Positions 1-64,000 of a stretch of 64,000 nt of DNA are shown piece after piece. Within the stretch, counting starts at the first letter, position 1, and every line of letters starts with the position of its first letter. Made by a program: the position numbers and the translations under genes. Location: positions 10,494 through 74,493 of the forward strand of contig URWN01000004.1 in assembly GCA_900551615.1 (NCBI GenBank). The letters are read 5' to 3'. The notes beneath the pieces are model-generated. The model saw nothing but the letters and a program-made list of their open reading frames with translations. It was not told the origin of the DNA and made no database searches. The DNA comes from an uncultured Clostridium sp. (GTDB taxonomy: Bacteria; Bacillota; Clostridia; TANB77; CAG-508).

Positions 1-303
1 TCGCGAACTGCGACCTCTGAATGAAGTGAGAAAGGAATGAAATTTTATATGAACGATAAGACTTTTAAAAGCTATTTGAACTACTCTAATTTTTTGAGTA
101 GTTCGATTTTCATTTAATTCCCCTGTTTTGAAAATGTTTTGTAAATGATATGTAATATTATTTTCTGCTACATTAAATAATTTAGCCATTGATTTTTGAG
201 TTAACCAGAAATCTTCTTCATTATATAAAACTTCTACTGATATATTTTCATTATTTTGACTTTGGTAAATAATTAAATCTTTTAAATTTTCTATATTATT
301 CAA
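1..303 (-). CDS. RhuM-family-like protein, N-terminal part (runs off window start; distal part diverges from the family)
   Basis: Hand translation from TTG at 303 gives NNIENLKDLIIYQSQNNENISVEVLYNEEDFWLTQKSMAKLFNVAENNITYHLQNIFKTGELNEN. This matches the RhuM pattern (IIYQ..G...V.....TVWLTQ..MA.LF......I..H..NIF..GEL). After about 75 aa the similarity is lost. The RBS is weak. Confidence 0.4.
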   Translation of the reverse strand, partial: MNNIENLKDLIIYQSQNNENISVEVLYNEEDFWLTQKSMAKLFNVAENNITYHLQNIFKTGELNENRTTQKIRVVQIAFKSLIVHIKFHSFLTSFRGRSSR

Positions 304-501
304 CTTTGGTCACAACCTTTGTTTTTGTATCTAAACTTTTGTTTGTATTTTATATTATATTACACAACTTGTCAATAGGTTATAACTAGATATTCCAACA
401 TTAATCTGATTTTTTTGTATTATTAACTAACGCTTTATTTTTGTACATTGTGGTTTTCCACATTTTCTTACAGTATGTTCCATTTTGGAACCTCAAGTTT
501 C

Positions 502-3500
502 TTACTCACTTATCCCATCAAAAATTTTCTTAATCTCATCATTATAATAAATAGCTCCGCAAGGTCTAATATCTTCACCAATTTTAACTTGAACATTCAT
601 ATTATTCTTATCTCCTGAAAAGTATTTAATGGCACATCTTAATTTTTCTTTTTGTTCTTCTGTAAAATCAGTAATATCAAAAGTTACAACCTTCGGCTTT
701 TCTTCGCCTAAGTCTTTAATTTCATTTGCTATTATAGTTGGTTCTTGTTCCTCTCTAATGCTTAAGCGTCCATCAACTACTACAATGTTTTCTTCTACCA
801 AACTTCTTCCCGCTCCTATAACTGCATTTTCAAATGCAATTATTTCAACAGTTCCATATAAATCTTCTATTGTAATAAATGCCATTATTTTATTATTTTT
901 TGTGTATTTCTTTTTTATCGATGTTATAATTCCCGCAAATTTCACTTTCTGTCCATCTACAAATTTAGGTTTAGTATTTTTTATTTGTGCATTTGACATT
1001 TCTATACTGCCTTCTGCATTATTTTCAGTATTATTTGCTAAATTTTGTTCACTTATTTGTATCAAATCTATACTGCTAATATTTGTTGAATGCATAATTT
1101 GCTCTCTTAATTTTTCAAGTGGATGTCCTGAAATATAAATTCCAAGCATTTCTTTTTCCATTGAAAATAACTCTTTTTCTGGCAATTCTGGATGTTCTTC
1201 AAATTGATATTTTTGTTTTTCCATTTCTTCTTTTTCTTGTTCTGTTCCTATATCAAACATTGATACTTGTCCATTAAATCCTTTTTTCTTTCCACTTTGA
1301 ATTGTGTCCATTATTGTTTCAAATGATGCTAATAGTGTTGCTCTTGTTTGTTCAAATTCGTCAAATACTCCTGCTTTTATTAGACTTTCTACACATTTTT
1401 TGTTTACTTGTGTTTCTGCTATTCTTTCACAAAAATCTGTAAAGCTTTTGTATTCTCCATTTTCTTTTCTTTCTGCTACTATGTTTTCTACTGGTACTGT
1501 TCCTACATTTTTTATTGCTCCAAGTCCAAAACGAATTTTGCCAACCGCTTCTGATTTATTAACCTCTACTGTGAATTTTTCAAAGCTTTTGTTTATGTCT
1601 GGCTTTAGTATTTGGATTCCAAGTCTTTTACACTCATCAATATATTGAGGTGCTTTGTCCAAATTTCCTAAATAACTATTTAAAGTTGCTGCCATAAATT
1701 CTGCTGGATAATATGCTTTTAAATATGCTGTTCTGTATGATACAACTGCATAACATGCTGCATGTGATTTGTTAAATGCATATTTTGCGAACTCTGCCAT
1801 TTCGTCAAATATTTTATTTGCAGAAACTTCGTCTATTCCATTTCTTACACATCCTGGTACAACTACGTTTCCATCTTCGTCAACTTGACCATGTATAAAT
1901 ACTTCTCTTTCTTTTGCCATTACATCAAGTTTTTTCTTACCCATTGCTCTACGTACCAAGTCAGCTCTTCCTAGTGAGTATCCTGCTAAATCTCTAACTA
2001 TTTGCATAACTTGCTCTTGGTAAACCATACATCCATATGTTACATTTAATATTGGTTCAAGACTTGGATGTGTATATTCATTGTGTCCTGGATTTTGTTT
2101 TCCTCTGATGTATCTTGGTATTTGATCCATAGGCCCTGGTCTATATAAAGAAACTCCTGCTATCAAATCTTCCAAACAGTCTGGTTTTAGTTCTTTCATA
2201 AAGTTTGTCATGCCTTGTGATTCAAATTGGAATATTCCTGATGTGTTTCCTTCTTGCCATAATTTATATACTTTTGGATCTGACATATCATGGTCAAATT
2301 CCACATCTATTCCATGATTTTCTTTTACCATATCTATTGTGTTTTGGATTACTGTTAAGTTTCGTAATCCTAAAAAGTCCATTTTTAAAAGTCCTAATTC
2401 TTCAAGTGTTGTCATTATGTATTGGGTGTTTATTTGGCCATCTCTTACATAAAGTGGTACATATGTATCTACTGGGTCTTTTGTTATAACAACTCCACAT
2501 GCGTGTGTTGATGCCTGTCTTGGCATTCCTTCTAGCCCCATTGCTATGTCCAATATTTTCTTTGTTTGTTCGTCTGTTTCATATCTGTCTCTTAATTCTT
2601 TATTTTGTTCTAATGCTTTTTTTATTGTTATATGAATTTCATTTGGTATCATTTTAGCTAAAGTGTCTGCTTCTGAATATGGATAGTCTAAAACTCTTGC
2701 TACATCTCTTATTACCATTTTGGCTGCCATTGTTCCAAATGTTATTATTTGTGATACGTGGTCATGTCCGTATTTTCTTGCGACATAGTCTATAACCTCT
2801 TGTCTTCTTTCATCTGAAAAGTCAACATCAAAATCGGGCATACTTATTCTTTCTGGATTCAAGAATCTTTCAAATAGCAATCCATATTTTATTGGGTCAA
2901 TATCTGTTATTTCAATTGCATATGCCAAAATAGAACCTGCACCAGAACCTCTTCCTGGGCCTACTGGTATTCCATTTGTTTTTGCATAGTGTATAAAGTC
3001 CCATACTATTAGGTAATAATCAACATATCCCATTTTTTTGATTATTCCTAATTCATATTCTGCTCTTTTTTGTATTTCTTCTGATAGATTTTTTCCGTAT
3101 CTTTTTTCTAGTCCTTTGTCACATAATTCTTTTAAAAAGTCATAATGTGTTGGATATTCTGGTGGTACATCATAATTTGGCAATATTGTGTGTCCAAATT
3201 CAAATTCTACATTACATTCTTCTGCAATTTTTACTGTGTTTTCAATTGCATCTGGAAATGCTTTGAAATATTCTGACATCTCTTCTGGTGATTTTACATA
3301 TAACTCATCTGTGTCAAATTTCATTCTGTCTTCATCACTCATTCTTTTTCCAGTTTGAATACATAACAATACTTCGTGGTTATATGCATCTTCTCTTTTT
3401 AAATAATGTGCATCGTTTGTTGCAACTAGTGGAATATCAAGTTTTCTTGCTAATTGAACCAACTTTTGATTTGCTAAAACTTGTTCTCTTATTCCATTGT

Positions 3501-4026
3501 TTTGAATTTCTATGTAATAATCATCTCCAAAAACTTTTTTATGCCATAAAGCAATTTCTTCTGCTTTTTCATTTTGTCCACTTAATAAAGCTTGGTTTAC
3601 CTCTCCTGCTAGACATGCACTCAAACATATTAAACCTTCATGATATTGCTCTAATATTTCTCTGTCTATACGTGGCTTATAATAATATCCATCTACAAAG
3701 CTTAAAGATACCAATTTACTTAAGTTTTTGTATCCTTCATTATTTTTGGCAAGTAAAATCAAGTGATAGTAATGGTTGTCTATTCCAGGCTCTTTTTGCA
3801 ATCTTGAACGTGGTGCAACATATACCTCACATCCTATTATTGGCTTTACACCTTCTTTTTTACATGCTTTATAAAAATCAATAGCTCCAAACATTACTCC
3901 ATGGTCTGTTATCGCTATTGAATCCATTCCTAATTCTTTTGCTCTTACTGGCAAATCTTTTATTCTGTTTGCTCCGTCTAATAGACTGAATTCACTATGT
4001 ATATGTAAGTGTACAAATTTTGACAT
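502..4026 (-). CDS. dnaE: DNA polymerase III alpha subunit (DnaE type)
   Basis: 1174 aa. N-terminal PHP domain HLHIHSEFSLLDGA, pol III alpha core and C-terminal OB region. RBS GGAGAGAAAT lies upstream of the ATG. Confidence 0.95.
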   Translation of the reverse strand: MSKFVHLHIHSEFSLLDGANRIKDLPVRAKELGMDSIAITDHGVMFGAIDFYKACKKEGVKPIIGCEVYVAPRSRLQKEPGIDNHYYHLILLAKNNEGYKNLSKLVSLSFVDGYYYKPRIDREILEQYHEGLICLSACLAGEVNQALLSGQNEKAEEIALWHKKVFGDDYYIEIQNNGIREQVLANQKLVQLARKLDIPLVATNDAHYLKREDAYNHEVLLCIQTGKRMSDEDRMKFDTDELYVKSPEEMSEYFKAFPDAIENTVKIAEECNVEFEFGHTILPNYDVPPEYPTHYDFLKELCDKGLEKRYGKNLSEEIQKRAEYELGIIKKMGYVDYYLIVWDFIHYAKTNGIPVGPGRGSGAGSILAYAIEITDIDPIKYGLLFERFLNPERISMPDFDVDFSDERRQEVIDYVARKYGHDHVSQIITFGTMAAKMVIRDVARVLDYPYSEADTLAKMIPNEIHITIKKALEQNKELRDRYETDEQTKKILDIAMGLEGMPRQASTHACGVVITKDPVDTYVPLYVRDGQINTQYIMTTLEELGLLKMDFLGLRNLTVIQNTIDMVKENHGIDVEFDHDMSDPKVYKLWQEGNTSGIFQFESQGMTNFMKELKPDCLEDLIAGVSLYRPGPMDQIPRYIRGKQNPGHNEYTHPSLEPILNVTYGCMVYQEQVMQIVRDLAGYSLGRADLVRRAMGKKKLDVMAKEREVFIHGQVDEDGNVVVPGCVRNGIDEVSANKIFDEMAEFAKYAFNKSHAACYAVVSYRTAYLKAYYPAEFMAATLNSYLGNLDKAPQYIDECKRLGIQILKPDINKSFEKFTVEVNKSEAVGKIRFGLGAIKNVGTVPVENIVAERKENGEYKSFTDFCERIAETQVNKKCVESLIKAGVFDEFEQTRATLLASFETIMDTIQSGKKKGFNGQVSMFDIGTEQEKEEMEKQKYQFEEHPELPEKELFSMEKEMLGIYISGHPLEKLREQIMHSTNISSIDLIQISEQNLANNTENNAEGSIEMSNAQIKNTKPKFVDGQKVKFAGIITSIKKKYTKNNKIMAFITIEDLYGTVEIIAFENAVIGAGRSLVEENIVVVDGRLSIREEQEPTIIANEIKDLGEEKPKVVTFDITDFTEEQKEKLRCAIKYFSGDKNNMNVQVKIGEDIRPCGAIYYNDEIKKIFDGISE

Positions 4027-4047
4027 TTTTATTTATTTCTCTCCTTT

Positions 4048-4086
4048 TGTCCAAAAGTGTCCAAAAGGGACGGTTCTTTTTGGACA
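4048..4086. repeat. Palindromic intergenic element: half copy plus a full 29-nt unit, GGGACGG core
   Basis: tgtccaaaag + tgtccaaaagggacggttctttttggaca. The 29-mer differs at one position from the copy at 54222-54250. It sits directly upstream of the dnaE RBS. Confidence 0.85.
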
Positions 4087-4129
4087 TTCTTTTTTGTATT
4101 ATATTATCATTTTATATTAAAGTCAATAG

Positions 4130-4170
4130 AGCAAAAAAAGAAAACTAGTGCCGTACAAAACGGCACTAGT
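4130..4170 (-). terminator. Rho-independent terminator of the 208-aa orphan ORF
   Basis: Perfect 11-bp stem actagtgccgt/acggcactagt (4144-4154 and 4160-4170) with a 5-nt loop. On the minus strand it is followed by TTTTCTTTTTTT. Confidence 0.75.
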
Positions 4171-4177
4171 TCCCTTT

Positions 4178-4804
4178 TTACTTACACATACTTTTTAATG
4201 TCTTCCAAATATTATTTAATTTGGATATATGCAACCATGCCATATCTTCTTCCAAAAGACTTACATAATAAATTCCAACCTCCTCTGATTTATCATCCCA
4301 GTCAATATAAATCTCTTGAATGTATGGAGTTAAGCTTAGAAGTTTCTTCTCTATATCATTATTCAATGGATCATATCGGGCTAGTTGCTCAAAAGTTGTT
4401 TTTACATCTTTCCTTTCCAAATATTTGCCTTCGTCTTTCTGGTTTTTCCATGATAATCTCATTTGACTTGGAATTTTACTTTCTTTTTCCTTTGCCTTTT
4501 GGATTACTGTGCTTAGCATGTTACAGATTTCCGGTCCATACTGGTCTGCAGCCTGTTCTTTCACATCTCCGCCTTCTAGAGTATATTGTAGCATATACGG
4601 CTTATTCTCTATTAGCGGTAGAAAATTAATTACTTTTGCCTCACTTATTATTAAGTTTAAGTCAATTTCCTCCTGTTTCAGTTTTTCCATTGCTCCAGCT
4701 GGCAATTTTTTTGAAAGTTCATTCATAGCATTTTTTGCTTTCCGCCTATCCAGCATATAGCAAATAGCCATTTCCTCTTCAAAAATAACTAGTTTGTTGT
4801 CCAT
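4178..4804 (-). CDS. Hypothetical protein (208 aa), GC-richer orphan
   Basis: ATG preceded by AAAGGAGGAAT, with its own terminator. Composition is visibly GC-richer than the flanks and an in-frame CGG is used. No motif recognised. Confidence 0.7.
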   Translation of the reverse strand: MDNKLVIFEEEMAICYMLDRRKAKNAMNELSKKLPAGAMEKLKQEEIDLNLIISEAKVINFLPLIENKPYMLQYTLEGGDVKEQAADQYGPEICNMLSTVIQKAKEKESKIPSQMRLSWKNQKDEGKYLERKDVKTTFEQLARYDPLNNDIEKKLLSLTPYIQEIYIDWDDKSEEVGIYYVSLLEEDMAWLHISKLNNIWKTLKSMCK

Positions 4805-4946
4805 GTGTGTAATTCCTCCTTTTAATAATTTATTTCGGAGGTTATTAAAAATTACCCTCCGAAATTGTTTCGAAAGGCACTTTTACCTTTAACATTAGAA
4901 TTATATCATATCTAAACCAATTTTTCAAATTTTATTTACAGGTTTT

Positions 4947-5153
4947 CTATAACTTTAACAACAAAATTATCTTTTCCCTTAGCTCTAATTTATTTAGAGC
5001 TATTGTAAGTGCGTCAAATAATATTTCCAACATTTCTTGTTCGTTAGTATCGTCTGCATTTACTCTCTTATCAGCTAAGATATCTTCTATTTTTAACTCC
5101 TTTCCGTTTTGATCTATTGAAATAACTTCTGATAGATATTGGTCTTTACTGCT
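4947..5153 (-). pseudogene. Sigma-70-family sigma factor fragment (region 3 to start of region 4), no start codon and no region 4.2 HTH
   Basis: The open frame after the sleB stop reads SSKDQYLSEVISIDQNGKELKIEDILADKRVNADDTNEQEMLEILFDALTIALNKLELREKIILLLKL*. It is collinear with the S.D...G.E....D.L........L..L..REK.I..LRFGL part of sporulation-type sigma factors. It stops where LRFG and the HTH should follow. Confidence 0.4.
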
Positions 5154-5198
5154 TTTATTAATCCTATGGTACCTTATTTTATAATATATAAATATTTT

Positions 5199-5906
5199 TT
5201 ATTTACAAAATCTATGTTTTCCAATTGTTACAGTCATAGGTCTTGACCAAATCCATTTATTAGTTGCAGTTGATGGGTTAAAATAATAAATTGCTCCATA
5301 ACTTGGATCCCAGCCATTCATTGCATCTTGTGCTGCTTTTCTTGCTGTTGAATCTGGTGTTAAATTAACTTGTCCATCTTTTACTGCATCAAAAGCTCCT
5401 GATTGATATACTACTCCTGATAGAGTATTTGGAAATGAACTACTTTTTATTCTATTCATTACTACAGCGCCTACTGCTACTTGTCCTGTATATGGCTCTC
5501 CTCTTGATTCACCATAAATTACTCTTGATAATAAATTTAAATTACTATTATAACTAGATGATGAACTGCTTGAACTTGAAGATGTCATTATTCCCATTGC
5601 TTTTAATGTTGCTGGTCCTGCAATTCCATCTGCTGTTAGCCCATTTTTTCTTTGAAAGTATTTGACAGCATTTACTGTTTGCGTTCCGTAAATTCCGTCT
5701 ATATTACCTGAATAATATCCCCATCTTTTTAATTTTGTCTGTATCTGAGTTACTTCGCTTCCTCTTGATCCATATTTTGATAACGTTTCTACGGTTGCAT
5801 TTTGTTGTTTATTTTTATAGATTATTATCCCTGTTGTTATTAATGATATTACAAGTAGTATACTTGCTATTATAGCTATAACTATATGTTTTTTATTTTT
5901 TAACAT
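5199..5906 (-). CDS. sleB: Spore cortex-lytic enzyme SleB family (PG-binding domain plus Hydrolase_2 domain)
   Basis: PG_binding_1 motif GSRGSEVTQIQTKLKRWGYYSGNIDGIYGTQT, a poly-Ser linker, then SRVIYGESRGEPYTGQVAVGAVVMNRI. Start moved to the ATG at 5906, which has RBS AGGTGG. The ORF-track start at 5942 has none. Confidence 0.85.
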   Translation of the reverse strand: MLKNKKHIVIAIIASILLVISLITTGIIIYKNKQQNATVETLSKYGSRGSEVTQIQTKLKRWGYYSGNIDGIYGTQTVNAVKYFQRKNGLTADGIAGPATLKAMGIMTSSSSSSSSSSYNSNLNLLSRVIYGESRGEPYTGQVAVGAVVMNRIKSSSFPNTLSGVVYQSGAFDAVKDGQVNLTPDSTARKAAQDAMNGWDPSYGAIYYFNPSTATNKWIWSRPMTVTIGKHRFCK

Positions 5907-6066
5907 AAAAAAACCACCTATCAATAAAAATATTTTTCTCAATTGTCAAATTTTCTTTAATGTTAGTATTATTTTTATCAATATTTGGTTTTATTATACA
6001 TTTTACTTATATTTTTTGTATCTATAAAATCTGATGCTGTCTGCATAAAATTTTGTTTTCACAAAA

Positions 6067-7089
6067 TTATGAGCAATATCTACATAATGTTGTTTCTATT
6101 CCTACTTGTAAGTCAATTTTCCCATTTTTAAAATTGTAGTCTAAATCGCATAAATCTTGTAATATATTTCTTAAGTCTTTTTCATTAAAATATTTTGATT
6201 GTACTTTATACTTTGTTGTTAAAAACATTTGATTTTGCTTTAAATTCAAACTAATAGCTAAATCTTTGTTAGTATTTATTGCCATTTTTGTTATATATAA
6301 TTTTTTGAAATGATTATATAATGTAACTAAAATTTTTGCTAAAGGTTCTTTTGCATATATTAAATTTTGTAAAACTTGTAATGCTCCTGTTATGTCTTTT
6401 TTTCCTAAATCATCTGTTAAATCAAATATTACACTTTCTAATTTTTTTATAGATAACTTGTCTATATCTTCTTTTTTTATTGTTCCATTTTCTCCTGCAT
6501 ATTCAATTAGTTTTCTAATTTCATTTATTAAATCTTGCATATTTGTCCCACAACATTCAATAAAATATCTTATTGTTTGAGAATCTATATTTACTTTATA
6601 AGCATTGCAAATCGCCTTTATTCTTTGTTCTATTTGATTTGGTTTTTGAAAATCAAATTTACATACAATTCCATTTTTTTCTATAGCTGTATATAAAGTT
6701 GATTTGCTATCTGCTTCATCTTCAACAAATACTAATACTACGGATTCATTTATTATTTTTATATTTTCTTCTATGTATTTTGCTAATTTTTCTTTTAGTT
6801 TAGCAGTGTCCCCAGATTTCTTTTTTCCTTCTTTTTTGAATAATCCTGTGTTTCTTGCAATTATTAATTTTTTTTCATATCCAAAACTTGGTGTTTCTAT
6901 GTCTGAAATTATTTCTGGCACATTTTGTTCATCTATCATTATAAAGTTTATGCCTTTAACGCATTCACCAAATAGTGTTTTTATCTTTTTTAGGTTGGTT
7001 TCTAGTAAATATAACTCTTCACCATATAAAAGATATAGTGATTGGAGTTGACCTGATTTTAGTTCTTTTTCTAAATTTTCTATTGTCAT
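6067..7089 (-). CDS. holA: DNA polymerase III delta subunit
   Basis: Length and pattern (LYLLYGEE.YL; C-terminal helical domain) fit HolA. Start set to the ATG at 7089 (MTIENLEK) with RBS GAGAGGAGAAAAGC. The 44-aa upstream extension in the ORF track is a translation of the repeat element. Confidence 0.8.
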   Translation of the reverse strand: MTIENLEKELKSGQLQSLYLLYGEELYLLETNLKKIKTLFGECVKGINFIMIDEQNVPEIISDIETPSFGYEKKLIIARNTGLFKKEGKKKSGDTAKLKEKLAKYIEENIKIINESVVLVFVEDEADSKSTLYTAIEKNGIVCKFDFQKPNQIEQRIKAICNAYKVNIDSQTIRYFIECCGTNMQDLINEIRKLIEYAGENGTIKKEDIDKLSIKKLESVIFDLTDDLGKKDITGALQVLQNLIYAKEPLAKILVTLYNHFKKLYITKMAINTNKDLAISLNLKQNQMFLTTKYKVQSKYFNEKDLRNILQDLCDLDYNFKNGKIDLQVGIETTLCRYCS

Positions 7090-7120
7090 TGCTTTTCTCC
7101 TCTCATTAGGTTCATGTCGA

Positions 7121-7240
7121 TGGGGCCAAATGGGACGTTTCTGATGGGACAAAAATGTCCTTTTGGGGACAGATGTTTTAAATTTTTTAACCTCGGTTCT
7201 TTTTGGACAAAAATGTCCCATCAGAAACGTCCCAACTGGC
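7121..7240. repeat. Composite palindromic element: perfect 21-bp inverted repeat enclosing smaller hairpins of the GGGAC family
   Basis: tgggacgtttctgatgggaca (7131-7151) is the exact reverse complement of tgtcccatcagaaacgtccca (7214-7234). Inside are tgtccttttggggaca (7156-7171) and cggttctttttggaca (7194-7209). Confidence 0.9.
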
Positions 7241-9370
7241 TATCCTTAAAATTTCTGATACACTCCATGCTTGTGCAATTGTGCCTTTTGGTTCATATGG
7301 TTTTGATGAATCATAAATTTCTGCTATACTACCTATGCATCCTCTTTGATTTATTTCTTTTTCAAATGTCTTTATTGTTTTGGTAATAAATTCATCTAAT
7401 TTGTTTTGTAATTTTGCTTTGTATGTTTTTCTTTTTTCTGCTTTTATCATGTTTCTTAAAGAGTCAAAGTATAGTCCTAGTAGCCATGTCCATGTTATTC
7501 CTTGGTGATAGCTCATGTCTCTTTTAAATTCGTCTCCTTCATATATTTCAACATAATTTGGTTCACCTTTTGCTAATGATTTTAGTCCGTAGTTGTTTAA
7601 TAATTTCTTTTCTACAACATTTATCATATTATATGCAATCTCTGAATTTGGTTCAATTATAGGGTATGTTAATGAAAGTGCAAATAACTGGTTTGGTCTT
7701 ATTCTGCTGTCTCCAAGTACATCATATAGGCATTTCCTTTTTGAATTATAGAATTTTTCGTTAAATGATTTTTTGCATTTTTTTGCTATGTCTTTATATA
7801 TTTTTATTTTTGCTTTATATTCGTTTGTTTCTGCCGTTATATTATTTTCATTTACTAGGTTTTTATTTGATTCTTCTTTGCTTATTTCATTTTGATTGAT
7901 TTTTAATTTTTCTGTTAAATCTATCATTATCATTAAACTGTTGTACCATAAGCTATTTATTTCTACCGCTTTTCCATTTCTTGGCGTTGCTGCAATTCCA
8001 TATGTTTTTACGTCCATCCATGTGTTTTGAGTATTTTCAGTTCCTGATGATATAAGGAAGTCACTGTCTAAATAAATATTGTTATTATCTATGTCTATTC
8101 CTTTAATGTAGTTTTCTATTATTTTTTCTAATTTATCATAAATATTTTTTTCTACAAATTCATAGTCACCTGTATAATTAATATATTTTTGTATTTGTTC
8201 AAATAACAATAAAGATGCATCAACACTATTATATAGTGGGCGGTTATCAAATCCTGAGTAGCCATTTGGAACTAGTCCATATTTGATGTCTCTTACCATT
8301 GTAAGTAACACTTCTTTTGCAAGTTCATATCTTTTTGTTTTTAATAATAAGCCTTCAAATGATATTAAACTATCTCTACCCCAATCTAAAAACCATGGAT
8401 AGCCTGCAATTATTGTATGCAATCTAAATGTTGGTCTATATACTATAAATTGATCTGCTGCTTTTATTAATTCTTTTGTAAGTTCCTTTTTACTTTTTTC
8501 AATTGGATTTTCTTTTTTACTTTCTTTAGTTTCATAATTTTTAATTTGTGTATGTTCTAAAAGTTTTGAGTTTTCTATTATTTTGTCTATTCTTTCATTT
8601 TCTTTTTTAATTAATTCATTAAGATTTATTTCTTCTATATTTTCTTCTAATCCACATACAAATGAAATTTCTTTTTCCTCATTGGGTTGTAGTTCAATTT
8701 CATATACTCCTGTAACACTATGATTTTCTTTTGGATAAAATCCACGTTTTTGCTCTTCTATATAAAACATGTCTTTAAAGATGTCATTTTTGTGCTCAAT
8801 GTATTTGCCTTCTGATAAATTCATATATACTGGTGTCTTTGAGTTTCCATCTATAACTAGTTTTACTTTTGTTCCATTTATTTGTTGCTTAACATCAAAA
8901 GCATGGTCTGTGCTCATTGAATGGAAGTCTCTAAAATTAACGATTGGAGCTAATGTTAATATAGCTTTTTTATTTGTGTTTTTTATTTTATATTGTATTC
9001 CTACTATTTCTTTGCCTTGTTCCATGCATATTGTTTTTGATATTTCAGTTTCATTTACTTTGTATGTATATACTGGGAAATTATCTTTTTCAAATTTTTC
9101 TTGATATTTATATCCTTGTGAAATGTAGTTTTCTCCTATATTTGTATATAAATCATATTTAACATCTTCTATTTTAATACTTTCATCTACTTTGGATAAT
9201 ATTAAATATCTTTGTGCTGGTGGTGTTAATGGAGCTATTAATAATCCATGGTATTTTCTTGTATTTGCACCTATAATTGTTGAACTTGCAAATCCTCCCA
9301 TACCATTTGTTATTAACCATTCCTTTTTTAGTCCATCTTCTAATTTTAGATTCTCTTTTGTAAATTCCAT
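7187..9370 (-). CDS. Glycogen debranching enzyme / amylo-alpha-1,6-glucosidase family (archaeal-type GDE)
   Basis: The N-terminus EWLITNGMGGFASSTIIGANTRKYHGLLIAP is typical of the GDE N-terminal domain, and the C-terminal part fits a six-hairpin glucosidase. The last ~16 codons are encoded by the repeat at 7187-7234. Confidence 0.85.
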   Translation of the reverse strand: MEFTKENLKLEDGLKKEWLITNGMGGFASSTIIGANTRKYHGLLIAPLTPPAQRYLILSKVDESIKIEDVKYDLYTNIGENYISQGYKYQEKFEKDNFPVYTYKVNETEISKTICMEQGKEIVGIQYKIKNTNKKAILTLAPIVNFRDFHSMSTDHAFDVKQQINGTKVKLVIDGNSKTPVYMNLSEGKYIEHKNDIFKDMFYIEEQKRGFYPKENHSVTGVYEIELQPNEEKEISFVCGLEENIEEINLNELIKKENERIDKIIENSKLLEHTQIKNYETKESKKENPIEKSKKELTKELIKAADQFIVYRPTFRLHTIIAGYPWFLDWGRDSLISFEGLLLKTKRYELAKEVLLTMVRDIKYGLVPNGYSGFDNRPLYNSVDASLLLFEQIQKYINYTGDYEFVEKNIYDKLEKIIENYIKGIDIDNNNIYLDSDFLISSGTENTQNTWMDVKTYGIAATPRNGKAVEINSLWYNSLMIMIDLTEKLKINQNEISKEESNKNLVNENNITAETNEYKAKIKIYKDIAKKCKKSFNEKFYNSKRKCLYDVLGDSRIRPNQLFALSLTYPIIEPNSEIAYNMINVVEKKLLNNYGLKSLAKGEPNYVEIYEGDEFKRDMSYHQGITWTWLLGLYFDSLRNMIKAEKRKTYKAKLQNKLDEFITKTIKTFEKEINQRGCIGSIAEIYDSSKPYEPKGTIAQAWSVSEILRIASWDVSDGTFLSKKNRG

Positions 9371-9391
9371 GTTTTTATCCTTCCTTATATT

Positions 9392-11086
9392 TTATTGTGT
9401 TTTTCTTCTTCTTCCTCTTTGGCTTTTTGGAAGTGTTTTTGTATCTCTTTTTGTAGTCATTGGTTGTTTCATGCTTTTTTCATATTCTTTTCTAAATTCC
9501 AACACTTCTTTATCTTCTTGAAATTGATTGTTTTCTTTTAAAATTTCTTTATTTTCTTTTTTTGCCGTCTTTTTTGCTTTTTTAGCTTCTTTTCTCATTT
9601 TTTGTTCTTTAAGTTTTATCATTTCGTCTGCTTGTTTTATTGATTGTATTCTATCACTGTATTTATTGCTAAATTTACTATTTTTTTTATGTTTGTCTTT
9701 GTTTGTTTTTTTATTTTTCTTAGCATCTTTAGCCATTTGTTTTTTTATTTTATTTATTCTTTTATCTTCTCTTAGTTTATTGTTTAACATTAAGAATTGT
9801 GGATCATTTTGTTTATCTTGATATTTTAAATCATCACATATAAGTCCAATAATTGATTCTGCTACTAATTCTGGGTCATGTCTTATACATCCTTCTGTTA
9901 TCATTGATAGATTTCTTTGTAAAAATGTTATTCCTTTTACTTTATCAACATTGCTATCTACTAGGTCTTGTCCTTCTAGATTGTATTTTTTTATGTATTC
10001 TGGAACAACTTCTCCAGTATCATAAATACAATAATCAACTATTCCTTTTCCACAATGTTCTATTATTGCATTTAAATGGTCTGAAACACTATATTCATCT
10101 GTTTGTCCTGGTTCTGTCATTATATTACTTATATAAACTTTTAACCCTGTAGATTCTTTTATTGCTTTTGCAACACCATTTACTAATAAGTTTGGTATAA
10201 CATTTGTATACAAACTTCCTGGTCCAATTATTATGCAATCTGCTTCTCTTATTGCTTCTAAAACGCCTGGAGCTGGTCTACAGTTTGTTGGATTTAAATA
10301 AATTCTATTTATTTTTGTTACTTTATCATAAACAACTTCTGCAATTTTTGATTTTTCTGTTACTAAATATCCATTTTGAAGTTCTGCTGTTATATTCATT
10401 TCATCTAAAGTGACTGGTAATACTCTTCCGACAATGTTTAAAACTTCGTTACTTTTTATTATTGAATCTGAAAAATCTTTATTTATATTTTTCATTGCAC
10501 TAAAGTATATGTCAGAAAACTTTAAATTTCTTAATCTTCCATCTGTAAATTTATAATTAAATAGTTTTCCTAATTGTTCATCTTGATTAGAAAGTGCAAC
10601 CAGACTATCTTTTACATCATCTAATGGCATTGTTTGTAACTCTCTTCTTGATTCACTTTCTTTTTCTCCATAATCAGATATTGTAACAATAGCAGTTAAA
10701 TTATCAGTATATTTTTTTAAGCCTGTAAGTACTGTATTTAAGCCTGTTCCTCCTCCTATTACAACAATATTAGGTCCTTGGTGATATACTTTTTTATTAA
10801 ATATTAATGATTTTACATTTACATTACTTTTATCAGTCATTCTATCATCTGTTGATTCTATTAAAATTTCTAATATTCTTTTATTTAAGCATACTAATCC
10901 AAATATTACAGCTACTACCCCAATTACAAATGTTATTATTATTTTTGCTAATTCTTCAAATGACATTTCTTTTAATACTAATATTTCTGCTGTTCCATAA
11001 CATATTAATGCTATTCCTATTAGTATTAATAGCATCCACCTTTTTAGCTTACTTTTTGAATCAAACCACTTTATAAATCCATTCAT
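9392..11086 (-). CDS. YvcK/CofD-like (UPF0052) protein with N-terminal TM segments and a Lys-rich C-terminal tail
   Basis: Core NIVVIGGGTGLNTVLTGLKKYTDNLTAIVTISD. It is preceded by ~100 aa with two hydrophobic helices and followed by a ~130-aa K/E-rich tail. Confidence 0.75.
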   Translation of the reverse strand: MNGFIKWFDSKSKLKRWMLLILIGIALICYGTAEILVLKEMSFEELAKIIITFVIGVVAVIFGLVCLNKRILEILIESTDDRMTDKSNVNVKSLIFNKKVYHQGPNIVVIGGGTGLNTVLTGLKKYTDNLTAIVTISDYGEKESESRRELQTMPLDDVKDSLVALSNQDEQLGKLFNYKFTDGRLRNLKFSDIYFSAMKNINKDFSDSIIKSNEVLNIVGRVLPVTLDEMNITAELQNGYLVTEKSKIAEVVYDKVTKINRIYLNPTNCRPAPGVLEAIREADCIIIGPGSLYTNVIPNLLVNGVAKAIKESTGLKVYISNIMTEPGQTDEYSVSDHLNAIIEHCGKGIVDYCIYDTGEVVPEYIKKYNLEGQDLVDSNVDKVKGITFLQRNLSMITEGCIRHDPELVAESIIGLICDDLKYQDKQNDPQFLMLNNKLREDKRINKIKKQMAKDAKKNKKTNKDKHKKNSKFSNKYSDRIQSIKQADEMIKLKEQKMRKEAKKAKKTAKKENKEILKENNQFQEDKEVLEFRKEYEKSMKQPMTTKRDTKTLPKSQRGRRRKTQ

Positions 11087-11111
11087 TATATATTCCCTCC
11101 ATTGTTTTAAA

Positions 11112-11140
11112 TGTCCAAAAAGAACCGTCCCTATTGGACA
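11112..11140. repeat. 29-nt palindromic element, exact copy
   Basis: tgtccaaaaagaaccgtccctattggaca is identical to 54448-54476 and is the exact reverse complement of 54222-54250. It contains the murB stop codon (11131-11133). Confidence 0.9.
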
Positions 11141-12048
11141 ATTTTGATTTCAAATTCTATCTTTTTTCCAAATTTTTCATAAACCTTATCCGTAACGTAT
11201 TTTGCTAAATCTAGCACATCTTGTGCTGTTGCGTTTCCTGTGTTTATTATAAATCCTGCGTGTTTTTCTGAAACCTTTGCACCACCAATTGTGTATCCTT
11301 TTAACCCGGCATCGTCAATTAGTTTTGCTGTTATAAAATCTGTTCCTCTTTTAAATGTACTTCCAGCTGATGGATATTCTATTGGTTGTTTTTCTTTTCT
11401 AAATTGTGTGTATTCATCCATTTTAGCTTTTATTTCTTTTGCATTTCCTTTTTCTAATATTATTTTTGCTTGTAATATGATATATTTTCCACTTGAAAAT
11501 ATGCTATTTCTATATGTAAATTTTGCTTGTTCATTTGTAAATTTATGAATTTTTCCATTATAGTCTATTGCTGTTATTTCTGTTACTATGTCTTTCATTT
11601 CTTTACCATGTGCACCAGCATTCATTAATATTGCTCCACCTATTGTTCCTGGTATTCCTGATATTTCTTCAAATCCTGTTATTTCTTCTTTTAATAATTT
11701 TTGTGCTAAAAATCCTATTGGTGTTGCATCATCTACTGTAATTTCTATTTTATTCTGTTCTTTTGGTTCTATTTTTATTTCTTTTAAGTTTGTTCTTATT
11801 ACTATTCCTTTTATTCCACTATCTGATACTAATACATTGCTTCCGTTTCCTAATATTGTTATTTTTATTTTTTCTTTTTTAGCAAATTCTAATATTTTTT
11901 GTAGCTCTTTTATTGATGTTATTTTTATATAGAATTCAGCTGGTCCTCCTATTTTGAATGATGTGTGGTTTTTCATTGGTTCATTTTGTTTTATTCTTTC
12001 TTTTGAAATTATTTTTTCTAAGTTTTCTAAGATTTGTTTGTTTTCCAA
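11131..12048 (-). CDS. murB: UDP-N-acetylenolpyruvoylglucosamine reductase
   Basis: 305 aa. FAD-binding domain (HTSFKIGGPAEFY, GNGSNVL) and C-terminal MurB domain (SAGSTFKRG). Confidence 0.95.
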   Translation of the reverse strand: MENKQILENLEKIISKERIKQNEPMKNHTSFKIGGPAEFYIKITSIKELQKILEFAKKEKIKITILGNGSNVLVSDSGIKGIVIRTNLKEIKIEPKEQNKIEITVDDATPIGFLAQKLLKEEITGFEEISGIPGTIGGAILMNAGAHGKEMKDIVTEITAIDYNGKIHKFTNEQAKFTYRNSIFSSGKYIILQAKIILEKGNAKEIKAKMDEYTQFRKEKQPIEYPSAGSTFKRGTDFITAKLIDDAGLKGYTIGGAKVSEKHAGFIINTGNATAQDVLDLAKYVTDKVYEKFGKKIEFEIKIVQ

Positions 12049-12252
12049 TTTTTCACACTCGCTTTCTTTTATCTTTTTTATAATATATGTTTTATTTGTT
12101 TTTACTGCTATAATATATCATTTTTTTGCCAAAATTACAATGACTATGTGTCAATTAATTAAATTTATTCTAAATGCTTTATTTTTCCGATATTTTATAG
12201 TATAATATAATTGTAGTGGTTAAAATCATTACAAGTTAGGAGATGTTTTATT

Positions 12253-12693
12253 ATGTGGCAAGTATGGCTAATTATTGCAGGTTTATTTTTTGTTGGAGAA
12301 ATTGCAACAGTTGGATTTTTAATATTTTGGTTTGGAATTGGAGCTTTAATCGCAATGATAGTTAGTTTTTTTACTTCAAACATAATAATTCAAACTACTA
12401 TATTTGTAATATCATCTACAATATTAATTTTTGCAACTAAACCTTTTGTAAAGAAATTTGCTGATGTAAAAAAAACTAATACAAATGTATATTCAATAAT
12501 TGGCAAGAAAGCCTTAGTAATTAAGACTATAGACCCTATTCATTCAGTTGGGCAAATAAAAATTAATGGTGAAGTTTGGACTGCTGAAAGTGAAAACAAT
12601 CAAGTTATTGATAAAGGTTCTGAAGTTGAAATTTTAGAGATAAAAGGTGTTAAAGCTATTGTAAAACCTATACATGTTTTAAATAAAATTTAG
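12253..12693 (+). CDS. NfeD-family membrane protein
   Basis: Three N-terminal TM helices plus a C-terminal OB-like segment (GKKALVIKTI....GQIKINGEVWTAES). It lies immediately upstream of an SPFH gene, the classic NfeD-SPFH pair. Confidence 0.8.
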   Translation: MWQVWLIIAGLFFVGEIATVGFLIFWFGIGALIAMIVSFFTSNIIIQTTIFVISSTILIFATKPFVKKFADVKKTNTNVYSIIGKKALVIKTIDPIHSVGQIKINGEVWTAESENNQVIDKGSEVEILEIKGVKAIVKPIHVLNKI

Positions 12694-12746
12694 TTATTAA
12701 TATTACTTTTTTAAGTATTTATATAAATATAAAGGAGGATTTTAAT

Positions 12747-13652
12747 ATGGGATTTTTAATCGCATTACTAGTTATAATATTAATTATAGCATTCAAATCA
12801 ATTAAAATTGTTAAACAAGCTGAGGTTTATGTAATTGAAAGATTAGGTAAATTCTATAAAGTTGCAGATGCTGGTCTTACAATTATTGTTCCATTTTTTG
12901 ACCATGTAAGAAGTGTGGTTAGTTTAAAACAACAAACAATGGATGTTCCACCTCAAGGAGTTATTACTAAAGATAATGTAACTATTACAATAGATACTGT
13001 TGTTTTCTATCAAATAACAGATCCTGCAAAAGCAGTATATGAAATTCAAAGTTTGAAAAAAGGTATTGAGTACCTAGCAATTACAACAATTCGTGATATC
13101 ATTGGTAAAATGGATTTAGATGAAACATTTAGTTCAAGAGATGGCATTAATAATCAATTAAGAGTTGTTCTTGATGAAGCTACTGATAGATGGGGATGTA
13201 AAATTGATAGAGTTGAAATTAAAGATATTACACCACCAGCTGATATTAGAGATGCAATGGAAAAAGAAATGAATGCAGAAAGAAATAAAAGAGCTTTAAT
13301 TCTTGAATCTGAAGCTCAAAGACAATCTGCTGTAACTATTGCTGAAGGTAAAAAACAAGCTGCTATATTAGAGGCTGAAGCTGATAAAGAGGCTAGAATT
13401 ACTAGAGCAGCCGGTGAAGCTCAAGCTATTAAAGAAGTTGCTGAAGCTAAGGCTAAAGAAATTCAAATGGTTTATGATGCTATTAAGAAATCAGATCCTG
13501 ATGAAAAATTAGTTCAATTAAAATCACTTGAAGCTTTAGAGAAAGTTGCTGATGGAGAGGCTAATAAAGTATTTATTCCTTTTGAAGCAACTAGTGCTCT
13601 TTCAAGTTTAGGAGCTATAAAAGAAGTTGTAAAAGACGAAAAGAAAAAATAA
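12747..13652 (+). CDS. SPFH/band 7 (stomatin-like) protein
   Basis: N-terminal TM, SPFH core (VVSLKQQTMDVPPQGVITKDNVTITIDTVVFYQITDP) and an Ala/Glu-rich coiled-coil tail. RBS AAAGGAGGA. Confidence 0.9.
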   Translation: MGFLIALLVIILIIAFKSIKIVKQAEVYVIERLGKFYKVADAGLTIIVPFFDHVRSVVSLKQQTMDVPPQGVITKDNVTITIDTVVFYQITDPAKAVYEIQSLKKGIEYLAITTIRDIIGKMDLDETFSSRDGINNQLRVVLDEATDRWGCKIDRVEIKDITPPADIRDAMEKEMNAERNKRALILESEAQRQSAVTIAEGKKQAAILEAEADKEARITRAAGEAQAIKEVAEAKAKEIQMVYDAIKKSDPDEKLVQLKSLEALEKVADGEANKVFIPFEATSALSSLGAIKEVVKDEKKK

Positions 13653-13657
13653 AAATT

Positions 13658-13695
13658 GGGATTACGGAGTTATCACTCCGAATCCCTCTTTTTTT
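13658..13695. terminator. Bidirectional terminator between the SPFH gene (+) and argS (-)
   Basis: gggattacggagt tatc actccgaatccc gives a 12-bp stem with one bulge. It is flanked by an A-run and a T-run. Arms are GGGATT/AATCCC, as in the hairpins at 23037 and 24616. Confidence 0.75.
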
Positions 13696-15400
13696 ACATT
13701 TTTTCTGGCATTTGTATTCCTAATAAATTAGCTCCTTGTTTTAAAACTTCTGATACAGCATAAGTTAAATATATACGAGCATTTTGAATATCTTTGTCTT
13801 CAACAATTATTTTATTTTCATTATAAAAACTGCTATAAGCTTTTGCCAAATCTATTAAATATCTTGCAAGTATTGATGGTTCGTTTTTATCTGTTACTTG
13901 AATTAATACATCTTCAAAATTATAAATAAGTTTTAATATTGCTAATGAATATTCATCTGCTAAATTTTCCACTTTTACCTCTTCTATTTTTGGTAAATAT
14001 CCTGCTTTTTCTAAAACACTTTTTGTTCTAACATAAGTATATTGAACATATGGACCTGTTTCTCCTTGGAAGTTTAAAATTGTGTTCCAATCAAACACTT
14101 CATCTTTAATTCTTGATGCTGACATATCGTTAAATATAACTGCACCTATTCCAACTTTTTTTGCTACTTCTTCTTTATTTTCTAACTCTGGATTTTTTTG
14201 TTCTATTATTTCTTGTGCTCTTGAAATGGCTTCATTTAATAAATCTTCTAGTTTGATAATATTACCTTCCCTTGTTGACATTTTTCCTTCTGGTAATAAT
14301 ACCATTCCAAATGATACATGTTCTAATCCTTTTGTGTATTTTTCGTCTAACCCTAAAAGTTTTGCTACTTCAAATACTTGTTTAAAGTGTAGTACTTGTT
14401 CATATGATGTTACATATAGTGCTTTGTCAAAATCATATGTTCTAGCTCTGTATAATATTGCTGCTAAATCTCTTGTTGCATATGTTGTAGAACCATTTGA
14501 TTTTTCTATTATACATGGTGTGTTTATTCCTTTGTCTTCTAAATCGATTATTTTTGCACCTTGTGATTCTATTAGTTTTCCTGTTTTTTCTAATATTTCT
14601 ATTACTTCTGTCATTTTGTCTGAATAAAAAGATTCTCCGTTCCATGAGTCAAATTTGCTACCTAGCAAATCATATACTTTTTGGAATTCTTGCAAGCTTA
14701 ATTCTCTGAATTTTTTCCAGATTTCTACGCAATATGAATCTCCATCTTCTAATTTTTTGAAGTTGTTTCTACAATTTTCTAATATTTGTTCATCGTTTTT
14801 GCAAGCTTCGTTTATTCTAATATATATTTTTGTTAATTCATTTATTGGGTCTTTTTCTATGTCATATTCTTTTCCCCACATTTTGTAGCCTTCTATTAGC
14901 TTTCCAAACTGTGTTCCATAATCTCCTAAATGATTTACACCTGTTACATTATATCCTAAATATTTGTATATATTGTATAGTGCTCCTCCTATTACTGTTG
15001 AACGTAGATGTCCTATGTGGAAAGGTTTTGCAATGTTTGGTGCTGAATAGTCTATTACTATGTTTTTTTCTTTTCCTATTTCTGATTTTCCATATTGTTC
15101 AGCTTTTGAAATTTCTTCTAATACTTCTTTAGCTAATATTGTTTTGTTTATAAAGAAATTTAAATATCCACCTGCTACTTCTATTTTTTCTATTTCTTCT
15201 ACTGCTTCTATTTTTTCTTTTATTTCGTTTGCTATAGCTGGTGGTGCTTTTCTTAATTCTTTTGCTAGTCTGAAACATGGAAATGCATAGTCTCCATTTT
15301 TACTGTCTTTTGGTGTTTCTATGTAACTTTCTAATTCTTCTTCATTTATATCTATTGTTTTTGATATTTGTTTTGCTATTATTTGTTTAAAATCTTTCAA
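13694..15400 (-). CDS. argS: Arginine--tRNA ligase
   Basis: Class I HIGH motif (PFHIGHLRS) and full-length ArgS architecture. Start set to the TTG at 15400, 7 nt after GGAGG. The ATG at 15430 falls at the predicted transcription start and has no RBS. Confidence 0.9.
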   Translation of the reverse strand: MKDFKQIIAKQISKTIDINEEELESYIETPKDSKNGDYAFPCFRLAKELRKAPPAIANEIKEKIEAVEEIEKIEVAGGYLNFFINKTILAKEVLEEISKAEQYGKSEIGKEKNIVIDYSAPNIAKPFHIGHLRSTVIGGALYNIYKYLGYNVTGVNHLGDYGTQFGKLIEGYKMWGKEYDIEKDPINELTKIYIRINEACKNDEQILENCRNNFKKLEDGDSYCVEIWKKFRELSLQEFQKVYDLLGSKFDSWNGESFYSDKMTEVIEILEKTGKLIESQGAKIIDLEDKGINTPCIIEKSNGSTTYATRDLAAILYRARTYDFDKALYVTSYEQVLHFKQVFEVAKLLGLDEKYTKGLEHVSFGMVLLPEGKMSTREGNIIKLEDLLNEAISRAQEIIEQKNPELENKEEVAKKVGIGAVIFNDMSASRIKDEVFDWNTILNFQGETGPYVQYTYVRTKSVLEKAGYLPKIEEVKVENLADEYSLAILKLIYNFEDVLIQVTDKNEPSILARYLIDLAKAYSSFYNENKIIVEDKDIQNARIYLTYAVSEVLKQGANLLGIQMPEKM

Positions 15401-15435
15401 TTTATTTCCTCCAAACCCTTTAAATTCCATATATT

Positions 15436-15464
15436 ATTATAGTCTATATATTAAAAAAAGTCAA
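15436..15464 (-). promoter_or_regulatory. Sigma-A-type promoter for argS (TTGACT-17-TATAAT)
   Basis: The minus strand reads TTGACT TTTTTTAATATATAGAC TATAAT. The -35 hexamer is the last 6 nt of the galE terminator stem. Confidence 0.55.
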
Positions 15465-15480
15465 ACTATTTAGTTTGACT
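15452..15480 (-). terminator. galE terminator
   Basis: Perfect 10-bp stem AGTCAAACTA/TAGTTTGACT (15459-15468 and 15471-15480) with a 2-nt loop (a tight loop if taken literally). It includes the galE stop codon and is followed by T7 on the minus strand. Confidence 0.6.
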
Positions 15481-16476
15481 CTTTTCTATATAATTCCAAC
15501 TGTCTTTACACATATCATCAATATTTTTCTCTGCTGTCCATCCTAATTCTTCTTTTGCTTTAGTTGGATCAGCATAACATGTAGCTATATCTCCTGGTCT
15601 TCTAGGTGCTATTTTGTATGGAACTGCCTTACCTGTTGCTTTTTCAAAACCTTTTACCATATCTAGAACACTGTATCCATGGCCTGTTCCTAAATTGTAA
15701 ATATATAATCCTTCATTTTCTTTTTCTAGTTTTTCTAATGCTTTTATATGTCCTTTTGCTAAATCTACAACATGTATATAATCTCTTACACCTGTTCCAT
15801 CTGGTGTATTGTAATCATTTCCAAATACTGATAATTCTTTTAATGTTCCTGCTGCAACTCTTGCTACATATGGCATTAAGTTGTTTGGAATTCCCTTTGG
15901 TTCTTCTCCAATTAATCCACTTTCATGTGCTCCAACTGGGTTGAAGTATCTTAATATGCATATATCCCATGTGTTATCTGATTTGTATATATCTTTTAAT
16001 ATTTGTTCTATAAATAATTTTGTTGTTCCATATGGATTTGTTGTTCCTCCTGTTGGTGTGTCTTCTGTTATTGGCATTTTTTCTGGTTCTCCATATACTG
16101 TTGCTGATGAACTAAATATAAATTTTTTACATCCATATTTTCTCATTGTGTCTAATAATACTAATGCTCCTGAAATGTTGTTTGTGTAGTATTCTATTGG
16201 TTTTTGTACTGATTCTCCAACTGCTTTGTATCCAGCAAAGTTCATTACTGCTTCTATGTTGTTTTCTTCAAATACTTTTTCTAGTTTTTCTCTGTCCATG
16301 TAGTCCATTTCATAAAATTTAAAGTCTTTTCCTGTTATTTTTTTGATTGCTTCTAGTGCTTTTGGTGTACTATTTGAAAAGTTATCTATTATAACTATTT
16401 CTCTTCCTTTATTTAATAATTCTACTGCAGTGTGACTTCCTATAAATCCTGCTCCTCCTGGTAATAATATTGCCAT
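15466..16476 (-). CDS. galE: UDP-glucose 4-epimerase
   Basis: MAILLPGGAGFIGSH Rossmann start and YxxxK (YGTTKLF). Start set to the ATG at 16476 with RBS AAGGAGGAAT. The longer ORF-track start overlaps the NUDIX gene. Confidence 0.93.
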   Translation of the reverse strand: MAILLPGGAGFIGSHTAVELLNKGREIVIIDNFSNSTPKALEAIKKITGKDFKFYEMDYMDREKLEKVFEENNIEAVMNFAGYKAVGESVQKPIEYYTNNISGALVLLDTMRKYGCKKFIFSSSATVYGEPEKMPITEDTPTGGTTNPYGTTKLFIEQILKDIYKSDNTWDICILRYFNPVGAHESGLIGEEPKGIPNNLMPYVARVAAGTLKELSVFGNDYNTPDGTGVRDYIHVVDLAKGHIKALEKLEKENEGLYIYNLGTGHGYSVLDMVKGFEKATGKAVPYKIAPRRPGDIATCYADPTKAKEELGWTAEKNIDDMCKDSWNYIEKSQTK

Positions 16477-16501
16477 TTTTATTCCTCCTTTAATATAAAT
16501 T

Positions 16502-17062
16502 TTATCTTTGTTGTTGTTTATTTTCTTCGTTTTGTTTATATTTACAAAATTCATTAATAGTAGTTAAAATTTCTCTATCAAATATTGATTTTCTAAAATT
16601 ATCAGTTTGATTATTTCTAACCATATATTCTATTACTGATAAATTCAAAAATTCTATAGTAAGATTTTCTCCTTTTTCGCTTTCTGTTAATTTTTGCTTA
16701 TTAGAATTTATATTTTGGTTTGTTTCTAATGCATAGAAATAAGTTTTTCTTACTCTATTTATTTCTTTTCCAGCTTTTCTATCATAATAATTTTGGTTAT
16801 ATGTTTCTATTTCTAAAAAAGGTTCTAATTGTTTTATTTCTGTGTCTAAATTAATATCTATTCCGGATTCTTCTAATATTTCTCTTCTTAAAGATTCTTC
16901 CCTAGTTTCGTTGTCATCTATCTTTCCACCTGGTAACATATATAATCCAGCATATTTTACTATTAAAGCTTTTCCTTCTTTATTTAAAATAATTGCTCTA
17001 ACTTTATCTTTTACTTTTTTATATTCTATATTTTCTTTATAATCAAAGGTTATTTTCTTCAT
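16502..17062 (-). CDS. NUDIX hydrolase
   Basis: Nudix box GGKIDDNETREESLRREILEESGI (GX5EX7REUXEEXGU). It overlaps the cysS stop by 4 nt. Confidence 0.85.
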   Translation of the reverse strand: MKKITFDYKENIEYKKVKDKVRAIILNKEGKALIVKYAGLYMLPGGKIDDNETREESLRREILEESGIDINLDTEIKQLEPFLEIETYNQNYYDRKAGKEINRVRKTYFYALETNQNINSNKQKLTESEKGENLTIEFLNLSVIEYMVRNNQTDNFRKSIFDREILTTINEFCKYKQNEENKQQQR

Positions 17063-18453
17063 ATTTTGATTACTTCTACTCCATTTTTTGTATCTTTTAC
17101 ATTGTATCCTTTTTGATTAATTAAATCTCTTAATTCATCTGACTTTGCCCAATCCTTGTTCTCTCTTGCAATTTTTCTTTGTTCAACTAAATCTAATATT
17201 TCTTGTGGTATTTCTTGTTTTTTAGAATTTACTTCATCTATTTTAATACCAAGAACAGTGTCAAATTTAGCAAGCAATTTTGCGACTTCTGGATTTTTCT
17301 TTTCAAATCTAGCAGCTTCCCAAACAAAGCTCATTGCAAGTGGCATATTCAAATCGTCATTTATTGCTTTATGGAAGTTCTCTTCTATTTGCGATAATCT
17401 TTCTGTATCTTCTTCTGTTAATTTATCTGTTCCATTTAAATTCATTTGATAGCTATTACGCAATCTTTCTAACGATTTAGCTGCTGATTCTATTCCTTCC
17501 CATGTAAAGTTTAATTTATTTCTATAGTGACATGAATAACTGAATAATTTGTATACAATTGTGTCAAATCCTTTTTCTTTTATATCTTTTACTAAATAAA
17601 CATTTCCTAAAGATTTTGACATTTTTCCACCATTTATTAACAAGTATTCTCCATGTAACCAATATCTTGCTGGTATTTTTCCACATTTGCCTTTGCTTTG
17701 TGCAATTTCATTTTCATGGTGTGTTGGTATTAAATCTATTCCACCTGTATGTATATCAAATTGGTCTCCAAGGTATTTTTGTCCCATTGCCGAACATTCT
17801 ATATGCCATCCAGGGTAACTTGGTCCCCATGGGCTATCCCATTTCATTAAATGATTTTCTGGTGCCTTTATCCATAATGCAAAATCTTGTGGATTTCTTT
17901 TTTCTGGATCTATTTCTACTCTTGCACCAGCTTTTTGGTTTTCAACATCTAAATTTGATAATATTGGATATTTATCTAATTTTGATATATCAAAATATAT
18001 TGCTGTTGATGTTTCATATGCATAGCCATTTTCCATTAGCTTTTCAACATATTCTAACATTTCCTTTATGTGTTCTGTTGCTTTACATACTATTTCTGGA
18101 GTTTCTATATTTAATGCACTTAAGTCATCAAAGAATAATTTAGTGTAATGTTCTGCTATTTGTAGAGGTGTTTTGTGTTCTTCTCTTGCTGATTTTAGCA
18201 TTTTATCTTCACCTTCATCACCATCTGATACTAAATGTCCAACATCTGTTATATTCATTACATGTTTTATTTTATATCCATTGTAACGCAATGTTCTTCT
18301 TAAAACATCTTGGAATATATTTGTTCTCATATTTCCTATTGTTGCGTCTTTATATACTGTTGGTCCACATGAATATATTCTAATTTCATCTGGATTTAAT
18401 GGTTCGAATTTGTCTTTCTTTTTTGTTAATGTATTATAAAAATATATGTCCAT
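17059..18453 (-). CDS. cysS: Cysteine--tRNA ligase
   Basis: CGPTVY, HLGH-type motif (ITDVGHL) and KMSKS, with a C-terminal DALR-2-like domain. Confidence 0.95.
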   Translation of the reverse strand: MDIYFYNTLTKKKDKFEPLNPDEIRIYSCGPTVYKDATIGNMRTNIFQDVLRRTLRYNGYKIKHVMNITDVGHLVSDGDEGEDKMLKSAREEHKTPLQIAEHYTKLFFDDLSALNIETPEIVCKATEHIKEMLEYVEKLMENGYAYETSTAIYFDISKLDKYPILSNLDVENQKAGARVEIDPEKRNPQDFALWIKAPENHLMKWDSPWGPSYPGWHIECSAMGQKYLGDQFDIHTGGIDLIPTHHENEIAQSKGKCGKIPARYWLHGEYLLINGGKMSKSLGNVYLVKDIKEKGFDTIVYKLFSYSCHYRNKLNFTWEGIESAAKSLERLRNSYQMNLNGTDKLTEEDTERLSQIEENFHKAINDDLNMPLAMSFVWEAARFEKKNPEVAKLLAKFDTVLGIKIDEVNSKKQEIPQEILDLVEQRKIARENKDWAKSDELRDLINQKGYNVKDTKNGVEVIKI

Positions 18454-18497
18454 TTTTCTCCTTTCTTAGGCATGAAAATGTTTTTGCCTTATTAAAT

Positions 18498-18527
18498 ATT
18501 ATATAAATTGACAGTTTTTACTGTCAA
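18498..18527 (-). promoter_or_regulatory. Sigma-A-type promoter for cysS (TTGACA-18-TATAAT)
   Basis: The minus strand reads TTGACA GTAAAAACTGTCAATTTA TATAAT. The -35 lies in the 5' arm of the PBP terminator hairpin. The leader is too short (<50 nt) for a T-box. Confidence 0.5.
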
Positions 18528-18530
18528 TTT
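18505..18530 (-). terminator. Terminator-like hairpin downstream of the PBP gene
   Basis: 10-bp perfect stem aaattgacag/ctgtcaattt with a 6-nt loop. The tail is A/U-rich rather than a pure U tract. Confidence 0.45.
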
Positions 18531-18548
18531 ATATTTTGAAACCACTTA

Positions 18549-21110
18549 TTATTTTTTAGTTGTTTCTTTTTTATCAGTTGTTGTTTCATTTTTGACTTCA
18601 TTTTTAATAGCATTATTGTTATTAATTGTATTATTTGTTTCTGTATTATTTTTATTTTTATCTTCTTTTACAACTTCATTTTTTATTTCATTTTTCTTTT
18701 CCTCTTTCTTCTCTTCTGTTTTTTTATGAATTGTACATACTTCGTCTATTTTTTCACTAGAAACTTTTGATTTTTTTAATGTATTCCATAATTTTAATTG
18801 TTCTTTTGGTATCACTCCACCATATGATACTGTTTTTACTTTATCTGCTGGGCAATATTCATTTGCAACTTTTCCTGATTCTGTACAAATTTTTTGTGTT
18901 CCATGTCCCTGGCATGTTTCTGGTACATTATCTGTTGTAAATGATTCTGTATATGTATTTGTACAAGTATTTGTTGCAACTCCTCCAGTATCTTTGCAAA
19001 TTGTTTTTGTAACAATTCCTGTTGAAGGTGTATTAAAGTTTTTATTTTCTAATTCTTTATGAATATCTTTCATTATTGATGACCATAATTGTCCTGCTGG
19101 GTTTCTTCCATCTACACTATATACTGTTCCATTTGCATATTTTAATGGTTCTTGGACAGTATTATTGTCGAATCCAAACCAACATGCAGCTGTATAATAT
19201 GGAGTCATTCCACATAGCCATCTATCTACATAATCATCTGTAGAACCTGTTTTAGCACAAGTTTCCATTCCTGGTATTGCACAATATGTTGCTGTTCCTC
19301 CGCTTTTTACTGGTTCTTCTATGATTGACCTTGTTATATAAGCATTTTGTTCTGATATTACTCTTGTTTTTTCTTGGTTTGCTGTTAATACTGTATTTCC
19401 ACTACTATCTACAACTTTTGTATAGAAAGTTGGTGTGGTGTATACACCATCATTTGCTATTGATGCATATGCTCCAGCCATTTCTAATGGACTAATACCT
19501 ATACTTAAACCACCTATTGAAAGCGCTAAATTTGCATCTTTTGTATTATCTAATGTTGTAATTCCCATTTTCTTTAAATATTCAATAGACTTTTTTGGTG
19601 TTAATTGAGCCATCACTTTTACCATTGGTATGTTTTGTGATGTTCTAATACAACTCCTTATGTTTATTAAACCTTTTGGTGTATTATAGTCATCCGGTTT
19701 GTATCCTCCACCAAAATCAGTTTTTGCATCATCATATATAGTTGCTGCTGTAATTATTTTTTCTTGTAATCCTGGTGCTATATCTGCTAGTGGTTTCATT
19801 GAAGAACCTGTTTGTCTTGTTATTTGTGTTCCTCTATTTAAACCTATTGAATTTTGTTCTCCAAGACTTCCGCCTACTGCTACTACTTGATTTGTTTGAT
19901 TATCTATTATAACCATTCCTGCTTGTGTATGGTCATTTTTTAGTGTTCCATCTTCATTTTTTAGTCTACCTGATATTTGATATTTTTGTTTTGCAAATTC
20001 TTCTTCAACTCTTGCTTGTATTGAAGAATCTTCTGTTGAATATATTGTTAATCCACTTCCATATACATATGTTTCTGCTAAGTCTTTTGATATGTTTTTT
20101 TCGTCCATTACTTGTTGTACTACTTGTTTTATTGTTGCTGCTGTATGATATGAGTAATTTGATGTTCCTGCATATCCTTTTTCAAATGTTAAACCTTCTT
20201 CTACTTTGGCTACAGCTGCATTATATTCATCTTCATTTTCTATCATTCCTTGTGATTTCATTTCTTTTAGAACTGTTAATGTTCTTTCTTTTCTTAGCTT
20301 AGCTGTTTTTTCTTGATCTAGAGATGTATCATAAGGATTGTACGCATTTGGTGAATTATTAATCCCTGCTAAAAATGCACATTCTGCTAAGTCTAAATCT
20401 TTCGCACTTTTATTAAAATAATATTGTGAACCTAATTCTACACCGTGTAATTCGTTACCGCCAACAAATATGATATTTAAGTATAATTCTAGTATTTGGT
20501 CTTTTGATATCATTCTTTCTACTTGTACAGCTTTTGACCATTCCTTCATTTTTCTTACTACACCTGCTATACCTGATCTTGCTTTATCTTTTGTTATATT
20601 TTTTACTAATTGTTGTGTTATAGAGCTTCCTCCATATGAAGAATTTCCAGTTACTGTTCCTAAAATCGCTCCTGCTGTTCTTTTTATATCTACACCATTG
20701 TGTGAATAGAATCTTTTGTCTTCTATTGCTATGTATGCTTTAGGTAAGTATGGTGACATTTCACTTAATGATACTGTTTTTCTTTTTTCGTCACTACTTA
20801 AATTTGCTATTTCTTTTCCATCTTTGTCTACTACTATTGTGTTTGATGTTCCTACTATTAATTCTTCTTTACTTATTTCAAATTCATCTCCAAATAAGCC
20901 AAAGAACATTGCCGCTACTATTCCTGCTCCTACAACACATAAAAGTAAAAATATAACTAACAATATTTTTAAAAACATTTTTAATTTTGGATTCATTTTT
21001 CTTTTTGTTCCCTTTTTCTTGTTTGTGCCTTTGGGTGTTTTATTTTTGTTTTGTGTTTTTATTTTTGATGTTGTTTTTGTTCTTCTACCATTATTACTAT
21101 TACTTGGCAT
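18549..21110 (-). CDS. Class A penicillin-binding protein (transglycosylase/transpeptidase, PBP1A-like)
   Basis: GT51 motifs EDKRFYSHNGVD and GGSSITQQLVKN. Transpeptidase motifs SSMKP, SQN and KTGST. Basic N-terminal tail plus TM, and a low-complexity K/E/N/T-rich C-terminus. Confidence 0.9.
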   Translation of the reverse strand: MPSNSNNGRRTKTTSKIKTQNKNKTPKGTNKKKGTKRKMNPKLKMFLKILLVIFLLLCVVGAGIVAAMFFGLFGDEFEISKEELIVGTSNTIVVDKDGKEIANLSSDEKRKTVSLSEMSPYLPKAYIAIEDKRFYSHNGVDIKRTAGAILGTVTGNSSYGGSSITQQLVKNITKDKARSGIAGVVRKMKEWSKAVQVERMISKDQILELYLNIIFVGGNELHGVELGSQYYFNKSAKDLDLAECAFLAGINNSPNAYNPYDTSLDQEKTAKLRKERTLTVLKEMKSQGMIENEDEYNAAVAKVEEGLTFEKGYAGTSNYSYHTAATIKQVVQQVMDEKNISKDLAETYVYGSGLTIYSTEDSSIQARVEEEFAKQKYQISGRLKNEDGTLKNDHTQAGMVIIDNQTNQVVAVGGSLGEQNSIGLNRGTQITRQTGSSMKPLADIAPGLQEKIITAATIYDDAKTDFGGGYKPDDYNTPKGLINIRSCIRTSQNIPMVKVMAQLTPKKSIEYLKKMGITTLDNTKDANLALSIGGLSIGISPLEMAGAYASIANDGVYTTPTFYTKVVDSSGNTVLTANQEKTRVISEQNAYITRSIIEEPVKSGGTATYCAIPGMETCAKTGSTDDYVDRWLCGMTPYYTAACWFGFDNNTVQEPLKYANGTVYSVDGRNPAGQLWSSIMKDIHKELENKNFNTPSTGIVTKTICKDTGGVATNTCTNTYTESFTTDNVPETCQGHGTQKICTESGKVANEYCPADKVKTVSYGGVIPKEQLKLWNTLKKSKVSSEKIDEVCTIHKKTEEKKEEKKNEIKNEVVKEDKNKNNTETNNTINNNNAIKNEVKNETTTDKKETTKK

Positions 21111-21200
21111 TTTCTTTTCCTCCCTGCAATCTTTTGCATTTTAATATCTTTATTATATTATACTTTTTATAAAAAGAAAAGCTTTTCACTAAATTTTTTT

Positions 21201-22037
21201 CTATAATTCTCCATTATTCAAATATAATTTATTTATCAATACTTTGTCATTTTTTATTTTTTTTCGTAAATTTGTAAATGAATCTCTTTTGTACATTTCT
21301 GCTTCATATAAATCTTTTAAATTATATTTATCCACAAAAAATTTTTCATTGCAAATATCATTTCTGTATTCAATTTCATAATCGTTTACTGTTACACCAT
21401 TAAATCTTTTTTGTGTAATTTTTATTGGTCTTTTTACATTTACAATTGTAGCACTTTCGTTTATTCTATATTTATTAATTAATTCTTTTGGAAAGTCTAT
21501 ATTAATTATTATCTGAGATTTCATAAGGCTTTTCTTTTTATTGTTTGTTATTGTTGCTATTATTCCTTTTTCTTGCAATTGTTGTTCTAATTTTCTAAAT
21601 TTCTCTATATGGTTTGTAACTATGTTAATTGTCGTATATTTTTGGGCTAATAATTTTATATTTTCAAATTCTTTATCTGTTAAATCATTTATAAGTACTG
21701 ATATATTTACTCTTTCTATTTTTTGTTTTTCTACTATATAGTTTACAATGTCTGTTAATAAAATTTCAAACAACCATCTTCCATCAGCAATTTCTATTCC
21801 ATATTCATTTAAATAATTTATGTATTTTTCTTCTTTCTTCATTTTTTTGCTTAATACTATCTTTTTACTATTTGATATTTTTCCTATTACTTTTATTGTT
21901 TTTTTTGCTATTTTCTCTATTTGTTTTTCTTTTGTTTTCTCATTTATTGGTAATATTATTGTGCTGTCTTGTACTTTTATTAAGTTTAACATTTTTTCTA
22001 TTATATTAGGCTTGTCATTTTTTTCTATATAAATCAT
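21201..22037 (-). CDS. Hypothetical protein (about 278 aa)
   Basis: Long ORF with start moved to the ATG at 22037 (RBS GGAGTGGA). The ORF-track start is a TTG. No motif recognised. Confidence 0.6.
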   Translation of the reverse strand: MIYIEKNDKPNIIEKMLNLIKVQDSTIILPINEKTKEKQIEKIAKKTIKVIGKISNSKKIVLSKKMKKEEKYINYLNEYGIEIADGRWLFEILLTDIVNYIVEKQKIERVNISVLINDLTDKEFENIKLLAQKYTTINIVTNHIEKFRKLEQQLQEKGIIATITNNKKKSLMKSQIIINIDFPKELINKYRINESATIVNVKRPIKITQKRFNGVTVNDYEIEYRNDICNEKFFVDKYNLKDLYEAEMYKRDSFTNLRKKIKNDKVLINKLYLNNGEL

Positions 22038-22135
22038 TAAATCCACTCCATTCAATTTTTAGAATAAAAGTGAGCTATAAATAATATAAACACACCATAT
22101 CTTTTGTTTAAGTATATGATGTGTTTTTTATTTTA

Positions 22136-23014
22136 TTACAATATAATGTCTCTTTTTAGTAGGTTGTCTTTTATTGTTCCTGTTCCTATAAATTCATCTT
22201 TTTGATTATATATTTTGTATACCCCTTCATTTTGCTTTTGTGTTAGCATAACTCCATTTAAAAATAGTTCTAATTTTCTGTTGTCTAACCTTATTGATGG
22301 TATTTTTTCAAATAGTTTTTCTAATGTTATTATTGTTTTAGTTTTATCTAATTCATTTTTTTGTATAATATTATTTAATTCATCTATTGTTATACTATCT
22401 TCAATTTTAAAATCTCCAACTTGAATCCTTTTAAGTGATTTCATATATCCTACTGTTCCAAATTTTATAGCTATGTCTTCACACAAACTCCTTATATATG
22501 TTCCTTTCCCGCAAAACACCTCAAATTTGATTTGTTTTTCTTCTACAGAGTAATTTATTAATTTTATGTTGTAGATTTCTATTTTTCTTGGTTTTAGTTC
22601 TATTTCTTGGCCTTTTCTAGCATATTCATATAATTTTTTTCCATTTATTTTTATTGCTGAATATATAGGTGGAATTTGTTCTTGTTTTCCTACAAAACTT
22701 TGTAAAATTTTTTCTATATTTTTTGTTGTTAGTATTTCTTTATTTACTGGTTGTTGTTTTACTATTTTTCCTTCACCATCTGCTGTATCTGTTTTTGTTC
22801 CTAATTGCAATTCTACTATATATTTTTTATCATGATTTATCAAGTATTTTGAAGCTAGTGTTCCTTTCCCTACTAATATAGGTAATACTCCTTCTGCCAT
22901 TGGATCTAATGTGCCAGTGTGTCCTACTTTTTCGTTTAACATTTTTTTTATTTTATATACTATGTCATGTGATGTACATCCTTTTGTTTTATTTATAATT
23001 ATTATTCCGTCCAT
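22136..23014 (-). CDS. truB: tRNA pseudouridine(55) synthase
   Basis: GIIIINKTKGCTSHD and the catalytic motif GHTGTLDPMAEGVLPI. Start set to the ATG at 23014 (RBS GAGAGGAAAATC). The upstream extension is a translation of the hairpin element. Confidence 0.93.
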   Translation of the reverse strand: MDGIIIINKTKGCTSHDIVYKIKKMLNEKVGHTGTLDPMAEGVLPILVGKGTLASKYLINHDKKYIVELQLGTKTDTADGEGKIVKQQPVNKEILTTKNIEKILQSFVGKQEQIPPIYSAIKINGKKLYEYARKGQEIELKPRKIEIYNIKLINYSVEEKQIKFEVFCGKGTYIRSLCEDIAIKFGTVGYMKSLKRIQVGDFKIEDSITIDELNNIIQKNELDKTKTIITLEKLFEKIPSIRLDNRKLELFLNGVMLTQKQNEGVYKIYNQKDEFIGTGTIKDNLLKRDIIL

Positions 23015-23036
23015 GATTTTCCTCTCTATAAAAAAG

Positions 23037-23065
23037 CGGGATTGGTGGACGGGTCTCGAATCCCG
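23037..23065. repeat. Hairpin element with GGGATT arms and GGACGGGTC in the loop (terminator-like, bidirectional)
   Basis: cgggatt ggtggacgggtctcg aatcccg: 7-bp stem, 15-nt loop, flanked by A5 and T6. It lies between nrnA and truB. Confidence 0.7.
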
Positions 23066-23089
23066 AATTTTTTCCCTCATTCCCGTTTT

Positions 23090-24064
23090 TTATTTTAAAA
23101 CTTTTTTTAATTCTTTCATTATTTTTTGTTTTACTTGTTCAATATCTCCTTGAATAACAGCTCCTGCTGCTTTTTCGTGGCCTCCACCGCCAAACATCAT
23201 ACATACATCAGAAACATTAACATAATCATTCGAACGCATAGAAACTTTATATGTTTCTTCTTCATCTTTTTGTCTAATAAATACTGATACTTCAACACCT
23301 TCTACATCTCTTCCTATTTCTACAAGTCCTTCATGATCTCCTATTCCTGCATTTACTTCTTTTAAATCTTTATTTGTTATATATGTAAAAGTAACTTTTC
23401 CATCTTCTAAAAATTCCATTCTGTCTATTGTTCTTTTCATTAATTCAAAGTTAGCTTTTGTTTTTGTTTCTAATACTCTTTTATATATGTCTGAAACATT
23501 TACTCCTTTTTCTAGTAATTCAGCTGTAAATTCAAATGTTTCTGGTGTTACCCCTGAATATCTGAATCCGCCTGTGTCTGTAATTATTCCTGTTAATATA
23601 CATGTTCCTAATTCTTTATCTATATTTATGTTAAAATATTGGAACATTCCTATTAGAATTTGACAACATGCTGGTGCAACTGGATTTACAAAGTTTATGT
23701 CCCCATACATTTTATTGCTACCATGGTGATCTATTACTATTGTTTGTTTAGCTTTTTCAAAATATTCGCTTCCTACTAATCTTTTAAAATCTGCACAGTC
23801 TAAACTTATTGCTAAGTCATATCTTTCTACCTCTGAATCTGTTTTTATATCTTCTCTTCCTGGTAAGAAGTTAAATATTTTTGGAACTTCTCTTATTATT
23901 ACATCAGCATTTTTTCCCAATTGTTTTAATGCCACTTTCATTGCTAAACAACTTCCAATTGCATCTCCATCAGGTGTTTCATGTGCCATTATTACTATTG
24001 TTTCAGCTTTTTTTATTTCTTCTAATATATTATCTAAAGTCATAATTTTCTCCATTTCTGTCAA
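23090..24064 (-). CDS. nrnA: DHH/DHHA1 phosphoesterase (NrnA-like oligoribonuclease/pAp phosphatase)
   Basis: Motifs HETPDGDAIGS, DHH (VIDHHGSN) and GGGH (FGGGGHEKAAG). It sits in the rbfA-truB position typical of nrnA. Confidence 0.8.
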   Translation of the reverse strand: MTEMEKIMTLDNILEEIKKAETIVIMAHETPDGDAIGSCLAMKVALKQLGKNADVIIREVPKIFNFLPGREDIKTDSEVERYDLAISLDCADFKRLVGSEYFEKAKQTIVIDHHGSNKMYGDINFVNPVAPACCQILIGMFQYFNINIDKELGTCILTGIITDTGGFRYSGVTPETFEFTAELLEKGVNVSDIYKRVLETKTKANFELMKRTIDRMEFLEDGKVTFTYITNKDLKEVNAGIGDHEGLVEIGRDVEGVEVSVFIRQKDEEETYKVSMRSNDYVNVSDVCMMFGGGGHEKAAGAVIQGDIEQVKQKIMKELKKVLK

Positions 24065-24227
24065 AAGTCCCAGCCTTTTCTGTCAAATGGGCCAGGCCTT
24101 TTGGGCAACTTTCTTTCACTTGTGTCAAAAGGGACGGGCTTTTTTGACAACTTTTTTAACTGTCAAAAAGGGAACAATCCCTTTTAACATCTTTTACTTG
24201 TCAATAAAGGGCGTCCCTTTTGACAAT
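24057..24227. repeat. Array of related hairpins (TGTCAAAA...TTTTGACA type, GGGAC(G) cores) filling the nrnA-rbfA spacer
   Basis: Clear units are tgtcaaaagggacgggcttttttgaca (24123-24149), tgtcaaaaagggaacaatcccttttaaca (24161-24189) and ttgtcaataaagggcgtcccttttgacaa (24198-24226). Two degenerate units lie at 24059-24108. Confidence 0.85.
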
Positions 24228-24584
24228 TTATTTGTTTGGCATTATTTCTTTTAGTATTGAATCTATTTTTGCTCCATATTCCATTGAATCATCTATTTCA
24301 AATATTAATTCTGGTGTGTTTCTTAAATTAATTCTTTTTGCTAATTCTGTTCTTATAAATCCTGATGATTTCTTAAGTCCTTCCATTGTATCTTTTATAT
24401 TTTTTGAATTAAAAATGCTTACATATACTTTTGCATATTTTAGGTCTGATGTTACTTTTACTTTTGTAACACTTATCATACCTGTAATACTTGAATTTTT
24501 CAATTCAAATCCAATGATTTGGCTTAATTCTTTTCTGTATTCTTCGTCAATACGTCCCATTCTGTTGTTGTTTTTATTAGGCAT
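24228..24584 (-). CDS. rbfA: Ribosome-binding factor A
   Basis: 118 aa with the RbfA pattern (R..RI.EE..KELS.II....K........ISVT.V.VS.DL..AKVY). It follows infB. Confidence 0.9.
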   Translation of the reverse strand: MPNKNNNRMGRIDEEYRKELSQIIGFELKNSSITGMISVTKVKVTSDLKYAKVYVSIFNSKNIKDTMEGLKKSSGFIRTELAKRINLRNTPELIFEIDDSMEYGAKIDSILKEIMPNK

Positions 24585-24615
24585 TTTGTCTACCTCCTCT
24601 TAATTGCATTTTTTT

Positions 24616-24642
24616 GGGATTGGAGACCCGTCCCCTAATCCC
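24616..24642. repeat. Hairpin element with GGGATT arms and GACCCGTCC in the loop (opposite orientation to 23037)
   Basis: gggattggagacccgtcccctaatccc, flanked by T5 and T6. It lies between infB and rbfA. Confidence 0.7.
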
Positions 24643-24648
24643 GATTTT

Positions 24649-27591
24649 TTATCTTTTTATTTCTTCCATTACATATACTTCAATAATGTCTCCCTCTTTG
24701 ATGTCATTGTAGTTTTCAATTTGAATACCACATTCAAATCCTTTTGATACTTCTTTTGCATCGTCTTTGAATCTCTTTAATGTAGCTAGTTTTCCTTCAT
24801 GGATTACTACATTGTCTCTTATTACTCTAACTCCTGCATTTCTTTCTACTTTTCCTGTTAATACATAAGCACCTGCAATTGTTCCAACATTTGAGATTCT
24901 AAATGTTTGTCTTACTTCTGCATTTCCTATTACTTTTTCTTCATATTTTGGTGCTAACATTCCTTTCATAGCGGCTTCTACTTCTTCTATTGCTTGGTAA
25001 ATTACTGAGTATTGTTTTATTTGTACTTCTTCTTTTTCTGCCATTTCTTTTGCTGCTGGTATTGGTCTTACATTAAATGCTATGATTATTGCATTTGATA
25101 CTTTTGCAAGTGTTACGTCTGATTCGTTAACTGCTCCTGGTGCTGCATGGATTACTTTTACTCTTACTTCTTCGTTTTGTAGTTTTTCCATTGATTGTTT
25201 AACAGCTTCTACAGATCCTTGGACATCTGCTTTTACTATTAAGTTTAGTACTTTTAGATTTCCTTCTTCCATTTGTTCAAATAAGTTGTCTAATGTAACT
25301 TTTGTTGCTGCTCCAAATGCTTTTTCTCTAGCTTCACGTTTTCTCTTTTCTATTAAGTGTTTTGCTGTTTTTTCGTCTTTTACTTCATAGAATGTGTCTC
25401 CAGCTTCTGGTACTTCTGTTAGTCCCATTATTTCTACTGGTGTTGATGGTCCTGCTGATTTTACTTTTTTACCGTTTTCATTTGTCATTGCTCTTATTCT
25501 ACCAATTGATGAACCAACAATTATTGTGTCTCCAACATCTAGTTTTCCTCTTTGTACAAGCATTGTTGCTATTGCTCCTTTTGATTTGTCAAGTCTTGCT
25601 TCTATTACAACACCTTTTGCTTGTTTATTTGGATTTGCTTTTAGTTCAAGAACATCTGCTTCTAATAATACCATTTCTAATAATTGGTCTATATTTATGT
25701 TGTTTTTAGCTGAGATTGGTACACATATTGTGTCTCCTCCCCATTCTTCTGGTACAAGTTCATAGTTCATTAATTCTTGTTTTACTTTATCAACATTTGC
25801 ATCTGGTAAATCTATTTTGTTTATTGCAACTATAATTGGTATTCCTGCTGATTTTGCATGGTTTATAGCTTCAACTGTTTGTGGCATTATACCGTCATTT
25901 GCTGCAACTACTAATATTGCTATATCTGTTATTTGAGCACCTCTTGCTCTCATTGCTGTAAATGCTTCGTGTCCTGGTGTATCTAAGAAAGTTATTTCTC
26001 TACCATTTACTTTTACTTTGTATGCACCAATTGCTTGTGTAATTCCTCCAGCTTCTCCACCTATTACATTTGTTTTTCTGATTGTGTCTAATAGTGATGT
26101 TTTACCATGGTCTACGTGTCCCATAACAACAACTACTGGTGGTCTTACTTCTAAGTCTTCTTCTTTATCTTCAGAATCATCAAATAAAATATCTTCATCT
26201 GTTACAGTTTCTTTCTTTTTAGCTGTGATTCCAAATTCTCCTGCTACTAAAAATGCAGTATCAAAGTCTAAGTCTTGGTTTATTGTAGCCATAATTCCAT
26301 ATCCAAATAATTTTTTAATTACTTCAGCTGTTGTTTTTTTCATTTCTGCAGCTAAGTCTTTTACTGATATTGAATCTGGTATTTCTATTTCTGTTAATTC
26401 AAATATTTTTTGTTTATTTCTTTCTTCGTTTTTAACTTGTTTTTTCTTACCTTTTCTTCCTCTTTGTGTTGTTAAATCGTAGTAATCTAACATTCCACCA
26501 TCTTGGTCTTCAAACATGTTTGATAATTTGCTTGTTTGTTTTAATGATTTTAGTTTTCCTTCATCAAAACTATTTTCATTTCTTCTTGATTTTGATTTTT
26601 TATTTTTGTTATCATCAAATTTATTATTGAATTTTTGTTTATCAATATTTTTACTATAATCTCTAACAACTTCTTTTTCAACAGTATCTACTGCCATTAT
26701 GTTTTTAATATTTTTTTCAATTCCTTTTTCATCTAATGGTCTTCTATTATAATTGTTTCCATTGTAATTGTTTTTATTATTGAAGTTTCCATTATTTCTT
26801 CTGAAATTATTTCCATTATTTGAATTATTAAATTCTCCATTTTTAGAATTTCTATTATTATTGTTGTTAAATCTATTATTGTTGTTTCTATTGTTAAAGT
26901 TGTTATTTGCGTTGTTGTTACGATTATTATTATTTCTATTATTAAAGTTATTTGTTCTATTATTATTTGAATTATTGAAATTTCTATTATTATTAAATTT
27001 ATTTTCTTGTGTTATGTTTTTCTTTTCTGCTACTTGTTTTTGCATTGTTAAATTACTATCCCCTTGTTTTTTTATTTCTTCTTTTATTGCTGGCACTTCA
27101 TTTTTTATTTCTTCTTTTTTAGGTTCTTCTTTCTTCTTTTCTGGTTTATTTAGTCCAAACAATTCATTAACTGTTTTAGGTTTATTGGGCTTATTTCTAT
27201 AAACTATATTAAAGTCCTTGTTTTGTCTTCTTTCTACAAATCCCACATTATTGTCTCTTTTTGTTTCTTGCTTTTTGTTTTCATTTTTTTTATTTTCTTC
27301 TTCATTTATTATAACTTCTCTTCTTATAATAACTGGTGCTTTTTCTTCTTTTTTTGGTGTTACATTTTGTTTTGCTGTTTTATCTTCTTTTTTTGAAGCT
27401 TGTTGTTGCTTTGAAGTTTGTTCTGTCTTATTTGTTAAATTATTTTCTATTTTTTTAGCTTCTTCTTCTTCTACACTGCTCATATGGCTTTTAACTTGGA
27501 TATTTAGTTTTTGTGCCATCTCTAATACTTCTTTACTGGTTAAGTCTAGCTTTTTTGCTATTTCATAAATTTTTATCTTACCCAATAACAT
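24649..27591 (-). CDS. infB: Translation initiation factor IF-2
   Basis: GTPase core ([25 protein letters not shown]) and the C-terminal IF2 domains. The start is uncertain. ATG at 27591 ([15 protein letters not shown]) is preferred because GGGGGTGA lies just upstream; 27600 and 27627 are also in frame. Confidence 0.93.
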
Positions 27592-27898
27592 CACCCCCAT
27601 TGTATTTTTTTTGAATTGAATTTGCAAAATTTATGTCTTTTATTCCTATTACAGCTTTATTATTTTTTCCTATAGATTTACTTATTTCTTCTATGTTTCC
27701 ATCTATAATTATTGGTATATTATACTTTTCACATATTTTTGAAAATTTACTTTTTGTTCTTTCTGAACTTTCTTTTGAAACTATTACTAATTTTACTTTT
27801 CTTTTTAGTATACTTTCTTCTACACTATCTGCTCCAAATGCTACTTTTCCAGCTTTCATTGCTAGTCCTATTAAGCCTAATATATTATTATTTATCAA
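27578..27898 (-). CDS. ylxQ: L7Ae-family RNA-binding protein (YlxQ-like)
   Basis: [10 protein letters not shown]...V...I......LVI.S.D.S..T pattern. It sits between ylxR and infB. Confidence 0.85.
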
Positions 27899-28157
27899 TA
27901 ATTACACCTCTTAAACTTTCATAAATTTCTTTTGAAATTGGTATTTCTAAGACTCTTTCTAGTCTTTTACTTTTTATTACTTTTTCTAAGCAATTTACAT
28001 CATCACAGATATATGCTCCTCGTCCCTCTTTTTTTCCTGTTCTGTCTATAGATATTTCATTATCTTTATTTTTAACTATTCGTATTAAATCTTTTTTGTC
28101 TTTTTTTTCATTACATCCCATGCATGTTCTTTGTGGTTGTTTTTTCATAACATACAC
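27888..28157 (-). CDS. ylxR: YlxR/DUF448 RNA-binding protein
   Basis: RTCMGCNEKKDKKDLIRIV....I..D..GK..GRGAYIC signature. It lies downstream of nusA. Confidence 0.88.
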   Translation of the reverse strand: MYVMKKQPQRTCMGCNEKKDKKDLIRIVKNKDNEISIDRTGKKEGRGAYICDDVNCLEKVIKSKRLERVLEIPISKEIYESLRGVIIDK

Positions 28158-28230
28158 CTTCCTTTTAATTTATGCCTAGATTTTGCTTATTATCACGTTT
28201 AATGTGCATTTTGTCCCTAAAATTTACACA

Positions 28231-29358
28231 TTATTCTTTGTTTTCATTTTCATTATTTTCAATTTTTTCGTTTTCTTCTTCACTTTGATTTTGTTGTTCT
28301 TGAAGTATTTGTCTAAATTGTGATTCTGATTTTATATCTATTTTCCAATTTGTTAATTTAGCTGCTAATCTTGCATTTTGTCCTGCTTTACCAATTGCTA
28401 ATGATAATTGATCATCTGGTACTATAACTTCTGCAAATCTTTCGTCTTCTTTTATATCTACTGCTAATATTTGTGCTGGTAATAATGCTGATGCTATGTA
28501 TATACTTGGATCTTCATCCCATTCTATAACATCAATTTTTTCTCCATGTAATTCGTTTATTACATTTTGAATTCTTACACCTTTTGCTCCGACACATGAA
28601 CCAACTGGGTCTATATTAGGGTCTGGTGAATATACTGCTACTTTGCTTCTTGAACCTGCATCTCTTGAAACACTTTTTATTTCTATAACACCTTCATATA
28701 TTTCTGGTATTTCAAATTCTAGTAATTTTCTTACAAAGTCTGGATGACTTCTAGATATCATTACTTGTGGTGCTCCTTTTAGTCCTCTTTCTACATCTAC
28801 TATATATGCTTTTATTTTGTCATTTACTCTGTATTTTTCTGTTGGTACTTGCTCTTTAGAAAGCATTATTCCTTCTATTCTTCCTAAGTCAACAACTACT
28901 ATGTTTTTATCTGCTTTTTGTATAATTCCTGAAACTATTTCACCTTTTCTTTGGCTATATTCGTCAAATATTAAGTCTCTTTCTACTTCTCTTAATTTTT
29001 GTACAATAACTTGTTTTGCTGTTTGTGCTGCTATTCTTCCAAAGTCTTTTGGTACTATTTCAATATCTACTGTATCTCCATATGTTAAGTTTTTATTTAT
29101 TTTATGTGCTTCTTCTAAGCTTATTTCTGTTACTTCATCATTTGCGTTTTCTACTATTTCTTTTACTGAATAAATATGTGTTGCACCTGTTTTATGGTCT
29201 ATGTCTACTTTTACATTTTCTAATGCATCAAAATTTCTTTTATATGCTGTAACTAATGCTGTTTCTATTGATTCTAGTACATATTCTTTTTTTATTCCTT
29301 TCTCTTTTTCTAATTCTTCTAATGCTAATATTAACTCTTTGTTATCTATAGCTTTCAT
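28231..29358 (-). CDS. nusA: Transcription termination/antitermination factor NusA
   Basis: N-terminal domain, S1 domain (GEIVSGIIQK) and two KH domains (GSCVGAKGVRIQNV, LAIGKAGQNARLAAKLT). Confidence 0.95.
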   Translation of the reverse strand: MKAIDNKELILALEELEKEKGIKKEYVLESIETALVTAYKRNFDALENVKVDIDHKTGATHIYSVKEIVENANDEVTEISLEEAHKINKNLTYGDTVDIEIVPKDFGRIAAQTAKQVIVQKLREVERDLIFDEYSQRKGEIVSGIIQKADKNIVVVDLGRIEGIMLSKEQVPTEKYRVNDKIKAYIVDVERGLKGAPQVMISRSHPDFVRKLLEFEIPEIYEGVIEIKSVSRDAGSRSKVAVYSPDPNIDPVGSCVGAKGVRIQNVINELHGEKIDVIEWDEDPSIYIASALLPAQILAVDIKEDERFAEVIVPDDQLSLAIGKAGQNARLAAKLTNWKIDIKSESQFRQILQEQQNQSEEENEKIENNENENKE

Positions 29359-29430
29359 TTTTATTCCTCCTATTATTTATATACTTTTATCATTTGGGGC
29401 TAATACAATTATTTTACCCTTATAATAATA

Positions 29431-29889
29431 TTACCAATTATAAACTGTTTTTATTTGTGATATGTTTTTTCTTTCTATGTTTATATCTTTTTCTTCTTGT
29501 TCTATCACTATTTTTTCTTGATTGAAATCTTTTAATTTTCCTAAATATTCTTTTTTTCCGTTTTCGTCTTTTTTAAATAATTTTATTGTTACTTCTTCGC
29601 CAATATTTTTTTCTAGATGTTTGTCTTTTCTTAGTACTCTTTCTATTCCTGGCGAAGATATTTCTAAAAAGTATTGTTCTTTTATGTAATTTTCTTTATC
29701 TAAAATGTCTGTAATTGAATCATTTACTTTTTCGCAATCGTTTAAGTCTATTCCTTTTTCGTTGTCTATAAATATTCTTAAAAAGTAGTTTTTTCCTTCT
29801 TTTGCATATTCTACATCATATAGTTCGTAACCTAAGTTTTCAATTATTGGTTCTACTAATTTTGTTACTTTTTCTTCTATACTTGCCAC
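29431..29889 (-). CDS. rimP: Ribosome maturation factor RimP
   Basis: 152 aa with GYELYDVEY.KEG....LRIFID and EISSPGIERVL. GTG start 9 nt after GGAGG. Confidence 0.9.
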   Translation of the reverse strand: MASIEEKVTKLVEPIIENLGYELYDVEYAKEGKNYFLRIFIDNEKGIDLNDCEKVNDSITDILDKENYIKEQYFLEISSPGIERVLRKDKHLEKNIGEEVTIKLFKKDENGKKEYLGKLKDFNQEKIVIEQEEKDINIERKNISQIKTVYNW

Positions 29890-29915
29890 TTTTTACCTCC
29901 TTTTATTTCAAAACT

Positions 29916-29942
29916 AAAGAGTGGGATTTGTTCCCACTCTTT
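29916..29942 (-). promoter_or_regulatory. Terminator-like leader hairpin in the rimP-nusA 5' UTR
   Basis: 11-bp perfect stem AAAGAGTGGGA/TCCCACTCTTT with a 5-nt loop, followed on the minus strand by AGTTTTGAAAT (an interrupted U tract). It lies between the predicted promoter and the rimP RBS. Confidence 0.55.
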
Positions 29943-29966
29943 ACTGTCTCGTATGTTGATATTTAT

Positions 29967-29995
29967 ATTATACCCAATTTTTAGCATAAATGCAA
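29967..29995 (-). promoter_or_regulatory. Sigma-A-type promoter of the rimP-nusA-infB operon (TTGCAT-17-TATAAT)
   Basis: The minus strand reads TTGCAT TTATGCTAAAAATTGGG TATAAT. Confidence 0.5.
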
Positions 29996-30012
29996 GCTTT
30001 TTGAAGTTTTTT

Positions 30013-31284
30013 TTAAACTTTTTCTACTTCTTTTGCTACTTCTTCTATATTTTCGTTTACATCATCTATTTTTATGCTTCTATTATGAGTAATTTTTTCC
30101 CAACTTGTTTCTCTTTTAAATAAACATTTAAAGTTTATTAGTAACCATGAACCCATGAATAATGGATATGTGAATAATCCTTTTATCATTGGTTTTATTG
30201 GCTTACCATCTATCCACATAACAAATGCTGCTGTAAGTGATGGTAATACAAATGTTGGTATTAGATATCTTAATATATTTATTACTAGTTCTACTTGTGT
30301 CATCCCATCCATTGCATATATTACAAAATTTGATACTAGTAAAATTAATGTTAATATGAACATTGGTATACTTCCTATTATATATAAGAAACCATCAAAG
30401 TTCATCATTGTTTTGTTGTCTTTTACTGCTTCTGCTAATTTTGCTGTATATTCTTTCATACATTGCATATGTCCTACTGTCCATCTGCTTCTTTGTGACC
30501 AACTTTGTGCAAATCCTGTTGGTTGTTCATCATATACTATTGCTTCTGTTGACCATCCTAATCTTTTTCCTTTTAGGATTCTTTGTAATGAGAATTCAAT
30601 GTCTTCAGTTAATGTTACTGTTTTCCATCCACCATTTTCTTTTATGATGTCAAAGCTTACCATAAATCCTGTTCCGTTTAATAATGGTGATAGTCCTAAA
30701 TTATATCTTGCTAAATGATAGAATTTGTGCATTGTCCAGTAGAATAGTGCATATCCTGATGTTATCCAGTTGTCTGTTGGATTTTTGATATCTCTATATC
30801 CTTGAACAACTTCTTCTCCTTGACATAGTTTTTTGTTCATTGCTTTTAAGAAGTTTTTGTCTACTATGTTGTCTGCATCAAATATACATATTGCATCATA
30901 TGGTGCATCTTCTTTTATTTTTTGTTGTAAGAACCAGTCTAGTGCATATCCTTTTGTTTTCTTTGTTTCGTCGTATCTTTCATATACTATTGCACCAGCT
31001 TCTCTTGCTATTCTTGCAGTTCTGTCTGTACAGTTATCTGCAATTACATATATATCGTATAAATTTTTGTCATATTCTTGATTTTTTAAGCTTTCTATTA
31101 AGTTTCCTACTACTGCTTCTTCGTTGTGTGCTGGTATTATTGCCATAAATCTGTGATTTTTGTTTACTTTTAATGGTTTGTCTTTTAATTTTACTAATGA
31201 GCATACACTTACTAATATTTGATATAACCAGAATATCGTTATTATCCAAATTAACGCTTCTCTTAGTATATAAACGTAATCCAT
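30013..31284 (-). CDS. Processive family-2 glycosyltransferase (PgaC/IcaA/cellulose-synthase-like), integral membrane
   Basis: N-terminal TM, GT2 core (AIIPAHNEE, DADN) and the QxxRW motif (SQRSRWTVGH), plus C-terminal TM helices. Confidence 0.85.
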   Translation of the reverse strand: MDYVYILREALIWIITIFWLYQILVSVCSLVKLKDKPLKVNKNHRFMAIIPAHNEEAVVGNLIESLKNQEYDKNLYDIYVIADNCTDRTARIAREAGAIVYERYDETKKTKGYALDWFLQQKIKEDAPYDAICIFDADNIVDKNFLKAMNKKLCQGEEVVQGYRDIKNPTDNWITSGYALFYWTMHKFYHLARYNLGLSPLLNGTGFMVSFDIIKENGGWKTVTLTEDIEFSLQRILKGKRLGWSTEAIVYDEQPTGFAQSWSQRSRWTVGHMQCMKEYTAKLAEAVKDNKTMMNFDGFLYIIGSIPMFILTLILLVSNFVIYAMDGMTQVELVINILRYLIPTFVLPSLTAAFVMWIDGKPIKPMIKGLFTYPLFMGSWLLINFKCLFKRETSWEKITHNRSIKIDDVNENIEEVAKEVEKV

Positions 31285-31442
31285 TTTTTCTACCTCTCTT
31301 TTTTCTTTTATTCTATTTTTATTATCTCACATTATCTATTATACTATTATTGTCAAAATTATGCAACTTTTTTTTGCAATTTTTCTTAATTTTTGTTATA
31401 ATATATTAATATTAAATTATATAAATCTCAAGGAGGTTCTGT

Positions 31443-31766
31443 ATGAACAAAGAAGAAATTATTAAGGAAGCAAAGAAACGGTTTAAACCTCATTATGTTT
31501 TCTATGTAACAGTTAGGGATGACGCCAATTTGTTACCTGTTGAATTGTCACCTTTTACTTCTATAATTCAACATAGTATAGATGAATTGCAACATAAGAA
31601 CTATGTTATAAGGGTTCATGCTGAGTATATAACTGTAAGTTCAAAAGATTTTCTGTTTGAACCTTTTAAATTACTTTTTGACGATAAACTGTGGCTTGAA
31701 TTGTATTATGTATTTTACATTGTAGATAAAAAAAAGGTTGATTCTTTAAAAAAGGAAAAAATTTAA
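31443..31766 (+). CDS. Hypothetical protein (107 aa)
   Basis: RBS AAGGAGG 7 nt upstream of the ATG, with its own terminator. It contains an in-frame CGG. No motif recognised. Confidence 0.55.
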   Translation: MNKEEIIKEAKKRFKPHYVFYVTVRDDANLLPVELSPFTSIIQHSIDELQHKNYVIRVHAEYITVSSKDFLFEPFKLLFDDKLWLELYYVFYIVDKKKVDSLKKEKI

Positions 31767-31799
31767 TTTCTTTAATTGGACTGTAAAAAGTCCAACATA

Positions 31800-31845
31800 A
31801 AAGATGAGATTTGAGTTAAAATTATAACTTGAATCTCATTTTTTG
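31800..31845 (+). terminator. Rho-independent terminator of the 107-aa ORF
   Basis: atgagatttgagtt (31804-31817) pairs with aacttgaatctcat (31826-31839). This is 14 bp including two G-U pairs, followed by TTTTT. Confidence 0.7.
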
Positions 31846-31975
31846 TTATTCTTTCAATGTTTTTATTTGATTATTTCTATAAAATTTTATTTTGAGACAT
31901 GCTGGAATTATATTTTGTAACATTTTTATTTATTTTTAATATACTAGATTAAAAAAGTTTATGGAGGTATTTATT

Positions 31976-32965
31976 TTGAAAACTAATTATAAAGTTGCAA
32001 TTGTAGGTTCAACTGGTGTAGTTGGCCGAACTGTATTAAAAGTTTTAGAAGAAAAAAGCTTTAAAAATTGTACATATACTTTATTTGCTTCTAAAAAATC
32101 TGCTGGTACCAAAGTACAATTCTTAGGTCAAAATTATATAATTCAGGAATTAACAGAAAATTCATTTAAATTCAATTTTGATTATGCTATTTTCTGTGCT
32201 GGCAGTGCTGTTTCTAAAAAATTTATTCCTATTGCTGTTCAAACTGGGTGTATAGTAATAGATAATAGTAGTGTTTATAGGATGGATAAAGATGTTCCGT
32301 TGGTTGTTCCTGAAGTTAATGCTGAAAAGATTTTTGAAAATAAAGGAATTATTGCAAATCCTAATTGTTCTACAATACAAGCTGTTGTTGCTTTGAAACC
32401 TTTAGATGATAAATATAAAATAAAAAGAGTAGTGTATTCTACATATCAAGCTGTTTCTGGTTCCGGAAAGGCAGGAATTGAGGATTTAGAAAATGGTATT
32501 AAAGGAATTGCTCCTAAAAAGTTTCCACATCCTATTTTTAATAACTGTTTGCCTCATATTGATGTTTTTGAGCCTGATGGTTATACAAAAGAAGAGTATA
32601 AAATGATTAATGAAACTAGAAAACTTTTAAATAAGCCTATGCTTCCTGTTACTGCTACATGTGTTAGGGTTCCTGTTATGAATTGTCATAGTGAGAGTAT
32701 AAATATTGAGTTTAAAACAAATTTTGATATTTATGATGTTAAAATGCTGTTACAAAATTCTCCTGGTATTATTCTTGTTGATGATATTGAAAAAGATTAT
32801 TATCCTTTGGCTACTAAAGCTGATGGTTATGATGAAGTTTTTGTTGGTAGAATTAGACGTGATTTTAGTGTTCCTTATGGTATTAATTTATGGGTTGTTG
32901 CTGATAATTTGCGTAAGGGAGCTGCTTCCAATGCAGTTCAAATTTTGGAGAAATTAATTTCATAA
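31976..32965 (+). CDS. asd: Aspartate-semialdehyde dehydrogenase
   Basis: VAIVGSTGVVG Rossmann motif and active-site NPNCSTIQ. The TTG at 31976 follows GGAGG by 8 nt. The ATG at 31961 overlaps that RBS and is the alternative start. Confidence 0.9.
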   Translation: MKTNYKVAIVGSTGVVGRTVLKVLEEKSFKNCTYTLFASKKSAGTKVQFLGQNYIIQELTENSFKFNFDYAIFCAGSAVSKKFIPIAVQTGCIVIDNSSVYRMDKDVPLVVPEVNAEKIFENKGIIANPNCSTIQAVVALKPLDDKYKIKRVVYSTYQAVSGSGKAGIEDLENGIKGIAPKKFPHPIFNNCLPHIDVFEPDGYTKEEYKMINETRKLLNKPMLPVTATCVRVPVMNCHSESINIEFKTNFDIYDVKMLLQNSPGIILVDDIEKDYYPLATKADGYDEVFVGRIRRDFSVPYGINLWVVADNLRKGAASNAVQILEKLIS

Positions 32966-32966
32966 A

Positions 32967-32999
32967 AGCGCTTTTGGATATTTCAAAAGCACTTTTATG
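32967..32999 (+). terminator. asd terminator
   Basis: aaagcgcttttg ... caaaagcacttt gives a 12-bp stem with one mismatch, then a T-rich tail. Confidence 0.55.
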
Positions 33000-33060
33000 A
33001 GTGTCATTCTAATAAAAGTTATTTAGTTATATGTTTATTTCACGGCTTAAGCATTCAGAG

Positions 33061-34218
33061 TTACACAAATAAAAGTGGGCGAAAACTGATGCTATCGAAG
33101 CTGGCGGAAGTAGTGTTGAAGCTGTGAAAGCTTGTGTAATCGTTGTTGTAATAGCAACTGCCTCCACTATAGACGCAGGGAAATTCTGAATTGTCTGTCG
33201 TCTCTGTTGTCCATTCTAATACATTACTTGCCATGTCATATACATTGCATTGCACATCTTTAGTACTTTGTGTGTTTGTTCCTGTTTGTGCTATTGAACC
33301 TGTATTTAAACTATTTTGTCTTGAATATGTTGCATTTGTTCCACATGTTTGTAAGAACAATGTTGCTGTATCCCATGCATAACTATTCATTAAGTCGCTT
33401 GTGAATTTATTACTATTATACATATTTTGTGCTTGTTCTGCTGCTTGTATTTGTGTTACATAATTATATACCTGATCTGTTCCTTTTTCTGTTATTTGTG
33501 TTAATGTGTTATCTGCTGATGTTCTTGCTGTGGTTGTTCTTGCTTCATATCTACCGATATAATATCCATTATTTTTTGTTACACTATTTTTAAAATTTGT
33601 TATATTTTTTGCTATTGTATTTCCATAATTTTTTAATGTTGTATTTGTATCTCCTTTGTCTTCCTCTACATAACTTCCTGAATATGCACTTTTTTCTCCA
33701 GTTGTTTCATCAAAATCATATCTTCCTAATGTAATAGTTTTAGTTTGTGATTCTGTTTTTTGCTCATCTGTATAAATTTTTCCAACTGGTATCCATACAA
33801 ATTGACTTCCAGCTGTTGCTCCTGATGTTGCATCTTCTATAACTATACCTTTATCAACTGTTGCTGCATCATTTGTTACTTTGAATCCTGCTGGTACTAC
33901 TATTTTATTTCCATATGCATCTTGTAATTCTGTATTATCTGTTATACTTAACACACTTCCTATATTATCACTAACTTTTTTTACTGGTGTTTTTACATCT
34001 CCTGATATATATTTATTTAATTCATCTTCATATTCATTTAATGTCTTTGCTTGATTCTCTTCTGCATTTTGTGACTTTTCCTTTGCTTCTTGTGCTTTTG
34101 CAAATAATCCTGTATTTGTTAATGATTGTATTGATATTGTTGCTAATATCAATAAGATTATTATTGTTATAACCAGTGCTACTAGTGTTATACCTTTGTC
34201 TTTATTTTCTTTTTTCAT
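33061..34218 (-). CDS. Pilin-like N-terminal anchor fused to an FGE/SUMF1 (formylglycine-generating-enzyme-like) domain
   Basis: Start set to the ATG at 34218 (RBS GGAGAGGA). The N-terminus MKKENKDKGITLVALVITIIILLILA resembles a class III (prepilin-type) signal but has Ala instead of Glu at +5. The C-terminus has YDMASNVLEWT, GGS and SFRP, as in FGE-sulfatase domains. Confidence 0.7.
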   Translation of the reverse strand: MKKENKDKGITLVALVITIIILLILATISIQSLTNTGLFAKAQEAKEKSQNAEENQAKTLNEYEDELNKYISGDVKTPVKKVSDNIGSVLSITDNTELQDAYGNKIVVPAGFKVTNDAATVDKGIVIEDATSGATAGSQFVWIPVGKIYTDEQKTESQTKTITLGRYDFDETTGEKSAYSGSYVEEDKGDTNTTLKNYGNTIAKNITNFKNSVTKNNGYYIGRYEARTTTARTSADNTLTQITEKGTDQVYNYVTQIQAAEQAQNMYNSNKFTSDLMNSYAWDTATLFLQTCGTNATYSRQNSLNTGSIAQTGTNTQSTKDVQCNVYDMASNVLEWTTETTDNSEFPCVYSGGSCYYNNDYTSFHSFNTTSASFDSISFRPLLFV

Positions 34219-34405
34219 AAAAAATCCTCTCCTTTGTATCTTATTATTTTTTCTTATTATTCGTACTTTTTTCTTTTTAATACATTTTTTATTTAATCCA
34301 TTGTAAATATATACTTCAATAAATAACATTCCATTGAATGCATCTAGACAAAGGTATTTAATTTTCAATATTAGTGTTATTTACTTCTATATTTTTTACA
34401 AAGTA

Positions 34406-34434
34406 ATTCTAACACAACATTTTATGTATTTCAA
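34406..34434 (-). promoter_or_regulatory. Candidate promoter (TTGAAA-17-TAGAAT, TG-extended) of the pilin-FGE gene, implying a ~180-nt leader
   Basis: The minus strand reads TTGAAA TACATAAAATGTTGTGT TAGAAT. Confidence 0.4.
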
Positions 34435-34538
34435 TATTTTTCACTATTTTTATTATGCTTTTTGCATATATTTTTTGTATTCTATTGTATTAATTAATAT
34501 TAGTGCTTTCCTTATATTTTTGTTTTTATTAAACACAA

Positions 34539-34573
34539 AAAAGAACCTGAAGTTTTATTCTTCAGATTCTTTT
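34539..34573 (-). terminator. spoVG terminator
   Basis: AAAAGAATCTGAAG AATAAAA CTTCAGGTTCTTTT followed by TTG on the minus strand. The stem is imperfect. Confidence 0.6.
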
Positions 34574-34580
34574 AAATTTA

Positions 34581-34853
34581 TTATTCTGCTGATTCCTCTG
34601 TTTCTGGAGCTTCATAAGCTTCTAATATAGCTTTTTGAATTTTCTCTCTTGTTTCAGCATTGATTGGATGTGCTATATCTCTGAATTCTCCGTTTGGAGT
34701 TTTTCTGCTAGGCATAGCTATGAATAATCCATTTTGGCTTTCGATAACTTTGATATCATGTACTGCGAATTCGTTATCGAATGTTACAGAAGCAACAGCT
34801 TTCATTCTGTTCTCTGAATTTACTTTTCTTAAACGTACATCTGTAATTTGCAT
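34581..34853 (-). CDS. spoVG: Septation/sporulation regulator SpoVG
   Basis: [11 protein letters not shown]....[22 protein letters not shown]...[10 protein letters not shown]...[11 protein letters not shown] is near-canonical for SpoVG. Confidence 0.95.
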
Positions 34854-35085
34854 TTTAGTGCACCGTCCTTCCTTAAGTTTTAATATTTGTACATATTAGT
34901 TTATTCTTATGTACTTATCTTATTATTCTCCATAAAAAATTTTTTTCCTTCTTTTTTTTACAATTTTTATAAAAAATTTTTTATTTAATAATTTTAGTAT
35001 ATGTATTTAATAAAAAATGTAAAATAGTACTAATTATATAATTTGAAAAATATATTTATTTTATAATAAGATTTTCCAAAAACTC

Positions 35086-35114
35086 TTGAATTTTAAAGAA
35101 TATAATTATATAAT
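35086..35114 (+). promoter_or_regulatory. Sigma-A-type promoter for murC (TTGAAT-17-TATAAT)
   Basis: ttgaat tttaaagaatataatta tataat, about 60 nt upstream of the murC ATG. Confidence 0.5.
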
Positions 35115-35177
35115 CTATCTGTTAAAATTATATTAAATTATTTTTTACTTTATTAAAACTTAAGGAGTGGATTTTAA

Positions 35178-36560
35178 ATGCCAAATATAGAAAATATTAA
35201 AAAATATAAAAATGTACATATGATTGGTATTGGTGGAGTAAGTATGAGCGGAATCGCAGCAATACTTACAAATTGGGGATTTAATGTTACTGGTTCAGAC
35301 TGGGCAAAATCTGAAGCAACAGATAAATTAAATTCTATGGGAATAAAAGTTACAATTGGTCATAATTTAGAAGATGTTGCTAAATCTGATGTTGTAGTTT
35401 ATTCTGCAGCAATAAAACAAGATGACCCTGAAATGGTAGAAGCCAAGAAATTAAATATTCCAACTATAGAAAGAGCTGATTTTTTAGGTGAACTTACAAG
35501 ATGTTATAAAGATACTATTTGTATTTCTGGAACACATGGAAAAACAACAACTACTTCAATGATTTCTCTTTGTTTCCTTGAAGCTTTACAAGATCCAAGT
35601 ATTCAAGTTGGTGCTTTCTTGAAAGCTATTGATGGAAATTATAGAGTTGGAAATAGTGACCATTTTATAATAGAAGCTTGTGAATATGTTGAAAGCTTTT
35701 TAAAATTTAGCCCTAAAGCTGAAATTATTTTAAACATAGATAATGATCATCTTGATTATTTTAAAACTTTTGAAAATATAAAATATGCTTTTATAAAATA
35801 TGTTAAATTATTACCAGATGATGGTTTATTGGTTATTAATGGTGATGATAAAAATTGCCTTGATTTACCTCAATATACAAATGCTAAAATTATTACATAT
35901 GGAATAAATAATACAAATGTTAATTTCTGTGCTAAAAATATTGAATTTGATAATGATGCTTTCGCTTCATTTGATGTTTATAAAAATGGCAAATTTTTTG
36001 AAAAAATCAAGTTATCAGTTCCTGGTGGTCATAACGTTCTAAATGCATTAGCTTGTATTTCTTTGTGTGATTATTATGGAATAGACAAAAAAGATTTACA
36101 ATCAGCCTTAAAAAAATTTACCGGTGCTCACAGAAGATTTGAGTTTAAAGGAAAAGTAAATGGAGCTAGTATATATGATGACTACGGACATCATCCAACT
36201 GAAATTGTTGCTACCTCTAAATCAGTTGCAAATAAAAAACATAATAAATCATGGGTTGTTTTTCAGCCACATACTTATAGTAGAACAAAAAATCTATTAG
36301 ACGATTTTGCACATGCTTTGTTAAATTTTGATAATGTTATTGTTTTAGATATCTATGCAGCTAGAGAAACTAACACTTACAATATTTCTTCTAAAGATTT
36401 AGTTGATAAAATAATTTCTTTAGGAAAAGATGCTAAGTATATTCCTGATTTTAATGATTGTGTTACTTATCTAAAAGAAAATGTTCAAAAAGATGATTTA
36501 ATCTTAACTTTAGGAGCTGGTACTGTTACTCAAATAGGACCAATGCTTCTAGAAAAGTAA
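35178..36560 (+). CDS. murC: UDP-N-acetylmuramate--L-alanine ligase
   Basis: HMIGIGGVSMSGIA and GTHGKTTTTSM, with Mur ligase middle and C-terminal domains. RBS AAGGAG. Confidence 0.95.
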   Translation: MPNIENIKKYKNVHMIGIGGVSMSGIAAILTNWGFNVTGSDWAKSEATDKLNSMGIKVTIGHNLEDVAKSDVVVYSAAIKQDDPEMVEAKKLNIPTIERADFLGELTRCYKDTICISGTHGKTTTTSMISLCFLEALQDPSIQVGAFLKAIDGNYRVGNSDHFIIEACEYVESFLKFSPKAEIILNIDNDHLDYFKTFENIKYAFIKYVKLLPDDGLLVINGDDKNCLDLPQYTNAKIITYGINNTNVNFCAKNIEFDNDAFASFDVYKNGKFFEKIKLSVPGGHNVLNALACISLCDYYGIDKKDLQSALKKFTGAHRRFEFKGKVNGASIYDDYGHHPTEIVATSKSVANKKHNKSWVVFQPHTYSRTKNLLDDFAHALLNFDNVIVLDIYAARETNTYNISSKDLVDKIISLGKDAKYIPDFNDCVTYLKENVQKDDLILTLGAGTVTQIGPMLLEK

Positions 36561-36586
36561 AAAGCTCAAAGGAGCTTTTTATTTTT
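36558..36586. terminator. Bidirectional terminator shared by murC (+) and spoIVB (-)
   Basis: aaagctc aaag gagcttt (36561-36578), flanked by an A-run and a T-run. Confidence 0.6.
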
Positions 36587-53280: not shown

Positions 53281-54186
53281 TTATTTAAGTTTAAATTTGC
53301 TAACAATAGAATCATTATCAAGCCAATCATTTTTTACCTTTACCCATGTTTTTAAATTTATTTTTAAGCCAAAGTTTTGTTCCATGTCAATTCTTGCTGC
53401 TCTTCCTATTCTTTTTAACATTTCTCCGTTTTTTCCTATAATTATTCCTTTATGTGATTCTCTTAAGCAATAAATTGTAGCTTCTATATCGTATATATCT
53501 TCACCTTGTTTATTTTGTCTTAAATTCATTTTTTCAACTTCAACATAAATTCCATGTGGTACTTCATCTTGCAATAATTTTAATGCTTTTTCTCTTATTG
53601 TTTCTTCTGCTAATTGTCTTAATGTTTGGTCTGTATATTCTTCTATATCATAATATGCGGGACCTGGTTTTAGGTTCTTTTCAATTTCATCTAAAATAAT
53701 ATTTCTGTACTTTTCTTGATATGCTGAAATTGGTATAACTGCTGTAAAATTATATTCTTTGCTATATATATCTATTAAATTTAATAATTTTTCTCGTTTT
53801 ACCAAATCTATTTTATTTATTATCAATATTGTTTTTCTTTTTGATTCTTTTATTTTATCTAATATTATTCTATCACCTTTTCCAATATCATCACTTGTTG
53901 CTTCAATTAAAAACAATACTATATCTGAATCTGGTATTGTTGCAAATGATGTTTCTACCATTGTTTCATTTAGTTTATGTTTTGGTTTATGTATTCCTGG
54001 AGTATCTGTAAATATTATTTGTGAATTTTCTCTATTTACAATTCCTTTTATTGCAGTTCTTGTTGTCTGCACTTTATTTGCAATTGCTGCCACTTTTTCT
54101 CCTACTAGTAAATTTATTAATGTCGATTTTCCTACGTTTGTTCTTCCAATTATTGTTACAAATCCTGATTTAAACTCTTTTTCCAT
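53281..54186 (-). CDS. era: GTPase Era
   Basis: G1 GRTNVGKST, G3 DTPG, G4 NKID and a C-terminal KH domain (IIIGKNGEMLKRIG). Confidence 0.95.
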   Translation of the reverse strand: MEKEFKSGFVTIIGRTNVGKSTLINLLVGEKVAAIANKVQTTRTAIKGIVNRENSQIIFTDTPGIHKPKHKLNETMVETSFATIPDSDIVLFLIEATSDDIGKGDRIILDKIKESKRKTILIINKIDLVKREKLLNLIDIYSKEYNFTAVIPISAYQEKYRNIILDEIEKNLKPGPAYYDIEEYTDQTLRQLAEETIREKALKLLQDEVPHGIYVEVEKMNLRQNKQGEDIYDIEATIYCLRESHKGIIIGKNGEMLKRIGRAARIDMEQNFGLKINLKTWVKVKNDWLDNDSIVSKFKLK

Positions 54187-54210
54187 TTTTTATTTCCTCT
54201 CTCTCCAATA

Positions 54211-54250
54211 TGTCCAATAGGTGTCCAATAGGGACGGTTCTTTTTGGACA
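54211..54250. repeat. Palindromic element: half copy plus a 29-nt unit (reverse orientation)
   Basis: tgtccaatagg + tgtccaatagggacggttctttttggaca (54222-54250). The 29-mer is the exact reverse complement of 11112-11140 and 54448-54476. It lies directly upstream of the era RBS. Confidence 0.9.
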
Positions 54251-54447
54251 TTTATATTATACACCATTTTCATGCTAAATTTGTAGAATTTTTAAATTTT
54301 TTTATTTTTTTATTTTTTTATTTTATCATAATAACAAATATACTTAGTTTTAAAATATCTATTCAAAAAAAATCTAATATAAAAAAATAAAATAAATTAT
54401 TTTTTATATTAGATTTTTATACTAATTTTCCGTTTCTATTGAGTATT

Positions 54448-54476
54448 TGTCCAAAAAGAACCGTCCCTATTGGACA
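54448..54476. repeat. 29-nt palindromic element, exact copy
   Basis: tgtccaaaaagaaccgtccctattggaca abuts the stop codon of the GT4 gene. Confidence 0.9.
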
Positions 54477-55769
54477 TTATGCATAAGCATGTCTTTTTTT
54501 GAAATCCAATAAATTTGTAATTTCTTTTTCTGTATTTTTGGCTTTTTTTGTTTTCTTTGCTCTTTCTTGTTCAAGCTCTCTTTTTTGTTTTTCTGCCATT
54601 GATTGACAAATGGCTTTTTGATATGCAAAGTGTGTGTCTTGTGAAATTTTGCTCCAATTGTATTCGTTTCTAACTTTGTTTTTAGCTTTTTTTGTTATTT
54701 CTGCACAAAGTTTGTGGTCATATAATAATTCTAATATTGCATCCGCAATTGAATTTGGGTTACCACAATATGTTTTCATTCCATTTTCTTTGTGTTGTAC
54801 TATTTCGTTTAATCCTCCAATGTCTGACACTACAATTGGATTTTCTGAAAGCATTGCTTCTAGTGCTACTATTCCAAATGGTTCATATGTACTTGGAAAT
54901 ACTGATATATCTGCTGCTTTATACATTCTTTGTACGTCTTTTCCTGCCATATATCCTGCAAAATATACTTTTTCTCCTATACCCATTGCATTTACTTGTG
55001 CTTTTAATTCGTCTATCATTCCGCCTTTTCCACAAATCACAAGTTTTGCATCATGATATCCTTCTAATATTTTTGGCATTGCTGAAATTAAATATTGTAT
55101 ACCTTTTTCATATACTAATCTTCCCATGAATAATATTATTTTTTCATTATCCATTGCAAATTTTCTTCTAAAGTTATAATCTCTTTCTATTCCGTTGAAT
55201 AAATTCATATTTACACCATTTGGTATTACGTTTATTTTTTCGTATGGTAATCCAAATAGTCTTTGTAATTCGTTTTTCATGTAATTACTATTTACTATTA
55301 CTTCTGATGATTCATATGTTAACATCCATTCTGTGTCGTTTATGTATCTTTGTGTTTCATCATGTATACCGCTGTTTCTACCTGCTTCTGTTGCATGTAT
55401 TGTTGATACTATTGGTATATTATAAGAATTTTTTAATGTTTTTGCTGCATATGCGACAAGCCAATCGTGTGCGTGTATTACATCAAATTTTCCTTCTTTT
55501 GCTATTATTTCATTTGCTTTTGCTACAAGATTGAAGTTTAATTGCATTATCCAATCTATGAAGTTGTTTGGATTTATCATATAGTTGTTGACTCTATATA
55601 CTTTTACTCCTTTGTCATCTTCAAATTCTGGTGCATCTCCCTCTTTGTATGTAACTACTGTTACATCGTGTCCGTCTTTTAGTAATGTTCTTGATAAATC
55701 ATATACTACTCTTGATATTCCGCCTACTACTCTTGGTGGATACTCCCATGTTAACATTAAAATTTTCAT
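54477..55769 (-). CDS. GT4-family glycosyltransferase (glycogen/alpha-glucan-synthase-like) with a Lys-rich tail
   Basis: MKILMLTWEYPPRVVGGISRVV and EPFGIVALEAM......V.S..GGL.EIV. Start set to the ATG at 55769 (RBS AAAGGGAGAA). Confidence 0.85.
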   Translation of the reverse strand: MKILMLTWEYPPRVVGGISRVVYDLSRTLLKDGHDVTVVTYKEGDAPEFEDDKGVKVYRVNNYMINPNNFIDWIMQLNFNLVAKANEIIAKEGKFDVIHAHDWLVAYAAKTLKNSYNIPIVSTIHATEAGRNSGIHDETQRYINDTEWMLTYESSEVIVNSNYMKNELQRLFGLPYEKINVIPNGVNMNLFNGIERDYNFRRKFAMDNEKIILFMGRLVYEKGIQYLISAMPKILEGYHDAKLVICGKGGMIDELKAQVNAMGIGEKVYFAGYMAGKDVQRMYKAADISVFPSTYEPFGIVALEAMLSENPIVVSDIGGLNEIVQHKENGMKTYCGNPNSIADAILELLYDHKLCAEITKKAKNKVRNEYNWSKISQDTHFAYQKAICQSMAEKQKRELEQERAKKTKKAKNTEKEITNLLDFKKRHAYA

Positions 55770-55974
55770 TAATGATTCTCCCTTTCTCTCGCTTCGCTCG
55801 TTCATCGTCATCCAAAATTTTTCAAATTTTGTCTGCCAAATCTTGGGTTGCCTCGCACTAATTTTCTTTTGTTTTCGACATTTTTATTTATCGAATATAT
55901 TTTATACAAAATATTTGTAAAAGTAAATGCTTTTTTGTTATTTTTTCAAAAAAATTTCTATATTTATTTTTTAC

Positions 55975-56016
55975 TTATTAAAAAAAAATTTGGCTACTTT
56001 TAGTAACCAAATTTTT
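55975..56016 (-). terminator. rpmA terminator
   Basis: AATTTGGTTAC TAAAA GTAGCCAAATT followed by T9 on the minus strand. Confidence 0.7.
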
Positions 56017-56019
56017 AAA

Positions 56020-56280
56020 TTATGCTTCTACTGGGTAAACACTTACTTGTTTTTTGTCTCTACCTTTTCTTTCAAATTTTACAGTACCGTCTACTACTGC
56101 ATATAGTGTATCGTCACTACCTTTTTTAACGTTAACTCCTGGATATACTCTTGTTCCTCTTTGTCTAACTAATATATTTCCAGCTAAAACAAATTGTCCA
56201 TCTGCTCTTTTTACTCCAAGACGTTTTGATTCACTCTCACGTCCGTTGTGTGAACTACCTTGACCTTTTTTATGAGCCAT
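56020..56280 (-). CDS. rpmA: 50S ribosomal protein L27 (no N-terminal propeptide)
   Basis: [25 protein letters not shown] begins like proteobacterial L27. Confidence 0.95.
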
Positions 56281-56363
56281 CTATCTCACTCCCTTCATTT
56301 CGTTCATGATAATTTTTATATATTCTCTTAATTAAAACCTTTTTTAATTAATTTATGTAGAAA

Positions 56364-56720
56364 CTATGCTTCTACTTTTTCTTCAGCTTTTGCTGCTGTT
56401 TTTCTTGCTGTTGATTTGATTGCTGTTATTTCAACTTTTGTGTATGGTTGTCTATGTCCTTGTTTTCTTCTGTAGTTCTTTTTAGCTTTCATTTTGAAAA
56501 CAATGATTTTTTTACCTTTTCCATGTGAAACAACTTTTCCTTCAACTTTCATACTTTTTACATAAGGATTTCCTACTTCTACTTTTCCTTCGTCTGATAC
56601 TAGGATTACTTTGTCAAAAGTAACTTTTTTTCCTTCTTCAGCGTCTAATTTTTCGAAGAATACTACATCTCCTTCTGCTACTTTGTATTGTTTTCCACAA
56701 CTTTCAATTACTGCGTACAT
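56364..56720 (-). CDS. rplU: 50S ribosomal protein L21
   Basis: [25 protein letters not shown] is canonical for L21. RBS GGGAGGTG. Confidence 0.95.
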
Positions 56721-56853
56721 TTAAAATGCACCTCCCTTATTTGTATACTCGCTAATCCTTTTGCTAAAGGTAACTAAATTTGATTAGTTTTTATGTACCT
56801 TGACTAAGCGGATTACAGTTATTTATTTTAACATTATTTTCCTTGCTTGTCAA
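56721..56853 (-). promoter_or_regulatory. rplU promoter (TTGACA-17-TAAAAT) plus a structured ~100-nt leader (candidate L21 leader)
   Basis: -35 at 56848-56853 and -10 at 56825-56830 on the minus strand. The leader can pair TAATCC-GCT..AAGGTA with TACCTT.AGC..GGATTA around an inner AACTAA/TTAGTT stem. Confidence 0.5.
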
Positions 56854-56946
56854 CTGGTTTTGATAATTTTCAGAAAAAAAGAGTAAATTCCGGAAATTTC
56901 ATTTGAAATTATAAAAATAATGATTCTTTAAACTTTCAAAATAGAA

Positions 56947-56976
56947 ATATGAAGAAGATATAAATCTTCTTCATAT
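56947..56976 (-). terminator. Terminator of the phosphatase-methyltransferase-oxidoreductase operon
   Basis: Perfect 13-bp stem atatgaagaagat/atcttcttcatat with a 4-nt loop, followed by TTCTATTTT on the minus strand. Confidence 0.7.
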
Positions 56977-56978
56977 CT

Positions 56979-57545
56979 CTATCTTTCAAAATCTTCTTCA
57001 ATTGCTTTATCTTTTTTTCTTGTATTATTATCATATTCAAGTACTTCACAATTTTTTAATTTATAATTATTGTAATTTCCATCTTTAGGTTCACCTTCAA
57101 AATAACATCTTACATATATGCTTACTCCAGCATGAGTTACAACCAATACATTTTTCCCTGCATACTTTTTTTCTAATTCATCAAAAAAATCTGTTATTCT
57201 ACCTCTAAAATCAGGTAATGATTCTATTCCTAATTTTTGTTCATTCTCATCTGTAAAATCAACCATATTTTCACATTCCGTTTTTAATTTGCCCTCTAAT
57301 TGGCCATTACATCTTTCGATTATTCTATTATCTATTTCAATTGGTTCATTTGTAATGATTTGTGCTGTTTCAAGAGCTCTTTTTAATGGGCTTGAAAACA
57401 CTTTATCAAATTCAATTCCTTCTAATTTTTCTTTTGTCTTTTTTGCTTGATTTTTTCCTTTCTCATTTAAAGGAATGTCGATCCTGCCTTGAAACCTTCC
57501 CTCTAAATTCCAATCTGTTTGTCCATGTCTTACAACATAAATCAT
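56979..57545 (-). CDS. Histidine phosphatase family protein (phosphoglycerate-mutase-like)
   Basis: IYVVRHGQTDWN (RHG motif) and a distal VVTHAG motif. Confidence 0.85.
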   Translation of the reverse strand: MIYVVRHGQTDWNLEGRFQGRIDIPLNEKGKNQAKKTKEKLEGIEFDKVFSSPLKRALETAQIITNEPIEIDNRIIERCNGQLEGKLKTECENMVDFTDENEQKLGIESLPDFRGRITDFFDELEKKYAGKNVLVVTHAGVSIYVRCYFEGEPKDGNYNNYKLKNCEVLEYDNNTRKKDKAIEEDFER

Positions 57546-57546
57546 T

Positions 57547-58221
57547 TTATTTTTCCTCCTTTTCTTTTAATACAAACACATATAATGCTATTGGTTTAAA
57601 TATTCTTTTTGGTTTCTTGCATATATCAATAAATCTTTTAAAAAATGTTTTATAATGATAGCCTGTTTCTTTAATAATTTCAGCATTGCTTTTATTAATT
57701 ATTTTTCTCCATTTGTTTCTTTTCATGAATCTTTCATTACCTAACATTTTCTTTTCAAAGTAAGGTGTTGGAACACTAAAAACACAAACATCTGATACTC
57801 TCAATTGTTCATTTATAATTGAAATAATCTCATCATCACTATAATGTTCCATAACCCCACTACTATGTGTTACTGAAAAAAATTTATTTTCAAATGGTAT
57901 ATTCCTAATATCACCTTGAAAAATATTTACTTCATTTTCAGGACTAACGTGTTTAGATAATTCTTTTGCCTGTTCAACCATTGCTTGTTCTAAGTCCATT
58001 GCATATGCTTTTACTCCTTTTGAAGCAAGATATGCAGAAAATTTGCCTGTTCCAGCACCACATTCCAAAACTGGCTTTTTTCCATCGTAATATTTTAATA
58101 CCTGATTTAAAAATTTCTTTTTTAATTTCATTTTAGTTTTAAAATATTCATCCCAATTTTTAAATTCTTTATTTATATAATTCTCATATAATTTATTCCA
58201 TTGATTATCTTTATTTTCCAT
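57547..58221 (-). CDS. Class I SAM-dependent methyltransferase
   Basis: Motif I VLECGAGTGKFS with the post-I acidic residue (YAMDLE). Confidence 0.8.
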   Translation of the reverse strand: MENKDNQWNKLYENYINKEFKNWDEYFKTKMKLKKKFLNQVLKYYDGKKPVLECGAGTGKFSAYLASKGVKAYAMDLEQAMVEQAKELSKHVSPENEVNIFQGDIRNIPFENKFFSVTHSSGVMEHYSDDEIISIINEQLRVSDVCVFSVPTPYFEKKMLGNERFMKRNKWRKIINKSNAEIIKETGYHYKTFFKRFIDICKKPKRIFKPIALYVFVLKEKEEK

Positions 58222-58233
58222 ACATATACCTCA

Positions 58234-59682
58234 TTAATCCTTATATTTTTCTTTTACTTCAATTTTACTTGTGCCTGATTTATAAATTAATGACATTATT
58301 TCTACAGACATTTTGTGATCTAAAATATTCGACTTTGTTTCCGTAGGCTTTCTCTTACCAATTACAACTTCTAAAAATTGTTTTAATGCTTCATGTCTCG
58401 CAAGTTCATTCATAACTTTTGTTTTATCTAAAGAATATCTTTCTGCTATATCTTTACCTTTTATAATTTGTAGTGTCTGACCTCTAACTATCTCACTATT
58501 TTTAAAAACATATATATCATAATGATTATTTCCACCTATTTCGAAATCACTTTCATTATTTATATCATGCTTATCTTTAGATTGATAAGAATGTATTTGA
58601 ATATTCTGTAAACAACCTTGCTCTATATTGTGATATTCATGTCTAACTCTGCCATTTCCTTTATAAAGGTCTTTCATATTAGAATTCAACCATGAACGAC
58701 GTGAAAAACCATTATGTATCAAATTTAATGTAATATTTGTAACTGGAATTCCATTATACGATAAAGAAATAATAGAATTAGCATCAACTTCTGCTTCATT
58801 TTTCTCCTTATATATTTTTAATAGTTCTTCATCTGTTCTGCAGTCAAGTTGTTTATATTCATACCCAAATATTTTTTCTAAATCTCTTTGATTTTGTTGT
58901 AATAGTACTCCTGATGGACGAATAAATTTTGAAAATACAGATATTTCATCAAAATTTTTATTAGCTTCTTTAAATGAATCTTTTACTATTTTTGATGCCA
59001 TATCTATAAAATGATATCCACTATGGGATACTTTTCCCCACCCTAGTAATGGATGATATTTGAATTTTAAAACTTCATCTGGCAATCTCCATTGTCCATC
59101 ACTATGTGTACTTTGCATTGAAGTGATTGGCATTCCGTACTTACTAGATATTTCATTTACCAAATCTTGAACAATTTGAAATTGTGGTAAAAATCTTCTT
59201 TGAGCATTTACTATAAAAGCTTTGTCTCCAGAATAGCTTTCTACTAACAATTCATAATCTTTTTTTAATTGTTCAGCTTGTTCAACATTATTAGAAATAT
59301 TATCATAAGTTGATATAGGTTTATCCATCAAAATATGCAAATTATGTTTTAATGCCCATAATGCATATTGCATATGGTTAAGTGGATCTGTTGCAATTAT
59401 AACAGAGTTAATATTTTCTTTAGCTATAATACTATTAAGTCTATTTTCCACTTTTTCTGGCAAACTTTGTTTAAAATTTTTTTCAAATTTGTCAACAAAA
59501 AAATAATTAATATTTTCAAAATATTTTGAAGCAAATGTTAAAATATCCTCTTGTTTTTCTTTTAATTCTACTATTGCTTTAAGTTTTATTCCAAATTCGC
59601 TTTCAATCTCTTTTAATTTCGGAACATACACTCTTTTTGCATGAGGTCCACACCCAATTAACATGATATTTGGTGTTTCCAT
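58234..59682 (-). CDS. Gfo/Idh/MocA-like NAD(P)-binding oxidoreductase, unusually long (482 aa)
   Basis: N-terminal IMLIGCGPHAKRVYVPKL Rossmann-type start, then ATDPLNH..YALWALKHNLHILMDKP, typical of the family. The C-terminal half is unrecognised. RBS GGAGGAG. Confidence 0.6.
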   Translation of the reverse strand: METPNIMLIGCGPHAKRVYVPKLKEIESEFGIKLKAIVELKEKQEDILTFASKYFENINYFFVDKFEKNFKQSLPEKVENRLNSIIAKENINSVIIATDPLNHMQYALWALKHNLHILMDKPISTYDNISNNVEQAEQLKKDYELLVESYSGDKAFIVNAQRRFLPQFQIVQDLVNEISSKYGMPITSMQSTHSDGQWRLPDEVLKFKYHPLLGWGKVSHSGYHFIDMASKIVKDSFKEANKNFDEISVFSKFIRPSGVLLQQNQRDLEKIFGYEYKQLDCRTDEELLKIYKEKNEAEVDANSIISLSYNGIPVTNITLNLIHNGFSRRSWLNSNMKDLYKGNGRVRHEYHNIEQGCLQNIQIHSYQSKDKHDINNESDFEIGGNNHYDIYVFKNSEIVRGQTLQIIKGKDIAERYSLDKTKVMNELARHEALKQFLEVVIGKRKPTETKSNILDHKMSVEIMSLIYKSGTSKIEVKEKYKD

Positions 59683-59769
59683 AAAACTCCTCCATTTTTT
59701 ACTAAAAATAACAATTCTATCTAATTATACTACTTATTTGCAAATTTTTCAACAGCTTTTGTTGTTTTG

Positions 59770-59798
59770 TTGACATAATTTTATTTTACTGATATAAT
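59770..59798 (+). promoter_or_regulatory. Consensus sigma-A promoter (TTGACA-17-TATAAT) of the radical SAM gene
   Basis: ttgaca taattttattttactga tataat, 63 nt upstream of the ATG. Confidence 0.6.
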
Positions 59799-59861
59799 AT
59801 ATACAATTCGGTAACAAATAATATTTTAAACCTGTCACTAAAATTTTATGGAGGTGCCATT

Positions 59862-60713
59862 ATGACTAGTAATGAAAAAAAGCATTATTCTATCGAAGAT
59901 CCAAATCATGTCGGAGAAGTGATTATATCTTGGATTATCACTCATTCTTGTCAAGAAAGATGTGGCTATTGTATTAGTCCTAAAAAGCGGAATGAAATAA
60001 CGACAAGAGAAGGCCATTTTATGGTACAAAATCAGTTAATCGAAACTGGTTTAACCAAGATGCGTTATATCGGTGGTGAACCCTTGTTAATTCCTCATCT
60101 TCCTGATCTGATTATTGATGCATACAATCGGGGACTTAATACAAGATTGAGTACAAATGGTATTCTTCTAACAGAAGAAATATTTGGAAAAATTAAAAAT
60201 CACTTAAACTCTATTGCATTTCCTTTCGAATCAGCTGAAGATGAATTAAACGAGAAGATTCGCTGTACCAAATGTCATCGTGATACTATCATTTCACGTA
60301 TCAAAATGGTTAAAAAAGCTGACGATATTGGTGTTCTCATAAACACTTGTGTTCATAAAGAGAACATTGATTATCTTGAAGACCTTGGTTCGCTTTTAAA
60401 TAACTTAGGAGTTGACCATTGGAAATTAAGACGTTTCAATTCAGCAAGCGGTAGAGGTGCTGTTCCTAACAAAAACCGATTTGATATCACAGACGAGGAA
60501 TTCTTCGCTAAAGTTGCTCAGTTACAAAAAATGTTTCCGAATCTTAAAATTGATGGAAGAATGCCTTCTAAATTAGCTACCCGTCTTATGGTTTCCCCTC
60601 AAGGAGATTTATATCGGATGATTGGTGCTGAAACAGAAGATGTTCACTATGGAAATATGTTGACTGACAATCTCAATATCAAAGAGATTTACGAAAAAGA
60701 TCACTGTAACTAA
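59862..60713 (+). CDS. Radical SAM enzyme, viperin-like architecture (candidate prokaryotic viperin)
   Basis: CX3CX2C (HSCQERCGYC). It is collinear with viperin blocks: IGGEPLL (SGGEPFL), LSTNGILL (IVSNGSLI), NSIAFPFESAEDE (LAISCDSFDEE), LINTCVHKEN (KINSVINRFN), HWKLRRF (RWKVFQ) and FDITDEEF (FVIGDEEF). 283 aa with no SPASM Cys cluster. RBS GGAGGTG. Confidence 0.6.
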   Translation: MTSNEKKHYSIEDPNHVGEVIISWIITHSCQERCGYCISPKKRNEITTREGHFMVQNQLIETGLTKMRYIGGEPLLIPHLPDLIIDAYNRGLNTRLSTNGILLTEEIFGKIKNHLNSIAFPFESAEDELNEKIRCTKCHRDTIISRIKMVKKADDIGVLINTCVHKENIDYLEDLGSLLNNLGVDHWKLRRFNSASGRGAVPNKNRFDITDEEFFAKVAQLQKMFPNLKIDGRMPSKLATRLMVSPQGDLYRMIGAETEDVHYGNMLTDNLNIKEIYEKDHCN

Positions 60714-60733
60714 TTTTAATCATTGCTACCGAA

Positions 60734-60774
60734 AAAGAAAGAATCACTGTATTGTGGTTCTTTCTTTATTTTTT
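60734..60774 (+). terminator. Terminator of the radical SAM gene
   Basis: aaagaaagaatcac tgtatt gtggttctttcttt gives 14 bp with one G-U pair, followed by ATTTTTT. Confidence 0.75.
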
Positions 60775-60917
60775 AAATAATATTCTAATATAAGTTCATC
60801 TCTTTTTATAACCATTCTTGAATTGTAAAGATTACTATATTTAGATGGAATTAATTTATCATAACATCAATTTTTTCAAAGAATGAAAAGTAGCAATGAA
60901 ATTTCATTTGTTTCATA

Positions 60918-61664
60918 CTATTTTTTTGCTCTTACAAATAAAAAATATGGTCTATCATATTGATTAATATATTTCGGAATAATTTTTATAGCTTTCTCAT
61001 CGGGTATTGGCTCTAAAATTTTATCAATTTTAAATCCTGAATTAACTAATCCATTTATTAAGCTGCTAAAATTTCTATGATATCTTTTTACCATGACACC
61101 GTTCCATTCTTTTTCTCTTATCCCTTCTCTATTATAGTCTGAGACAAGTAAAAACCACTTTCCGTTAATTTTTGTATAATTTTTTTTCATCCATGTTTCA
61201 AATTTACTTGCTATTCTTAATGGATGATCTATTGAAAAAATTAATATTCCATCATCATTTAGTAAATTATATATATCATTTATTAACTTTTCATAATCTT
61301 TAACATAATGAAATGCTAATGATGAAATAACAATATCAAATTTTTCTTCAATTTCATTAATATTTTCCATCGCCATTACTTTATATTTTATATTTTCATC
61401 ATTATTGTTTTCTTTTGCTATTTTTATCATATGTTTAGAAATATCAATTCCCAAAATTTCTTTTGCTCCTAGTCCTATGCAATACTTATCATTTTCTCCA
61501 TATCCACAACCCAAGTCAAGAATTCTTTTCCCTTTAACATCAGGTATTAGTTTTCTAAAATTAGGTATTTCAACTAAATCATTTGCATTCATTCCCTTGT
61601 TTTCATATCTCATTTTGTCATATGCATCTGAAAAACTTTTAATATCATATATATTTTGTTTCAT
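60918..61664 (-). CDS. Class I SAM-dependent methyltransferase (Methyltransf_11-like)
   Basis: Motif I ILDLGCGYGEN, GIDIS and DIVISSLAFHYV. Confidence 0.8.
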   Translation of the reverse strand: MKQNIYDIKSFSDAYDKMRYENKGMNANDLVEIPNFRKLIPDVKGKRILDLGCGYGENDKYCIGLGAKEILGIDISKHMIKIAKENNNDENIKYKVMAMENINEIEEKFDIVISSLAFHYVKDYEKLINDIYNLLNDDGILIFSIDHPLRIASKFETWMKKNYTKINGKWFLLVSDYNREGIREKEWNGVMVKRYHRNFSSLINGLVNSGFKIDKILEPIPDEKAIKIIPKYINQYDRPYFLFVRAKK

Positions 61665-61738
61665 AAAATTTCTACTCCTATTTTATTATATTACTATATC
61701 ACTTTATCTTATGAATTAAAATAGAACTAATCCATTTT

Positions 61739-64000: not shown

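Follow-up and report, generated by a model that had tools for sequence, protein, structure and literature searches.

To our knowledge, work on REP/RAYT systems has been confined almost entirely to Proteobacteria. Descriptions of the largest RAYT class (group 1, or subclass 2.1) present it as a single-copy gene that has been co-opted and lacks a repeat population. This class is known as TIRtron/TIRYT (Di Nocera et al. 2013, PMC3733652), TnpA_Y1 subclass 2.1 (Quentin et al. 2018, PMC6006769) and RAYT group 1 (Bertels et al. 2017, PMC5581495). TIR families have been published as no more than 'moderately abundant', in a few Proteobacteria and Acidobacteria, and surveys have found no REP-like sequences beside Y1 genes of subclass 2.1 (PMC6006769). 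RAYT group 1 has been reported in Clostridia. For group 1 as a whole, published work gives an average of only 12 copies per genome for the flanking 16-mer.

Here we analyse a 29-nt palindromic element from an abundant, uncultured human-gut Clostridia lineage. Very probably the 29-mer is the monomer of a dispersed REP-type palindrome, its cognate enzyme being a domesticated single-copy HUH/Y1 transposase of the RAYT (TnpA_REP) class. The system is of the REP/RAYT type and is closest to TIRYT (RAYT group 1, subclass 2.1), a subclass assigned by features only.

Units in the 64-kb window

The window, that is, the whole stretch of 64,000 nt analysed, was searched with the 29-mer as a pattern. Exact copies were recovered at 11112-11140 (+), 54448-54476 (+) and 54222-54250 (-), and a copy with one mismatch at 4058-4086 (-), as the first-pass annotation had claimed. 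These strands are those of the query; the features below are given on the complementary strand, which carries GGGACGG (the G strand). At one mismatch or fewer, the four copies compare with none expected from 100 shuffles, while TGTCCAA-N15-TTGGACA occurs four times (0.01 expected) and the core hexamer GGGACG 11 times (0.98 expected). The extra half units and the partial copy described earlier are also present. That inventory was incomplete: besides the four near-identical copies there are at least six diverged relatives within the window, with entries below at 7125, 7156, 7213, 23037, 24123, 24161, 24199 and 24616.

502-4026, dnaE
4048-4057, + strand, extra 5' half unit TGTCCAAAAG, separating the 4058 unit from the dnaE RBS
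4058-4086, + strand, canonical 29-nt unit TGTCCAAAAGGGACGGTTCTTTTTGGACA in the dnaE 5' leader, antisense to dnaE (CM R1, 52.8 bits)
6067-7089, holA
7125-7152, + strand, diverged unit of the GGGACGTTTCT subfamily, without a matching 5' arm (20.9 bits)
7156-7171, no strand assigned, mini-hairpin TGTCCTTTTGGGGACA followed by GAT, equal to the 'truncated unit' end motif GGGGACAG
7187-9370, glycogen-debranching (GDE) gene
7194-7209, + strand, partial canonical unit, 3' half CGGTTCTTTTTGGACA
7213-7240, - strand, diverged unit, inverted partner of 7125-7152 (I12: 36-nt arms, 83% complementary)
9392-11086, CofD/YvcK-like gene
11112-11140, - strand, canonical unit, AATA variant, between murB and the CofD/YvcK-like gene
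11131-12048, murB
23037-23065, + strand, related intergenic hairpin with arms CGGGATT/AATCCCG and core GGACGGGTCTC, tentative member
24123-24149, + strand, related unit TGTCAAAAGGGACGGGCTTTTTTGACA with a compensatory C-G to A-T change in the arms (20.3 bits)
24161-24189, + strand, decayed unit TGTCAAAAAGGGAACAATCCCTTTTAACA, weak (9.9 bits)
24199-24225, - strand, related unit, reverse complement TGTCAAAAGGGACGCCCTTTATTGACA (16.9 bits)
24616-24642, - strand, partner of 23037-23065 with GGGATT...AATCCC arms around GGGGACGGGTCTCC, tentative member
53281-54186, era
54211-54221, + strand, extra 5' half unit TGTCCAATAGG, separating the 54222 unit from the era RBS
54222-54250, + strand, canonical unit, AATA variant, in the era leader just 3' of a TATAAT box, antisense to era
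54448-54476, - strand, canonical unit, starting immediately 3' of the TAA with which the GT4 glycosyltransferase gene stops
54477-55811, GT4 glycosyltransferase

The gene identities given earlier for the neighbours (dnaE, holA, murB/yvcK, era) hold; the glycogen-debranching and GT4 glycosyltransferase genes had been left unnamed. Subfamilies named besides the canonical one are TGTCAAAA, CGGGATT and GGGACGTTTC.

Upstream of dnaE, with a TTGACT-17-TATAAT promoter at 4126-4098 (-), the 4058-4086 unit covers about +3 to +31 of the transcript, and the orthologous site is empty in a sister species. Half units like the adjoining one are common in clusters of related genomes. The 7125-7152 unit is the left arm of a composite palindrome of ~115 nt between the GDE gene and holA, and the end motif found inside this composite adjoins full units in related genomes. 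The earlier description of all copies as intergenic needs one exception: the 11112-11140 copy includes the TAG stop codon of murB (11131-11133) and so is not intergenic in the strict sense. Its orthologous site is occupied in three other species, in one of them by a flipped unit, and a fourth species has only a decayed unit of a different subfamily. The 24199-24225 unit begins 2 nt past the stop codon of the 24228-24584 gene. Strains vary at 54222-54250, some having a 12-nt insertion and a mutated stem; this unit and the one at 54448-54476 are inverted partners 197 nt apart (I14). The window holds only singletons, this inverted pair and the composite at 7125-7240. In a manual tally of the eight oriented units, no replication-strand bias was visible in the window (four per strand). 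Sampling of 85 kb of the window species gave four units per 64 kb plus five per 20.8 kb.

A dispersed family in related genomes

A dispersed family, TGTCCAAAnGGGACGGTTCTnTTTGGACA, with pattern matches at 74 genome loci, has the 29-mer as its monomer. The exact pattern occurs at least 56 times in MAG CAKPCL01, from related gut Clostridia, and 16 times in CAMCQH01, copy numbers being drawn from MAGs and from loci sampled around matches. The element is not confined to the window and matches nothing catalogued in Rfam or found by a literature string search, the two outcomes against which the first-pass annotation had set its proposal being confinement and an existing catalogue entry; copies are found genome-wide in several species. 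Related MAGs contain monomers, direct dimers, 61-nt inverted dimers and composite palindromes of ~110 nt, and their dimers are direct in 20 cases versus inverted in 7.

Like REPs, the units occur as many extragenic copies in gaps between co-directional (62 units) or convergent genes (19), with only 6 between divergent genes, and for 15 of 41 the distance from stop codon to unit start is 0 nt. The dominant 'master' variant differs genome by genome. Occupied and empty orthologous sites were seen between sister species at the dnaE leader and at window positions 29359-29430 compared with L041/L063. This multi-species, genome-wide distribution, with its dimers and composite palindromes, bears out the REP/BIME-like behaviour proposed from the window.

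The 29-mer family seems to be undescribed, as the first reading had supposed. A known RNA family was rejected, the window having no Rfam match at gathering thresholds; in E-value mode it gave only sub-threshold generic long-hairpin matches, at 7129-7236. A literature search for the core strings returned unrelated primer sequences only. Viral contigs contained no match to the unit, and a phage origin was set aside. CRISPR-like orphan repeats were discarded as well: there are no spacer arrays, and units are single or form dimers with a 32-nt period.

The unit as an imperfect hairpin

The unit does not form the 7-bp stem with a 15-nt loop first described. It folds as an imperfect hairpin of 12-13 bp, in which the outer stem TGTCCAA/TTGGACA is followed by one variable mismatch, an inner stem GGGA/TTCT with two G.U/G.T wobbles and, on the GGGACGG strand, a 3-nt CGG loop. 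Pairing of the variable positions 9/21 was rejected, since their commonest combination is C:A; they are read as a mismatch or bulge. As RNA, the G strand folds at -10.6 to -13.9 kcal/mol versus -6.9 to -8.6 for its complement, and the 61-nt inverted dimer of related genomes reaches -44.7 kcal/mol. No GTAG tag is present in or beside the unit, the 5' flank being merely A-rich; CGTC occurs within the hairpin apex (CCGTCCC), not as a terminal tag. At 29 nt the unit lies within the 20-40 nt of imperfect REP palindromes, with arm covariation in two independent sets.

Such a structure raises the question of whether the units are host RNA elements for gene expression (attenuators or terminators, or hairpins that stabilise mRNA) with no transposase origin. 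A stable G-strand hairpin (-13.9 kcal/mol), usually with a short T run 3' of it, fits this explanation, as do a terminator scan that flags 4056-4088, the exact abutment on stop codons in 15/41 cases and the conservation of several sites across species. However, units lie in both orientations to transcription, and the orientation found in the dnaE and era leaders is the one with the weak hairpin. Identical sequences at unrelated loci, genome-specific master variants, tandem and inverted multimers, occupancy that differs among sister species and a strict, oriented association with a Y1 gene at 80+ loci all argue further against it. We therefore consider this explanation unlikely: the data are compatible with a secondary, exapted RNA role, but not with an RNA origin.

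A RAYT-class Y1 gene bracketed by units

A tblastn search found no Y1 transposase in the window, in agreement with the first-pass annotation, which had called for a wider search for RAYT genes. A RAYT-class Y1 gene does exist in the same species outside the window, flanked by two inverted 29-mers. It encodes P0121 (277 aa), in the conserved context mreB - radical SAM - small ORF - Y1 - radA - disA, and the bracketing exact 29-mers are at L085:9814-9842 (+) and 10786-10814 (-). We assign the gene to the window's genome on the basis of longest-contig size, which is 1,744,862 nt both for P0121 and for the window's Era protein.

Members of this Y1 family are 255-289 aa long and share invariant HUH (NHVH), Y---NP (RYIHQNP) and WSS motifs. 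The gene at L044:1157-1984 matches Pfam Y1_Tnp (E 3e-16), and the best family match is to NCBIfam REP_Tyr_transpos (NF047646), the REP-associated tyrosine transposase, at 71-76 bits over the full profile, a score of 74 being just under the curated equivalog cut-off of 80. The only PDB sequence relative, marginal at a profile E of 0.04, is 4ER8, and the top Foldseek match of the AF2 model is 4ER8_A, the RAYT-REP complex of E. coli (E 1e-6). Together these give an HUH motif, a catalytic Tyr in Y---NP and a RAYT fold, as in REP systems. The conserved C-terminal QLARVLGINRKIIER has weak HTH_23/HTH_28 matches, and the AF2 model is helical at 200-261; the protein is thus a long Y1 protein with an HTH-type C-terminal extension, as in TIRYT. 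All sampled CAKPCL loci together contain only one Y1 copy, and the synteny of the gene persists among homologues as distant as 52% identity. Against the IS200 model the Y1 proteins reach only 20-21 bits, below its cut-off of 55; an IS200/IS605 insertion sequence was rejected on this score, the single-copy state in conserved synteny and the absence of tnpB next to the Y1 gene.

The same bracket of inverted units surrounds the Y1 gene in ten species. Bracketed genes were seen at L085, L044, L081-L083 and L091-L096, and also at 41-54 of 80 distant loci. The bracket arms are TGTCCAA/TTGGACA, TGTCCCA/TGGGACA, TGTCGCA/TGCGACA, TGTCTCA/TGAGACA and TGTCCTTTTGG/CCAAAAGGACA; the arms of these Y1-flanking hairpins change compensatorily while the apex (G)GGGACGGTTC(T) stays fixed. 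Units of variable length were aligned with end-anchored constructs. In the bracketing units, 87% of cells were paired versus 74.5% in shuffles, none of 500 shuffles being as high. In 198 independent units, outer-stem pairing was 76% versus 47% in shuffles. Homologues down to 32% identity are flanked likewise by hairpin units. Of 80 metagenome loci with homologues 32-53% identical, 54 have the core on the gene strand upstream of the gene and 47 have it on the other strand downstream; wrongly oriented cores number 4 and 9, respectively.

These features bear on a second explanation, by which the units would be double-stranded operators, bound by the Y1 C-terminal HTH or by a global regulator, and would form a regulon or chromosome-organising sites, not a mobile family. 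Two window copies do sit right at the dnaE and era transcription starts, the palindromic arms would suit binding by a dimer, and the Y1 family has a conserved C-terminal helix-turn-helix with a weak HTH_23 match. Nevertheless, half of the copies come after a stop codon or in a gap between convergent genes, and because of the conserved G.T wobbles the strands are not equivalent. Moreover, a loop that is the most conserved part, between arms that vary compensatorily, marks a single strand that folds and not a duplex operator. Operators are accordingly improbable as an explanation, and a transcription-factor regulon in particular was rejected on position, multimer architecture and arm covariation.

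Inverted units also bracket housekeeping ORFs. Those at L009, L061 and L011 were rejected as transposase candidates, since they proved to be common housekeeping genes (def, for example); where units are dense in a genome, bracketing by itself thus has no diagnostic value. A regex screen for HUH...Y proteins gave three candidates: one at L035 without a Pfam match, an ISL3 transposase and the Y1 gene. Of all genes, only the Y1 gene is consistently bracketed by units, which places a single-copy Y1 gene inside inverted repeats, as in REP systems.

The ISL3 transposase, found in a related MAG (L018), leads to a third explanation, namely that the units are MITEs that stem from a DDE insertion sequence and are moved in trans, as might be thought of elements that are short, palindromic, dispersed and variably present. 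Yet the filled and empty dnaE sites show no target-site duplication, the ISL3 gene lies ~3 kb away from its closest unit and has none at its flanks, and no IS with matching ends was seen. Given also the consistent bracketing of the Y1 gene alone, this origin is very hard to credit.

Proposed mechanism and significance

By analogy with E. coli TnpA_REP and IS200/IS605 TnpA, the Y1 enzyme would recognise the hairpin that the G strand forms in single-stranded DNA. It would cut this hairpin, at a site likewise predicted by analogy, and rejoin it, slowly copying, replacing and homogenising units, which would persist only at harmless places such as gene boundaries. The L097 lineage gives a hint that units may decay once the Y1 gene is missing. 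Co-transcribed units would form mRNA hairpins in the dnaE and era 5' leaders and at the stop-codon ends of murB and GT4, where they may act as attenuators of transcription or as stabilisers of the mRNA upstream. Four species have units at several of the sites; unit movement is therefore taken to be slow, and some copies may instead be retained by selection on RNA function.

As a tentative extension, which we hold to be less likely than not, the family may be the first clear case of a high-copy REP/REPIN-like population whose partner is a Y1 transposase of group 1/subclass 2.1 (TIRYT-type, HTH-bearing), and the first among Firmicutes. The Y1 gene would be inherited vertically in a radA-disA repair neighbourhood, its product recognising the apex GGGGACGGTTC and not a GTAG guide, with progeny inserted or retained right after stop codons. 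If so, the units would be operon punctuation in the small AT-rich genomes of gut Clostridia.

The analysis supplies group 1/subclass 2.1 with a concrete pairing: a 29-nt hairpin, an enzyme, ten co-evolved arm variants and a conserved apex. Because this pairing is in hand, the recognition rule (apex sequence plus co-varying stem) is directly testable in vitro. In the essential genes dnaE, era and murB the units alter leaders and 3' ends; they also serve as strain- and species-level markers and break metagenome assemblies, many Y1 homologues lying on contigs of ~1 kb.

Comparison with known systems

With IS200/IS605 TnpA and its PATE/MITE derivatives, the system shares the HUH/Y1 fold and, as predicted by analogy, the recognition of imperfect subterminal ssDNA hairpins described for IS200/IS605. 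It differs in having a single-copy Y1 gene in conserved synteny without tnpB.

Parallels also exist with the E. coli REP/BIME and TnpA_REP system (RAYT group 2; 4ER8; Corneloup et al. 2021, PMC8266576). Both have an imperfect extragenic palindrome of 20-40 nt in co-directional or convergent gaps, a single-copy HUH/Y1 gene inside inverted cognate repeats (REPtron) and a hairpin that co-evolves with its enzyme, and 4ER8 is the best structural match of the modelled Y1 protein. By contrast, the E. coli REP has a GTAG tag, whereas here the conserved determinant is the hairpin apex, with no 5' guide tetranucleotide; our protein has an extra C-terminal domain of ~130 aa, and the host is a low-GC Firmicute. 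The REPINs of Pseudomonas and Enterobacteria (Bertels and Rainey; bioRxiv 10.1101/2021.07.10.451892) likewise have inverted doublets that form long hairpins (here in CAKPCL and CAMCQH), genome-specific master populations and a RAYT inherited vertically in a fixed context; unlike them, direct dimers here outnumber inverted ones and the window species has mostly singletons.

In common with TIRYT, the Y1 protein exceeds the E. coli RAYT in length, carries an HTH-like extension at its C terminus (weak HTH_23/HTH_28) and shows the Y---NP signature, with a serine motif following the catalytic Tyr; the Y1 gene is single-copy with inverted repeats at roughly fixed distances, and the repeats can form dispersed families, as dimers or clusters. 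The truncated-unit ends (GGGGACAG/GGGACAC) fit the published GGGGWSAS, from which the apex GGGGACGG differs by one mismatch. Since surveys of subclass 2.1 report no neighbouring REP-like sequences (PMC6006769), either our assignment to this subclass is wrong or those surveys overlooked the present family. Against the average of 12 copies for group 1, a 16-mer here occurs 40 times in the sampled part of one MAG of ~1 Mb.

Copies of the 29-mer in the window

Exact copies of the 29-mer TGTCCAAAAAGAACCGTCCCTATTGGACA lie at 11112-11140 and 54448-54476, its reverse complement at 54222-54250 and a version with one mismatch at 4058-4086, as the first-pass annotation had reported; no copy is expected by chance. 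The pattern TGTCCAA-N15-TTGGACA returns the same four sites (0.01 expected). The extra half units at 4048-4057 and 54211-54221 were as described, and the partial copy is present at 7194-7209. The G+C content of the window is about 27% and its minus strand carries most genes. The identities previously given to the neighbours (dnaE, holA, murB/yvcK-like and era) were confirmed by Pfam.

Genes around the units in the window (Pfam)
502-4026, dnaE
6067-7089, holA
7187-9370, glycogen-debranching gene
9392-11086, CofD/YvcK-like gene
11131-12048, murB
53281-54186, era
54477-55811, GT4 glycosyltransferase gene

A near-consensus promoter, TTGACT-17-TATAAT, lies at 4126-4098 (minus), upstream of the 4058 copy, which is therefore placed in the dnaE leader (in the order promoter, unit, half unit, RBS). 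The 54222 copy is similarly arranged upstream of era, and the 54448 copy begins at the base directly after the GT4 stop codon, TAA. The earlier view that all copies are intergenic does not strictly hold for the 11112 copy, which contains the murB stop codon. In several proteins the reading frame runs into a unit and stops within or beyond it (window 11131-11140, and L034:6576-6645, L071:3441-3500 and L085:10786-10834 in loci fetched from other contigs); those with short unit-encoded C-terminal tails (for example, ...NVQKEPSLLD) include the window MurB and a Y1 transposase. An AT-only 8-nt tandem repeat (TTTTTTTA, 54273-54332) lies in the 197-nt spacer separating the inverted units upstream of era.

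Hairpin structure and diverged relatives

On the strand reading GGGACGG (the G strand), the unit is laid out as TGTCCAAA-n-GGGACGGTTCT-n-TTTGGACA. Instead of the 7-bp stem and 15-nt loop proposed earlier, it folds as an imperfect hairpin of 12-13 bp, with an outer stem TGTCCAA/TTGGACA, an inner stem GGGA/TTCT requiring two G.U (G.T) wobbles, and a CGG loop; one variable stem position is often mismatched, most commonly as C:A. The RNA fold energy is -10.6 to -13.9 kcal/mol for the G strand versus only -6.9 to -8.6 for its complement, so that the two strands of the unit are structurally unequal.

A covariance model built from 37 units and run on the window without filters scored the four canonical copies at 52-53 bits and detected five weaker relatives.

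Weaker relatives in the window (covariance model)
7126-7148
7217-7239
24123-24149
24161-24189
24199-24225

Two further subfamilies are found in these regions, one with TGTCAAAA/TTTTGACA arms and the other with a GGGACGTTTCT core. The hairpins at 23037-23065 and 24616-24642, with arms (CGGGATT/AATCCCG) quite unlike those of the units and a similar core (GGGGACGGGTCTCC), are assigned to the family tentatively. GGGACG occurs 11 times in the window, versus about one expected.

Other repeats were also observed. Two 42-nt copies of another palindrome (AAAATGAGATTTAAGTT...AACTTAAATCCCATTTT; 31801-31842 and 37888-37929), 83% complementary and 6 kb apart, may represent a second, unrelated family of repeated hairpins or terminators. 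A 723-aa ORF (61739-63910, minus) contains about ten tandem repeats of 18 nt (TCTTCATTTGGTTTTTGT and variants, 61854-62033), which imply a hexapeptide-repeat region in its predicted product. Four adjoining small genes (40195-40803, 40841-41245, 41823-42263 and 42274-42978, minus) share a conserved 5' segment of ~77 nt across 40742-42993, whose predicted product, a similar hydrophobic N-terminus, looks prepilin- or pseudopilin-like.

A dispersed family in other genomes

The units form a dispersed, hairpin-forming family and are not confined to the window: a pattern scan (GTCCAANNGGGACGGNNNNNNTTGGAC) in which each species was represented by one genome returned 74 loci, with about 4 chance matches expected. 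Counted in MAGs from loci fetched around matches, distinct exact-pattern copies number 56 in the uncultured Clostridia MAG CAKPCL01 and 16 in CAMCQH01, and each of roughly twelve further low-GC MAGs of gut Clostridia has one to three; the window species was seen over about 85 kb only. In URND01/UMGS1151, one of these further MAGs, a locus (L076) matches the dnaE-leader copy of the window, and its neighbouring protein is 98.6% identical to that of the window. The dominant variant at the variable positions differs by genome (AAAA..TTTTT in CAMCQH, AAAC..TATTT in CAKPCL and AATA..TTTTT in the window). The family extends outside the gut genus, to a Sedimentibacter MAG (L051:3540-3700, 40% G+C), where four tandem 18-nt repeats, AAGTCCAAAGGGGACGGT, precede a full unit and its inverted partner, which indicates that the 5' half of the unit can amplify in tandem.

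Units occur as a monomer followed by a truncated unit with the end GGGACAGATCTT, as direct dimers whose units are 3 nt apart (20 cases), as inverted dimers forming 61-nt perfect palindromes (7 cases, -44.7 kcal/mol) and, in CAMCQH, as composite palindromes of ~110 nt spanning the entire space from stop codon to next RBS. After gene starts were re-called by a heuristic Shine-Dalgarno rule, 62 units lay between co-directional, 19 between convergent and 6 between divergent genes, and 14 overlapped ORF ends. In 41 cases the 5' end of the G strand faces a stop codon; 15 of these units abut it exactly (distance 0), and 34 lie within 10 nt of it. An A is found at position -1 in 66% of units and at position -2 in 56%. 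The exact junction with stop codons could reflect a target preference for (T)AA; it could equally result from selection in very short intergenic spaces.

Turnover of sites between species and strains

Occupancy of unit sites differs between close relatives. Orthologues in CAKPCL, CAMCQH and CAQUBD share 71-98% identity with the window proteins. At the murB-to-cofD site all four species carry a unit, that of CAQUBD being flipped and adjoining the RBS. The site after a 152-aa gene (window 29359-29430) is empty in the window; CAKPCL and CAMCQH each have a unit there, directly following the same stop codon context (ttggtaa/TGTCC). A congeneric species (82% nucleotide identity to the window across murB-holA, 92% in dnaE) keeps the dnaE promoter, yet has no unit from the -10 box to the RBS, and comparison with the window reveals no target duplication at this site; the units at its other two sites are decayed and belong to another subfamily. 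Strains of the window species differ in the era-leader copy, by an insertion of 12 nt and by a stem mutation that is not compensated.

In the sister species, the region upstream of dnaE (L097:9810-10365 and L100) contains a sigma-70-like gene and ~550 nt of non-coding sequence that includes a long, imperfect inverted repeat; the window has only 150 nt there. Some of its contigs carry, downstream of holA, an extra segment with a (CA)n microsatellite of about 15 repeats (L101:6230-6270, also L102-L104) and a 362-363-aa ORF.

A Y1 transposase gene bracketed by units

A cognate RAYT-class gene is bracketed by units. When every ORF of the fetched loci was screened by motif and then checked with Pfam, one Y1_Tnp protein emerged, in CAKPCL (L044:1157-1984; PF01797, E 3e-16), with a G-orientation unit upstream and two opposite-orientation units overlapping the 3' end of the gene. 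By tblastn, ~295 kb of fetched CAKPCL loci contain only this one copy and the window contains none, in line with the absence of a RAYT noted there before. The protein collection contains 2,425 relatives of the protein family; many come from contigs only about 1 kb long, as would follow from assembly breaks in the repeats on either side.

The 277-aa protein P0121, assigned to the window species, has 74% identity to the CAKPCL protein and occurs on 228 contigs, of which the longest measures 1,744,862 nt. Since the longest contig with the window Era protein is also of 1,744,862 nt, both genes are taken to lie on the same genome. The RAYT-class gene that the first-pass annotation had suggested looking for is thus placed outside the window. 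In six contigs, exact copies of TGTCCAAAAGGGACGGTTCTTTTTGGACA bracket the P0121 gene (10001-10834), and three more units lie within the 20.8 kb of the locus.

29-mers bracketing the P0121 gene
L085:9814-9842, +, upstream
L085:10786-10814, -, encoding the last residues of the protein

The neighbourhood is constant (tsaE/tsaD, mreB, a radical-SAM gene, a ~105-aa ORF, Y1, radA, disA, PPIase) and is retained down to 52% identity. The Y1 gene thus behaves as a vertically inherited single-copy gene, as described for RAYTs (PMC5581495).

A conserved hairpin with a T run (AAAAAAGTATAGCACAT...ATGTGTTATACTTTTTT; L085:9895-9945 and equivalents in L044, L081-L083 and L091-L096) separates the upstream unit from the Y1 start codon in every species examined, with small compensatory changes, and probably serves the Y1 gene as a terminator or regulatory structure. 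Just downstream, gene calling divides radA into two ORFs (~140 aa and ~257-308 aa) in many species (L085:10838-12203, L081, L083, L091, L093, L095), the L085 halves being in different frames around 11255-11290 (...RADRLRNS* versus ...IHNEDILFLGETD); it is intact in L094 and L096 (454-455 aa). Possible explanations are a frameshift that is conserved, a split gene and an assembly error that recurs.

Co-evolution of the units with the Y1 gene

The units and the Y1 gene co-evolve. In ten species the bracketing units keep the core GGGACG(G/T)TTC, and their arms change on both sides (TGTCCAA/TTGGACA, TGTCCCA/TGGGACA, TGTCGCA/TGCGACA, TGTCTCA/TGAGACA, TGTCCTTTTGG/CCAAAAGGACA). In a first covariation test, on end-anchored constructs from sequences chosen by hand, 87.4% of cells were paired versus 74.5% in shuffles (0 of 500 as high), with double changes in 5 of 9 pairs; slid registers gave 30-50%.

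A wider, independent test covered 80 metagenome loci with homologues 32-53% identical to the query and a G+C content of 28 to 67%. In 45 of 62 usable loci the best inverted repeat between the flanks reached a score of 17 or more (null 95th percentile, 15), and nearly all such repeats have variable complementary arms around (G)GGGACGGTTC(T), for example, AGGAGACAGGGGACGGTTCTCTGTCTCCT and GATACCGGAGGGACGGTTCCTCCGGTATC. Across the 80 loci, the core was found upstream on the gene strand in 54 (wrong orientation in 4) and downstream on the opposite strand in 47 (wrong orientation in 9); 46 more copies lie outside the flanks. Composition predicts only 6.7 core matches over all loci. In a set of 198 distinct units (66 loci), the seven pairs of the outer stem were 76% paired versus 47% in shuffles (maximum of 500, 51%), with 5-6 different pair types at each position. 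Retention of the core and covariation of the arms thus identify the apex as a conserved sequence determinant and the stem as maintained structure, a pattern that hairpins read on one strand should show.

E. coli TnpA_REP processes single-stranded REPs and requires an imperfect palindrome (PMC8266576). By analogy with this enzyme and with IS200/IS605 TnpA, the Y1 enzyme would bind the folded G-strand unit on single-stranded DNA, and would cleave and rejoin it, which would lead to slow duplication, replacement and within-genome homogenization of units. Effects on mRNA are also possible, through putative hairpins within the leaders of dnaE and era and through putative structures of hairpin plus T run that follow murB and the GT4 gene.

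Relationship to known systems

A literature search found the core sequence in no paper, and no paper describing a REP/RAYT population in Clostridia. The best NCBIfam model for the Y1 protein is NF047646, 'REP-associated tyrosine transposase', at 71-76 bits over the whole profile against a curated cut-off of 80. An IS200/IS605 element was rejected, the IS200 model giving about 20 bits. An alignment of 32 homologues shows an invariant HUH (NHVH), the class-2 signature Y---NP (RYIHQNP) followed by a WSS motif, and a conserved C-terminal helix-turn-helix (QLARVLGINRKIIER), to which HTH_23/HTH_28 matches are weak. A sequence profile search of the PDB gave E. coli TnpA_REP (4ER8) as sole match (E 0.04). 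With an AlphaFold model (mean pLDDT 77), the top Foldseek match was the RAYT-REP hairpin complex 4ER8_A (E 1e-6, TM 0.68 on target), followed by ISDra2 and IS608 TnpA.

The closest described class, with the subclass assigned by features, is TIRtron/TIRYT (Di Nocera et al., PMC3733652), which Quentin et al. equate with TnpA_Y1 subclass 2.1, carrying a C-terminal DnaA_C/HTH_23/HTH_28-like domain (PMC6006769). TIRYT is also equated with RAYT group 1, reported in Clostridia too (PMC6006769, PMC5581495). In these systems GGGGWSAS is common to the flanking inverted repeats, and some dispersed TIR families are 'moderately abundant' (PMC3733652, PMC6006769, PMC5581495); truncated units here end in GGGGACAG/GGGACAC, and the apex is GGGGACGG. 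Subclass 2.1 is reported without REP-like sequences (PMC6006769). The 16-mer flanking group 1 RAYTs averages only 12 genome-wide copies (PMC5581495), whereas here a flanking 16-mer occurs 40 times in the sampled part of one MAG. Unlike classical REPs, the unit family lacks a GTAG tag. We file the units and their Y1 gene as a REPtron/TIRtron with dispersed progeny, an apparently undescribed member of this kind.

Follow-up and report, generated by a model that had tools for sequence, protein, structure and literature searches.

Layout of the GT4–era region

The 64-kb stretch of DNA analyzed here (hereafter referred to as the window) comes from an uncultured Clostridium sp. Upstream of era it contains two inverted repeats of 29 nt each (TGTCCAATAGGGACGGTTCTTTTTGGACA in the left arm). 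The surrounding genes are all on the minus strand, in the order GT4 glycosyltransferase, era, a yqzL-like ORF and recO, the gene immediately upstream of era being that for GT4 and not rnc. The two 29-mers are 100% complementary to each other and are separated by 197 nt; chance 29-mer matches were absent from all 100 dinucleotide shuffles of the window. The GC content is only 11.7% in the spacer, compared with 44.8% in the arms and 27.5% in the window. Within the spacer there is a hairpin with a 13-nt loop and two 19-nt arms that are again 100% complementary. The original prediction for this locus had described the perfect inverted 29-mers (29 of 29 positions complementary), the very AT-rich spacer, its internal hairpin and the era-yqzL-recO order downstream, and as a description of the locus it proved accurate. 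It did not mention the further copies of the 29-mer in the window or the 11-nt partial copy beside the left arm. Coordinates of the features discussed are given in Table 1.

The right arm starts 1 nt past the GT4 stop codon, and 35 nt separate the end of the left arm from the era ATG downstream. On the transcribed strand, the GT4 stop codon is followed by the first 29-mer, an A/U-rich hairpin with a U-run and an A-rich tract. The A-rich tract leads to TATAAT, the opposite 29-mer, an 11-nt partial copy, the Shine-Dalgarno (SD) sequence GGAGAGAGAGG and the era ATG. The era-proximal 29-mer thereby begins 5 nt past the −10 element and precedes the ribosome-binding site of era. A comparison with Rfam gave no match at the gathering threshold across the whole window and none at E ≤ 1 over positions 54100–54560.

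Table 1. Features of the window, with positions counted from its first nucleotide. The use of the term REP for the 29-nt unit is explained in the text
Feature	Position	Strand	Remarks
dnaE-like gene	502–4026	−	
REP unit with one mismatch and partial copy	4048–4086	+	Unit 4058–4086, partial copy 4048–4057; just upstream of the ribosome-binding site of the dnaE-like gene
BIME-like variant REP cluster	7123–7242		Between two minus-strand genes; found by a profile of copies
REP unit, exact	11112–11140	−	Overlaps the murB-like stop codon (TAG, 11131–11133); precedes the next gene
68-aa ORF	51406–51612	−	Downstream of a hibernation-factor gene
era	53281–54186	−	
era SD and start codon	54184–54206	−	SD GGAGAGAGAGG 54196–54206, start codon 54184–54186; SD unpaired in the predicted 5′-UTR fold
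Partial duplicate of REP 5′ end, 11 nt (TGTCCAATAGG)	54211–54221	+	Abuts the era-proximal unit directly
REP unit, subfamily A (era-proximal; left arm)	54222–54250	+	Canonical motif on the plus strand; reverse orientation in era mRNA
Candidate era promoter block (AAAAATTCTACAAATTTAGCAtgAAAATGGTGTATAATATA)	54253–54293	−	Perfect TATAAT −10 at 54261–54256; conserved across lineages
Predicted GT4 intrinsic terminator	54365–54418	−	19-bp A/U-rich hairpin (arms 54368–54386 and 54400–54418), then U-run; fold −16 kcal/mol, z = −6.0
REP unit, subfamily A (GT4 side, distal to era; right arm)	54448–54476	−	nhmmer E = 1.4e-10; canonical orientation on the transcribed minus strand
GT4 glycosyltransferase gene	54477–55811	−	Stop codon 54477–54479

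As a side observation in the same part of the window, the 68-aa ORF listed in Table 1 has a prepilin-like hydrophobic N-terminus (KGSITLFVLMSMLFFVIVV); no Pfam match is on record for it in related loci.

The 29-mer as a member of a dispersed repeat family

The window contains four canonical copies of the 29-mer, none being expected by chance, and one variant cluster. The unit upstream of the dnaE-like gene is arranged like the one upstream of era, with a partial copy adjoining it; partial copies also adjoin several units in other genomes. The unit at the 3′ end of the murB-like gene includes the stop codon of that gene. A unit is present at the orthologous site in L001 (1847–1875), where MurB is 74% identical, which suggests either long persistence or an insertion hot spot. 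The variant cluster consists of an inverted pair of subfamily B units (GGGACGTTTCTGATGGGACA), a unit of a second type (TGTCCTTTTGGGGACAGATG) and a half unit of subfamily A.

We used the 20-nt core GGGACGGTTCTTTTTGGACA to scan a set of genomes, one for each species, which yielded 81 loci (L001–L081). These come mostly from a few metagenome-assembled genomes (MAGs) of uncultured gut Clostridia, about 45 stretches being from CANPNZ01 alone. Together with the window they contain 131 units, some of them single, others in inverted pairs or in tandem arrays with a period of 32 nt (linker of 3 nt), and very often at contig ends; only 12 units lie inside heuristic ORFs. Among neighboring units the plus-then-minus order, to which the era pair belongs, is found 19 times, as opposed to two cases of minus-then-plus. 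There are also REPIN-like doublets in related MAGs, with a spacer of 44 nt in L011 and L063 and of 52–53 nt in L021, L050, L065 and L070. L094 has four units in 10.8 kb.

The consensus of the unit, TGTCCA-NNN-GGGACGGTTCT-NNN-TGGACA, is 29 nt long and has the outer arms TGTCCAA and TTGGACA. Positions 10–29 are invariant by construction, as the loci were collected with that 20-mer; positions 1–6 (TGTCCA) are invariant as well, and conservation there is independent of the collection. When we looked for covariation in the stem, positions 1–6 and 24–29 turned out to be invariant, and positions 7–9 and 21–23 displayed no clear compensation. As RNA, the unit is predicted to fold with −10.6 kcal/mol in the canonical and −6.9 kcal/mol in the reverse orientation (z about −3). 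Read in the canonical orientation, the unit is a small hairpin with UUCUUUUU after it, which was flagged by a terminator scan. Neither GTAG nor GTGG was found at either unit end in any of the 46 distinct variants. Since the copies within a genome are near-identical, and the two at era are oppositely oriented, the perfect complementarity of the two arms is accounted for by family membership.

It was also observed that many MAG contigs start or end in a unit or a cluster of units (L002, L026, L034, L037, L043, L048, L054, L057, L072 and others).

A RAYT-like transposase gene flanked by the repeats

In three loci (L033, L047 and L046) inverted 29-mers are found on both sides of a Y1_Tnp gene, and in L051 a unit abuts the gene. 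The encoded proteins are 257–297 aa long, those of L033 and L047 having 258–296 aa, and match the Pfam Y1_Tnp family with E values of 1e-14 to 1e-16. Their best NCBIfam match is REP_Tyr_transpos, at 67–71 bits, which is below the 80-bit equivalog cut-off. Both the HUH motif (NHVHL) and the catalytic Tyr119 (CRYIHQNP) are invariant in 24 homologues. When the AlphaFold model, with a mean pLDDT of 77, was compared with known structures by Foldseek, the best match was 4ER8, the E. coli TnpA-REP with a REP hairpin (E = 1.3e-6, TM 0.69 normalized to the target), which ranked above the IS200, IS608 and ISDra2 transposases. A phmmer search of the RAYT against the PDB returned no match; the sole PDB profile match is also 4ER8 (E = 0.04).

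The window's own species has a RAYT-like gene (P0121; L094, 5001–5834), present in five independent assemblies (L094–L098). It is flanked by TGTCCAAAAGGGACGGTTCTTTTTGGACA at positions 4814–4842(+) and 5786–5814(−) of L094, both identical to the copy upstream of the dnaE-like gene in the window. For P0121 and for the exact Era of the window alike, the longest contig is one of 1,744,862 bp. The order small ORF (103–112 aa), RAYT, radA, disA is common to L047, L091–L093 and L094–L098, and radA adjoins the RAYT gene in L033. This syntenic position is in line with what an earlier study reported for domesticated RAYTs with vertical inheritance (PMC5581495). The family is large, and most short-read contigs bearing a RAYT gene are about 1 kb long, as would be expected if the flanking repeats break assemblies. 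Taken together, the flanked transposase, its motifs, its fold and its synteny lead us to consider the 29-mer as a REP in the functional sense, in spite of the absent GTAG tag.

The C-terminal segment of the RAYT is conserved (Q244, R247 and G250) and is modeled as helices (residues 224–261), with a match to HTH_23 that is below threshold (E = 0.025). This tail bears on a different reading of the pair, according to which the 29-mers are operators for a DNA-binding protein, possibly the HTH tail of the RAYT itself, that forms a DNA loop around the era promoter. One site overlaps the predicted start of transcription, about 200 bp downstream of the other site, partial copies show a recurrent spacing of 10–11 nt, and the conserved helical tail with its weak HTH matches would be in keeping with DNA binding. 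However, near-identical 29-nt sequences occur at dozens of unrelated genes, in tandem arrays and at 3′-end sites, for which a mobile repeat is a better fit than a regulon, and we give the operator reading only a slim chance. Operators of LexA, CcpA or other regulators and a DNA-uptake sequence had also been among the candidates; they were dropped, as the motif is unlike their consensus sequences and the transposase link explains the family.

Two side observations concern the RAYT gene and its neighbor. The RAYT ORF and the downstream REP overlap (L094, 5786–5814; L047, 1942–1970), so that the last residues (..NVQKEPS..) are encoded by the repeat. In two species the neighboring radA gene is interrupted by a +1 frameshift, located at one and the same codon (about 6245–6262 in L094 and also in L095–L098; about 2437–2450 and about 2575–2590 in L047); L091 and L033 have an intact radA. 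The 0-frame sequence is RADRL-CGG-..-stop, with GIHNEDILFLGE as the continuation in the +1 frame, and this is seen in all five independent assemblies of the window's species. At each site an extra C creates a 0-frame CGG, a rare codon (7 of the 579 Arg codons in the ORFs of the window). This could be either a programmed +1 frameshift or a shared pseudogene.

The era region in strains and close relatives

We compared the GT4–era intergenic region of the window with those of loci coding for exactly the same Era (L082–L089), of a divergent strain (L090) and of relatives with a 97% identical Era (L099–L110). The Era protein search gave only matches of 96–100% identity, and era is found in none of the loci L001–L081, the comparison therefore being one of close relatives. 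The exact Era of the window is listed with 790 blocks in the assembly collection; the Era of L099–L102, 97% identical to it, is the sequence named Clostridium sp. CAG:389.

Throughout L082–L089 both the layout and the orientation of the spacer are as in the window. Differences in detail occur in L082–L084, in which the era-proximal unit has one mismatch (TGACC), leaving 28 of the 29 positions of the arms complementary, and a 12-nt insertion is present between the unit and the −10 element. L090 retains the distal unit; its proximal site holds a subfamily B unit (GGGACGTTTCTGAT, like that at 7214–7242 of the window), and its arms are not complementary. The arms have thus not been kept complementary to each other. 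In L099–L110 the gene layout GT4-era-yqzL-recO is the same, the site after the GT4 stop codon is cleanly empty, and no intact REP unit was found in the era leader. A possible decayed remnant of a subfamily B unit in the 5′ UTR of L099 is marginal (5 of 1000 shuffles), and for remnants in the 5′ UTRs of L103–L104 the score is not significant against shuffles. The era-proximal position is filled in all the examined strains of the window's lineage, and by two different subfamilies. This, along with the possible remnant in L099, suggests that the insertion there may be old, or may be under selection, and not neutral and recent.

An annotation issue was noted in the same relatives. The annotated Era of L107–L110 (331 aa in total) carries 30 additional residues at its N-terminus (1001–1090), the 5′ UTR being open in frame. 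The extension is probably a start-codon miscall.

The spacer could be followed through the same loci. The stem of the predicted terminator hairpin is retained in L090 with an altered loop. In L099–L110 another, GC-richer terminator hairpin is located at the same place, directly after the GT4 stop codon. Closer to era, a block AAAAATTCTACAAATTTAGCA..AAAATGGTGTATAATATA is near-identical in the window, L082, L090, L099–L102 and L103–L110, with differing flanks. The simplest reading of this block, judging from its sequence, is that of an era promoter whose −10 element is perfect and whose −35 element is weak, with an A-rich tract upstream.

These data bear on the possibility that a single composite mobile element, a MITE or a REPIN of about 255 bp, was inserted as a whole between GT4 and era. 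Terminal inverted 29-mers around a short AT-rich segment do look like such an element, and the doublets with recurrent 44- or 52-nt spacers in related MAGs are true REPIN-like arrangements. Nevertheless, low-complexity A/T runs aside, neither the window nor any of about 110 related loci contains a second copy of the 197-nt spacer, and there is no target-site duplication around the pair (flanks AATAGG and TTATGC). In addition, relatives without an intact REP have a promoter orthologous to the block in the spacer, and in L090 the proximal unit has been exchanged independently of the distal one. A composite insertion is accordingly highly improbable. Because the spacer is unique, its promoter block is orthologous and a target-site duplication is absent, we regard the pair as two separate REP insertions around resident DNA. 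The spacer is resident intergenic DNA with a predicted GT4 terminator and a predicted era promoter.

The original prediction had offered a MITE-like reading, which stands in so far as the 29-mers belong to a dispersed, non-autonomous and probably transposase-mobilized family; it fails for the arm-spacer-arm segment as one inserted element. The comparison of empty and filled sites proposed with it gave an empty GT4-side site in L099–L110, but no target-site duplication. It had also been argued that relatives having the same spacer without the inverted 29-mers would speak against the prediction; this is borne out in part, as in L099–L110 the promoter part is present, but the remaining spacer differs.

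The second idea in the original prediction was that of a long-range duplex: if GT4 and era were co-transcribed, the two units would pair as a 29-bp dsRNA, and its cleavage by RNase III would control era-yqzL-recO. In the predicted fold of a read-through RNA the 29-bp duplex does form completely (MFE −82 kcal/mol, z = −9), and the A/U-rich terminator hairpin between the arms could leak. On the other hand, read-through would be needed in the first place. With a terminator-like hairpin, its U-tract and a conserved candidate promoter lying between them, the arms are predicted to be on different transcripts. Moreover, the complementarity is reduced to 28/29 in L082–L084 and lost in L090, and both arms are absent in close relatives with the same operon. 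The identical 29-mer is found at unrelated genes, which makes a duplex unnecessary once the family is recognized. The gene upstream, GT4 instead of rnc, also speaks against the analogy with the E. coli rnc-era context. We consider control of era by an RNase III stem very unlikely.

The same arrangement, a promoter-bearing segment between inverted repeats and between two genes, could in principle be an inverton, in which a site-specific recombinase flips the 197-bp segment; each 29-mer is an imperfect palindrome, like a recombinase core site. However, one orientation only is seen at 9 of the 9 places shown for the exact Era, from 24 contigs. The inverted junction has no matches in metagenome contigs, a weak test as the native junction itself has only two. 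Furthermore, the repeat family is genome-wide, and the enzyme with which it is associated is a Y1 transposase instead of an invertase. An inverton is thus extremely unlikely.

The reading that we favor, with a probability of roughly 85%, is that each of the two 29-mers is a copy in its own right of a REP family that is dispersed and tied to a Y1/HUH transposase of the RAYT type, and that the spacer between them is resident. Points that speak against it are the absent GTAG tag, the NCBIfam score below the cut-off, the era-proximal site that is filled in all the examined strains of the lineage, and the orientation bias of the units described below.

Proposed spread and roles of the units

By analogy with IS200/IS605 elements and TnpA-REP (PMC6006769), the units would have been placed by RAYT-mediated single-strand DNA transposition, spreading as single-stranded hairpins that are recognized by the RAYT. 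At the RNA level, the distal unit would give the GT4 3′ UTR a hairpin (−10.6 kcal/mol) next to the stop codon and upstream of the terminator. For E. coli, Liang, Rudd and Deutscher reportedly found in 2015 that REPs about 15 nt or less from a stop codon stall terminating ribosomes and lower protein output. The era mRNA would start with, or close to, a hairpin formed by the proximal unit, which would leave the SD free. As the predicted fold leaves the SD unpaired, the expected effect is a modest change in the stability or translation of the era mRNA, comparable to that of 5′-terminal stabilizer hairpins in Firmicutes, rather than a switch.

The orientation of the units relative to genes is uneven. 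Based on heuristic ORF calls in L001–L081 and the window, units near gene starts (≤60 nt) are in the reverse orientation in 40 cases versus 11 in the canonical one, and near gene ends the canonical orientation is seen 43 times versus 30 for the reverse. The 40:11 bias at gene 5′ ends hints at some functional constraint, and selection against the canonical orientation in leaders would be a plausible explanation. A more far-reaching proposal is that the family has been co-opted as orientation-dependent UTR modules, the copies preceding genes being maintained in a single orientation. Read-through from GT4 would then produce the 29-bp duplex, and a cut by RNase III would couple the expression of the essential era-recO operon to that of its upstream neighbor or insulate it. 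We find such a co-option very unlikely.

Implications

The explanation of the locus changes from a locus-specific regulatory idea to a genome-wide repeat. The analysis also adds a REP/RAYT-type system from human-gut Clostridia, in a lineage that is abundant, uncultured and low in GC, to a host group for which such systems are poorly documented; an earlier survey found REPs mainly in Proteobacteria and did not mention Firmicutes (PMC3733652). If the RAYT described here belongs to subclass 2.1, the repeat family would be a clear counter-example to the missing hairpins of that subclass (PMC6006769) and well suited to studies of REP dynamics. Some of these dynamics are visible already, in filled and empty sites in close strains, in the replacement of one subfamily by another at a single 5′-UTR site and in the murB 3′ REP found across species. 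On the practical side, the repeats fragment assemblies made from short reads, and because of them gene calls (Era, RAYT and MurB) come out too long or too short.

Comparison with known systems

In E. coli the leader stem of rnc-era-recO is cleaved by RNase III. The locus studied here resembles that leader in having era and recO downstream and a potential long duplex upstream of era. It differs in that rnc is not upstream, in that a predicted terminator and a predicted promoter part the arms, and in that the duplex is not conserved in strains or relatives.

With MITEs such as RUP, Correia/NEMIS, bcr1 and ERIC, the locus shares non-coding, intergenic sequence bounded by inverted repeats, of a kind often co-transcribed with its neighbors. 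Unlike these elements, the era pair has neither a target-site duplication nor a conserved interior, nor any other copy of the whole unit.

REP elements, together with RAYTs, are said to have been described in E. coli and Pseudomonas by Nunvar in 2010. The likeness to the REP/BIME-RAYT systems (REPtrons) of these bacteria is extensive. It includes a short imperfect palindrome with many extragenic copies, present as singles, inverted pairs, tandems and clusters, and a syntenic, putatively single-copy Y1/HUH gene flanked by inverted repeat copies, whose best fold match is 4ER8. There are four differences from what is known of REPs and RAYTs (PMC3116915, PMC6006769), one of them being the NCBIfam score below the equivalog cut-off. 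The units lack the GTAG tag at the hairpin foot and hence are not canonical GTAG REPs; the host is a low-GC member of Clostridia and not a proteobacterium; and the transposase is 257–297 aa long with a helical C-terminal tail, compared with 165 for the 4ER8 chain. REPINs, doublets that form hairpins (Bertels and Rainey 2011, PMC3116915), likewise consist of two inverted REPs in the plus-then-minus order. In contrast, the spacer of the era pair is 197 nt of unique, resident regulatory DNA, and the pair is made of two singletons rather than of a replicating doublet.

A further type is TIRYT, or ‘TIRtron’ (Di Nocera 2013, PMC3733652), which has been equated with RAYT subclass 2.1 and likely overlaps Group 1 of Bertels (PMC6006769, PMC5581495). 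TIRYTs are long RAYT-like proteins with an HTH-like C-terminal extension, and their flanking inverted repeats carry a GGGGWSAS-type motif (PMC3733652, PMC6006769). Such flanking repeats can be moderately abundant families and form dimers or clusters (PMC3733652), and Group 1 RAYTs occur in Clostridia (PMC5581495). Compared with GGGGWSAS, the main unit here has GGGGACGG (7/8) or AGGGACGG (6/8), and also GGGACGG; units of the second type have GGGACAC or GGGACAG. Three points differ: the motif agrees in part of its positions, the HTH match here is sub-threshold (E = 0.025), and subclass 2.1 has no nearby REP-like hairpins according to Quentin et al. (PMC6006769), whereas the flanking repeat here is a many-copy hairpin. 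The motif and HTH signals are no more than suggestive of a subclass. Overall, the closest kind of system is REP/BIME-RAYT, within which the HTH-bearing RAYTs (TIRYT, subclass 2.1) are probably the best match.

What the first reader, a model, noticed from the sequence alone, without database searches (positions are those of the whole stretch)
59770..60774. Stand-alone viperin-like radical SAM cassette with consensus promoter, GC-richer than its surroundings
This is the only plus-strand gene in an otherwise minus-strand stretch. It has a perfect TTGACA-17-TATAAT promoter, a strong RBS and a 14-bp terminator. The protein (283 aa, CX3CX2C, no SPASM or auxiliary Cys cluster) is collinear with eukaryotic and prokaryotic viperins through the C-terminal nucleotide-binding half (LINTCVHKEN, HWKLRRF, FDITDEEF, LMVSPQGDLYRM). 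Composition and codon choice (CGG, TCG, CCC) differ visibly from the neighbours, which suggests horizontal acquisition. Prokaryotic viperins make chain-terminating ddh-nucleotides as an anti-phage defence. The gene is flanked by two SAM methyltransferases rather than typical defence neighbours.
Basis: partly seen in the sequence, partly recalled or inferred. Interest (0 to 1): 0.6.

Follow-up and report, generated by a model that had tools for sequence, protein, structure and literature searches.

The report
Viperin-like enzyme in nucleoside-tailoring cassette
This gene encodes a radical SAM enzyme whose closest known relative is the antiviral enzyme viperin, but it fails the tests for a true viperin and is the conserved core of a mobile, undescribed multi-enzyme cassette in uncultured gut bacteria that probably makes a modified nucleoside or nucleotide.

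Summary
There is a 283-aa radical SAM ORF (59862-60713, +) with a 12/12 promoter, a GGAGG RBS and a 14-bp terminator. It is the only plus-strand gene across about 27 kb. Its GC (98.5th percentile) and codon usage are clearly atypical for the genome.

Viperin is the nearest family by HMM, PDB sequence search and fold (TM 0.77-0.79). However, the protein scores 99.6 bits against a pVip cut-off of 180. It has S/I in place of the N-x-H residues and L/H in place of two phosphate-binding Lys/Arg. It also ends before the essential C-terminal RxxxY clamp.

It is not stand-alone. In 28 of 29 related loci it sits with a histidine phosphatase, a methyltransferase and a long Gfo/Idh/MocA-like sugar oxidoreductase. 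A NUDIX hydrolase is often present too, in some loci fused to the oxidoreductase, and one subclade has a thymidylate-kinase-like gene. In this window the oxidoreductase operon is transcribed divergently from a back-to-back promoter, and a NUDIX gene survives only as a 39-codon remnant.

The cassette was not found in 150 genomes of the same order, so it is an accessory island. The enzyme is under strong purifying selection (dN/dS 0.03-0.15). The product and biological role are unknown.

This scan reached the same reading earlier on other DNA (e1-1182257).

The parts
59770..59798 (+). sigma-70-type promoter of the rSAM gene (TTGACA-17-TATAAT, TG-extended -10)
   Evidence: 12/12 match, the best site in the region
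59850..59854 (+). GGAGG ribosome-binding site, 7 nt before the ATG
   Evidence: read from the sequence
59862..60713 (+). viperin-like radical SAM enzyme, 283 aa (CX3CX2C at C30/C34/C37, GGE at 71-73, no SPASM domain, no C-terminal clamp)
   Evidence: purifying selection
60734..60777 (+). intrinsic terminator (14-bp stem, 6-nt loop, T-run)
60750..60866 (-). remnant (last 39 codons) of the cassette's NUDIX gene. About 1.17 kb, comprising the rest of NUDIX and a second His phosphatase, is deleted relative to L013/L001.
59724..59752 (-). divergent promoter (TTGAAA-17-TATAAT, 11/12) of the partner operon, back to back with the rSAM promoter
58234..59682 (-). long Gfo/Idh/MocA-like NAD-dependent sugar oxidoreductase (482 aa), a cassette partner
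57547..58221 (-). class I SAM methyltransferase MT1 (224 aa), a cassette partner
56979..57545 (-). histidine phosphatase (188 aa, CobC/alpha-ribazole-phosphatase-like), a cassette partner
60918..61664 (-). second SAM methyltransferase MT2 (248 aa), linked to the cassette only in the window's own clade

Best explanation
The gene encodes a functional radical SAM enzyme of a tight, undescribed family that branches in the sub-threshold 'viperin-like' cloud around the prokaryotic viperins. It is the radical-chemistry step of a mobile cassette of 4 to 7 genes: rSAM, histidine phosphatase, SAM methyltransferase and a long Gfo/Idh/MocA-like oxidoreductase, with or without NUDIX, a thymidylate-kinase-like kinase and a second methyltransferase. 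Inferred mechanism: the [4Fe-4S]/SAM site generates 5'-deoxyadenosyl radical. This abstracts a ribose hydrogen of a phosphorylated nucleoside and drives a viperin-type beta-elimination (dehydration). NUDIX and the His phosphatase then strip the phosphates. The Gfo-like enzyme carries out NAD-dependent redox on the altered sugar ring, and the methyltransferase caps it. The result would be a tailored nucleoside or nucleotide, plausibly an antimetabolite or chain terminator. Shown here: family placement, fold, loss of viperin's substrate residues, gene linkage and fusions, accessory distribution and purifying selection. Inferred: substrate, reaction, order of steps, product and biological role.
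For: Viperin is the nearest family. NF038283 is the top NCBIfam hit and PADLOC pVip gives E = 2.6e-32. PDB profile hits 5vsl/6q2p reach E = 4.5e-15. The AF2 model (pLDDT 86) matches mouse viperin at TM 0.77-0.79 over about 278 columns. Linkage: the His phosphatase occurs in all 28 related loci other than the 1.8-kb contig L010, and MT1 in 27 of them. The Gfo-like gene is present wherever the contig reaches far enough. Gene order is shuffled between lineages. Fusions occur as Gfo+NUDIX (L009, L025) and Gfo+NUDIX+MT1 (L022). A thymidylate-kinase-like ORF sits directly after the rSAM in L020, L021 and L023, echoing viperin-CMPK2 and pVip-kinase pairs. The Gfo-like model (pLDDT 85) matches sugar 3-oxidoreductases and NAD-dependent glycosidases such as DgpA, glucuronide-3-dehydrogenase and the 8qc5 sulfoquinovosidase. 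The His phosphatase is closest to the alpha-ribazole-phosphate (a nucleotide) phosphatase CobC. Back-to-back promoters join the rSAM and the partner operon in this window. dN/dS is 0.03-0.15. The four gene trees are congruent, which points to co-inheritance. The cassette is accessory: 0 of 150 same-order genomes carry it, it is missing from the syntenic site in 3 same-genus genomes, and in L023 it lies next to tRNA genes and an integrase.
Against: No biochemistry exists. The substrate pocket is rebuilt: only 1 of the 3 rigid phosphate ligands named for viperin is kept, and there is no RxxxY clamp, whose loss abolishes all ddhNTP synthesis in viperins (10.64898/2026.09.10.750538). The substrate may therefore not be an NTP at all. 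Foldseek E-values for SkfB, DesII, BlsE and MoaA lie close behind viperin. No transporter, regulator or riboswitch is conserved with the cassette, so the fate of any product is unknown. The kinase match is below Pfam's cut-off (22-25 bits against 27) and is limited to one subclade. In this window NUDIX and the second phosphatase are deleted, so the pathway here may be incomplete.
Confidence: 0.55

Rival explanations
1. It is a genuine prokaryotic viperin: a single-enzyme anti-phage defence whose end product is a ddhNTP chain terminator. The neighbouring genes would be unrelated or merely auxiliary.
For: pVip is the best PADLOC hit at 110 bits. The fold is viperin-like. K120 and K247 equivalents are kept. 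Ile at the His78 position is compatible with ddhCTP synthesis in human viperin. Distribution is sporadic and accessory, as for defence genes. A TMPK-like kinase is present in one subclade.
Against: The score is 99.6 bits against the curated cut-off of 180. N77, H79, K220 and R245 are replaced and the RxxxY clamp is absent. The partner set is obligate and includes fusions. No defence genes were seen around it in any locus, and the partners have no specific PADLOC hit. It was not found in viral contigs. Mean column identity of 72% across classes is unusually conservative for a defence gene.
Confidence: 0.12
2. The enzyme acts on a non-nucleotide substrate, such as a sugar phosphate, an NDP-sugar as with DesII/BlsE, or a cofactor precursor. 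The cassette would then be a glycan, cofactor or catabolic pathway, and the viperin similarity would be only shared ancestry of the fold.
For: DesII, BlsE and MoaA are close structural neighbours. The Gfo-like partner resembles glycoside and C-glycoside 3-oxidoreductases of gut bacteria. Viperin's triphosphate ligands are mostly lost. A variant cassette replaces the rSAM with a Peptidase_U32-family protein.
Against: NUDIX (nucleoside-diphosphate-X hydrolase), a CobC-like nucleotide phosphatase and a TMPK-like kinase all point to a nucleotide-type substrate. No glycosyltransferase or transporter is conserved with the cassette.
Confidence: 0.25
3. The gene is a recently imported and poorly adapted or decaying passenger. 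The foreign codon usage and CGG codons that the host rarely reads would mean it has no function in this genome.
For: Codon usage falls at the 0.3rd percentile of the genome. There are 3 in-frame CGG codons. No tRNA-Arg(CCG) was found in the assembly. The adjacent NUDIX gene is deleted down to a remnant.
Against: The frame is intact with perfect expression signals. dN/dS is 0.03-0.15 against five relatives. The same high GC3 is kept in all members of the clade despite dS up to 1.0. The tRNA set recovered is incomplete, with no Ala, Asn or Ile, so the absence of tRNA-Arg(CCG) is not shown.
Confidence: 0.05

Closest known systems
Viperin (RSAD2/SAND) and prokaryotic viperins (pVips; NCBIfam NF038283, PADLOC pVip)
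   Same: It shares the partial TIM-barrel radical SAM fold of about 280 aa without a SPASM domain, plus CX3CX2C and GGE. It is collinear through beta6 (…NT.V…, .WK…, F.I(S/T).EEF). K120 and K247 equivalents are kept. A thymidylate-kinase-family gene is linked in one subclade. Distribution is accessory.
   Different: It is below the family cut-off (99.6 against 180 bits). N77->S23, H79->I25, K220->L159 and R245->H186. It has no C-terminal tail or RxxxY clamp. New invariant motifs appear: SGRGAVPNK, DGRxPSK, and RDxCN with an invariant C282 and C163. It is obligately linked to phosphatase, methyltransferase, Gfo-like and NUDIX genes rather than being a single-gene system.
Cordycepin pathway of Cordyceps militaris (Cns1 oxidoreductase, Cns2 phosphohydrolase, Cns3 kinase); comparison from my own knowledge, not tested here
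   Same: The logic of kinase plus phosphohydrolase plus oxidoreductase that edits the 3' position of a nucleotide's ribose to give a chain-terminating nucleoside.
   Different: There is no radical SAM step in cordycepin synthesis, the protein families are unrelated, and the host is fungal.
Radical SAM sugar-nucleotide enzymes DesII, BlsE and MoaA
   Same: Close structural neighbours. They carry out radical chemistry on a sugar carbon next to a leaving group in a nucleotide-linked substrate.
   Different: Scores are far below family cut-offs (MoaA 55 against 284 bits, BlsE 33 against 400). There is no auxiliary cluster and no C-terminal extension.

Membership tests
Prokaryotic viperin (pVip, NF038283 viperin_w_prok) | Score at or above the curated HMM cut-off (180 bits) | tested here: not met
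   99.6 bits, with model positions 2-245 of 281 matched. TIGR04278 viperin gives 35.6 against 450.
Prokaryotic viperin (pVip) | Radical SAM core: CX3CX2C cluster motif and GGE SAM motif, about 250-400 aa, no SPASM domain | tested here: met
   C30/C34/C37 and G71-G72-E73; Pfam Radical_SAM only.
Prokaryotic viperin (pVip) | Viperin fold | tested here: met
   The AF2 model (pLDDT 86) matches 6q2q/5vsl/6q2p at TM 0.77-0.79. Other rSAM folds follow closely.
Prokaryotic viperin (pVip) | Substrate-pocket residues N77 and H79 (mouse numbering) before the cluster motif | tested here: not met
   The profile alignment to 5vsl_A gives S23 and I25, nearly invariant and invariant in the family respectively.
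Prokaryotic viperin (pVip) | Rigid phosphate ligands K120, K220, R245 (human K119/K219/R244; 10.64898/2026.09.10.750538) | tested here: not met
   K66 is kept, but L159 and H186 replace K220 and R245, and both are invariant in the family.
Prokaryotic viperin (pVip) | C-terminal tail with the RxxxY clamp on the gamma-phosphate | tested here: not met
   The protein ends ...IKEIYEKDHCN right after the last helix and has no RxxxY. Sub-threshold relatives of the other half of the tree do carry a basic/aromatic tail.
Prokaryotic viperin (pVip) | Makes ddhNTP and protects against phage | not testable with these tools
   Needs anaerobic enzymology and phage challenge.
MoaA (GTP 3',8-cyclase) | HMM cut-off and a C-terminal auxiliary [4Fe-4S] cluster | tested here: not met
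   TIGR02666 gives 55.3 against 284 bits. Only two further conserved Cys (C163, C282) are present.
SPASM/twitch peptide maturases (PqqE, SkfB, StsB) | C-terminal SPASM/twitch Cys-rich domain and family cut-off | tested here: not met
   Scores of 61-70 bits against cut-offs of 381-625, with matches restricted to the N-terminal core. No SPASM domain is found.

The most novel reading that the evidence does not exclude
The cassette is an extended 'viperin plus tailoring' pathway. A rebuilt viperin-type dehydratase and downstream NUDIX, phosphatase, sugar-oxidoreductase and methyltransferase steps would make a previously unknown sugar-modified nucleoside, for example a 3'-deoxy or didehydro, O-methylated chain terminator or antimetabolite. 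Uncultured gut Firmicutes would use it for antiviral defence or for interference competition. A sister version would swap the radical SAM step for a U32-family Fe-S enzyme.
Probability: 0.35. Interest if true: 0.8.

Novelty: new variant of a known kind. Interest (0 to 1): 0.62.

Why it matters
Viperin chemistry is the only known enzymatic route to natural chain-terminating ribonucleotides, and it is shared by human and bacterial immunity. A tightly conserved, horizontally mobile relative with a rebuilt substrate pocket, hard-wired to four or five tailoring enzymes, suggests that gut bacteria make a nucleoside analogue not yet described. Such a compound could be a new antiviral or antibiotic scaffold, and it would extend the reaction scope of the viperin fold. 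The case also shows that 'best hit pVip' annotations (PADLOC E = 1e-32) can mislabel a large sub-threshold cloud of viperin-like enzymes. All 20 sampled members of that cloud scored 89-166 bits, below the curated cut-off.

Tried and rejected
(1) Xenologous replacement of the rSAM gene alone. Trees of rSAM, Gfo-like, MT1 and the His phosphatase all give the same grouping: (W, L011, L012, L013, L001) joined with L005, and L014/L015 outside that group. The atypical GC3 therefore remains unexplained. It is confined to the window's clade (0.25-0.27), is intermediate in L014 (0.21), and is absent elsewhere.

(2) Fetching true pVips for a joint tree. A scan of 400 genomes of the phylum with NF038283 found none above the cut-off. 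All 20 representatives of the nearest 150 clusters were also below the cut-off. The family could therefore be placed only within the sub-threshold cloud.

(3) Context of the sister families. P0121-like and P0125-like genes are solo insertions among housekeeping genes, so they give no functional clue.

(4) A riboswitch or other RNA element as a ligand clue: none found in the window or in 9 loci.

(5) Phage origin: no relative was found in viral contigs.

(6) PADLOC on the partner genes gave only generic methyltransferase and NUDIX similarity.

(7) AckA and HelD are interleaved with the cassette in the Bacilli-type loci. They score as genuine acetate kinase and HelD, so I treat them as probable synteny and leave this unresolved.

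(8) Absence of tRNA-Arg(CCG) cannot be concluded, because the recovered tRNA set lacks Ala, Asn and Ile.

(9) The far boundary of the island could not be defined, because the contig ends 1.7 kb beyond the window and the region upstream of rplU differs in every relative examined.

(10) Literature searches found no description of this cassette.

Full report
OBSERVATION

The ORF is at 59862-60713 on the plus strand and encodes 283 aa with CQERCGYC.
- Upstream lies a 12/12 TTGACA-17-TATAAT promoter with a TG-extended -10 at 59770-59798. It is the best site in the 5.2 kb scanned.
- GGAGG sits 7 nt before the ATG.
- Downstream is a 14-bp hairpin plus T-run at 60734-60777. Its dG is -17.9 kcal/mol, z = -4.2, and none of 200 shuffles folds as well.
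- All other long ORFs between 36649 and 64000 are on the minus strand.

I laid the whole 1.6-Mb, 27%-GC genome in the Python box to test composition.
- The gene's GC is 0.346, the 98.5th percentile of 893 long ORFs.
- Its GC3 is 0.261 against a mean of 0.139, the 99.1th percentile.
- It holds 3 of the genome's 73 in-frame CGG codons.
- Its rare-codon fraction is 8.5% against a median of 1.4%.
- The flanking genes are ordinary.

WHAT THE PROTEIN IS

Pfam sees only Radical_SAM. The best NCBIfam model is NF038283 'viperin_w_prok', but at 99.6 bits against a curated cut-off of 180, and only model positions 2-245 of 281 are matched. Eukaryotic viperin TIGR04278 gives 35.6 against 450, and MoaA, PqqE and NirJ score lower. 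PADLOC's pVip models give 108-110 bits.

Against PDB sequences the best hits are viperins and viperin-like enzymes. The family profile hits mouse viperin 5vsl/6q2p at E = 4.5e-15. An AlphaFold model built on 20 family members (pLDDT 86) matches mouse viperin at TM 0.77-0.79 over about 278 columns. SkfB, SuiB, DesII, BlsE and MoaA follow closely. Viperin is therefore the nearest known family by three independent measures.

MEMBERSHIP TEST

The profile alignment to 5vsl_A aligns the chain's cluster cysteines (positions 40, 44 and 47) with the family's C30, C34 and C37. On an offset of 44 between chain index and residue number, these are mouse C84, C88 and C91 (offset and numbering from my own knowledge). 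It gives the following mapping:
- N77 -> S23
- H79 -> I25
- K120 -> K66 (kept)
- K220 -> L159
- R245 -> H186
- K247 -> K188 (kept)

The replacements are invariant or nearly invariant across the family.

A 2026 preprint (10.64898/2026.09.10.750538) names human K119, K219 and R244 as rigid phosphate ligands. It also shows that the C-terminal RxxxY clamp is essential for all ddhNTP synthesis from fungi to humans. In that work His78Ile leaves ddhCTP synthesis intact but abolishes activity on UTP, GTP and ATP.

The window's protein ends ...IKEIYEKDHCN directly after the last helix, with no tail and no RxxxY. Several defining features of viperins are therefore tested and not met, so I do not file it as a pVip.

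FAMILY STRUCTURE

An exhaustive profile search of 1.84 billion cluster representatives found a single 50%-identity cluster for the family (496 bits). There is then a gap to three sister sequences at 161-212 bits. Below that lies a continuum of about 260-290-aa radical SAM proteins at 95-150 bits.

I scanned 20 representatives of that continuum. All have NF038283 as their best or second-best hit, but at 89-166 bits, which is below the cut-off. In a tree the family plus its three sisters form a supported clade. That clade sits in the half of the cloud that lacks a C-terminal tail, while the other half has a basic/aromatic tail.

The family itself is very conservative. Mean column identity is 72% across hosts labelled Clostridia, Bacilli and Mollicutes.

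IT IS NOT STAND-ALONE

I looked up contigs for homologues at 59-91% identity and fetched 19 genome loci. I mapped the window's neighbours onto them.
- A His_Phos_1 phosphatase is in all 28 related loci other than L010, a 1.8-kb contig. The methyltransferase MT1 is in 27 of them.
- The 472-497-aa Gfo/Idh/MocA-like protein is present wherever the contig reaches far enough.
- NUDIX is common.
- Gene order and orientation differ between lineages. Three loci carry fusions: Gfo+NUDIX in L009 and L025, and Gfo+NUDIX+MT1 (876 aa) in L022.
- In L020, L021 and L023 a thymidylate-kinase-like ORF follows the rSAM directly. Pfam PF02223 gives 22-25 bits, just under the cut-off of 27, but the match covers the full length of the model.

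The sister families P0121 and P0125, by contrast, are solo genes among housekeeping genes.

In the window, the partner operon Gfo-MT1-phosphatase (59682-56979, minus strand) starts from an 11/12 promoter at 59752-59724. This is back to back with the rSAM promoter.

THE PARTNERS
- The phosphatase is closest to CobC, the alpha-ribazole-5'-phosphate phosphatase, at 114 bits, which is below the cut-off.
- The Gfo-like protein has no NCBIfam family. It keeps the Rossmann GxGxxxK, the DKP (EKP-type) motif and the G-x-H-x-x-D motif among 74 invariant columns.
- Its model (pLDDT 85) matches sugar 3-oxidoreductases and NAD-dependent glycosidases: DgpA, glucuronide-3-dehydrogenase, the 8qc5 sulfoquinovosidase, GFOR and KijD10.
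- AckA and HelD are interleaved with the cassette in the Bacilli-type loci. They score as ordinary acetate kinase and HelD, so I leave their membership open.
- A same-genus genome (G551) carries a variant with Gfo-like (54% identical to the Bacilli-type protein), a 700-aa Peptidase_U32-family protein, NUDIX and a TehB-like methyltransferase, and no rSAM.

EVOLUTION AND MOBILITY

The family profile found no match at E <= 1e-40 in 150 other genomes of the same order, 24 of them from the same genus. The Gfo-like protein was found in only 2 of 60 same-genus genomes, at 29-33% identity. In three same-genus genomes GT4-rpmA-rplU synteny is kept but the cassette is missing, and the DNA upstream of rplU differs in each. 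In L023 the cassette lies beside two tRNA genes and an integrase. It is therefore an accessory, mobile island.

Trees of rSAM, Gfo, MT1 and the phosphatase are congruent, so the rSAM was not imported separately. Its high GC3 is confined to the window's clade and remains unexplained.

Selection and recombination:
- dN/dS of the rSAM is 0.03-0.15.
- Against L011/L012, dS rises from 0.15 at the rSAM through 0.26 (Gfo) to 0.5-0.7 further out. This indicates a recent recombination tract centred on the rSAM.

The window also carries a scar. Positions 60750-60866 (minus strand) encode only the last 39 codons of the cassette's NUDIX gene. About 1.17 kb, comprising the rest of NUDIX and a second phosphatase, is deleted relative to L013 and L001. 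L011 and L012 have a different deletion. A 49%-identical NUDIX gene exists elsewhere in the genome.

MECHANISM

What is shown:
- an intact, strongly constrained radical SAM enzyme of viperin ancestry;
- its obligate partnership with phosphate-removing enzymes, a sugar-ring oxidoreductase and a methyltransferase, and sometimes a nucleotide kinase.

What is inferred: radical H-abstraction on the ribose of a phosphorylated nucleoside with beta-elimination, then dephosphorylation, sugar redox and methylation, giving a tailored nucleoside or nucleotide. The loss of most triphosphate ligands means the substrate may differ from an NTP.

Whether the product serves defence, competition or something else is open. 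No defence genes, transporters, regulators or riboswitches are linked, and no phage copy was found.

COMPARISON AND NOVELTY

The nearest known kind is viperin/pVip, and the cassette works plausibly 'like' an extended viperin pathway, but the membership tests fail. Five literature searches found no description of it.

Earlier notes of this scan, on other genomes, reached the same reading (e1-1182257, e1-1096111, e1-3207968). I re-derived it independently here and add the following:
- the accessory distribution;
- the NUDIX deletion scar;
- the recombination tract;
- the U32 variant;
- the integrase context;
- the CGG-codon anomaly.

I rate it a new variant of a known kind, with interest 0.62.

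Noticed in passing
window 60750-60866 (-): The last 39 codons of a NUDIX gene survive here, 85% identical to the intact gene in L001. About 1.17 kb (the rest of NUDIX and a second His phosphatase) is deleted relative to L013/L001. L011/L012 carry a different, larger deletion at the same place.
   Followed up: yes
window 59988-59990, 60129-60131, 60615-60617 (CGG codons 43, 90, 252 of the rSAM): There are three in-frame CGG codons at conserved Arg positions, and R252 is invariant in the family. The genome otherwise has only 70 more in-frame CGG codons in 893 long ORFs. No tRNA-Arg(CCG) was found, but the recovered tRNA set is incomplete.
   Followed up: partly
L041 (G551:C73) 2041-6893: A same-genus genome has a variant cassette with no radical SAM gene. 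It comprises a Gfo-like protein (54% identical to the Bacilli-type one), a 700-aa Peptidase_U32-family protein, NUDIX and a TehB-like methyltransferase.
   Followed up: partly
L020 10791-11438; L023 10376-11083; L021 ~3282-3887: A thymidylate-kinase-like P-loop ORF (215-235 aa; PF02223 at 22-25 bits, cut-off 27) follows the rSAM directly. In L023 its start abuts the rSAM stop codon. This mirrors the viperin-CMPK2 and pVip-kinase pairing.
   Followed up: partly
L023 3789-5537: Two tRNA genes and a phage-type integrase lie immediately beside the cassette, which is the typical layout of an integrative genomic island.
   Followed up: no
window 56720-56979 and relatives L050-L052: The DNA upstream of rplU differs in each of three same-genus genomes, while GT4-rpmA-rplU is conserved. 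This is a variable spot where the cassette sits in this genome.
   Followed up: partly
L006, L009, L016, L018, L019, L024, L028: An acetate kinase and a HelD-type RNA polymerase recycling helicase are interleaved between the rSAM and the Gfo-like gene, in several different orders, in the Bacilli-type cassettes. It is unclear whether this is synteny or true membership.
   Followed up: no
window 59862-60713 versus L011/L012: The dS gradient (rSAM 0.15, Gfo 0.26, MT1 and phosphatase 0.5-0.6, MT2 0.7) indicates a recent recombination tract centred on the rSAM gene. Against L013 and L001 the rSAM instead has the highest dS, about 1.0.
   Followed up: partly
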